Of a stretch of 32,425 bases of DNA, positions 1 through 32,425 are shown piece after piece. The stretch is from Pseudomonadota bacterium (GTDB lineage: Bacteria; Desulfobacterota; Desulfobacteria; Desulfobacterales; JBDRRP01). Location: positions 62,001-94,425 of the forward strand of contig JBDRRP010000092.1 in NCBI GenBank assembly GCA_043825735.1. The letters are read 5' to 3'. Made by a program: the position numbers and the translations under genes. How positions within the stretch are numbered: position 1 is the stretch's first letter; every line of letters begins with the position of its first letter. Below the pieces are notes generated by a model. It ran no database searches, was not told where the DNA came from, and worked only from the letters and a program-made list of their open reading frames with translations.

Positions 1-3
1 GCT

Positions 4-3000
4 ATGGACAGACAGCAGGAAGAGCGCATCATTCAAGACGCCATCGCCCAGGCCGAGGCATGGCAAAACCGGGCCAATGAACTGCTGACCCGGGAAGAAA
101 AAGGCATCCAGGAGCAGATGAAGCGGCTGCTCACCCATCCCATGGACAAGGTCGTTCTCACCAAGATGATCGATCAGAGTTTTCGCTCCCACGATCCTGC
201 GCGCATCGCCGATCAGGTCAATGCCATTTTGGGCGAATGCGGCGTTCCTGATTTCTTCAGCCGGGTGGAAAAATTGCTGGTTCAGATGTTCATGGGGGTC
301 GGCCGCCATTTTCCGGATTTCGCCGTTCCCAAAATGATCGACAAAATGCGCCAGAATTCCAGCCGTGCCATCATCGCGGGTGAAAAAGAGGCCCTGCACG
401 CGCATCTGGAAAAGCGTCGGGAACAAGGCGTGCGCATGAACATCAACCATCTGGGAGAGGCGGTGCTGGGAGAAGACGAAGCGGCCCACCGGTTGGAAAT
501 GTATCTTGCGGACATGAAGGATCCGGATATCGAGTACATCTCGGTGAAGATCTCAACGATTTATTCCCAGATCAGCTCACTGGCCTTCGAGCATTCCATC
601 GCGGTGCTCACAGAGCGTCTTTCCATCCTTTACCGGGAGGCGAAGGCCAATTTTTACACCCGTTATGACGGCACCCGGGTGCCCAAGTTCGTCAATCTGG
701 ACATGGAGGAGTACCGGGACCTGGCGATCACCTCCCAGGCCTTCATTCAGACGCTCGATCAGCCGGAATTCGCCGACTACTCCGCCGGTATCGTGCTCCA
801 GGCCTACCTGCCCGATTCCCACGGCATCCAGCGGCAGTTGACCGACTGGGCAAAAAAGCGGGTGGCCGCCGGCGGCGCCCCGGTCAAGCTCAGGATCGTC
901 AAAGGGGCCAACATGGAGATGGAGCAGCTCGAGTCCGCCTTGTTCAACTGGCCCCTGGCTCCCTACGACAACAAACTGGACGTGGACGCCAACTACAAGC
1001 GCATGGTGGTCTACGGCATGAAGCCGGAAAACATCCGGGCCGTCAACCTGGGCATCGCCTCCCACAATCTTTTCGAGCTGGCTTACGCCTATAAAGTGGC
1101 GCAGGCCTACCAGGTCCCCGAATACTTCTATTTCGAAATGCTCGAGGGGATGGCCGATCACGTGCGACGGGCCCTTCGGGAGATGTCCGGAGACGTGCTG
1201 CTGTATGCCCCGGTGGCGACCAAGGATGAGTTCATCAACGCCATCGCCTACCTCATCCGTCGGCTAGACGAAAACACGTCACCGGAAAACTTCCTGCGAT
1301 ACGCGCCCAGCCTGACGGTGGGTTCCGGGGAATGGGAATTTCTAAAGGAAGGGTTCGTGGCTTCCTGCGCGCACCGGGACGCGGCCCCGATGACGCCCAA
1401 CCGGGTCCAGGACAGAAACACCGAAACGGCTGCTGAAAAAGCCGGCACTTTTTCTACCGGGGAATTCATCAACGAACCGGACACGGACTGGTCCCTGGCC
1501 GCCAATCGGCGCTGGGCCGAGAGCATCCGCGCGCGCTGGAAGAAATCGGCCGGTGATGCCCCCATGGACATCCCGGTAGTCATCGGCGGCGCCGCGCGTT
1601 TTGAAGACCGGGAGATCATCTCGTGTATCGACCCCAACCAGCATCCTGACATCGTGCCGGTGGCGCGCTGTGCCATGGCGAGCCGCGAAGATGCCCTGGA
1701 TGCGGTCACCGTGGCAACGGCCGATCCGGACGGCTGGCGCCGGCTGTCATCGGCCGCCCGCCACGAAATCCTTTCCCGGGTCGCCTGTGAACTGAGAAAA
1801 GCCCGAGGCGATCTCATCGGTGCCGCTGCCGCCAACACCGGAAAAGTTTTCTCCGAGACGGATGTGGAGGTCTCCGAAGCCATCGACTTTGCCGAATACT
1901 ACCCGCTGACCGTTCGCCAGTACGATGCCATCGGCTCGGTGACCGTTGCGGGAAAAGGGGTGGGGCTCGTCGTCTCGCCGTGGAATTTTCCGGTGGCCAT
2001 TCCCTGCGGCGGCATTGTCGCGGCACTGGCGGCGGGCAACACCGTTGTCTTCAAGCCGGCCTCCGATGCGGTGGTGGTGGCCTGGGAGCTGTGCCAGTGC
2101 TTTTGGCGGGCGGGGATATCGAAAAACACACTGCAGTTCGTTCCGTGCGCCGGGGGCAGCGTCGGCCCGGTGCTGACCGGCCACCCGGATGTGGATTTCG
2201 TGATTCTTACCGGCGGCACGGACACCGGTCTTAAAATGCTGGAGCGCTCGCCGGGGATCTATCTGGCGGCGGAGACCGGCGGCAAGAACGCCACCATCGT
2301 CACCGACATGGCCGACCGCGACCAGGCCATCAAGAACGTCATCCATTCCGCCTTCGGCAATTGCGGTCAGAAGTGCAGCGCCACATCGCTGCTCATTTTG
2401 GAAAAGACCATCTATGACGATCCCCACTTCCAGCAGCAACTGGTGGACGCCTCCCGGAGCTTAACCGTGGGCAGCGCCTGGGTTTTCGAAAACAAGATGG
2501 CTGCACTCATCCGGCCGCCGGCGGGAGATTTGGCGCGGGCGATGACGACACTGGAGCCCGGGGAGCGCTGGGCGCTGAAGCCTGAGATGGTGGGCGAAAA
2601 CCCCCACTTGTGGAGCCCGGGGATCAAGTACGGCGTCCAACCGGGCAGCCACACCCATATGACCGAGTTCTTCGGAGCGCTGCTCGGGGTCATGCGCGCC
2701 GATAGTCTGGAGCACGCCATTTCCCTGGTGAACCAGACCGGATACGGTCTCACATCAGGTATCGAAAGCCTCGATAAGAGAGAGCAGGACATCTGGAAAG
2801 AGCGGATCTTTGCCGGCAACCTTTACATCAACCGCGGCACCACCGGCGCCATTACGCTGCGCCAGCCCTTCGGCGGCATGGGAAAATCTGCGCTCGGACC
2901 GGGGCTCAAAGCCGGCAGCCCCGACTATGTATCCCAGTTCATGGATTTCACAGAGACGGGCCTCCCGGAAACCGGAGTGATCGAAAGGGACTATCGTCTG

Positions 3001-3609
3001 CTGCGACTGATGCAGGAATGGCAGCAGATGATCAAGTGGGGACAGCACGCCGAGCACCGCGACGATCTGTACCGGACGGTACGGGTCGTAAAGAGCTATC
3101 TCCTCCACGCCGAGCGAAAGTTCTCCCGGGAGGAAGACTATTTTCATCTGCGGGGTCAGGACAACATCCTTCGCTACCGCCCGGTGGGCACCGTGGTGAT
3201 CCGTCTTCACGCCAGCGACACGCTGTTCCAAACCCTTGCCCGTATCGCCGCCGCGACGGTGAGCGGTTGCCGGCCCGTGGTGAGCATCCCAACCGGGCTC
3301 AGCAACCCTGTCACCGCCTTTCTCTTTTCCAGGGAAGGAAAGAAGCTGCTCGGCGGGGCGGACGCATCGTTTCATGCCGACAAGGCGCTCATCGCCATGA
3401 TGCCGAAAATCGACCGGATCCGCTACGCCGCCCCAGACCGGGTGCCCGAGGCGGTCTTTGCGGCTGCCGCCAAAACCGGGTTTTACATCTCCCGGACGCC
3501 GGTCGCGATGGAAGGGCGCATCGAACTGCTCCAGTACTACCGCCAGCAGAGCATCTGCAACAACTACCACCGCTACGGCAATCTGGGCGAAAGAAGTCTG
3601 ATCGCCTGA
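4..3609 (+). CDS. putA: Bifunctional proline dehydrogenase / glutamate-semialdehyde (P5C) dehydrogenase, PutA
   Basis: 1201 aa. PRODH motifs (NLDMEEY, GIVLQAYLPD, RIVKGAN, IASHNLF, YLIRRLDEN) followed by ALDH motifs (VSPWNFPVAIP, FKPA, AETGGKNA, GQKCSATS catalytic Cys, TEFFG, TGYGLTSG, RQPFGG). No N-terminal RHH domain evident. Confidence 0.96.
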   Translation: MDRQQEERIIQDAIAQAEAWQNRANELLTREEKGIQEQMKRLLTHPMDKVVLTKMIDQSFRSHDPARIADQVNAILGECGVPDFFSRVEKLLVQMFMGVGRHFPDFAVPKMIDKMRQNSSRAIIAGEKEALHAHLEKRREQGVRMNINHLGEAVLGEDEAAHRLEMYLADMKDPDIEYISVKISTIYSQISSLAFEHSIAVLTERLSILYREAKANFYTRYDGTRVPKFVNLDMEEYRDLAITSQAFIQTLDQPEFADYSAGIVLQAYLPDSHGIQRQLTDWAKKRVAAGGAPVKLRIVKGANMEMEQLESALFNWPLAPYDNKLDVDANYKRMVVYGMKPENIRAVNLGIASHNLFELAYAYKVAQAYQVPEYFYFEMLEGMADHVRRALREMSGDVLLYAPVATKDEFINAIAYLIRRLDENTSPENFLRYAPSLTVGSGEWEFLKEGFVASCAHRDAAPMTPNRVQDRNTETAAEKAGTFSTGEFINEPDTDWSLAANRRWAESIRARWKKSAGDAPMDIPVVIGGAARFEDREIISCIDPNQHPDIVPVARCAMASREDALDAVTVATADPDGWRRLSSAARHEILSRVACELRKARGDLIGAAAANTGKVFSETDVEVSEAIDFAEYYPLTVRQYDAIGSVTVAGKGVGLVVSPWNFPVAIPCGGIVAALAAGNTVVFKPASDAVVVAWELCQCFWRAGISKNTLQFVPCAGGSVGPVLTGHPDVDFVILTGGTDTGLKMLERSPGIYLAAETGGKNATIVTDMADRDQAIKNVIHSAFGNCGQKCSATSLLILEKTIYDDPHFQQQLVDASRSLTVGSAWVFENKMAALIRPPAGDLARAMTTLEPGERWALKPEMVGENPHLWSPGIKYGVQPGSHTHMTEFFGALLGVMRADSLEHAISLVNQTGYGLTSGIESLDKREQDIWKERIFAGNLYINRGTTGAITLRQPFGGMGKSALGPGLKAGSPDYVSQFMDFTETGLPETGVIERDYRLLRLMQEWQQMIKWGQHAEHRDDLYRTVRVVKSYLLHAERKFSREEDYFHLRGQDNILRYRPVGTVVIRLHASDTLFQTLARIAAATVSGCRPVVSIPTGLSNPVTAFLFSREGKKLLGGADASFHADKALIAMMPKIDRIRYAAPDRVPEAVFAAAAKTGFYISRTPVAMEGRIELLQYYRQQSICNNYHRYGNLGERSLIA

Positions 3610-3640
3610 GCGCGGTCACGGCGGGTGACGAAAACAAACC

Positions 3641-3682
3641 GGAGGGCTTGACGCAGCAAGCGGCGGGCCCCCCTGATTTTTT
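3641..3682 (+). terminator. Putative intrinsic terminator between convergent putA and sbtM
   Basis: Imperfect GC-rich hairpin GGAGGGCTTG...CGGGCCCCCC followed by TGATTTTTT, 32 nt after the putA stop. Confidence 0.5.
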
Positions 3683-3696
3683 GAAAGGCAATGAGA

Positions 3697-5286
3697 TTAT
3701 CCAATACCGCGATCATCCGATGTTGCCGGGGCGGCTTCAATAAAACAGTAAGGGTCCCGGTCGTTGAAGATGTCCAGACCGTTACCGTAGATTACAGCCA
3801 TGCAGCCGCCGCAGACAGGGCGCAGCCGGCACTCGCGGCACGCGGCGGTGCCCGAGCGATATCGGCGTGCCGACGCGCCGTCGTAGATATCGACGAGCCG
3901 CTGGCTGAGGATGTTTCCGATGGGTGAGGGAAATTTGCGGCAGGCGTGCACCTCGCCGTCGGGAAGAAGCGAAACGAAGTTGAAGGCGGCGCCGCACCCA
4001 TGCCCGGTACAGCCGCCGAAGGGGGCTTTCCGCTGCCGATAGCGGGAAATATTGATCAGATTGTCCTTGAGTCCCATACCGGGGTTGTCATCTGCCGCAG
4101 CCAGATAGCGCTCGATCAAGCCGGGGTAGTCATGGATATCGGCCTGGTGCAAATCGATCCCTTCCCCCACCGGGGTGAGGCGGTTGAAGGTGAACAGATC
4201 CGCCCGGCCCCGAAGGTGCGCTGCCAGCGGGAGGACATCTTCGGTGTTCGCCTTGGTCAGGGTGAGCATGACCATGGAGAAGATGTCCAGGCCCTTGAGC
4301 GTGGTTAAAAAGTCCATCACCCGGTCAAAATGGCCTCGGCCGCGAATGTCATCGTTTTGCGCGCGCATCCCTTCCAGGCTGACTTGGTAAAATTCCGGGT
4401 GCCGGATGGCGACGATGTTTTCCAATTGGTGTCGCGGCACCGGGTTGCCCAGAATGGCCGTCATGAATCCGCGCTCGGCGGCTTCGCGATAAATGGTTGT
4501 GAAATGCGCGTGCAGGAATGGATTCCCGCCGGTGAAGCTGATTTGCCCTATAACATTTTTGGATCGGCAGAAATCGTAGGTGTCGTCGAGGACGGCCACA
4601 GCCTGTTTCAGAGAGAAATCGTCACGATTGCTGCGGTCGTAGCAGTGCCGGCAATGAAGGTCGCATTTTTGGGTGATGTGCCACTGGAGTGTGAAAACCG
4701 GGGAACTGAAATAGTCAGGGGTTGATATTTCCCCGCGGGGGAAACCGGGCGGCCGGGCAATTCCCGGAGGCGGCGCCAGGAGCAACCCCTTTGAGACGGC
4801 GGTTTCGAGGATGTCCGTGATCGTGCCCAGAGAAACACCGCCTTGGCCCGCAGCAGTCCGCGGGCTCATTTTCTCCACCACGATCTTCAGTGCCAGCAGG
4901 TCGTGACCCGATGCTGTGGCGATCTTCATCTCCCGGCTTCCGGGGATGCGCCACAGGAGGGTCGTCGCGTCGGCCGGTTCCGGCTCGATTGCATCACCGG
5001 CGATCAGTTCCGGCAGCCCGCGCCAGGAGACGGTCACGAACGTGAGATGGGGGTTGACCGAGAGCGACGTGACGACAGGCACAGCATCGGGCCCGGTTGC
5101 TGAAAGTTGGGCCGCCGCCCACTCCACTTTCGACAGATCATGAAGATACGGCTGCAGATTCAAAGCGCGGGCGTGCGTATTCAAGTAGTCGGGAAGGTCT
5201 TGGGGACGAAGATGCTTCGGCAGGGCGGCACCCGCACCCGTTATCAGACGGCATGATGCGGGAAACGCGGCGATAAGGTCTTGCAT
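3697..5286 (-). CDS. sbtM: Radical SAM/SPASM peptide maturase, SbtM-like (thio(seleno)oxazole / 'selenobiotic' family)
   Basis: 529 aa. FTLQWHITQKCDLHCRHCY (CxxxCxxC), FTGGNP, and C-terminal SPASM cysteines (GCTGHGCGAAFNF, CRKF, CRECRLRPVCGGC, DPYC). About 190 aa N-terminal extension (putative peptide-binding region). Directly downstream of an SbtA-like precursor; GGAG RBS. Confidence 0.88.
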   Translation of the reverse strand: MQDLIAAFPASCRLITGAGAALPKHLRPQDLPDYLNTHARALNLQPYLHDLSKVEWAAAQLSATGPDAVPVVTSLSVNPHLTFVTVSWRGLPELIAGDAIEPEPADATTLLWRIPGSREMKIATASGHDLLALKIVVEKMSPRTAAGQGGVSLGTITDILETAVSKGLLLAPPPGIARPPGFPRGEISTPDYFSSPVFTLQWHITQKCDLHCRHCYDRSNRDDFSLKQAVAVLDDTYDFCRSKNVIGQISFTGGNPFLHAHFTTIYREAAERGFMTAILGNPVPRHQLENIVAIRHPEFYQVSLEGMRAQNDDIRGRGHFDRVMDFLTTLKGLDIFSMVMLTLTKANTEDVLPLAAHLRGRADLFTFNRLTPVGEGIDLHQADIHDYPGLIERYLAAADDNPGMGLKDNLINISRYRQRKAPFGGCTGHGCGAAFNFVSLLPDGEVHACRKFPSPIGNILSQRLVDIYDGASARRYRSGTAACRECRLRPVCGGCMAVIYGNGLDIFNDRDPYCFIEAAPATSDDRGIG

Positions 5287-5374
5287 GATTCTCCGGCCGC
5301 GGGGCGATGGTTCTTTTTACCCTGCGATAGCGCACCGATGGTGAACCGCGGGCCAACGCGCGGTGATGACTAAC

Positions 5375-5403
5375 ACGCCGGCGTCAGGGATGCCCACCGG
5401 CGT
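5375..5403. terminator. Hairpin between precursor and maturase genes (possible attenuator or mRNA stabiliser)
   Basis: ACGCCGG (5375-5381) / CCGGCGT (5397-5403) inverted repeat, extendable with G-U pairs; only a weak U tail on the minus strand. Confidence 0.35.
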
Positions 5404-5418
5404 TTGGTTTTTATGAGC

Positions 5419-5437
5419 AGCATGCCTCCGGCATGCT
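5419..5437 (-). promoter_or_regulatory. SECIS-like hairpin 2 (3' UTR) for the UGA at 5449-5451
   Basis: Minus strand AGCATGC-CGGAG-GCATGCT, perfect stem starting 11 nt after the UGA; shares TGCCGG with hairpin 1. Confidence 0.6.
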
Positions 5438-5442
5438 AAAAA

Positions 5443-5766
5443 TCAGGCTCAGCCGCTTTTCCCGGATTTCTTTTTTTCTTTTTTGGCGTTACCCGCGTCG
5501 CCGGGTTTACCGGCTGATGTATTCTGCTGATCTGTTTCTAACACGGTTTTGTCTTTTTCCGCCGACTGTTCAGCGCTCACGGCGCTGCTGTTTTTCGCTC
5601 CTGAGCCGCTGGCGGCCGCGGGTTTTTCCACTGAAGTGCTCCCGGCACCCGGTTTGGCCCCTCAGCCGCTGCCGCCTTGGGCACCCGGCACGGTGACGCC
5701 GCCCATGCTGATGAGGCCGGCCACTCCCAGTCCTGCTAAAAATCGCTTTAATGCTTTTGTTTCCAT
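5443..5766 (-). CDS. sbtA: SbtA-family selenocysteine-containing RiPP precursor (107 aa if both UGAs are read as Sec)
   Basis: ATG at 5766 with GGAG RBS. Reads METKALKRFLAGLGVAGLISMGGVTVPGAQGGSG-U35(TGA 5662-5664)-GAKPGAGSTSVEKPAAASGSGAK...KKEKKKSGKSG-U106(TGA 5449-5451)-A-stop(TGA 5443-5445). Leader resembles the SbtA/GSU_1558 family (LK..LAGL..AGL); the frame stays open after the first UGA; adjacent to sbtM. The end would be 5449 if the second UGA is the stop. Confidence 0.85.
5635..5649 (-). promoter_or_regulatory. SECIS-like hairpin 1 for the UGA at 5662-5664
   Basis: Minus strand GGTGC-CGGGA-GCACT starting 12 nt after the in-frame UGA; G-containing apical loop at typical bacterial SECIS spacing. 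Confidence 0.7.
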
Positions 5767-5841
5767 CTCGTTCTCCCGGCTTACTTATAAACGGTGAATG
5801 ATTGAAAACGCTGATGCGGGTTTTTGAGCCGTATTGAAGCC

Positions 5842-6031
5842 ATCAGCAGTCACCAGGGAGGCTTGGCTAATGATGGCGGTAGCCGCAATGATCCGATCAG
5901 CCGGGTCTTTGTGGGCATCCCCGAACAGGCGGGCCGACAGTTCGGCCACCGTTGGAGAGATGGGGTGCAGGTGATAGACGCTGCGGCTGTAGGGCATTCC
6001 AAATGACAACATGGGTATCCACCACGATCAT
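5842..6031 (-). pseudogene. vapC: VapC/PIN-domain toxin pseudogene (internal deletion plus frameshift)
   Basis: ATG at 6031 gives the PIN N-terminus MIVVDTHVVIWNALQPQRLSPA, then runs out of homology and stops at 5897-5899. A second frame gives the PIN C-terminus HPISPTVAELSARL...HKDPADRIIAATA...LVTAD. The central part of the domain is missing; junction near 5965-5972. Confidence 0.85.
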
Positions 6032-6183
6032 GTCAGTGCATCCCAGTGGGCGTCAAGGGGCGAAAGCACATCGCCCACGTGGGCGGTGCGCGCCATTTGT
6101 TCAAGCGCCTGCCGGGCAGTGGCACGCTCGTCTTCCACGGGCACCAGCCGGGCCACTGGGCACCCCCGGGAGGTCAATATAAT
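6028..6183 (-). pseudogene. Phd/YefM-family antitoxin, 5'-truncated remnant
   Basis: Minus frame IILTSRGCPVARLVPVEDE...GDVLSPLDAHWDALT* matches the Phd 'IITxRGxPVARLVP' motif. Stop overlaps the toxin ATG (ATGA). An in-frame stop lies just upstream and the N-terminal DNA-binding strand and helix are absent. Confidence 0.8.
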
Positions 6184-6204
6184 GTACAAAACGAAATGGT
6201 GCAA
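6176..6204 (-). promoter_or_regulatory. Putative sigma70 promoter with TGTACA operator core, left over from the TA operon
   Basis: Minus strand TTGCAC (6204-6199), 17 nt spacer, TATATT (6181-6176); palindromic TGTACA at 6183-6188 within the spacer. Confidence 0.5.
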
Positions 6205-6283
6205 GGGTCACGCGCTGGCAGGCTGTATCGCGTGTCATCGACTCAGCACCTCAGTGGCGGCCGACCGTGATGCACTACGACGG

Positions 6284-7885
6284 TCATGGCACCGTCCAGC
6301 CCAGGGTAAAGTCGATGCGGCCGGGCTGCGGCAGTACGGCGGACGGCGGCGTGAGCCCGATGGCAAGGGCCGACGCCGCGCCGGTGTCGCCTGGGGCCCA
6401 GCCAATTTCCATATCCGCCGGCGGCTCCTGGCCGCTCGCGCGGAAGAACGCCGCCAGGGCGGCGGTCACCGCCGCCGGGATCCGTTCTCGGTCGGTTTCT
6501 TCGTCCATGGCCGTCTTCAGCTCGAAGAGAAATCCCATCAGGCGGTTGAAAAAGAGCTGGAACTTGAGGCTGCCGCCGGCCAGGGTGGCCTCATGGGGGA
6601 TGGCGGCCGTGTCCCGGCCGACGCCGCCGGCCAGGGGGATGATGCCGGATTCAATCAATTCGGCGATCCGGTCCTCGGAGATCAGGGCCTCGGTGGCGGC
6701 CGTGCGGCTGTCATCGACAGGGGCCACCGCGAGATTCGTGAGCGATAGGCTCCGGTAGTCGGTCAGTCGCGACGGCCAGCCGATAGTCGCCACACTTTTT
6801 GCCGCCAGAACGCCAAGGGCCCACACCGGGCTGACCCACAGCGGAGACGTTTCTGTAAATGAAGCGGTGCGCGGCGGGTTATCCTCGCCATAGGGCGCAC
6901 GGGTGAGAAACCGGTTGAGGGTGGCGGCCACCCACTCACTGCCTGGCGCCTGGCGTCGTTTGCGCCATTTGGCGTAGGCGGCGTTTTCCAGGTGGGTGGC
7001 GATGTAGGGCAGTTTGCCCAACGCCCGCCAGTCGGGCAGATGGAAAAAGCGCGGACCGATCCATACGGCCGTAGGCACCATGAGGGTGTCGGCGCAGGTC
7101 AGCACCGCGTCCAAACGCTCGATGCCGGGATCGGTGGCATCACATTCCATATCCAGGAGGATCAGGTTCGGTGGCACCTGGGAAAACGCCCCCGCGACCG
7201 TTTCCAGGGTGCCCGCAAGGCCCTGCCGTGAGACGCTGGCAATTTTCAGCGACACGGCGCCGCCGGGGATGACCGGGCCCTGGCAGACCAGGGCGGCCAC
7301 GCCCTGCCAGGCCGCCTCCAGTCTTCGAAACCCTTCATCGGCGTAAACGCAACCGAGCAGTGCGCTCATCAGACCGTCGATCTGTTTTCGCCAGCTCCGG
7401 GCATCGCCGGCGCCGGTCGCCCCGCCCCCGGCGCCGCCGCCGGGGGCGGCCACCATGGCGAGCAGATCATCCACGGCGCTTTGCTGCGCCGAGGCGGCGA
7501 CGGGCGCCGCGTCAGCGACGTTCAGGTCCAGAGGCAGGTTTGGCGCCGCCGCGGTGATCCGGGCGGCGATCTGCGCGGTCGATAACCCCGTCTTCAGCCC
7601 CTCGTCCACCGCTTCTCCAGCGGCCGCCAGGGATGCGAGATAGGGTACGCGCGCCGCCAGGCGATGGGGCTTGAAATCGGTCATGGCCGCGGGTTTGAAA
7701 TACAAAAACCCTTCCGGGCAAAAAGCCTGCGGCACCGCAATGGCCAGGGTGGGGGCCAGCGCGTCCACTGCCGCATCGAGGCTCTCGCGGTCGACATCGA
7801 CGATCTTGAATGCGGCCGGACGATCAGGCAGTTCGGCCAGCGGGGCCAGTGCTAGGATGGTAAAGGGTGTTTTGGGGATGTCCAT
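6284..7885 (-). CDS. Fused TssB-like + TssC-like T6SS contractile sheath protein
   Basis: Start moved to ATG 7885 (GGAG RBS). N-terminus PFTILALAPL...VDVDRESLDAAVDALAPTL...MTDFKP..LAARVPYL resembles TssB/VipA. QIDGLMSALL...FRRLEAAWQGV, YAKWRKRRQ...NRFLTRAPYGEDNP, PLWVSPVW, GWPS and TEALISE resemble TssC/VipB. Confidence 0.78.
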   Translation of the reverse strand: MDIPKTPFTILALAPLAELPDRPAAFKIVDVDRESLDAAVDALAPTLAIAVPQAFCPEGFLYFKPAAMTDFKPHRLAARVPYLASLAAAGEAVDEGLKTGLSTAQIAARITAAAPNLPLDLNVADAAPVAASAQQSAVDDLLAMVAAPGGGAGGGATGAGDARSWRKQIDGLMSALLGCVYADEGFRRLEAAWQGVAALVCQGPVIPGGAVSLKIASVSRQGLAGTLETVAGAFSQVPPNLILLDMECDATDPGIERLDAVLTCADTLMVPTAVWIGPRFFHLPDWRALGKLPYIATHLENAAYAKWRKRRQAPGSEWVAATLNRFLTRAPYGEDNPPRTASFTETSPLWVSPVWALGVLAAKSVATIGWPSRLTDYRSLSLTNLAVAPVDDSRTAATEALISEDRIAELIESGIIPLAGGVGRDTAAIPHEATLAGGSLKFQLFFNRLMGFLFELKTAMDEETDRERIPAAVTAALAAFFRASGQEPPADMEIGWAPGDTGAASALAIGLTPPSAVLPQPGRIDFTLGWTVP

Positions 7886-7923
7886 GGCGATCTCCTCGTT
7901 TTGGTTTTCAGCAGCAAAAATCA

Positions 7924-8135
7924 ATTTCGCGCAGAGACGCGGAGGCGCAGAGAAACTCGTGAGTAGAAAACCAGAATACGCTTATGCCGAAAGCTCAAGT
8001 TGACGTGATCTGAGCCATTGAATTGCTTACCACCAAGTTCATGTCACCCGCAGCGGCCCTGAGGCGCAGGGAAAGGCATGCCCGCATTTCCATTTTTTGT
8101 AGTTCTCTGCGTCTCAGCGTCTTTGCGCGGGAAAT
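7924..8135. repeat. REP/MITE-like element bounded by ~30-bp imperfect inverted repeats
   Basis: Left arm ATTTCGCGCAGAGACGCGGAGGCGCAGAGAA (7924-7954); right arm TTCTCTGCGTCTCAGCGTCTTTGCGCGGGAAAT (8103-8135); degenerate third copy at ~8044-8073. Confidence 0.7.
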
Positions 8136-8186
8136 ATCTTTCATGGTAATCACGGTAATGATCAATGCCGCACGATTATATCTCGC

Positions 8187-8957
8187 TCACAGGTCGATGA
8201 CATGCACCTCGGCCGCATCTTCCTGGCTGTAAGGGCCAAAAAGCAGGCTGGCGGGCGTTTCGGTGATCCGCACGTAATAGGACGCGCCCTCTTCCAGTTG
8301 GTTCTGGACGGCCCAGGCGGTGTACTTCTTTTCACCCAGTTCGATCTGCAGCCCTTTCATGGGATACTCCAGGACCGCCCGGGAGGGGAGCTTGCCGGCC
8401 GGCCCCACCCCGTGGGCGTCGATCCCGCCGCCGCTGACGCCCAACAGTGCCCCGCTCCATGTGGCCCCTTTGCCGGGCCCCACTTCCAGCCAGACCCCGA
8501 AACCCGCGTTGGCGTGGACGCTCAGCCTGTAGTCCGTTGCGACCTTGGGCACCGGGGTATTGGCCCGGGCCACGATCTTGGCGCCCAAGGAGGCGTTGGT
8601 GACGGCCATGACCGCGGCGCCCCGCAGCGGGGTGGGCAGGTTGGCCGGATCCATGTCTCCCGACGGCACGGCCCAGAGGATGGGAAACCCGTTGCCGCGG
8701 GCGGCCTGAACGCTGAGCGCCAAAAGGCTCAATCCGTACCGGACGCTGGCCGGCGCAATGTCGGTGGCGGCGCCTGCGATGACCCACAGATCGGCGCCGC
8801 CGGCAAGGTTCTCCAGCGCCGCCTGCCAGGCCATGTGCTCCAGATCGTCGACCCAGAAATGCCCGTTGGCGTCGAGGCCGTATTTTCGGGCCAGGCCGAG
8901 CAGGGTTGCCACCTGCGCTTCATCCCTTACGAGTGAGGTGATCCATACCTTTTTCAT
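8187..8957 (-). CDS. Hypothetical protein (256 aa), co-oriented with the T6SS genes
   Basis: Start set at ATG 8957 (AAAGGAA upstream). Plausible alpha/beta N-terminal half and beta-rich C-terminal half; no family recognised. Confidence 0.75.
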   Translation of the reverse strand: MKKVWITSLVRDEAQVATLLGLARKYGLDANGHFWVDDLEHMAWQAALENLAGGADLWVIAGAATDIAPASVRYGLSLLALSVQAARGNGFPILWAVPSGDMDPANLPTPLRGAAVMAVTNASLGAKIVARANTPVPKVATDYRLSVHANAGFGVWLEVGPGKGATWSGALLGVSGGGIDAHGVGPAGKLPSRAVLEYPMKGLQIELGEKKYTAWAVQNQLEEGASYYVRITETPASLLFGPYSQEDAAEVHVIDL

Positions 8958-8990
8958 GTCTATTCCTTTCATCCTGACAATGCTTCCAGC

Positions 8991-9395
8991 TCAACCCAGA
9001 CTCAGAACGGTCACCTGACTCGGCGTGATGCACATCCCTGGTGAATTGGGCATGACGCCCATGCAGTTTTGACCGGTGACTGACGTTAACCGCTGGGCCG
9101 GAAGGCCGTCGACAAAAATCGTGAAACATCCCACCATGTAGGCGGTTTCGCCGGAAATCATGTGAGAGACGACGCCGAGTTCCACACCGACGTCGTCGCC
9201 CAGGCTGACCAGTCCTTCGGAGAGTTGGTTGATCACGGGCATGCAGTCCACCAGCACGTTGTATGCGGCCGGTGCCGATGTGGCGGTTTCGGCCATGTCC
9301 GGGTATGGTATCGGCGTCGGCACCGGGCCGACGGGCGTCAGGCAGACGTCCGGAAATCCCAGATCTGTTCCCGCGCCCATGGTGAGCATAAACAT
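8991..9395 (-). CDS. DUF4150 PAAR-like spike-tip protein (TagD-like), cassette A
   Basis: True start ATG 9395 (AAGGAG RBS), 134 aa, motif GFPDVCLTPVGPVPTPIPYP; paralogous to 17269-17667 and 25614-26018; no C-terminal toxin. Confidence 0.9.
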   Translation of the reverse strand: MFMLTMGAGTDLGFPDVCLTPVGPVPTPIPYPDMAETATSAPAAYNVLVDCMPVINQLSEGLVSLGDDVGVELGVVSHMISGETAYMVGCFTIFVDGLPAQRLTSVTGQNCMGVMPNSPGMCITPSQVTVLSLG

Positions 9396-9464
9396 ACTGT
9401 TCTCCTTTTGCGATGTTACATGGCACGGGTGCGCCCTGTAACATTTCGATGTTTGCTTTTCCAA

Positions 9465-9508
9465 ATAACTATCGGCAGGCTCGGTTTTTTTGGCCTGCCG
9501 ATAGTTAT
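9465..9508 (-). terminator. Strong hairpin over the DUF3540 stop codon (terminator-like)
   Basis: Perfect 16-bp inverted repeat ATAACTATCGGCAGGC (9465-9480) / GCCTGCCGATAGTTAT (9493-9508); minus strand ends ...TAGTTATTT. Confidence 0.6.
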
Positions 9509-10164
9509 CCCATATGAATCTGTTCGGCTTGCATGGTGTGAAGCTCCTCGGAGATGTTGAGCGTGTTGCCCGCATGGGTGGTGAACGTGTCTTTTACAAG
9601 GTAGCGCGTGGAGTCGGTCTGGATTTCTTCGTGCTCTTCCACGTAGCGCTCGGTGTTTTTCAGCCGCTGGGTGAGGTGCCTGAAATTCTGCTCCACGGAT
9701 TTGGCCACGGTGACAATGCGGCGGGCCTGCTGATATACCGTGCGTCCCATGAGTGCGAGTTTTTCGATCACGACCTCACCGGTTTTCGATGTAACGCCCA
9801 GGCGCTGAGTCGTCACTTCGATGGACATGTTTCCTGTGAGCCCTAAAGCATCATCGGCGGTAATCTGCAACGACCCGTTTCTGGCATGCAGTTGCAGGTT
9901 CCCGTCTACGCTGAGCGCAGTCCCTTCCGATGAGTCGGCCTCTCTTTCCAGCACAGAAAGAATATAGACATTGCCGGTATCGTCGACGGATAGCAGTACG
10001 GTGTCTCCCGGCCGGGTGTCAACCAGGCAACTCACCGCACGGCGGGCATCCACGGCGCCAAAAGACGTCGCCACACGAAGGGCGCCTTCAGCGCGGCTGG
10101 CGATGACCCTGCCGTATTCCAGTGTCGGCTGCGGAATATCCTGTTTTAAAGCGATTGGGTTCAT
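9505..10164 (-). CDS. DUF3540 protein (TagC-like), cassette A
   Basis: 219 aa. ARRAVSCLV..PGDTVLL...YILSVLER N-terminal motif; beta-repeat C-terminus ending AEQIHMG. Confidence 0.88.
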   Translation of the reverse strand: MNPIALKQDIPQPTLEYGRVIASRAEGALRVATSFGAVDARRAVSCLVDTRPGDTVLLSVDDTGNVYILSVLEREADSSEGTALSVDGNLQLHARNGSLQITADDALGLTGNMSIEVTTQRLGVTSKTGEVVIEKLALMGRTVYQQARRIVTVAKSVEQNFRHLTQRLKNTERYVEEHEEIQTDSTRYLVKDTFTTHAGNTLNISEELHTMQAEQIHMG

Positions 10165-10187
10165 TACGGTCTCCTTCGTCTTTTCAG

Positions 10188-11249
10188 CTAACTTATGGGC
10201 GACGGCTGCCAGTCTTCGGCCTCAGCCATGTCCGCGTCTTCCCCCCGCAGGGGGAACTTGACGGCGCCGTCCCAGAGGGTGTGCTCTTCGATGGTTTTGT
10301 GAAAACGGGCCATGACCAGGTTGGCTCGGGTGAAATCGGCGGCGGTCAGATCCGCGTTCTTGAAATCGGTGTAGCGGCACGAACTTCCAATGAATTTGGC
10401 CGCCCGGAGGGAGGCTCCGGTGAACACGGCATGGGTGAGATCGGCCCCGGAGAGATCGGCCAGCGCCAGATCGGCCTCACCAAAATAAGAGTTGACCAGA
10501 ACGGCGTTTTTCAGGCTGGCTTCTTTCAGGATCGCCCCCTTGAACATGGCCTTGCCGGTCTTGACCCCGTCCAGCATCGCTCCGGTGAGATCAGCGTCGG
10601 AAAAATTGGAGTAGCCGATGTCCGCCCCCCTGAAAACAGCGCCTTTGAGATTGGCCCCGGACACGTTGACGGTGGAAAACCGGGCGTCGGCGAACTGCTG
10701 TCCGGCCAGGTTGCAGGCGGCCAGCAGGACCTTGAAAAAGTGGCAGCCTTGGAAGTTGACGCCCTGCATGTTGCAGTCCCGAAAGGACGCTTTGGTCAGT
10801 TCGGCGTTTCTCAGGTCCGCACCGGTAAGATTGGCATGGGCGCACAGCACTTTTTCGAAGCGTGTGCCTGCCATGTTGGCGCCGGCCAGGTTGGTATGCT
10901 GAAGTAGTGCCCAGGAGAAAAAAGTATCCCGGAAATCGACGCCCTGCAGATCGGCGTGCTGAAACTGGGTCTGGTAGACGGTGACCCCGCGCATACTGGC
11001 TCCGGTAAAGATCATTTTTCGCAAGTCGACTTTGCTCAGATCGGTGCCGTCCAACCGTGCCCCGGAGAAATCACAGCGCTTCAGGCCGGTGCGAAGAATG
11101 TTGACGCCGCGCAGATCAGCGTTTTGAAACCGCACATCCTCGAAGCGGCCGCCACTAAGATTGGCGCCGGAGAGGTCGAGCCCGGAGAGATCCACCCCCT
11201 TGAGGGTCCGGTTGCCGGCGATGGCCGAGAGAACGTCGTCGCGTGTCAT
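10188..11249 (-). CDS. Pentapeptide-repeat protein (TagB-like), cassette A
   Basis: 353 aa of A(D/N)(L/F)xx repeats; ATGA overlap with the upstream DUF2169 gene. Confidence 0.92.
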   Translation of the reverse strand: MTRDDVLSAIAGNRTLKGVDLSGLDLSGANLSGGRFEDVRFQNADLRGVNILRTGLKRCDFSGARLDGTDLSKVDLRKMIFTGASMRGVTVYQTQFQHADLQGVDFRDTFFSWALLQHTNLAGANMAGTRFEKVLCAHANLTGADLRNAELTKASFRDCNMQGVNFQGCHFFKVLLAACNLAGQQFADARFSTVNVSGANLKGAVFRGADIGYSNFSDADLTGAMLDGVKTGKAMFKGAILKEASLKNAVLVNSYFGEADLALADLSGADLTHAVFTGASLRAAKFIGSSCRYTDFKNADLTAADFTRANLVMARFHKTIEEHTLWDGAVKFPLRGEDADMAEAEDWQPSPIS

Positions 11250-14200
11250 GTGATATACTCGGTGCGTTTATGCAGCAGTGTGCGTTTGAGATTGGCGCCG
11301 TCAAAATTGGTCTCACCGACGATCGATTTGAACAGGTCCACGCCGAAGAGATTGGCCCCGGAAAGATCCGTGTTAACGAGGCGCGCTTTTTTCAGCGACC
11401 CTAGAAACAGGTTGATTCGTGACATATCGGCCGCTTCCAGATTCGACTTGGTGAATCGGGTTTTCTTGGCCGATACGCCCGCAAAGTTGGCCTGGCTGAG
11501 ATCGCAGTTTTCGATGATGGATCCTTCCAGGTCAGCGCCATCGAAGTTGGCGCCGCTGAGGGTGCTGTCGCGAAAAGCGCCCTGTTTCATGGTGATGCCG
11601 GTAAAATCGGCTCCAGAGAGCCGGGTGCCGCCGGCGATGCGCCCCTTGGTCATGTCGGCGCCGGCAAAACAAACGTTTTCACCGGTTGCGCCGTGGAGCA
11701 TGGTGGACGGAAACGCCGCACCTGAAAAATCGACCCGATCGAGCACGGTCCGCTTGAACAGGCATTTATGCAATCGTGCGCCGGAAAATACGGCGTCGCT
11801 GGCATCAGCGCCGGAAAAGACGCTCATATCGCAGTCGGCGTTTTTCAGATCGGCGCCGGCCATGTTGGCCTTGATCAGGACAGACATGAAAAACCGTGTG
11901 CCCTGGCAGACGACACCGCTGATATCTGCTTCCTTGAGCATACTCTGGATCACCTGGGCCCGGCTGAGATCCGCATTTTTAAACACGGCCCGGTTGAGAA
12001 TGCTTTTGTCAATCACCGCATCTCTCAGGTCGGTCGCTGAGAAATCGGCCTCGAGGGCGAGGGTCTGGTCCATCTTCAATCCCTGGAGTCGGCAGTTGGC
12101 AAAGACGGTTTTCATGCACTGGGCGCTGGAGAGATCGATGCCGCGAAGATCCAATCCGGAGAGGTCCACGCCGTTGAGGTTGGCCCCGGCCAGCGTCATA
12201 CCCCTCTCGTGGCGGGCAATGACCTCTTCGCGGGTCAATTTCTTCAGCCGATCCGGATCCACCCCGGTCGCGGCGAATTTTTGCTTTAATTCGTCAGGCA
12301 GTTCACCGGCTTTGACTTTTGCAACCTTCTCCCGGGCGGCCGCCAGTTTTTGCATGCCTTCTTTGAAGCGTGTCTCCGCGTCCTGCCCCATATGTTGCGC
12401 CTGTCCGGCGGCGTCGGTCATCTTGGCTTCGTTTTCCGCAGAAAGCATTCCTCCGGCCTTCATCGCATCGCGCTGAACGAGGATTCTGTCAGAAATGGCT
12501 TTTCCCGTCTCGGCGAAGCTTTTCTTTGCCGGCTGTAGGGCCATTAGCGCCGGATCTTTGCCGGCTTTCATCATGGCTTCCCGAGCCGTGGCTTCCATCT
12601 GACCCTTCACTGCGTTTATTTTGTCGATCATCGGCTGCTGCGCCGTCTTGAGGGCATCGCTGAAATTCTTGACCATGCTCTTGACGTCGAAAACGGGGAT
12701 GGCCAGGCCGGCCACCGGAGAACCCTTCGCATGTTTTCCCTTTTCCGGCAGCGTGAGATCGACTTTATTTGCTTCAGCCACGTCATCCGGGAGAAAAGAC
12801 ATCAACCAGTTGCGGAGACCTTCCTCTTTGTAGACGTCGAAGATGGTTTTGCCGATAGGCAGAACCGCCGGCGTGCCTTTTGGGATGGACTGCTGCCAGT
12901 GCAACCAATCTTCAGGAGTGCCGTTGCCGGCATCTGGAACCACCACCACGACGGCCGGGGCGGCGGTAAGGGCTTCGGTTGCGGCTTTGTCCGGTTTGTC
13001 TTCGACAGTGGCCATGGCCAAAACCGAGCAGCAGTCACCGATTTCCTGTTCCACCAGCCAGGCTTCCAGTTCGTCGGCGACACGGATCACCGGGGCGCCG
13101 TCGTCCACGGAAGGCAGAAACAGGGGCTGCGCCTGGGATTGGGGGACGAGATAGTCTTTGCTTCCGGCTGTCCACACCGTAGCGCGGACCCTGACGCTTG
13201 TCAGCGTGGCTTCGTGAAAGCGCGGCATGACCAGGCCGGATGGAATGCTCAGCGCTGCGGGCGGCATGCCCCAATCCGCCGCAGCCTCGGTTATCGGTTG
13301 CGGGGTGAGCCCCAGCCAGGCCCGCTTGATGGTATGGTCCGCGATTCCGATATCGTGGAGGCGCTTTCGCGCTGCGGCGTCCTTTTCAAGGTTTTTACGC
13401 CACTGGATCACCAACGGGAAACCGCGGTCGTGCCAGGGGTTGACCTTTTTTGGGGGAAGAAGATTGTCCGGATCGATGCCCGCCTGCTGGAGCTGTTCCG
13501 GTGTAAGCTTCGCTTTCAGCATGGCGCCGACATCGGCCTTGACTTTGTCGCCGCTGGCCTGGGCCCCGGCGGTTTTAGCCAGAATCTGGTCGAATTTTCC
13601 CCCCATGTGGCTGAACTTGGTCCGCATGCGGTCGAACATGGTTAGATCGATCGGCACCATATGGCCGTACTTGGCGTGCATGTCCCTGGCCAAGATTTCC
13701 TGCTTGTCCAGGTTGGCCATGCTCTCGGAGATGGTCTTTTTGGCGCCCTCCACGATTTCCCCGGGAGACCGGTGCATTCGCGGCGCTTTGCCGGTGGCCT
13801 TCAATTTAGCCGCCTCAAACTGCTTGGGGAGCTGGCGCATTTTTTTGAGCATGTCCGAAATTTTGGTATTGGCTTTCTCCAGCGGCGCCATATCCATCTC
13901 TACGGCACGGTTCCAGAGTTTCTTCTGCTCCTCCAAGTAATACTCCGGCGGCTGTGGGGGGTCGATCATGCGCTCGGCGGCCACGAAGATGCGATCGATA
14001 TCGGCGTATTCGTCGTCCAGCACCGGAATGGTGCCGCGGTAAACGGCCAGCCCCCGCTGAATGGTGGGAAACAGCCATACCGTGTCGATTTTCTGTTGCA
14101 CTTCTACAAATTCGGTTTCCGCGTCCTGCCGTAGGCTTTTCTTCCGGGTGACGAAACACCGGGGGCGTTGTCCCGGCAGCCGGGAGCGGATAGTCCGCAG

Positions 14201-14941
14201 GTCGGGGTGCATGTTGCGGATCTCGATGGTTTCGTCTCCCGCAAAGAACCCGTCGATGAACTGGTCGGCTGGCGTCGTGTTGAAGAACTCAGGGTCGAGA
14301 TCATCGGGAAACCACGGCCAGCGGTTATCGAGCCATTGCTTGTCGTAAGAGCCGGACTTGGTCATGCGCTGGGGCCACTGTAGGTCCAGTGCCCCCAACC
14401 CCGCAGGCGTCGGGCGGTCCTGCAAAGATCCGATGAGACGATCTGGGATTTCGATGTTGGGCAGCGTCACCCGCTGGCGCCCGTCCGGGAGGATTGCCTG
14501 GGCTATCCCCTTGCCCAGCGGGTTCTCCTTGAAATCCGCCCCGCCGAAGGCGTGGCGCCAATCGATCGGCATTTCGGAAAAATGAGACGGCTCGCTGATG
14601 AGGCCGTTGTTGCGCCAGTGGCGGTCTCCAAAGACGGTGAGGTGTTTTTCCAGTGACCCCACCCGTACCGCCACTTCGCCGGCAGGCGTCGTTTGACCAT
14701 GCGGGGCGAAACAGCTGCCGGTGACGAGCACTTCGCCATGGGGTTTGGGAAAGCCCTGATCCAGCGGCGTGTCGGCACCGAGCTGCCCCGGCAGCGTACT
14801 CCACAGTTCCTGCTCTTTGCAAAGTACCCCCTCCTGCTGCAGGTCGAAGTAGACCAGGGTGCTCACGGTGAGATAGCTCTGGCCGCGCAGGCCGAAGGTT
14901 TTTACCAGAATGCCGTATGTCCGTGGCTTATAGGTCTTCAT
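11246..14941 (-). CDS. DUF2169 + helical/TOPRIM-like insert + pentapeptide-repeat protein (TagAB-like), cassette A
   Basis: 1231 aa. DUF2169 motifs (PKPHGEVLVTG, VFGDRHW, WRHAFGG..ENPLGKG, LPNIE, GSYDKQW, IDTVWLFP); ~320 aa of pentapeptide repeats at the C-terminus. Confidence 0.92.
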   Translation of the reverse strand: MKTYKPRTYGILVKTFGLRGQSYLTVSTLVYFDLQQEGVLCKEQELWSTLPGQLGADTPLDQGFPKPHGEVLVTGSCFAPHGQTTPAGEVAVRVGSLEKHLTVFGDRHWRNNGLISEPSHFSEMPIDWRHAFGGADFKENPLGKGIAQAILPDGRQRVTLPNIEIPDRLIGSLQDRPTPAGLGALDLQWPQRMTKSGSYDKQWLDNRWPWFPDDLDPEFFNTTPADQFIDGFFAGDETIEIRNMHPDLRTIRSRLPGQRPRCFVTRKKSLRQDAETEFVEVQQKIDTVWLFPTIQRGLAVYRGTIPVLDDEYADIDRIFVAAERMIDPPQPPEYYLEEQKKLWNRAVEMDMAPLEKANTKISDMLKKMRQLPKQFEAAKLKATGKAPRMHRSPGEIVEGAKKTISESMANLDKQEILARDMHAKYGHMVPIDLTMFDRMRTKFSHMGGKFDQILAKTAGAQASGDKVKADVGAMLKAKLTPEQLQQAGIDPDNLLPPKKVNPWHDRGFPLVIQWRKNLEKDAAARKRLHDIGIADHTIKRAWLGLTPQPITEAAADWGMPPAALSIPSGLVMPRFHEATLTSVRVRATVWTAGSKDYLVPQSQAQPLFLPSVDDGAPVIRVADELEAWLVEQEIGDCCSVLAMATVEDKPDKAATEALTAAPAVVVVVPDAGNGTPEDWLHWQQSIPKGTPAVLPIGKTIFDVYKEEGLRNWLMSFLPDDVAEANKVDLTLPEKGKHAKGSPVAGLAIPVFDVKSMVKNFSDALKTAQQPMIDKINAVKGQMEATAREAMMKAGKDPALMALQPAKKSFAETGKAISDRILVQRDAMKAGGMLSAENEAKMTDAAGQAQHMGQDAETRFKEGMQKLAAAREKVAKVKAGELPDELKQKFAATGVDPDRLKKLTREEVIARHERGMTLAGANLNGVDLSGLDLRGIDLSSAQCMKTVFANCRLQGLKMDQTLALEADFSATDLRDAVIDKSILNRAVFKNADLSRAQVIQSMLKEADISGVVCQGTRFFMSVLIKANMAGADLKNADCDMSVFSGADASDAVFSGARLHKCLFKRTVLDRVDFSGAAFPSTMLHGATGENVCFAGADMTKGRIAGGTRLSGADFTGITMKQGAFRDSTLSGANFDGADLEGSIIENCDLSQANFAGVSAKKTRFTKSNLEAADMSRINLFLGSLKKARLVNTDLSGANLFGVDLFKSIVGETNFDGANLKRTLLHKRTEYIT

Positions 14942-14971
14942 CTTGAGTTGCCGTGTCCTGCCCTTGATCGG

Positions 14972-17215
14972 TTAGAGGATCTCCAGAACACCGATGAGCT
15001 GCATGTCTTCACCGTAGATTTCAGTACCGTCCAGTACGGCCTTGACTTCCTCGGCCACGGTCCTGTTGGCCGAAGCGATGACTTCGTTGACCTCTCCTTT
15101 GACGGTATTGGCGTTGCCGATAGCCACGTTGACTTCACCTTTGACGGTATTGGCGTTGCCGATGACGTCGTTGACTTCCCCTTTGACGGTATTGGCGTTT
15201 CCGATGGCCGCGTTGACTTCCCCTTTGGCGGTGTTGGCGTTTCCGATGGCCGCGTTGACTTCACCCTTGGCGGTATTGGCATTGCCGATGGCGGCGTTGA
15301 CTTCGCCTTTGACGGTGTTGGCGTTTCCGATGGCCGTGTTGACCTCACCTTTGACGGTATTTGCTGTGGCAATCGCCTGGTTCAGGTCGCCGGCCGCGGT
15401 GGTTACGCTTGCCTTCAATCGGTTTTCAACATTTGAGTAGGTCAACTTTTCCGGCAGCTGTACCTCGATCTGTCCGCCGAATACCATTTCGGTCTGAAGG
15501 CCGATCACCGTTTCCGATACTTCTCCCAAAATGATCTCGTTTTTGGCCTGTGCCGTGACATCAAGCAGTTTATGCGTGAACAGGTGGATACCCCAACTGT
15601 CCTCGGTTTGCGTTCCTGACTTACTCAAATCAGTGCCGGGCCCTTCGGCCTCCCATTTTTCCGGATCATTGGGCGCACCGATGCGGACGAAACTTCCCTG
15701 CTTCGGTGAATGCATCAGGATGCGCTCGCTGCCGTCCTTGTCCTCCATGTGGATTTTGTTGCCGCTGCTGGTGGTGATTTTGGCCATGGTCTGGTCGGCC
15801 CCGGTGACCGGGCTGGGGGTCTCCGGGTTGGGGGCCGCGCCGGCGATGACCGGCCGGTCAGGGTTGCCCTCGATGAAGGTGAGCAGAACCTCTGTGTTCT
15901 TGTGCAGGGGAAAATGCATGCCGTGATCACTGCCCCCATAAGGCTGGATCATGCGCAGCCAGGCGGAGGCCTTGCCCTGCTTTCGGCCGCTCATGTCGAA
16001 GGGGAGAATCACCTTGTAGCGGCCCTGCTCGTCGAGTTCGGCGTATTTGCCGCTGCCGGCCGCATCGATCTTGGCGTTCAGGGTGCCGGTGATTTTTGGC
16101 TGCTCGGCCGTTCGCGGACCTCTGAACTGCACCGTGGCCGGGATGGCGGTAAACTGATTCCGGTAATCGACGGCACGCTCCCTGTCGGAAAGCCCCTTTT
16201 GAATGCCTGAGATAAGATAGCCGGTCTGGCTTCCGGCATGCGTCATCTCTATGGTCAGGTACTTCTGGTCAAAGCTGCTGCGATAGTGGCCTTCAAGGAC
16301 GAAGGTGAAACCGGGGGAAACATAGGGAACGGTGCTTTCTCCAATAAACTCTCGCTTCCTGCACAACAGCTCCTGCGCACGGATTTTGGCCAGGCGGCTG
16401 CCCTCTTCGGGTGTCTTGAAATGCTCGCCGTAAACGAACCGCTCGCCGCGACCCTTGGGATCCACTTCGGCGTGGCCGATCATCTCCATGCTGGGTTTTT
16501 CGTAATTGTAGTCTTTGAGCAGCATGCTTTTTGGCAGCAGGTGCTGACGATTGACGAAGCCCTGAATGGACTCGGTACGGTGGGCGTCACCCAGACCACT
16601 GGGGGGTGAAAATTTCAGATCCCAGCCGTAACGGCTCTCCCTGTGGGCGATGGTCGCGTCGGTAAAGATGATCTTCTCTCCATGCTCGGTCTGTTCGAAA
16701 TAATAATAGATCCCTTCCCGCGCGAGCCAGCGGTCGATGAAGTTGAGGTGGCTTTCGCCATACTGGCAGACGTACAATTGGGGCTCGTAGGTGCCCTGGA
16801 GACGAAATTCGAAATCAAGGGCCGTCAGTCCGCCGTCCATCAGCACCGCTTCCACCATCTCTTTTACCGATTTGTCTAAGAACACCTGGTTGTGATAGGC
16901 CAGCGACAGCCACCAAAGTCTGGGAACCAGGGTGGCTTGATAGAAGACAAAGTCGTCGACGGCGTGCTGCTGCTCAAAGGTGGCAAGAATGCCGGAAAAT
17001 GAGACGTCGTTGCCCTCGTCGCGGTGGATGGTGAATTTTACAGGGCTTTCCATGATAGCGTCCAGATCGATCTCGGCATTGTCGGTGACCAGCCCGATGT
17101 CGAACCGGTAAGTCCGGGAAAGGCCCTCTTCACCGTTGAAATTGACCACCGCAAAGGTGTCTTTAGGCAGGGCGTTCGAGGTGAAGGAAAATTTCCGTTC
17201 GGTCAGGTACTCCAT
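14972..17215 (-). CDS. vgrG: VgrG/TssI spike protein, cassette A, with 14-aa tandem-repeat tail
   Basis: Start set at ATG 17215 (GGAGG RBS). Motifs GEEGLS, CQYGESHLNFIDRWLAREGIYYYF, DYNYEKP, DEQGRYKV, GMHFPL..EV...F.EGNPDRPVIAG. Confidence 0.95.
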   Translation of the reverse strand: MEYLTERKFSFTSNALPKDTFAVVNFNGEEGLSRTYRFDIGLVTDNAEIDLDAIMESPVKFTIHRDEGNDVSFSGILATFEQQHAVDDFVFYQATLVPRLWWLSLAYHNQVFLDKSVKEMVEAVLMDGGLTALDFEFRLQGTYEPQLYVCQYGESHLNFIDRWLAREGIYYYFEQTEHGEKIIFTDATIAHRESRYGWDLKFSPPSGLGDAHRTESIQGFVNRQHLLPKSMLLKDYNYEKPSMEMIGHAEVDPKGRGERFVYGEHFKTPEEGSRLAKIRAQELLCRKREFIGESTVPYVSPGFTFVLEGHYRSSFDQKYLTIEMTHAGSQTGYLISGIQKGLSDRERAVDYRNQFTAIPATVQFRGPRTAEQPKITGTLNAKIDAAGSGKYAELDEQGRYKVILPFDMSGRKQGKASAWLRMIQPYGGSDHGMHFPLHKNTEVLLTFIEGNPDRPVIAGAAPNPETPSPVTGADQTMAKITTSSGNKIHMEDKDGSERILMHSPKQGSFVRIGAPNDPEKWEAEGPGTDLSKSGTQTEDSWGIHLFTHKLLDVTAQAKNEIILGEVSETVIGLQTEMVFGGQIEVQLPEKLTYSNVENRLKASVTTAAGDLNQAIATANTVKGEVNTAIGNANTVKGEVNAAIGNANTAKGEVNAAIGNANTAKGEVNAAIGNANTVKGEVNDVIGNANTVKGEVNVAIGNANTVKGEVNEVIASANRTVAEEVKAVLDGTEIYGEDMQLIGVLEIL
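15071..15364 (-). repeat. Coding tandem repeat, 7 x 42 bp (ANT[V/A]KGEVNxxIGN)
   Basis: Seven consecutive 14-codon units visible in both DNA and protein within the vgrG-A 3' end. Confidence 0.95.
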
Positions 17216-17268
17216 CTTTCCTCCTGCTGATTGCCTTTCACTGGACACCGATTCAGCGGACCGTTGGA

Positions 17269-17667
17269 TCAGCCCAGTGTCAGTACGGTGAACTGGCTGG
17301 GGGCAAGCGACACGCCCGGGCAGTTGGTGTTGTTTTGCAGGGTCATGCTGGTCATCCTCGCGGCCGGCACGCCCTCTTTAAGGATGGTGAAGCTCCCCAC
17401 CAGGTTGTGCGTGGGTGACATGATCATCCCGGACATGACGCCTTCTCCGATGCCGGTGGTGTCGCCGATGCTGGTAGCCGTTTCGCTCATCAGGTTGCAG
17501 CTTGGCATGAAATCGGTGAGCACCGTCATGGCGGTGGTTGGTGGAACGGTGGTCGGTCCGAAAGAGATGTTGGGGTAGGGGATTGGCACGATGGCCGGGC
17601 CGACCGGTGTCAGGCAGACATCGGGAAACCCCATATTCATACCGCCGCCCATGGTGTTTTGAAACAT
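17269..17667 (-). CDS. DUF4150 PAAR-like protein, cassette B
   Basis: 132 aa, GFPDVCLTPVGPAIVPIPYPN; AAGGAGG RBS. Confidence 0.92.
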   Translation of the reverse strand: MFQNTMGGGMNMGFPDVCLTPVGPAIVPIPYPNISFGPTTVPPTTAMTVLTDFMPSCNLMSETATSIGDTTGIGEGVMSGMIMSPTHNLVGSFTILKEGVPAARMTSMTLQNNTNCPGVSLAPSQFTVLTLG

Positions 17668-17676
17668 GGCGCCTCC

Positions 17677-18324
17677 TTATCCGAGATGGACCTGCTCGGC
17701 GTCGATCTTGATATGCTGCTCGGCCAGGTGAATGGTGTTTTCGGTCTGGATGGTGAGCGTGCCGTCCACCAGCTGCCGGGATGATGCGGATTGCACTTCG
17801 TCGTGCCCTTCCACGTAGCGGAAGGCGGTTCCCAGTCGCTGGACCAGTCTTCTGAAGGTATGGTCGGCCGCCCGGGCCGCCACGGCGAGGGTGTCACAGA
17901 CCGCCGACACCGCATGTCCCGCGAACCGGAGTCTTCCGATATTGACACTGCCCTGTGCGGCGTCCGTTTGGAGGTGTGGCGCCGTCAGCCCGATCCCCAT
18001 AGCCGATGCCAGGTTGACTTCACCGGCGGCGGACAATGTCAGTCCGCCGCCGGCGGCGTTGATCCGCACATTACCGGGAAGATCCAGCGCGGTGTCTTTA
18101 CCGGCCCGCACCAGAACGGCCAGGATATACGCCGAGTCGATCCCCCTGCCGAGCAGAACCACATCGCCCGCAGCGGGCCGCACCAGACAGCTTGCCGCGC
18201 TAACAGCCGTTATGCCGCCATCGGGGGTGGCGACGGTGAAGTCCTTCCCATTGTCGCCCACGACTCGGGTTTCCATGAGCGACATTGCCGTTTCCGGTGA
18301 CATGTATGCGAGGTTGTGTTTCAT
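17677..18324 (-). CDS. DUF3540 protein, cassette B
   Basis: True start ATG 18324 (GGAGG RBS), 215 aa; SCLVRPAAGDVVLL...YILAVL, ends AEQVHLG. The ORF-track extension to 19182 overlaps the pentapeptide gene and is spurious. Confidence 0.88.
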   Translation of the reverse strand: MKHNLAYMSPETAMSLMETRVVGDNGKDFTVATPDGGITAVSAASCLVRPAAGDVVLLGRGIDSAYILAVLVRAGKDTALDLPGNVRINAAGGGLTLSAAGEVNLASAMGIGLTAPHLQTDAAQGSVNIGRLRFAGHAVSAVCDTLAVAARAADHTFRRLVQRLGTAFRYVEGHDEVQSASSRQLVDGTLTIQTENTIHLAEQHIKIDAEQVHLG

Positions 18325-18353
18325 TGTGCCTCCTGTGTGGCAGCCTATCCGTA

Positions 18354-19406
18354 TTAACTTTTCCCGTGGTCCTCGGCTGCGGCCAGTTCCTTGTCGGTAC
18401 CTTTTGCCAGACGCCGCGAGGAGCCGTCCCATCGGGTGTTCTTTTCGACAATGCGGTGAAGACGGGCCCAGTACAGATTGGCGCCCGACAGGTCCGCATC
18501 GGTTAAATCCGCATGGTGGAATTTGGCGTGGGTCAGGTTGCAGCCCGCCAGGAGCGCCCCCGTGAGGTCCGCTTCGTCGAACTGGGCCAGCTCCAGATTG
18601 GCGTCGGAGAAGTCGGTGCGATGGCAGACGGCTTTGCTGAAGCTGCCGCTGATCACGTGCGCATTCCGAAAATCGGCGTCGGTCAGATCCGCTTCGTAAA
18701 AAATGCCGGCGTAGGCAGAAACGCCTTTGAGCTTGGCCCTTTTGAGGCTGGCCCCCATGAAATTGGTCTGGGAGATGTCCGCACCGGTGAGGTCGCAGTC
18801 GTCGAGCCGCGAGCCGCCGAGCTGGCTCATGGTGATCTTTCCGCCGGCAAAATGCTGCCCGCTCAGGTTGCAGTCCCTCAAGATGGTCTTGTGCAGCGTC
18901 GCCCCCGAGAAGACGGCTCCGGTCAGGTCGGCTTCGAAGAAGACGCTCCGGTTGAGGTCCGCCTTGGTGAAATCGGCCTTTTGGCACGCCGCCTTGTACA
19001 GGACCGCCCTGAAGCAGTTGGCGCCCGAAAAGCGGGCGCCCGCAAGATCGGCATTGTCCATCACGGCGCGGGTTAGATCGGCGCCGCTGAGATTCGCGCC
19101 GGTCAGCTGCGCGTTCGAGAGCACGGCCTTTTCCAGCCTGGCGCCCGACAGGTCCACCCGGGGAAGCACCATGTTCCACCACAGCACACCGGTGAGATCG
19201 CAGCCGGCAAACCGGGCGCCGGTGAGATCGCAGTCGAGAAAGCCGGTTCGAACGACGTTCGCCCCGCTGAAATCGGCTTGCGCGAACACACAGTCCTGGA
19301 ACCGGGCGCCGGTGAGGTTCAGCCCGGACAGGTCCGCACCGGAGAAATCTTCCCCTTCGATGGTGTCGTCGCGGCCGATGGCCGCCATGAGATCATCCCT
19401 CGTCAT
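18354..19406 (-). CDS. Pentapeptide-repeat protein, cassette B
   Basis: 350 aa, MTRDDL..AI start and continuous pentapeptide repeats; paralogue of 10188-11249. Confidence 0.92.
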   Translation of the reverse strand: MTRDDLMAAIGRDDTIEGEDFSGADLSGLNLTGARFQDCVFAQADFSGANVVRTGFLDCDLTGARFAGCDLTGVLWWNMVLPRVDLSGARLEKAVLSNAQLTGANLSGADLTRAVMDNADLAGARFSGANCFRAVLYKAACQKADFTKADLNRSVFFEADLTGAVFSGATLHKTILRDCNLSGQHFAGGKITMSQLGGSRLDDCDLTGADISQTNFMGASLKRAKLKGVSAYAGIFYEADLTDADFRNAHVISGSFSKAVCHRTDFSDANLELAQFDEADLTGALLAGCNLTHAKFHHADLTDADLSGANLYWARLHRIVEKNTRWDGSSRRLAKGTDKELAAAEDHGKS

Positions 19407-22400
19407 CGATGAGACCCGTTCGTTCGTGGAGCAGCGTCTTGGTCAGGTTGGCGCCTTCGAAGCGGGTTTTACCGACCACCGCTTGGAAGAAATCGGTGCG
19501 GTAGCAATTGGCGTTTCGAAGATCGGCGCCGGTGATCCGTGATTTGCGCAGCCGCCCCTCCATGAGGTCGGCGCCGGACAGATCGGCGCCTTCCAGGTTG
19601 GCCCGGTGGATCGTGGCCTTTTTCGCGTTGACGCCCGGCATCCGGGCATTTTTCATGTCCGTATTGCGGATGTAGGCGCGCTCGAGGGTGCTACCTCTGA
19701 GATCGACGCCCGCCATGCCGGCATCCATGAAGCTCGACTTGGTGAGATCGCACCGGGTGAAATCGGCATCCTTGAAATTGGCGTTCTGGACGATGCGCAT
19801 GTTGTGAAGGTCCGACCCGCTGAAATCGGCGCCGGCCCCGCCGCCGCCGACATAGATGGTCCTGTGCTGACGCGTGCCTTTCATCGAGACGCCGCCAAGG
19901 GCGGCGTTCTTGAAAAGGGAGCGGTCGAGGGTCGCCTGGGTGAGCGTTGCGCCCGTGAAGTCGGCGTCCAGAAAATATCCGGGGCACGCGGTCGCGCCGG
20001 TCAGATCTGCATCGTTGAATGTCGCCTTCTCAAAAAGGGAGCGGGAGAGATCGGCTTTTTTGAGATTGGTCCCCGACATGTCGGCGCCCGCGAACACGCT
20101 GCCGGTGGCCCGGGCGTATTCGAGCTTTCCTTTTTTGAATACCGCCTTGCTCAGCATGGCTTTGTCGATGACGGCGCCGCTCAGGTCGGCCTCGGTGAAA
20201 TCCGTCCCTTCGGCGAGTGTTTTCTCGATTCGCGCGCCGCTGAGATTCGACCCCTTGAAACTGGCGCCTGAAATCATGGCTTCGGAAAGATCGATGCCGG
20301 GCAGATCGAGCCCTGAAAGATCGAGCCCCTGAAGGTTCTTCCCCTTGAACGGCCTGCCGTTGCCATGCCACGCGACGACCGCTTCCCGGGTCATGGGGGC
20401 CCTGTCGTCCGGGTCGATGCCGACTTTGGCCAGCAGCGCTTTGCTCTCGGCAGTAAACGGCCCTTTTTCCTTGAGCGCATTGATTTTACCAATTCCCTGG
20501 TCGTATAACGCGGCCCCCTGGTCGATAATGCTTTTCGACTGTGCCTCTAGCTTGTCCATGGCGGCCACGTGCTCCTCGACCGTGGCTTTTGGAACCCCCT
20601 TGGCCTCCGTCAGCGCCTTTTTCATCTGGGCGAATTTTTTGGACATATCCATCTTCTTGAACGGATTGCCCGACGTCGGCTTGGGGGTTTTGAAATCGAT
20701 ATCGGCATACTTGTCACCGTGTCCCAGGTCTTCCAGGGTTTTCTTTACAAGGGCCTTGCGTTCGGCGATCCGGCTATTGAGGGCAGCCACCTTCGGCTGG
20801 ATAACGGCGTCGACCGCCGCCTTGGTGTGGGCAACCAGCGCCTTTGCGTCCACCGCCGGAATGGCGATGCCGCCGGCGTCGGCAGCGATTTTTTCCGCCC
20901 TTGGGGCCATCCCCCATGCGGCATGATCGGCGGGGGTGGGAATGCGGTGCAGCGCCGCGGTAATCCAGGTCTCCAGGTCTTTTCCCTTTTGGTGGGACTG
21001 GAAGATGGGGACGGCGTCGGGCAGGGGCAGCCCCTCCGCCTGGGGATAGGCGGCCTGCCACGGTGCGAGTTCCCGGGCACGCGCCGCATCATCGCCTCCG
21101 TAAAGGGTGATGAGCAGTTGCGGCGCAGCCGCGATCGCCTTGCCGCCCTCGTCTCCCGGGTCCGCATCCGTGCCGCCCAGAGCGATGACGCCCACGTGGT
21201 CCCCGGCGTCCTGCCAGGCGATGGCCGCCTCCAGCGGATCGGCAACGCGCAGGACCGGCTTCTTCTCGGCCAGGCCCAACGCCAGCGGCGGCAGTTTCGA
21301 GCCCGGCACCACCACGTCGCTCGACGGGTCGGTGAACTCGCCGGTGCGGATGACGATGCCGATGATGTCGGCGCCCTTCCAGCGGGGCATGACCAGGCCG
21401 GCGGGGATGTGATCCGGGGTGCCCGGCGCCAGGGCGTCGGGGGGCATGTCCCAATGCACCGGCTCGAACGGCGCCGGCTCGGTGAGCAGGCCCAGGAGCG
21501 CCATGTCCCGCCCCACGGATCGCAGTCCCAGCCTGGCCAGTGCGGCCGTGGCATCCGGCGAGCGTCTCAGCCGCGCGGCGGCCTCTCCGGCGAGCGCCTG
21601 GGCGGCGGACGGCCACGATGGTCCGTCGTCCGGCACGGTCTCGCCAACGTGTCTGGGGAGGTCGATGCCTGCCTTGGCCGCCAGGGCGATGTTTTCCGGC
21701 GTGAGCACCCGCGCCTTGAGTTTCTTTTTCAGGCCGCCGGTTTTTTCCGCGGCTGCGGCGATCTTTTTTGCGGCGTCTTCCAGGCGTGATTTGGCCTGCT
21801 TCAACTTTTCCTGGGCCCCCGAAAAGGCGGCGGTGTCGATTTTGGCTAGGTGTCCGAATTTTTCCTTTGTCTCCGCGAGTCTTGCAGCGCCCTGCCCCAG
21901 GCGTTCGATGCCGGCGTCCATCTGGGCCTGGGCGTCCTTGATCACCGTGGCCGAAGACGGCGCGGCCTTGGGGTGTTTGCCGGCCATCTGCCCCAGCCGC
22001 ATGTCGAGCTGCTTGGGAATGTCGGCGATCTTCTTCATGGCTTCGCGAAGTTTCTGCTTGCCTTCTTCCAACTGGCTCAGATCTATGGACACCGTTCGGT
22101 CGAGTTTTTGCTGGAATTTCTCGAAATGCGCTTCGATGGCCGGCGGTGGTTTGCCCTCGGGATCGGTGGCGACGTACAGATGGGTGACGTCGTAGGCCTC
22201 GTCGTCGGCCGCGTGCACCGTCCCGTGTTGAACGAGGATTCCCCGCAGCAGGTGAGGAAACAGCCACAGGGTGTCTGCCTTGAGGGGCACTTCCCTGAAG
22301 GCCCGGGACGATTCGGGGTTCCAGGGTTCGTCCATCTGCCAGACAAAGGCGCGGTGGCGATAGCGCGGGACCCGGGTTTCGATGACGCTGCGCTCGGGGT

Positions 22401-23142
22401 GCAGGTGTGTCATGACGACGGGTTCACCGCCGGAGAAGAAATCGAAAAGCATCTGGTCCGGCAGCGCGGACTGGAAAATGGTCCAGTCCATGTCGTCGGG
22501 GAAATAGGGCCAGCGCTCGCGCTGCCAGCGTGCGCCGTAGGTGCCGGCCTTCTTTCGCCGGAAAGGATGATCCAGGGCGATGGGCAGCCATCCGGCAGGG
22601 GGTGGCCGGTCTCCCGGGGCCCCGATCAGTTTGCCGGGGGTTTCGATATTGGGCAGCGGGACAAAAGGCTCCCCCCCGACCGGAGGAACGGCGGCGATGC
22701 CGTGGCCCGCCGGATTTTCCGGAATGTCAGGTCCGCCGAACGCCCGCTCCCAGGTCAGCGGCAGGGTGGTGAAGGGTTCGGGATCCGTGATGACGCGAAC
22801 GCCGCCGCGGGTTTCCCACCGGCGCTCGCCGAACACGTGGAGGCGCTTTTCCACGTCGCCCACCCGGACCGCCACTTCCCGGGCCGGCACCGGCCCTTTT
22901 TCTCCGGCGCAGGCCTTGCCGCAGACGAGAAACTCGGCATGCTGCTTGGGCATGCCGGCGTCCAGGGCGGCGTTTTTCCCCAGGGCCTCAGCGGCCGTTT
23001 TCCACATGTCCTGCTCTTTCAGCGGGGCTTCCGGCGCGTCCAGGTTGAAGAACGTCAGGACCGCCACCGTCATGGCGTAGCGGTCCTGCACACCGTAGCT
23101 GGTGAAAAGAACGCCGTGTTCCTGTTCCTTGATGACTTTCAT
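19393..23142 (-). CDS. DUF2169 + helical/TOPRIM-like insert + pentapeptide-repeat protein, cassette B
   Basis: 1249 aa; same architecture and motifs as 11246-14941. Confidence 0.92.
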   Translation of the reverse strand: MKVIKEQEHGVLFTSYGVQDRYAMTVAVLTFFNLDAPEAPLKEQDMWKTAAEALGKNAALDAGMPKQHAEFLVCGKACAGEKGPVPAREVAVRVGDVEKRLHVFGERRWETRGGVRVITDPEPFTTLPLTWERAFGGPDIPENPAGHGIAAVPPVGGEPFVPLPNIETPGKLIGAPGDRPPPAGWLPIALDHPFRRKKAGTYGARWQRERWPYFPDDMDWTIFQSALPDQMLFDFFSGGEPVVMTHLHPERSVIETRVPRYRHRAFVWQMDEPWNPESSRAFREVPLKADTLWLFPHLLRGILVQHGTVHAADDEAYDVTHLYVATDPEGKPPPAIEAHFEKFQQKLDRTVSIDLSQLEEGKQKLREAMKKIADIPKQLDMRLGQMAGKHPKAAPSSATVIKDAQAQMDAGIERLGQGAARLAETKEKFGHLAKIDTAAFSGAQEKLKQAKSRLEDAAKKIAAAAEKTGGLKKKLKARVLTPENIALAAKAGIDLPRHVGETVPDDGPSWPSAAQALAGEAAARLRRSPDATAALARLGLRSVGRDMALLGLLTEPAPFEPVHWDMPPDALAPGTPDHIPAGLVMPRWKGADIIGIVIRTGEFTDPSSDVVVPGSKLPPLALGLAEKKPVLRVADPLEAAIAWQDAGDHVGVIALGGTDADPGDEGGKAIAAAPQLLITLYGGDDAARARELAPWQAAYPQAEGLPLPDAVPIFQSHQKGKDLETWITAALHRIPTPADHAAWGMAPRAEKIAADAGGIAIPAVDAKALVAHTKAAVDAVIQPKVAALNSRIAERKALVKKTLEDLGHGDKYADIDFKTPKPTSGNPFKKMDMSKKFAQMKKALTEAKGVPKATVEEHVAAMDKLEAQSKSIIDQGAALYDQGIGKINALKEKGPFTAESKALLAKVGIDPDDRAPMTREAVVAWHGNGRPFKGKNLQGLDLSGLDLPGIDLSEAMISGASFKGSNLSGARIEKTLAEGTDFTEADLSGAVIDKAMLSKAVFKKGKLEYARATGSVFAGADMSGTNLKKADLSRSLFEKATFNDADLTGATACPGYFLDADFTGATLTQATLDRSLFKNAALGGVSMKGTRQHRTIYVGGGGAGADFSGSDLHNMRIVQNANFKDADFTRCDLTKSSFMDAGMAGVDLRGSTLERAYIRNTDMKNARMPGVNAKKATIHRANLEGADLSGADLMEGRLRKSRITGADLRNANCYRTDFFQAVVGKTRFEGANLTKTLLHERTGLIDDEG

Positions 23143-23153
23143 TGCGATCGTGC

Positions 23154-25439
23154 CTACCCGTGAATGATCAGCGGGGCATCCTTCATTGCCATGCCGGCGC
23201 TGACGATAGAGGTGCCGGCCTGCGTGAGTCTGGTCCCGGAACTGGAGCTGGTGACCCCGCTGATCCCGATATGCGTCCCGGCTTGCATGAGAAGATTCCC
23301 GGCGGTCTTTATTTGGGAGCCATGGGCCTGAATGACGTTGCCATGGGCCTCGATCCTATCTGCGTGGGTCAAAATGACGTTGGCACAGGTCCGAATGGCG
23401 CTGCCATGGGCCTCGATGTCATCTGCGTTGGCCTTGATACTTTGTCCATGGACCTTAATGGCGCTGCCGTGGGCCTTGACGTCCTGGGCAACGGTTCTGA
23501 TTGTCTCCATTGCCGTCAACACCTGTGACTGGACTAACTTGAACGACTGTGCGGCCGCATGGGCCTCCTCCGCATGCGCCCTTTCGTGGCTTCCCCTGAG
23601 TGTAAATTCTTCCGGTCCGTAGGAGCCTTTTGCGGCCGCCTCAAGCGCCAGGCAAAGGGCGAGCGCGAGTTTGATCTCGACCCCGACGACCACATCGTTT
23701 TTGTTGCCGGCCACGAACTTCCCCTCTTCTCCCAGGATCATCTCGTTTTTCGCGCCGGCCTGGACTTCGAACCCTTTGGTCGTATACAGCTTGATACCCG
23801 CGGCGCCTTCCTTGCTCTGTTCCTCCTTCATCTCCTTGATCTCTTTTTCCATCCCTTCAATTTTCTCATGGTCGCTTTTTTTGTCCGGGTCGTTGGGGCT
23901 CCCAAGCCTTACGTAGGTTCCAGCTGTCGGGGTGTGGAGCAGGATGCGCTGGCTCCCCTCCCTGTCTTCCATGTGAATCCTGTTGCCCCCGGCCGTGGTG
24001 ATTTTGGCCATGGTCTGGTCGGCGCCGGTGACCGGGCTGGGAGTTTCCGGGTTGGGGGCGGCGCCGGCGATGACCGGCCGGTCCGGGTTGCCCTCGACAA
24101 AGGTGAGCATTACCTCGGCGTCCTTGTGCAGGGGAAAGTGCATGCCGTGGTCGCTGCCCGCGTAGGGCTGGATCATGCGCAGCCAGGTGGAGGCCTTGCC
24201 GTTCTTTCGCCCGCTCATGTCGAAGGGCAGTATCACTTTGTAGCGGCCCTGCTCGTCGAGCTCGGCGTATTTTCCGCTGCCGGCGGCGTCGATGCGGGCA
24301 TTGAGGGTGCCGGTGATCTTCGGCTGCGCGGCCTCCTTCTCCGGCCGGAACTGAACGCTCGCCGGTATGGCGGTAAACTGGTTGCGGTAGGCGACGGTCC
24401 GCTCCCGGTCCGAGAGACCCCGCTGGATGCCGGACACGAGGTAACCCGTTTGACTGCCGCTGTGGGTCATCTCGAGGGTCAGGTACTGCTGGTTGAATTC
24501 GCTTCGGTAGTGATCCTTGAGTTCGAAGGAAAACCCGGGGGAGACAAAGGGTGCGGTGCTTTCGCCGATGAATTCACGTTTTCGGCACAGCAGCGCCTGC
24601 GCGCGGATCTTGGCCAGACGGTTTCCTTCTTCCGGCGTTCTGAAATGTTCGCCGTAGACGAACCGTTCGCCGCGGCCGGTGGCGTCCACCTCGGCGGTGC
24701 CGATCATTTCCAGGCTGGGCTTGCGATAATTGTAGTCCTTGAGCAGCACCCGGCGGGGCAAAAGGTGCTGCCGGCAGACGAACCCCTGCATGGATTCCGC
24801 GGCCTCCAGGGTGTCCAACCCGCTGGGCGGGGAATAATTCACATGCGAACCGAAGCGGCTCTTTTTGTGGGCGATGATCGTGTCGGTGAAGACGATCCGC
24901 TCGCCACCGGCCATCTGCTCGAAAAAATAGTAGACCCCCTCCCGGGCAAGCCACCGCTCGATGAAGTCGAGGTGGCTTTCATCGTACTGGCACACGTATT
25001 CCTGGGGTGCGTACGTCCCCTGGAGGCGGAAATCGTAGTCCATCGATGTCAACCCGCCGTCTTTCAGTACCGCCGCAACGATATCCGGCACCGTCTTGCC
25101 CAGAAAGATCTGGTTGTGATGGGTCAGCGACAGCCACCACAGCCGGGGCACCAGCACGGCCCGGTAGAATACGTAACCATCCACGGCGTGCTGTTGTTCG
25201 AACGCGGTCAGGATGCCGCTGAAGGGGACGTCGTGGTGAGCTTCGCGGTGGATGACAAATTTGGCGTTGCCCGCCATTACAGCATCCAGATCGATGTCGG
25301 CATTTTCGGTGACCAGCCCGATGTCGAACCGGTAAGTTCGGGAAAGGCCCTCTTCACCGCTGAAATCGATGACCGCAAAGGTGTCTTTGGGCAGAGCGCT
25401 CGCCGTGAAAGAGTACTTTCGTTCAGATAGATAGCTCAT
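23154..25439 (-). CDS. vgrG: VgrG/TssI spike protein, cassette B, with His-rich heptad tail
   Basis: 761 aa; VgrG core motifs closely similar to vgrG-A; GAGGA RBS. Confidence 0.95.
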   Translation of the reverse strand: MSYLSERKYSFTASALPKDTFAVIDFSGEEGLSRTYRFDIGLVTENADIDLDAVMAGNAKFVIHREAHHDVPFSGILTAFEQQHAVDGYVFYRAVLVPRLWWLSLTHHNQIFLGKTVPDIVAAVLKDGGLTSMDYDFRLQGTYAPQEYVCQYDESHLDFIERWLAREGVYYFFEQMAGGERIVFTDTIIAHKKSRFGSHVNYSPPSGLDTLEAAESMQGFVCRQHLLPRRVLLKDYNYRKPSLEMIGTAEVDATGRGERFVYGEHFRTPEEGNRLAKIRAQALLCRKREFIGESTAPFVSPGFSFELKDHYRSEFNQQYLTLEMTHSGSQTGYLVSGIQRGLSDRERTVAYRNQFTAIPASVQFRPEKEAAQPKITGTLNARIDAAGSGKYAELDEQGRYKVILPFDMSGRKNGKASTWLRMIQPYAGSDHGMHFPLHKDAEVMLTFVEGNPDRPVIAGAAPNPETPSPVTGADQTMAKITTAGGNRIHMEDREGSQRILLHTPTAGTYVRLGSPNDPDKKSDHEKIEGMEKEIKEMKEEQSKEGAAGIKLYTTKGFEVQAGAKNEMILGEEGKFVAGNKNDVVVGVEIKLALALCLALEAAAKGSYGPEEFTLRGSHERAHAEEAHAAAQSFKLVQSQVLTAMETIRTVAQDVKAHGSAIKVHGQSIKANADDIEAHGSAIRTCANVILTHADRIEAHGNVIQAHGSQIKTAGNLLMQAGTHIGISGVTSSSSGTRLTQAGTSIVSAGMAMKDAPLIIHG

Positions 25440-25613
25440 GGCACTATCCTCATTTGTTCATGTTACCTGCAGAAAACCATCGGCGGCTGTTTGCTGTCAT
25501 TTCGGTCGGCAGAGACAGATAGTATCACGACAGCCATCAAAAAACGAAGTGAATCCCAGGGCCGTGGCAACGGGACGTTTTGAGGTGCGTGATTTCCCGG
25601 CTCCGGGTGTCCG

Positions 25614-26018
25614 CTATCCCAGGACGAGCACGGTGACCTGGCTCGGAGCGAGACTCACACCAGGGCAGTTCATGCTGAGCCCATTATGGCCGGTGATGCT
25701 GGTCATGCGCTGGGCCGGTGCGCCTTCCTTGAGCACGGTGATGCTGCCCAGAATGTGCTCCTGGGGTCCCATCACCAGCCCCGAGGCCACGCCCATGTTG
25801 AGGCCCGGCGTGTCTCCCATACTGATGAGCGTGTCGGACATCTGGTTGAGCGACGGCATGCAGTCGGTCAGCACGGTGAGCGCCGAGGTCAGCGGGTTGA
25901 CCGTGGCCCCTGTGGACATGTTGGGGTAGGGGATCGGGATGGGGCCCACCGGCGTGGGGGTGAGGCACACATCCGGAAACCCGAGACTCATGCCGCCGGC
26001 CATGGTTGATTGAAACAT
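25614..26018 (-). CDS. DUF4150 PAAR-like protein, cassette C
   Basis: 134 aa, GFPDVCLTPTPVGPIPIPYPN; AAGGAGG RBS. Confidence 0.92.
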   Translation of the reverse strand: MFQSTMAGGMSLGFPDVCLTPTPVGPIPIPYPNMSTGATVNPLTSALTVLTDCMPSLNQMSDTLISMGDTPGLNMGVASGLVMGPQEHILGSITVLKEGAPAQRMTSITGHNGLSMNCPGVSLAPSQVTVLVLG

Positions 26019-26038
26019 GTTGCCTCCTTAATTCATGG

Positions 26039-26695
26039 TTAGCCGAGGTGAATCTGCTCGGCATCGATTTTGATGTGGCCTTCGGCCGTATGCAGGGTGG
26101 TCTGGGTCTGCAGGGTGAGCGTGCCGTCCACCAGCATCCGGGTCGACGCGGACTGGATTTCCTCGTGTTCTTCCACGTAGCGGTAGCTGGTCGTCATCCG
26201 CTGGACCGACCGGCGGAATATGGCGTCCACGGCATGGGCCACCATCTTTACCCGTTTGATCTGGCTCGTGAGTGCTTTTCCCAGAAAGGACAGCGTGCCG
26301 ATGCGGACTTCTCCCGTGTCGGCGCTGATATCGATTCCTGCCGTTGCCAGCGTGATCCTACGGCGCGCGGTCATGGTGACATCGGTCTCAGCGGCCACGG
26401 AGAATCCGCCGCGTTTTACGTCCACAGACACCGGGCCGTCAAAGCCGAGGGTGACGCCCTGCTGGCTGCCGCCGGGTCTGTCGATAACGGCCAGGATATG
26501 GCTGGCGCCGCCGGTATCCTGTGACAGGAGTACCCGGTCCCCGGGCTCCGGCGCGACCACGCAGCTCAGCGCCAGCAGGGCGGTGCACGGCCCGGTGGGC
26601 GTGATGGCGGTGTAGTCTTCTTCGCATTTTGCCGTCACGCGGCCGTAGGCCAGGCTCGGCCAGATGTCTTCTGTTTTCAATGCCAGGTTTTCCAT
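26039..26695 (-). CDS. DUF3540 protein, cassette C
   Basis: 218 aa; SCVVAPEPGDRVLL...HILAVI, ends AEQIHLG; AGGAG RBS. Confidence 0.9.
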   Translation of the reverse strand: MENLALKTEDIWPSLAYGRVTAKCEEDYTAITPTGPCTALLALSCVVAPEPGDRVLLSQDTGGASHILAVIDRPGGSQQGVTLGFDGPVSVDVKRGGFSVAAETDVTMTARRRITLATAGIDISADTGEVRIGTLSFLGKALTSQIKRVKMVAHAVDAIFRRSVQRMTTSYRYVEEHEEIQSASTRMLVDGTLTLQTQTTLHTAEGHIKIDAEQIHLG

Positions 26696-26717
26696 ATCTC
26701 CTCCTGATGGATGCGAT

Positions 26718-27758
26718 TTATCCTTCAGCTTCGGCCAGGTCCGGGTCCGTCCCTATCGCGGCAATCCTGTCGGCCCCGTCCCAGATGGTGTGCTCCTCCA
26801 CGGCCCGGTGCAGTTTCGCTCGGAGCAGTTTTGCCGAAGAAAAGTCGGCTGCCGTCAGATCGGCGTGGGAAAAATCCGCGTAGGTACAGTTGGCCTTTAC
26901 AAAACGTGTGCCCCGGCAGGCGGTTTTCACCATCAGCGCCTGCTCGAGGTTGGCGCCGCTGAAATCGGCCTGGGTCAGGTCGCTGCCTTCGAAGCAGGCC
27001 TGGTAGAGATCGGCGTTTTTAAAGCCGACCCCGGGAAGCTTGGCCCCGAGAAACACCGAGCGCTGCCCCTTGATGCCGCCGAGTTTTGCCTCGCGCATGT
27101 CGGCGTTCATGAAATTGGACTGGGTGACATCGGCGCCGGTAAAATCCGATCCCGTCAGGTCCGCGCCCCCGGCCTGAACCATGGCAAAGCGGGCGCCGCG
27201 AAAATCCTGCCCCGAAAGGGCGCAGTCCCTGAGAAAGGTCTTGAAAATGGTGGCCCCCTTGAGGACGGCCCCCGACAGATCCGCCTGGTAGAACACCGTT
27301 CGCGTCAGATCGGCGCCGGCGAGATCCGCCCCTTTCAGGGACGCTTTGTAAAGCAAGGTCCTGAGCAGCGTTGCGCCTTTAAAAGACGCTTTGTCCAAAA
27401 TGGTGTTGTCCATGACGGCGCTGGAAAAATCGGTTCCGGAAAGATCGGCTTCGGTAAAATCAGAGCCGGTGAAGACCGCCTTGTGACAGACGGCCCGGCG
27501 CAGGATGATCCCGCGCAGGTTCATTTTATACCAGACCACCTTGGTCAGGTCCACGTCTTCCACCCGCGCGCCCACGAAATCGCAGTTGGCAAAGCCGGTC
27601 CTCTGGATGCGAGCGCCGGACAATACCGCCCCCCGAAACACCACGTTTTCAAAACGAGCGCCGGACAGATCCGCCCCGGAAAGATCCATCCCAGAGAGAT
27701 CCACATTTTCGATGGTGTCGTCGCGCCGTATCGCTTCCAGCAGTTCCGCACGTGTCAT
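26718..27758 (-). CDS. Pentapeptide-repeat protein, cassette C
   Basis: 346 aa of pentapeptide repeats; paralogue of the A and B copies. Confidence 0.92.
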   Translation of the reverse strand: MTRAELLEAIRRDDTIENVDLSGMDLSGADLSGARFENVVFRGAVLSGARIQRTGFANCDFVGARVEDVDLTKVVWYKMNLRGIILRRAVCHKAVFTGSDFTEADLSGTDFSSAVMDNTILDKASFKGATLLRTLLYKASLKGADLAGADLTRTVFYQADLSGAVLKGATIFKTFLRDCALSGQDFRGARFAMVQAGGADLTGSDFTGADVTQSNFMNADMREAKLGGIKGQRSVFLGAKLPGVGFKNADLYQACFEGSDLTQADFSGANLEQALMVKTACRGTRFVKANCTYADFSHADLTAADFSSAKLLRAKLHRAVEEHTIWDGADRIAAIGTDPDLAEAEG

Positions 27759-27787
27759 GTCGCCTCAATCACCGGGTGTGGCTGCGG

Positions 27788-30700
27788 TCATTTTTTCTCT
27801 TTTTCGATTTCCGCAATCAGGTCAGTGCGCTTGTAAAGTTTTGTCATTTTCAGGTTGGCCTCGTCAAACCGGGTCTCGCCCACACCGGTGCGGTAGAACT
27901 CGGCACCGTAAAGATTGGCACCGCTCAGATCGGTGCGTACCAGTTTGGATTTTCTCAGGGACCCGGTCATGAGGTTGATTCCTTTCAGATTGGCGTCCGA
28001 CAGATCGGTCTTGGTCAGGCGGGCCTGCTTTGCCGATATGCCCGAAAGATCACTGGCGGACAGATCGCACTCCTGCACCAGCCCCCGCTTCAACTGTGCG
28101 CCCCGGAAATCGCTTTGTGACAGATCGGATTTCATCCAGCAGGCGCGCTCGGCGTTGGCGCGGGTAAAATCGCTGCGGGTCATGGCCGAACCGTTGAGAA
28201 TCCGTGAATTGTGCATGTCGGCGCCGGCGAAATTGACCTTGTCTCCGGTGGATTCGATAAAAATCGTTCCGCGCGCCGTACTTCTGGAAAAGTCGACCTG
28301 GTCGATGTTGGCCTTGAGAAAAACGGCCTTGGTGACGTCCGCCCCGGAAAAGTCGGCCTGCGAGACGTCCGTCGACAGGAAGTAGCCCTTGCCGGCTTTG
28401 GCATCGGTCAGTCGGGCGCCGATCAGTTTGGCCTTTTCCAGCAGCGTTTTGGTCAGCACGGCGCCGGTGAGATCGGCCCCGGTCAGATCCGCTTCGCTCA
28501 TGATGGCCTGGGTAAGATCGCTGCCGCTCATCCGGGCCTCTTTGAAAACCGCTTTCTGAAAGAGGCCTTTGGACATGACCGTCTGCCGGAGACTGGCTTT
28601 GGAAAAATCCGCCTCGTTGGCGATCGCCCCGGACAGATCGGCGCCGTCCAGATTGCAGCCCGTCAGGTTGGTTTTCTGGAATTGGGTCCTGCGCAAATCG
28701 ATGCCGCGAAAGTCGAGTCCGGAAAGATCGGCCCCGGCGAGGTTTTTCCCGGCCAGGCGGCCACCGTCGGCCAGCCGCTGGACGACGGCTTCCCGGTCCA
28801 GCGGTTTCAGGGGCGCCGGGTCATCGGGGTCGAGGCCGGCATCGATCATGAGCTTTCGGGCCCAGTCCGGGGGGCCGGCCGCAGCGGCGGCTTTGACCGC
28901 GGCCAGTTTTGCCTTGCCCTCGTCGTATTGCCGGGCTGCGTTGGTGAGAATCCCCATGTTTTTCTTTTCGACCTCGGCGAGCGTCTTTTCGACGTCGGGT
29001 GTGAGGGCATTGTGCTCGGCCAAGGTGTTTTTCATGGCAGCGAATTTCTGGGTAAATTTCTCCTTGGCAGCGTTATAGGGATTTGCCGCAGGCGTTTCGG
29101 ACTTTTTCGCCGCCGCGAAGACCGACTCGGGGGCTATGCCCCGGTCACGCAGCAGCTTTCCTGACCCAGCCATCATTTCCTTTTTCGATTTTTCCAGAGC
29201 ATCGCGGCCGGCCTGCATCTTTGCGGTCAGCCGGTTCCTCACTTGCCCGATGATGCCGGCCACATCGATGACGGGGACCAGCGCGGCCAGTGCCCCCGGT
29301 TCTGTGACGTCCACCTCCTTGGGTTTGTCGGCAAGGTCCGGTGCGTGTTCGGGATGCAGGGCGTCGGCGACCCACTGCCACAGGTCAACGCCCTCCTTTT
29401 TGGCCGCGAACAGTGTTTTTTCTTTCGGCAGGGCCAAGGCCTCCGCGGCCGGACAAACCGGTTGCCATGCGGCCGCGACGTCTTCGCCGGTGGCGGTGGC
29501 CTCGCACGCCACTATAAATTGCGGGGTCGTTTTAAGAAGCGCTTCGGCGGTTTTTCCCGGTGTGGCGTCCGGGGTTTTCATGGCGATGACGGCGGCCATG
29601 TCACCGATCTCCTGGTGCAAGAACAGCGCGTCCAGTTCTTCCGGTACCCGGATGAAGGCTTTGTCACCGGGGGAAATGACCATGGCCGCCGCTTCGGACC
29701 CCTCGACGATAACATCATTGTCAGTGTTCACAATCGCGCGGGTGAGGCGGGCCATATCGGGTGATTCCCCGGTATCCGCCGGTATCGGCCTAATGGTGAT
29801 GCGAACGATGCGCGCGCCATCAAAGCAGGGGATGACAAGCCCGGGCGGAATGATCAAGACGCTCGGATCGGGTGTGGATGCAGCGTTCGGTTTGAGACCC
29901 CACGCATCGCGTTGAAAGGTTTTTAATTCCGGGTTGATTCCGATCCAGGCCCTTTTGAGGGTGTACGGCCGAAAGCCCAGACTCCTGAAGGCCGACATCA
30001 GGTGGGGGCGCCGCTTCAGGGCATCGCGGCAGGGCTCGATGAACCGCATGCCGCTGTCCTGCCAGGGGTCGGTCGTACCGGCGAAGGCCGCGAAAAAGGT
30101 GTCCGGATCGAAGCCCGCATCTTTCAACAGCGCCGGGTCGATGCCGGCAACGGCCTGCCCGATCTGAGGACGCAGCTTCGAGAAGGTGTCGGCCTGTTTG
30201 GCCGTGACATCGTCCACGGTTGTGGCCAGCCCCGTGAGGCGGGTCTTGGCATCGGCGAACTGTTGCCGGGCCGAGGAAAAGGGGCTGGTGTCTATTTTCA
30301 TGCGGTGGCCATGTTTGGCTTTCAGAGCGAGTATCTTCTTTTCCGCGCCGTCCAGTCGCTGCTGACCCTTGTCGATGGTTGTCAGGGCGTTGTTGATGAC
30401 TTCGTGGGGTGTTCGCACCGGGCGAGGGGCATCTCCCAGGTTGCGGGCGACGGCGTCCGAGATTTCAAGGGGCAGGTCTTTCAATCGGTCGGCCGCGGCG
30501 GAAAGTTTCTCATGGGCTTTTTCCATGGCGCCGGCGATTTTGGTGCCGACGCCGCGATCCAGGCGTTTCAAAAACACTTCATGATAATGCTGGATGTCTT
30601 TGGGCGGATCCGCCGACAGTTCTGTGGCAATGAAGAGGTGATCCACGTCCAGCGCCTCGTCGTCGGCCACTACGGTGCTGCCCCGGAAAACGGCGATGCC

Positions 30701-31603
30701 CCGTTCGGCATGGGGAAAGAGCCAGAGCGTGTCGATATGGGTGTTGATCTCCTTGAAGATCCGCTCACCGTCTTTGCGGGCCATGTCTTCGCACTGGTTT
30801 AGAAAACACCGCTGGCGCAGCGCCGGGACCGCCGACATGAGCAGTGGCTTTTCAGGATGCATGTTGCGCACGGCGATGGGCTCTCCGGCCTGGAAGTACC
30901 GGTCCATCTGCTGGTCTTCGGGCGCGGCGTTGAAGTAGGTCCAGTCCATGTCGTCGGGGTAAAAGGGCCAGCGTTCCTGGAGCCAGCGTTCGTCGTAAGT
31001 GCCCACCTTTTTAGTGCGCTGCGGCCAAGTGAAGTCGATGGGGGCGAATCCCGCCGGTATCGGTCGATCGGAGGGCGCCCCGATGAGGCGACCCGGAATT
31101 TCAATGTTGGGCAGCGGCCGTATTTCCTGTCCCTCTGGAGAGAGAACCGGTGCGGCGCCGCGGCCCAGCGGGTTCTGCTCGAAACCGCTGCCCCCAAAAG
31201 CGCGCTGCCATGTGATCGGCATTTCGGTAAACGGCCGGGGATCGGTGATGACCTGGGCGGTCCCGCCCGCTTTTTGCCAGAACCGGTCGCCGAACACGTG
31301 AAGCGTTTTCTCGATGGCGCCCGCATGAAACCCCACCTCGCCGGCGATTCTGGGGGCGCCGCCCGGTGTGAAACACCGCCCCCAGACCAGCACCTCCCCC
31401 TTGAGTTTGGGCATGGCCGCGTCCAAAATGGCGTCCTTACCCAGTTCGCTCTGGACAAAGGGCCACAAGTCCTGTTCGCTCAAGGGGGCGTCCGGATCGC
31501 TGAACGCAAAGAACGTCAGCACGGTAAGGCTGAGGTAATATTTATCGGCCAGACCGAAATGGTTGAGCAGCAACCCGTGCTGTAGATCTTTGACCACTTT
31601 CAT
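27788..31603 (-). CDS. DUF2169 + helical/TOPRIM-like insert + pentapeptide-repeat protein, cassette C
   Basis: 1271 aa; same architecture and motifs as the A and B copies. Confidence 0.92.
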   Translation of the reverse strand: MKVVKDLQHGLLLNHFGLADKYYLSLTVLTFFAFSDPDAPLSEQDLWPFVQSELGKDAILDAAMPKLKGEVLVWGRCFTPGGAPRIAGEVGFHAGAIEKTLHVFGDRFWQKAGGTAQVITDPRPFTEMPITWQRAFGGSGFEQNPLGRGAAPVLSPEGQEIRPLPNIEIPGRLIGAPSDRPIPAGFAPIDFTWPQRTKKVGTYDERWLQERWPFYPDDMDWTYFNAAPEDQQMDRYFQAGEPIAVRNMHPEKPLLMSAVPALRQRCFLNQCEDMARKDGERIFKEINTHIDTLWLFPHAERGIAVFRGSTVVADDEALDVDHLFIATELSADPPKDIQHYHEVFLKRLDRGVGTKIAGAMEKAHEKLSAAADRLKDLPLEISDAVARNLGDAPRPVRTPHEVINNALTTIDKGQQRLDGAEKKILALKAKHGHRMKIDTSPFSSARQQFADAKTRLTGLATTVDDVTAKQADTFSKLRPQIGQAVAGIDPALLKDAGFDPDTFFAAFAGTTDPWQDSGMRFIEPCRDALKRRPHLMSAFRSLGFRPYTLKRAWIGINPELKTFQRDAWGLKPNAASTPDPSVLIIPPGLVIPCFDGARIVRITIRPIPADTGESPDMARLTRAIVNTDNDVIVEGSEAAAMVISPGDKAFIRVPEELDALFLHQEIGDMAAVIAMKTPDATPGKTAEALLKTTPQFIVACEATATGEDVAAAWQPVCPAAEALALPKEKTLFAAKKEGVDLWQWVADALHPEHAPDLADKPKEVDVTEPGALAALVPVIDVAGIIGQVRNRLTAKMQAGRDALEKSKKEMMAGSGKLLRDRGIAPESVFAAAKKSETPAANPYNAAKEKFTQKFAAMKNTLAEHNALTPDVEKTLAEVEKKNMGILTNAARQYDEGKAKLAAVKAAAAAGPPDWARKLMIDAGLDPDDPAPLKPLDREAVVQRLADGGRLAGKNLAGADLSGLDFRGIDLRRTQFQKTNLTGCNLDGADLSGAIANEADFSKASLRQTVMSKGLFQKAVFKEARMSGSDLTQAIMSEADLTGADLTGAVLTKTLLEKAKLIGARLTDAKAGKGYFLSTDVSQADFSGADVTKAVFLKANIDQVDFSRSTARGTIFIESTGDKVNFAGADMHNSRILNGSAMTRSDFTRANAERACWMKSDLSQSDFRGAQLKRGLVQECDLSASDLSGISAKQARLTKTDLSDANLKGINLMTGSLRKSKLVRTDLSGANLYGAEFYRTGVGETRFDEANLKMTKLYKRTDLIAEIEKEKK

Positions 31604-31621
31604 GATGGCGTTGCCTTTTTT

Positions 31622-32425
31622 TTACACCTGATTGATCACGGGCGCCTGTTGCACGGCGATGCCAGCATCTCTCAGGGTCGTTCCGGCGGTCGATGTGCGC
31701 TGCCCGGCATTGCCGACCATCAACCCGGCATCGGTGATCTGGGTTCCAGCCGAATTGAGGCTTTCGCCCACCGACTCGAGGCGTGCTCCGACGGTTGTCA
31801 TCTTGTTGAGCTGCGCGGAGACCTCTTGGTCCCGAGCCCGGACGGAGGCCGCCGCCGTTTGGGTCCGCTGGCCCAGGGCCTTTACGTCCTGGGCACGGGC
31901 CTCGGTCCAGGTGCCGATGTCGTCGCCATGGGTGATCGTCGCCCTGGAGATGGCGCCGGCCACCCGATTGCTCATTCCGGAAAACTGTTCTCTGGATTGT
32001 CGCCAGGCGAGATATCCGGCATAGGCTTCGAAGTTGTCAGCGGTCACTTCAATTTCGTCGTTTTTAAATTTTAGAAGACTGGGCACATGCATTTCGGTCT
32101 GGCATCCCAGGACGACATAGTTGCGCCATCCACCGGTGAAGAAGACCCGCAGCCCCAGCACCGAGTCCGTGACTTCGCCGAAGATGAACTCGATTTTCGA
32201 CTGGGCTTGGATTTCCAGCCAGCCGTCGGTTTTTTCCGCGACGCCCCAGTCGGTGGTGTTGGTCTTCTTGCCGCCTTCGGCCGCCGGCGGGTCGTTGTGC
32301 GCGCCGACGCGGATGAAGCTGCTTTGTTTGGGCACATGCATGAGGATGCGCTCACTGCCGGCCTTGTCCTCCATGTGGATCTTGCTGCCGCCGGCGGTGG
32401 TCAGCGCCGCCATGGTCTGATTGTC
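31622..32425 (-). CDS. vgrG: VgrG/TssI, cassette C (3' part only; gene starts beyond the window)
   Basis: Frame is open to the window edge. DNQTMAALTTAGGSKIHMEDKAGSERILMH...GAHNDP aligns with DQTMAKITT...IHMEDKDGSERILMH...GAPNDP of vgrG-A. Confidence 0.9.
   Translation of the reverse strand, partial: DNQTMAALTTAGGSKIHMEDKAGSERILMHVPKQSSFIRVGAHNDPPAAEGGKKTNTTDWGVAEKTDGWLEIQAQSKIEFIFGEVTDSVLGLRVFFTGGWRNYVVLGCQTEMHVPSLLKFKNDEIEVTADNFEAYAGYLAWRQSREQFSGMSNRVAGAISRATITHGDDIGTWTEARAQDVKALGQRTQTAAASVRARDQEVSAQLNKMTTVGARLESVGESLNSAGTQITDAGLMVGNAGQRTSTAGTTLRDAGIAVQQAPVINQV

Follow-up and report, generated by a model that had tools for sequence, protein, structure and literature searches.

An SbtA precursor gene beside its SbtM maturase, with two predicted selenocysteines and a putative SECIS beyond the stop codon

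The sbtA–sbtM cassette and its closest described relatives

The closest described system is that of the SbtA precursor and the SbtM maturase (TIGR04081/TIGR04082; Haft and Basu 2011, Lewis et al. 2021, both as cited in the parts of PMC9204691 and PMC11002830 available to us). According to the same portion of PMC9204691, SbtM of another system builds, in vitro, a ring from a Cys or Sec residue and the carbonyl of the preceding Gly, and the thio(seleno)oxazole so formed has a signature of -4 Da and ~304 nm. Precursors with several Sec residues are also on record, with "at least two SeCys" in that paper and two Sec, in the context SGUG, in a table of PMC13188914 (both consulted as excerpts). A Sec at the end of a bacterial protein with its SECIS beyond the stop codon has been described for DUF466/KCU-star (PMC4607533) and for SaoC (bioRxiv 10.1101/2022.07.06.499078); these proteins are unrelated to SbtA and, in the passages available, their Sec is the last residue before TAA or TAG, whereas here it is penultimate and followed by a UGA stop. 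In short, neither an SbtA with several Sec nor a C-terminal Sec in a bacterial protein is new. In the accessible parts of the literature on SbtA we did not find an untranslated SECIS, an export signal or the loss of a core, and the primary papers (Lewis 2021, Haft and Basu 2011) may contain terminal Sec.

The window, i.e. the whole stretch of 32,425 nucleotides that was analysed, carries on its minus strand a gene of 107 codons plus a TGA stop (5443..5766), preceded by a GGGAG ribosome-binding site (5773..5777, minus strand) placed 6 nt before the ATG, with a GGAG(G) spacing shared by the homologues. Direct reading of the frame from the ATG at 5766 gives 34 residues, a TGA (UGA35, 5664-5662; first core, S-G-U-G), 70 residues, a second TGA (UGA106, 5451-5449; penultimate core, K-S-G-U-A), Ala107 (GCC) and a third TGA (UGA108, 5445-5443). 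The sequence AGC GGC TGA occupies codons 33-35 and again codons 104-106, just as a first, sequence-only reading of this DNA had described; that reading had also noticed that the gene escaped the ORF track, and it is indeed missing from the table-11 ORF list of the window.

When the TGA codons are read through, residues 1-27 of the product match TIGR04081 with 43 bits against a cut-off of 30.5, and the homologues align along the frame. Downstream, at a distance of 157 nt, lies sbtM (3697..5286, minus strand), which encodes a radical SAM/SPASM maturase of 529 aa (TIGR04082, 677 bits against a cut-off of 350) whose CxxxCxxC motif and SPASM cysteines are intact, and invariant in 10 aligned sequences. 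The earlier assignment of an SbtA precursor beside an SbtM enzyme is thus borne out by two curated cut-offs and by the adjacency of the genes, which form a two-gene cassette. A search of the genome for a second copy was negative, the window's sbtA being the sole SbtA over the cut-off, and a Pfam scan of the read-through peptide matched no family. Compared with the described system, the locus shares the HMM matches, the adjacent genes, the Gly-Sec cores with a downstream SECIS and the presence of two Sec; it differs in its last core, S-G-U-A-stop instead of the reported GGUG/SGUG, and in a middle core decayed to Ser.

SbtA precursors are routinely mis-called, either cut at the first UGA or translated with Trp in place of the UGA. 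The sbtA of the window appears in the protein collection as two pieces of 34 aa and 60 aa. SbtA homologues in public collections (P0005-P0013, P0015) have Trp at each UGA.

On the chemistry described in vitro, SbtM would be expected to form a selenooxazole from each Gly-Sec. Since the ring uses the Gly carbonyl and nothing downstream is required, the penultimate Sec would be chemically eligible and, by analogy, both cores are probably modified.

A conserved transporter, regulator or metal gene was not found next to sbtAM in the 1.5-3 kb flanks of 97 loci, and clustering of 749 ORFs from these loci returned only sbtM, its opposite-strand shadows and genes common to close kin. The rest of the window consists of a type VI secretion-related array and a PutA-like gene, unrelated to the cassette as far as the homologous loci show. 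The array (6284-31603, minus strand) has three near-repeated modules (VgrG, DUF2169-pentapeptide, pentapeptide, DUF3540, PAAR-like), with a fused sheath small/large subunit-like gene at 6284-7924 on the same strand, and the PutA-like proline/P5C dehydrogenase gene (4-3609, plus strand) encodes 1201 aa, ~200 C-terminal residues of which extend past the matched domains.

Hairpins behind the in-frame UGA codons

According to the consulted part of PMC13188914, a bacterial SECIS has a G in the first two loop positions, a stem of at least 4 pairs and a loop 16-37 nt from the UGA. Hairpins had been placed by the sequence-only reading 11-12 nt past each UGA, the second of them non-coding, and both were found. 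Specifically, hairpin 1 (candidate SECIS 1, 5635..5649, minus strand) begins 12 nt past UGA35 within the codons for G-A-G-S-T, and has 4 Watson-Crick pairs plus a G-U pair and a CGGGA loop whose G lies at +19. Hairpin 2 (candidate SECIS 2, 5418..5438, minus strand) begins 11 nt past UGA106, has 8 Watson-Crick pairs, is entirely untranslated and places its loop G at +20. UGA35 and UGA106 agree with the published model, whereas UGA108, with the loop G at +14, does not.

The regions of UGA35 and UGA106 fold at -11.8 and -16.9 kcal/mol, respectively. The folding energy is significant for hairpin 2 (z -3.18, 2/200 shuffles as good), but not for hairpin 1 (z -0.21, 72/200 shuffles as good) nor for a third, orphan hairpin described below; for these two the z-score, not being significant, was dropped as proof and the comparative test was used. 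CGGGA is the second commonest internal loop among the homologues (10/78 distinct hairpins), and SECIS 1 is retained in a relative recovered from sequencing run X5. An Rfam gathering scan of the window gave zero matches. Further downstream, a second intergenic hairpin (5372..5405, minus strand), where many homologues have a terminator-like stem, has no U-tract and was not called as a minus-strand terminator.

For the comparison, SbtM/SbtA loci were taken from genome contigs (18 loci), metagenomes (16) and relatives (7 of 61 genomes), with further loci from the phylum (30 of 401) and the order (at least 30 loci, 49/401 genomes having SbtA). A leader HMM built from these loci yielded 83 distinct precursors, that of the window included; L066 and L110 were skipped, and the frameshifted L052, L105 with its run of N, and L045, L108 and L111 with over-late ends were retained in the counts. 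Hairpins were scored by a rule of at least 5 stem pairs, at most 1 G-U and a G[G/U] loop, with that G 18-26 nt past the codon.

The number of UGA cores per precursor is 0 in 8, 1 in 4, 2 in 24, 3 in 34, 4 in 12 and 5 in 1, and at least two are therefore present in 71/83. In 67 of the 75 UGA-bearing precursors the last UGA lies 0-6 residues from the end (it is the last residue in 11 and the penultimate in 24), and the stop that follows these 67 terminal cores is TAA in 33, TAG in 21 and TGA in 13. The arrangement of two Sec with one at the C-terminus, which the sequence-only reading had treated as unusual, is accordingly common in the family, and multiple Sec is in print (PMC9204691, PMC13188914, in the excerpts consulted). 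Real SbtA substrates have 2-4 cores, the last one at the very end; the window's sbtA is an ordinary family member whose odd-looking end is the rule among relatives, and the single gene adds little, as the family, the chemistry and the multiple Sec are already known.

A hairpin at 18-26 nt follows 65/67 terminal UGAs and 114/140 internal UGAs, as against 0/58 Cys cores, 0/17 TGA stops and 0/8 stops of UGA-free precursors; the homologues are kin, so that these counts are not independent and suggest more independence than there is, but the contrast with the Cys cores is nevertheless complete. The background of the rule at the stops of long ORFs in this genome is 29/2214 for TGA, 18/923 for TAG and 21/1119 for TAA. 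Ten of the 26 internal misses precede another UGA by 3-7 codons, their hairpin lying at +28 to +43, two have 4-pair stems, three are due to mis-set ends, and 11 have none by the rule. The commonest spacing from an internal UGA to the G is +22 (74 sites), and at terminal sites the spacing has an SD of 2.3 nt when measured from the UGA versus 4.1 nt from the stop (n=66). In addition, pairing is kept across the 48 distinct terminal hairpins while their stem letters alternate between C-G, U-A, G-C and A-U, a result to be taken as descriptive since the hairpins had been selected for pairing. At the level of sequence, the comparative test is decisive for hairpins occurring more often than by chance, and it supports the earlier proposal of two recoded UGAs, the second with a 3'-untranslated SECIS. 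It is probably the RNA hairpin, and not the enzyme, that dictates the motifs following the cores (GAGST, SAVSA), because Cys cores and terminal cores lack them.

In the alignment, Cys replaces Sec at the first core of L036-L038 and at the last core of L053 and L104, so that either Cys or UGA stands at the cores; at the second site the homologues keep a UGA with its hairpin, and not a TAA or TAG. A true stop at UGA106, leaving a 105-aa product with one Sec and making hairpin 2 a terminator or an mRNA-stabilising stem, would suit the strength of this stem right behind the stop codons and the commonness of tandem stops, but appears very improbable, given the conserved G[G/U] loop and UGA distance, the absence of the hairpin from UGA-free precursors, the 54/67 terminal cores that run on to TAA or TAG and the Cys in the last core of L053 and L104. 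Moreover, a U-tract follows just 2/66 terminal hairpins and a separate stem with a U-tract stands further on in 32/66, and the terminal hairpins are therefore not terminators. Termination at UGA35, giving the 34-residue product found in databases, is hardly credible: such a 34-mer would be leader only, and the frame remains open and homologous for 70 codons more. The 34-aa collection entry and a hairpin 1 no better than shuffles speak for it, against a hairpin that is found at 114/140 internal UGAs and not at Cys cores.

With UGA35 and UGA106 as Sec, the question of the stop comes down to distance. SelB on a hairpin would serve a UGA with the loop G at least 18 nt downstream; hairpin 2 would then, with high probability on the sequence evidence, serve UGA106 and be too close to UGA108, which would terminate, the +19 and +20 of UGA35 and UGA106 being set against only +14. 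The U-x-TGA ending of the window is found in 8 precursors, in which 13-16 nt separate the loop G from the second TGA, and this conserved spacing agrees with the earlier view that one UGA is read as Sec and the UGA two codons later as stop. Read-through of UGA108 into a 150-aa product was rejected, the loop G lying at +14 and homology ending before. The selenium-dependent series of 34-, 105- and 107-aa products that had been proposed is generic to selenoproteins. The U-A-stop ending represents a compact natural test of SelB versus release factor at UGAs 6 nt apart, by distance alone.

Other arrangements were observed among the homologues. In 11 precursors (L017-L022, L036-L038, L090, L096, L103) Sec is the last residue before TAA or TAG and the hairpin is untranslated. 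UGA pairs 3-6 codons apart in L020, L036-L038, L040, L042, L048, L050 and L057 apparently share one hairpin, whose G is at +28 to +40 relative to the first UGA. In L048, L058 and L060 a Cys-only SbtA-like paralogue stands in tandem with a Sec-type precursor. The notion that Cys-only precursors mark Sec-less genomes was dropped, since selA is present in 4/5 such genomes tested and the fifth is 67% complete.

A lost middle core and an export-like leader

Codon 55 of sbtA (5602..5604, minus strand) is TCA, one base from TGA, and encodes the second Ser of S-G-S-G. The alignment places it opposite the middle UGA of L011, L012 and L035 and of collection proteins, and an orphan SECIS-type hairpin (5571..5587, minus strand; 6 pairs, loop CGTGA), recognised from folding, the homologues and the X5 relative, has its loop G at +22 from this codon. 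Run X5, the RNA library of a different study, contains a contig of 266 nt with 31 differences over 221 nt; this contig carries the TGA base at 5603 and leaves the orphan hairpin unchanged, but at its depth of 2.6 any single difference may be an error. At a depth of 27, run X1, from which the window itself may derive, matches the window. In P0010 a separate loss is seen at the same middle core. The two-core account given by the sequence-only reading overlooked this lost core, whose hairpin (5587-5571) survives, and sbtA is a three-core gene from which one core was lost, apparently recently.

A wider decay of the window's copy, with a core lost and the promoter region taken by a frameshifted PIN remnant, is improbable. 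The TCA at codon 55 would fit it, as would the end of the remnant 19 nt before the ATG and an upstream promoter match at chance level (2 sites versus 1.0 expected), but sbtM is intact, as are the frame of sbtA and its two working hairpins, the middle core is lost in P0010 as well, two-core members are common (24/83), and an RNA library of another study contains a contig of 151 nt that covers the 3' end with 2 differences. The remnant itself, PIN/VapC-like and frameshifted, lies at 5785-6031 (minus strand) and matches PF01850 with 22.1 bits, below the cut-off.

As for RNA data, sequence words of the stretch were next to none in two RNA runs of the same study, run X5, an RNA library, gave only low-depth contigs matching the stretch, and runs X3, X4, X6 and X7, with a small share of the stretch or none, are evidence neither way. 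By eye, a TTGAC promoter-like site stands ~100 nt upstream of sbtA in L011, L017-L019, L022, L086, L097 and L098; the same eight loci have an upstream palindrome of the ATCGA-N5-TCGAT or ATAG-N7-CTAT type, which suggests a regulator; neither element is present in the window. Terminal cores decay too, as seen in L057, L072 and L106: in L106 an extra base precedes the last core and the hairpin is kept, and in L072 the relics of a terminal core and its hairpin stand behind an early TAA.

The leader (residues 1-31; 5674..5766, minus strand) defines the family and was overlooked in the sequence-only reading as a predicted export signal. It has a basic n-region, 29 uncharged residues, a hydropathy of 2.04 over 12 residues and a cleavage-like site of the AxA type, A-Q-G before G-S-G-U. 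Every one of the 83 leaders combines a basic n-region with a hydrophobic stretch whose hydropathy over 12 residues is at least 1.90, and loose patterns, which both over- and under-call, find a lipobox-like Cys in 39, an AxA-like site in 30 and neither in 14. Lipobox-like and AxA-like sites alternate at one place, which argues for real export. Residues 1-31 are thus predicted, with good likelihood, to be cleaved on export, which would leave a 76-residue hydrophilic, low-complexity and probably disordered chain with a selenooxazole near each end. A separate case is codon 29 of L092 (G486), where the lipobox-position Cys of this lipoprotein-type SbtA, TGT in the close homologue L088, is TGA (L-S-A-U) and the nearest hairpin G is at +43; this is either a nonsense mutation or Sec at the lipidation site.

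Selenium supply and the role of the product

The genome contains selA, two selB over the cut-off, two selD each with one in-frame TGA, and two UCA tRNAs, so that selA, selB, selC and selD are all present. A six-frame search of the genome with the hairpin rule gave 76 candidate UGAs, many of them noise, among which are the sites of the SelD pair, one each, with the loop G at +18 to +24. Three other candidate contexts, which we take to be formate dehydrogenase-, HdrA- and MvhD-like, have the same hairpin with the loop G at +18 to +24.

On contig C107, the second UCA tRNA, with A1:U72 and U73, immediately precedes the second selB. The latter overlaps a gene for a CysRS of 417 aa, which is shorter than the canonical CysRS (478 aa) and stops ahead of its C-terminal segment. 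Judged by tRNA features and gene order, this is a selC*-selB*-cysS* (tRNA-ReC) operon (G000:C107, L081:8539-11828; tRNA at L007:1503-1596). It resembles the operon of Desulfobacterales described in the consulted part of PMC5389517 in its UCA tRNA (A1:U72/U73), its downstream selB* and its overlapping short cysS*, and appears to differ in the CP1 segment: the motif PTVS of D. biacutus CysRS* is lacking, and the segment is also unlike that of the genome's canonical CysRS, with which it was compared. CysRS* itself was inactive in E. coli (PMC5389517, same excerpt). Behind the operon on C107 come a 2-hydroxyacyl-CoA dehydratase-like pair, a sugar-type ABC transporter, the second selD with its in-frame TGA, and a TusA/DsrE gene.

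As stated in the available part of PMC13582414, citing Vargas-Rodriguez 2018, tRNA-ReC inserts Cys at UGAs that have a SECIS, and genomes of this kind may place either residue there. It is conceivable, at somewhat less than even odds, that under low selenium this module inserts Cys into SbtA, giving thiooxazoles instead of a truncated peptide. With the module present, low selenium need not give the 34- and 105-aa products, and that idea is weakened. The stronger version, in which tRNA-ReC and SelB* make Cys the main reading of the UGAs and the usual product is a thiooxazole peptide, draws on the complete operon and on the decoding just cited, but is unlikely to be correct, as the canonical selA/selB/selC/selD set is present too, the partition between Sec and Cys is stated to be unclear (PMC13582414, same part), and a second selB was not seen in 40/48 SbtA genomes. 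A link of selB* with SbtA was likewise dropped: with a second selB in 8/48 SbtA-bearing genomes, the Cys route is a host feature and not part of the SbtA system.

In conclusion, we assign a probability of about 0.75 to the reading that, in the sbtA–sbtM cassette, UGA35 and UGA106 are very likely Sec and would be converted into selenooxazoles in a peptide with predicted export and possible binding of soft metals such as Cu(I). The last point has its own, lower standing. In the parts consulted of PMC11626156, PMC12668002 and PMC12538549, 5-thiooxazole MNIO peptides bind Cu(I) and are either exported or built with several cores, and because of this we tentatively suggest that the SbtA product may be a soft-metal sequestration peptide like bufferins and captophorins. 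The export-like leader, together with the likeness to Cu-binding thiooxazole peptides, makes this a testable proposal, to which the gene neighbourhoods of the 97 loci lend no support. A scan of 21 window proteins revealed neither MNIO (DUF692) nor DUF2063 genes.

Sec usually marks redox chemistry, which counts for a product that is redox-active or antimicrobial (a "selenobacteriocin") or a selenium sink, the coding model being right and the chelator reading wrong. This possibility, which we consider appreciable though not favoured, is further suggested by the lack of metal-related neighbours at the loci and by the listing of the family as "Selenobacteriocin" (PMC13188914, in the part available); it is opposed by the lack of immunity, protease or dedicated exporter genes nearby, by the lipid-anchored appearance of about half of the homologues, and by the variable number of cores on flexible linkers, which resembles multi-core thiooxazole chelators.

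Returning to the chelator reading, the likeness of SbtA to bufferins, captophorins and bulbicupramide (PMC11626156, PMC12668002, PMC12538549, as far as consulted) lies in the Cys heterocycle type, the repeated cores and the lack of a dedicated protease, and bufferins (PMC11626156, PMC12668002) also have a Sec-pathway signal peptide. The difference is that those peptides are made by an O2-type MNIO with a DUF2063 partner and not by a radical SAM enzyme, contain Cys only, and have metal binding shown; the comparison is one of working alike, not of membership. A bolder and rather unlikely extension would make SbtA the anaerobes' selenium counterpart of bufferins, that is, a family of exported or lipid-anchored multi-selenooxazole metal chelators with the SECIS of the last core untranslated and, in this organism, a switch between seleno- and thiooxazole, operated by tRNA-ReC according to selenium supply. 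If true, the last core would have been freed from coding its own SECIS, the hairpin having moved to the untranslated tail.
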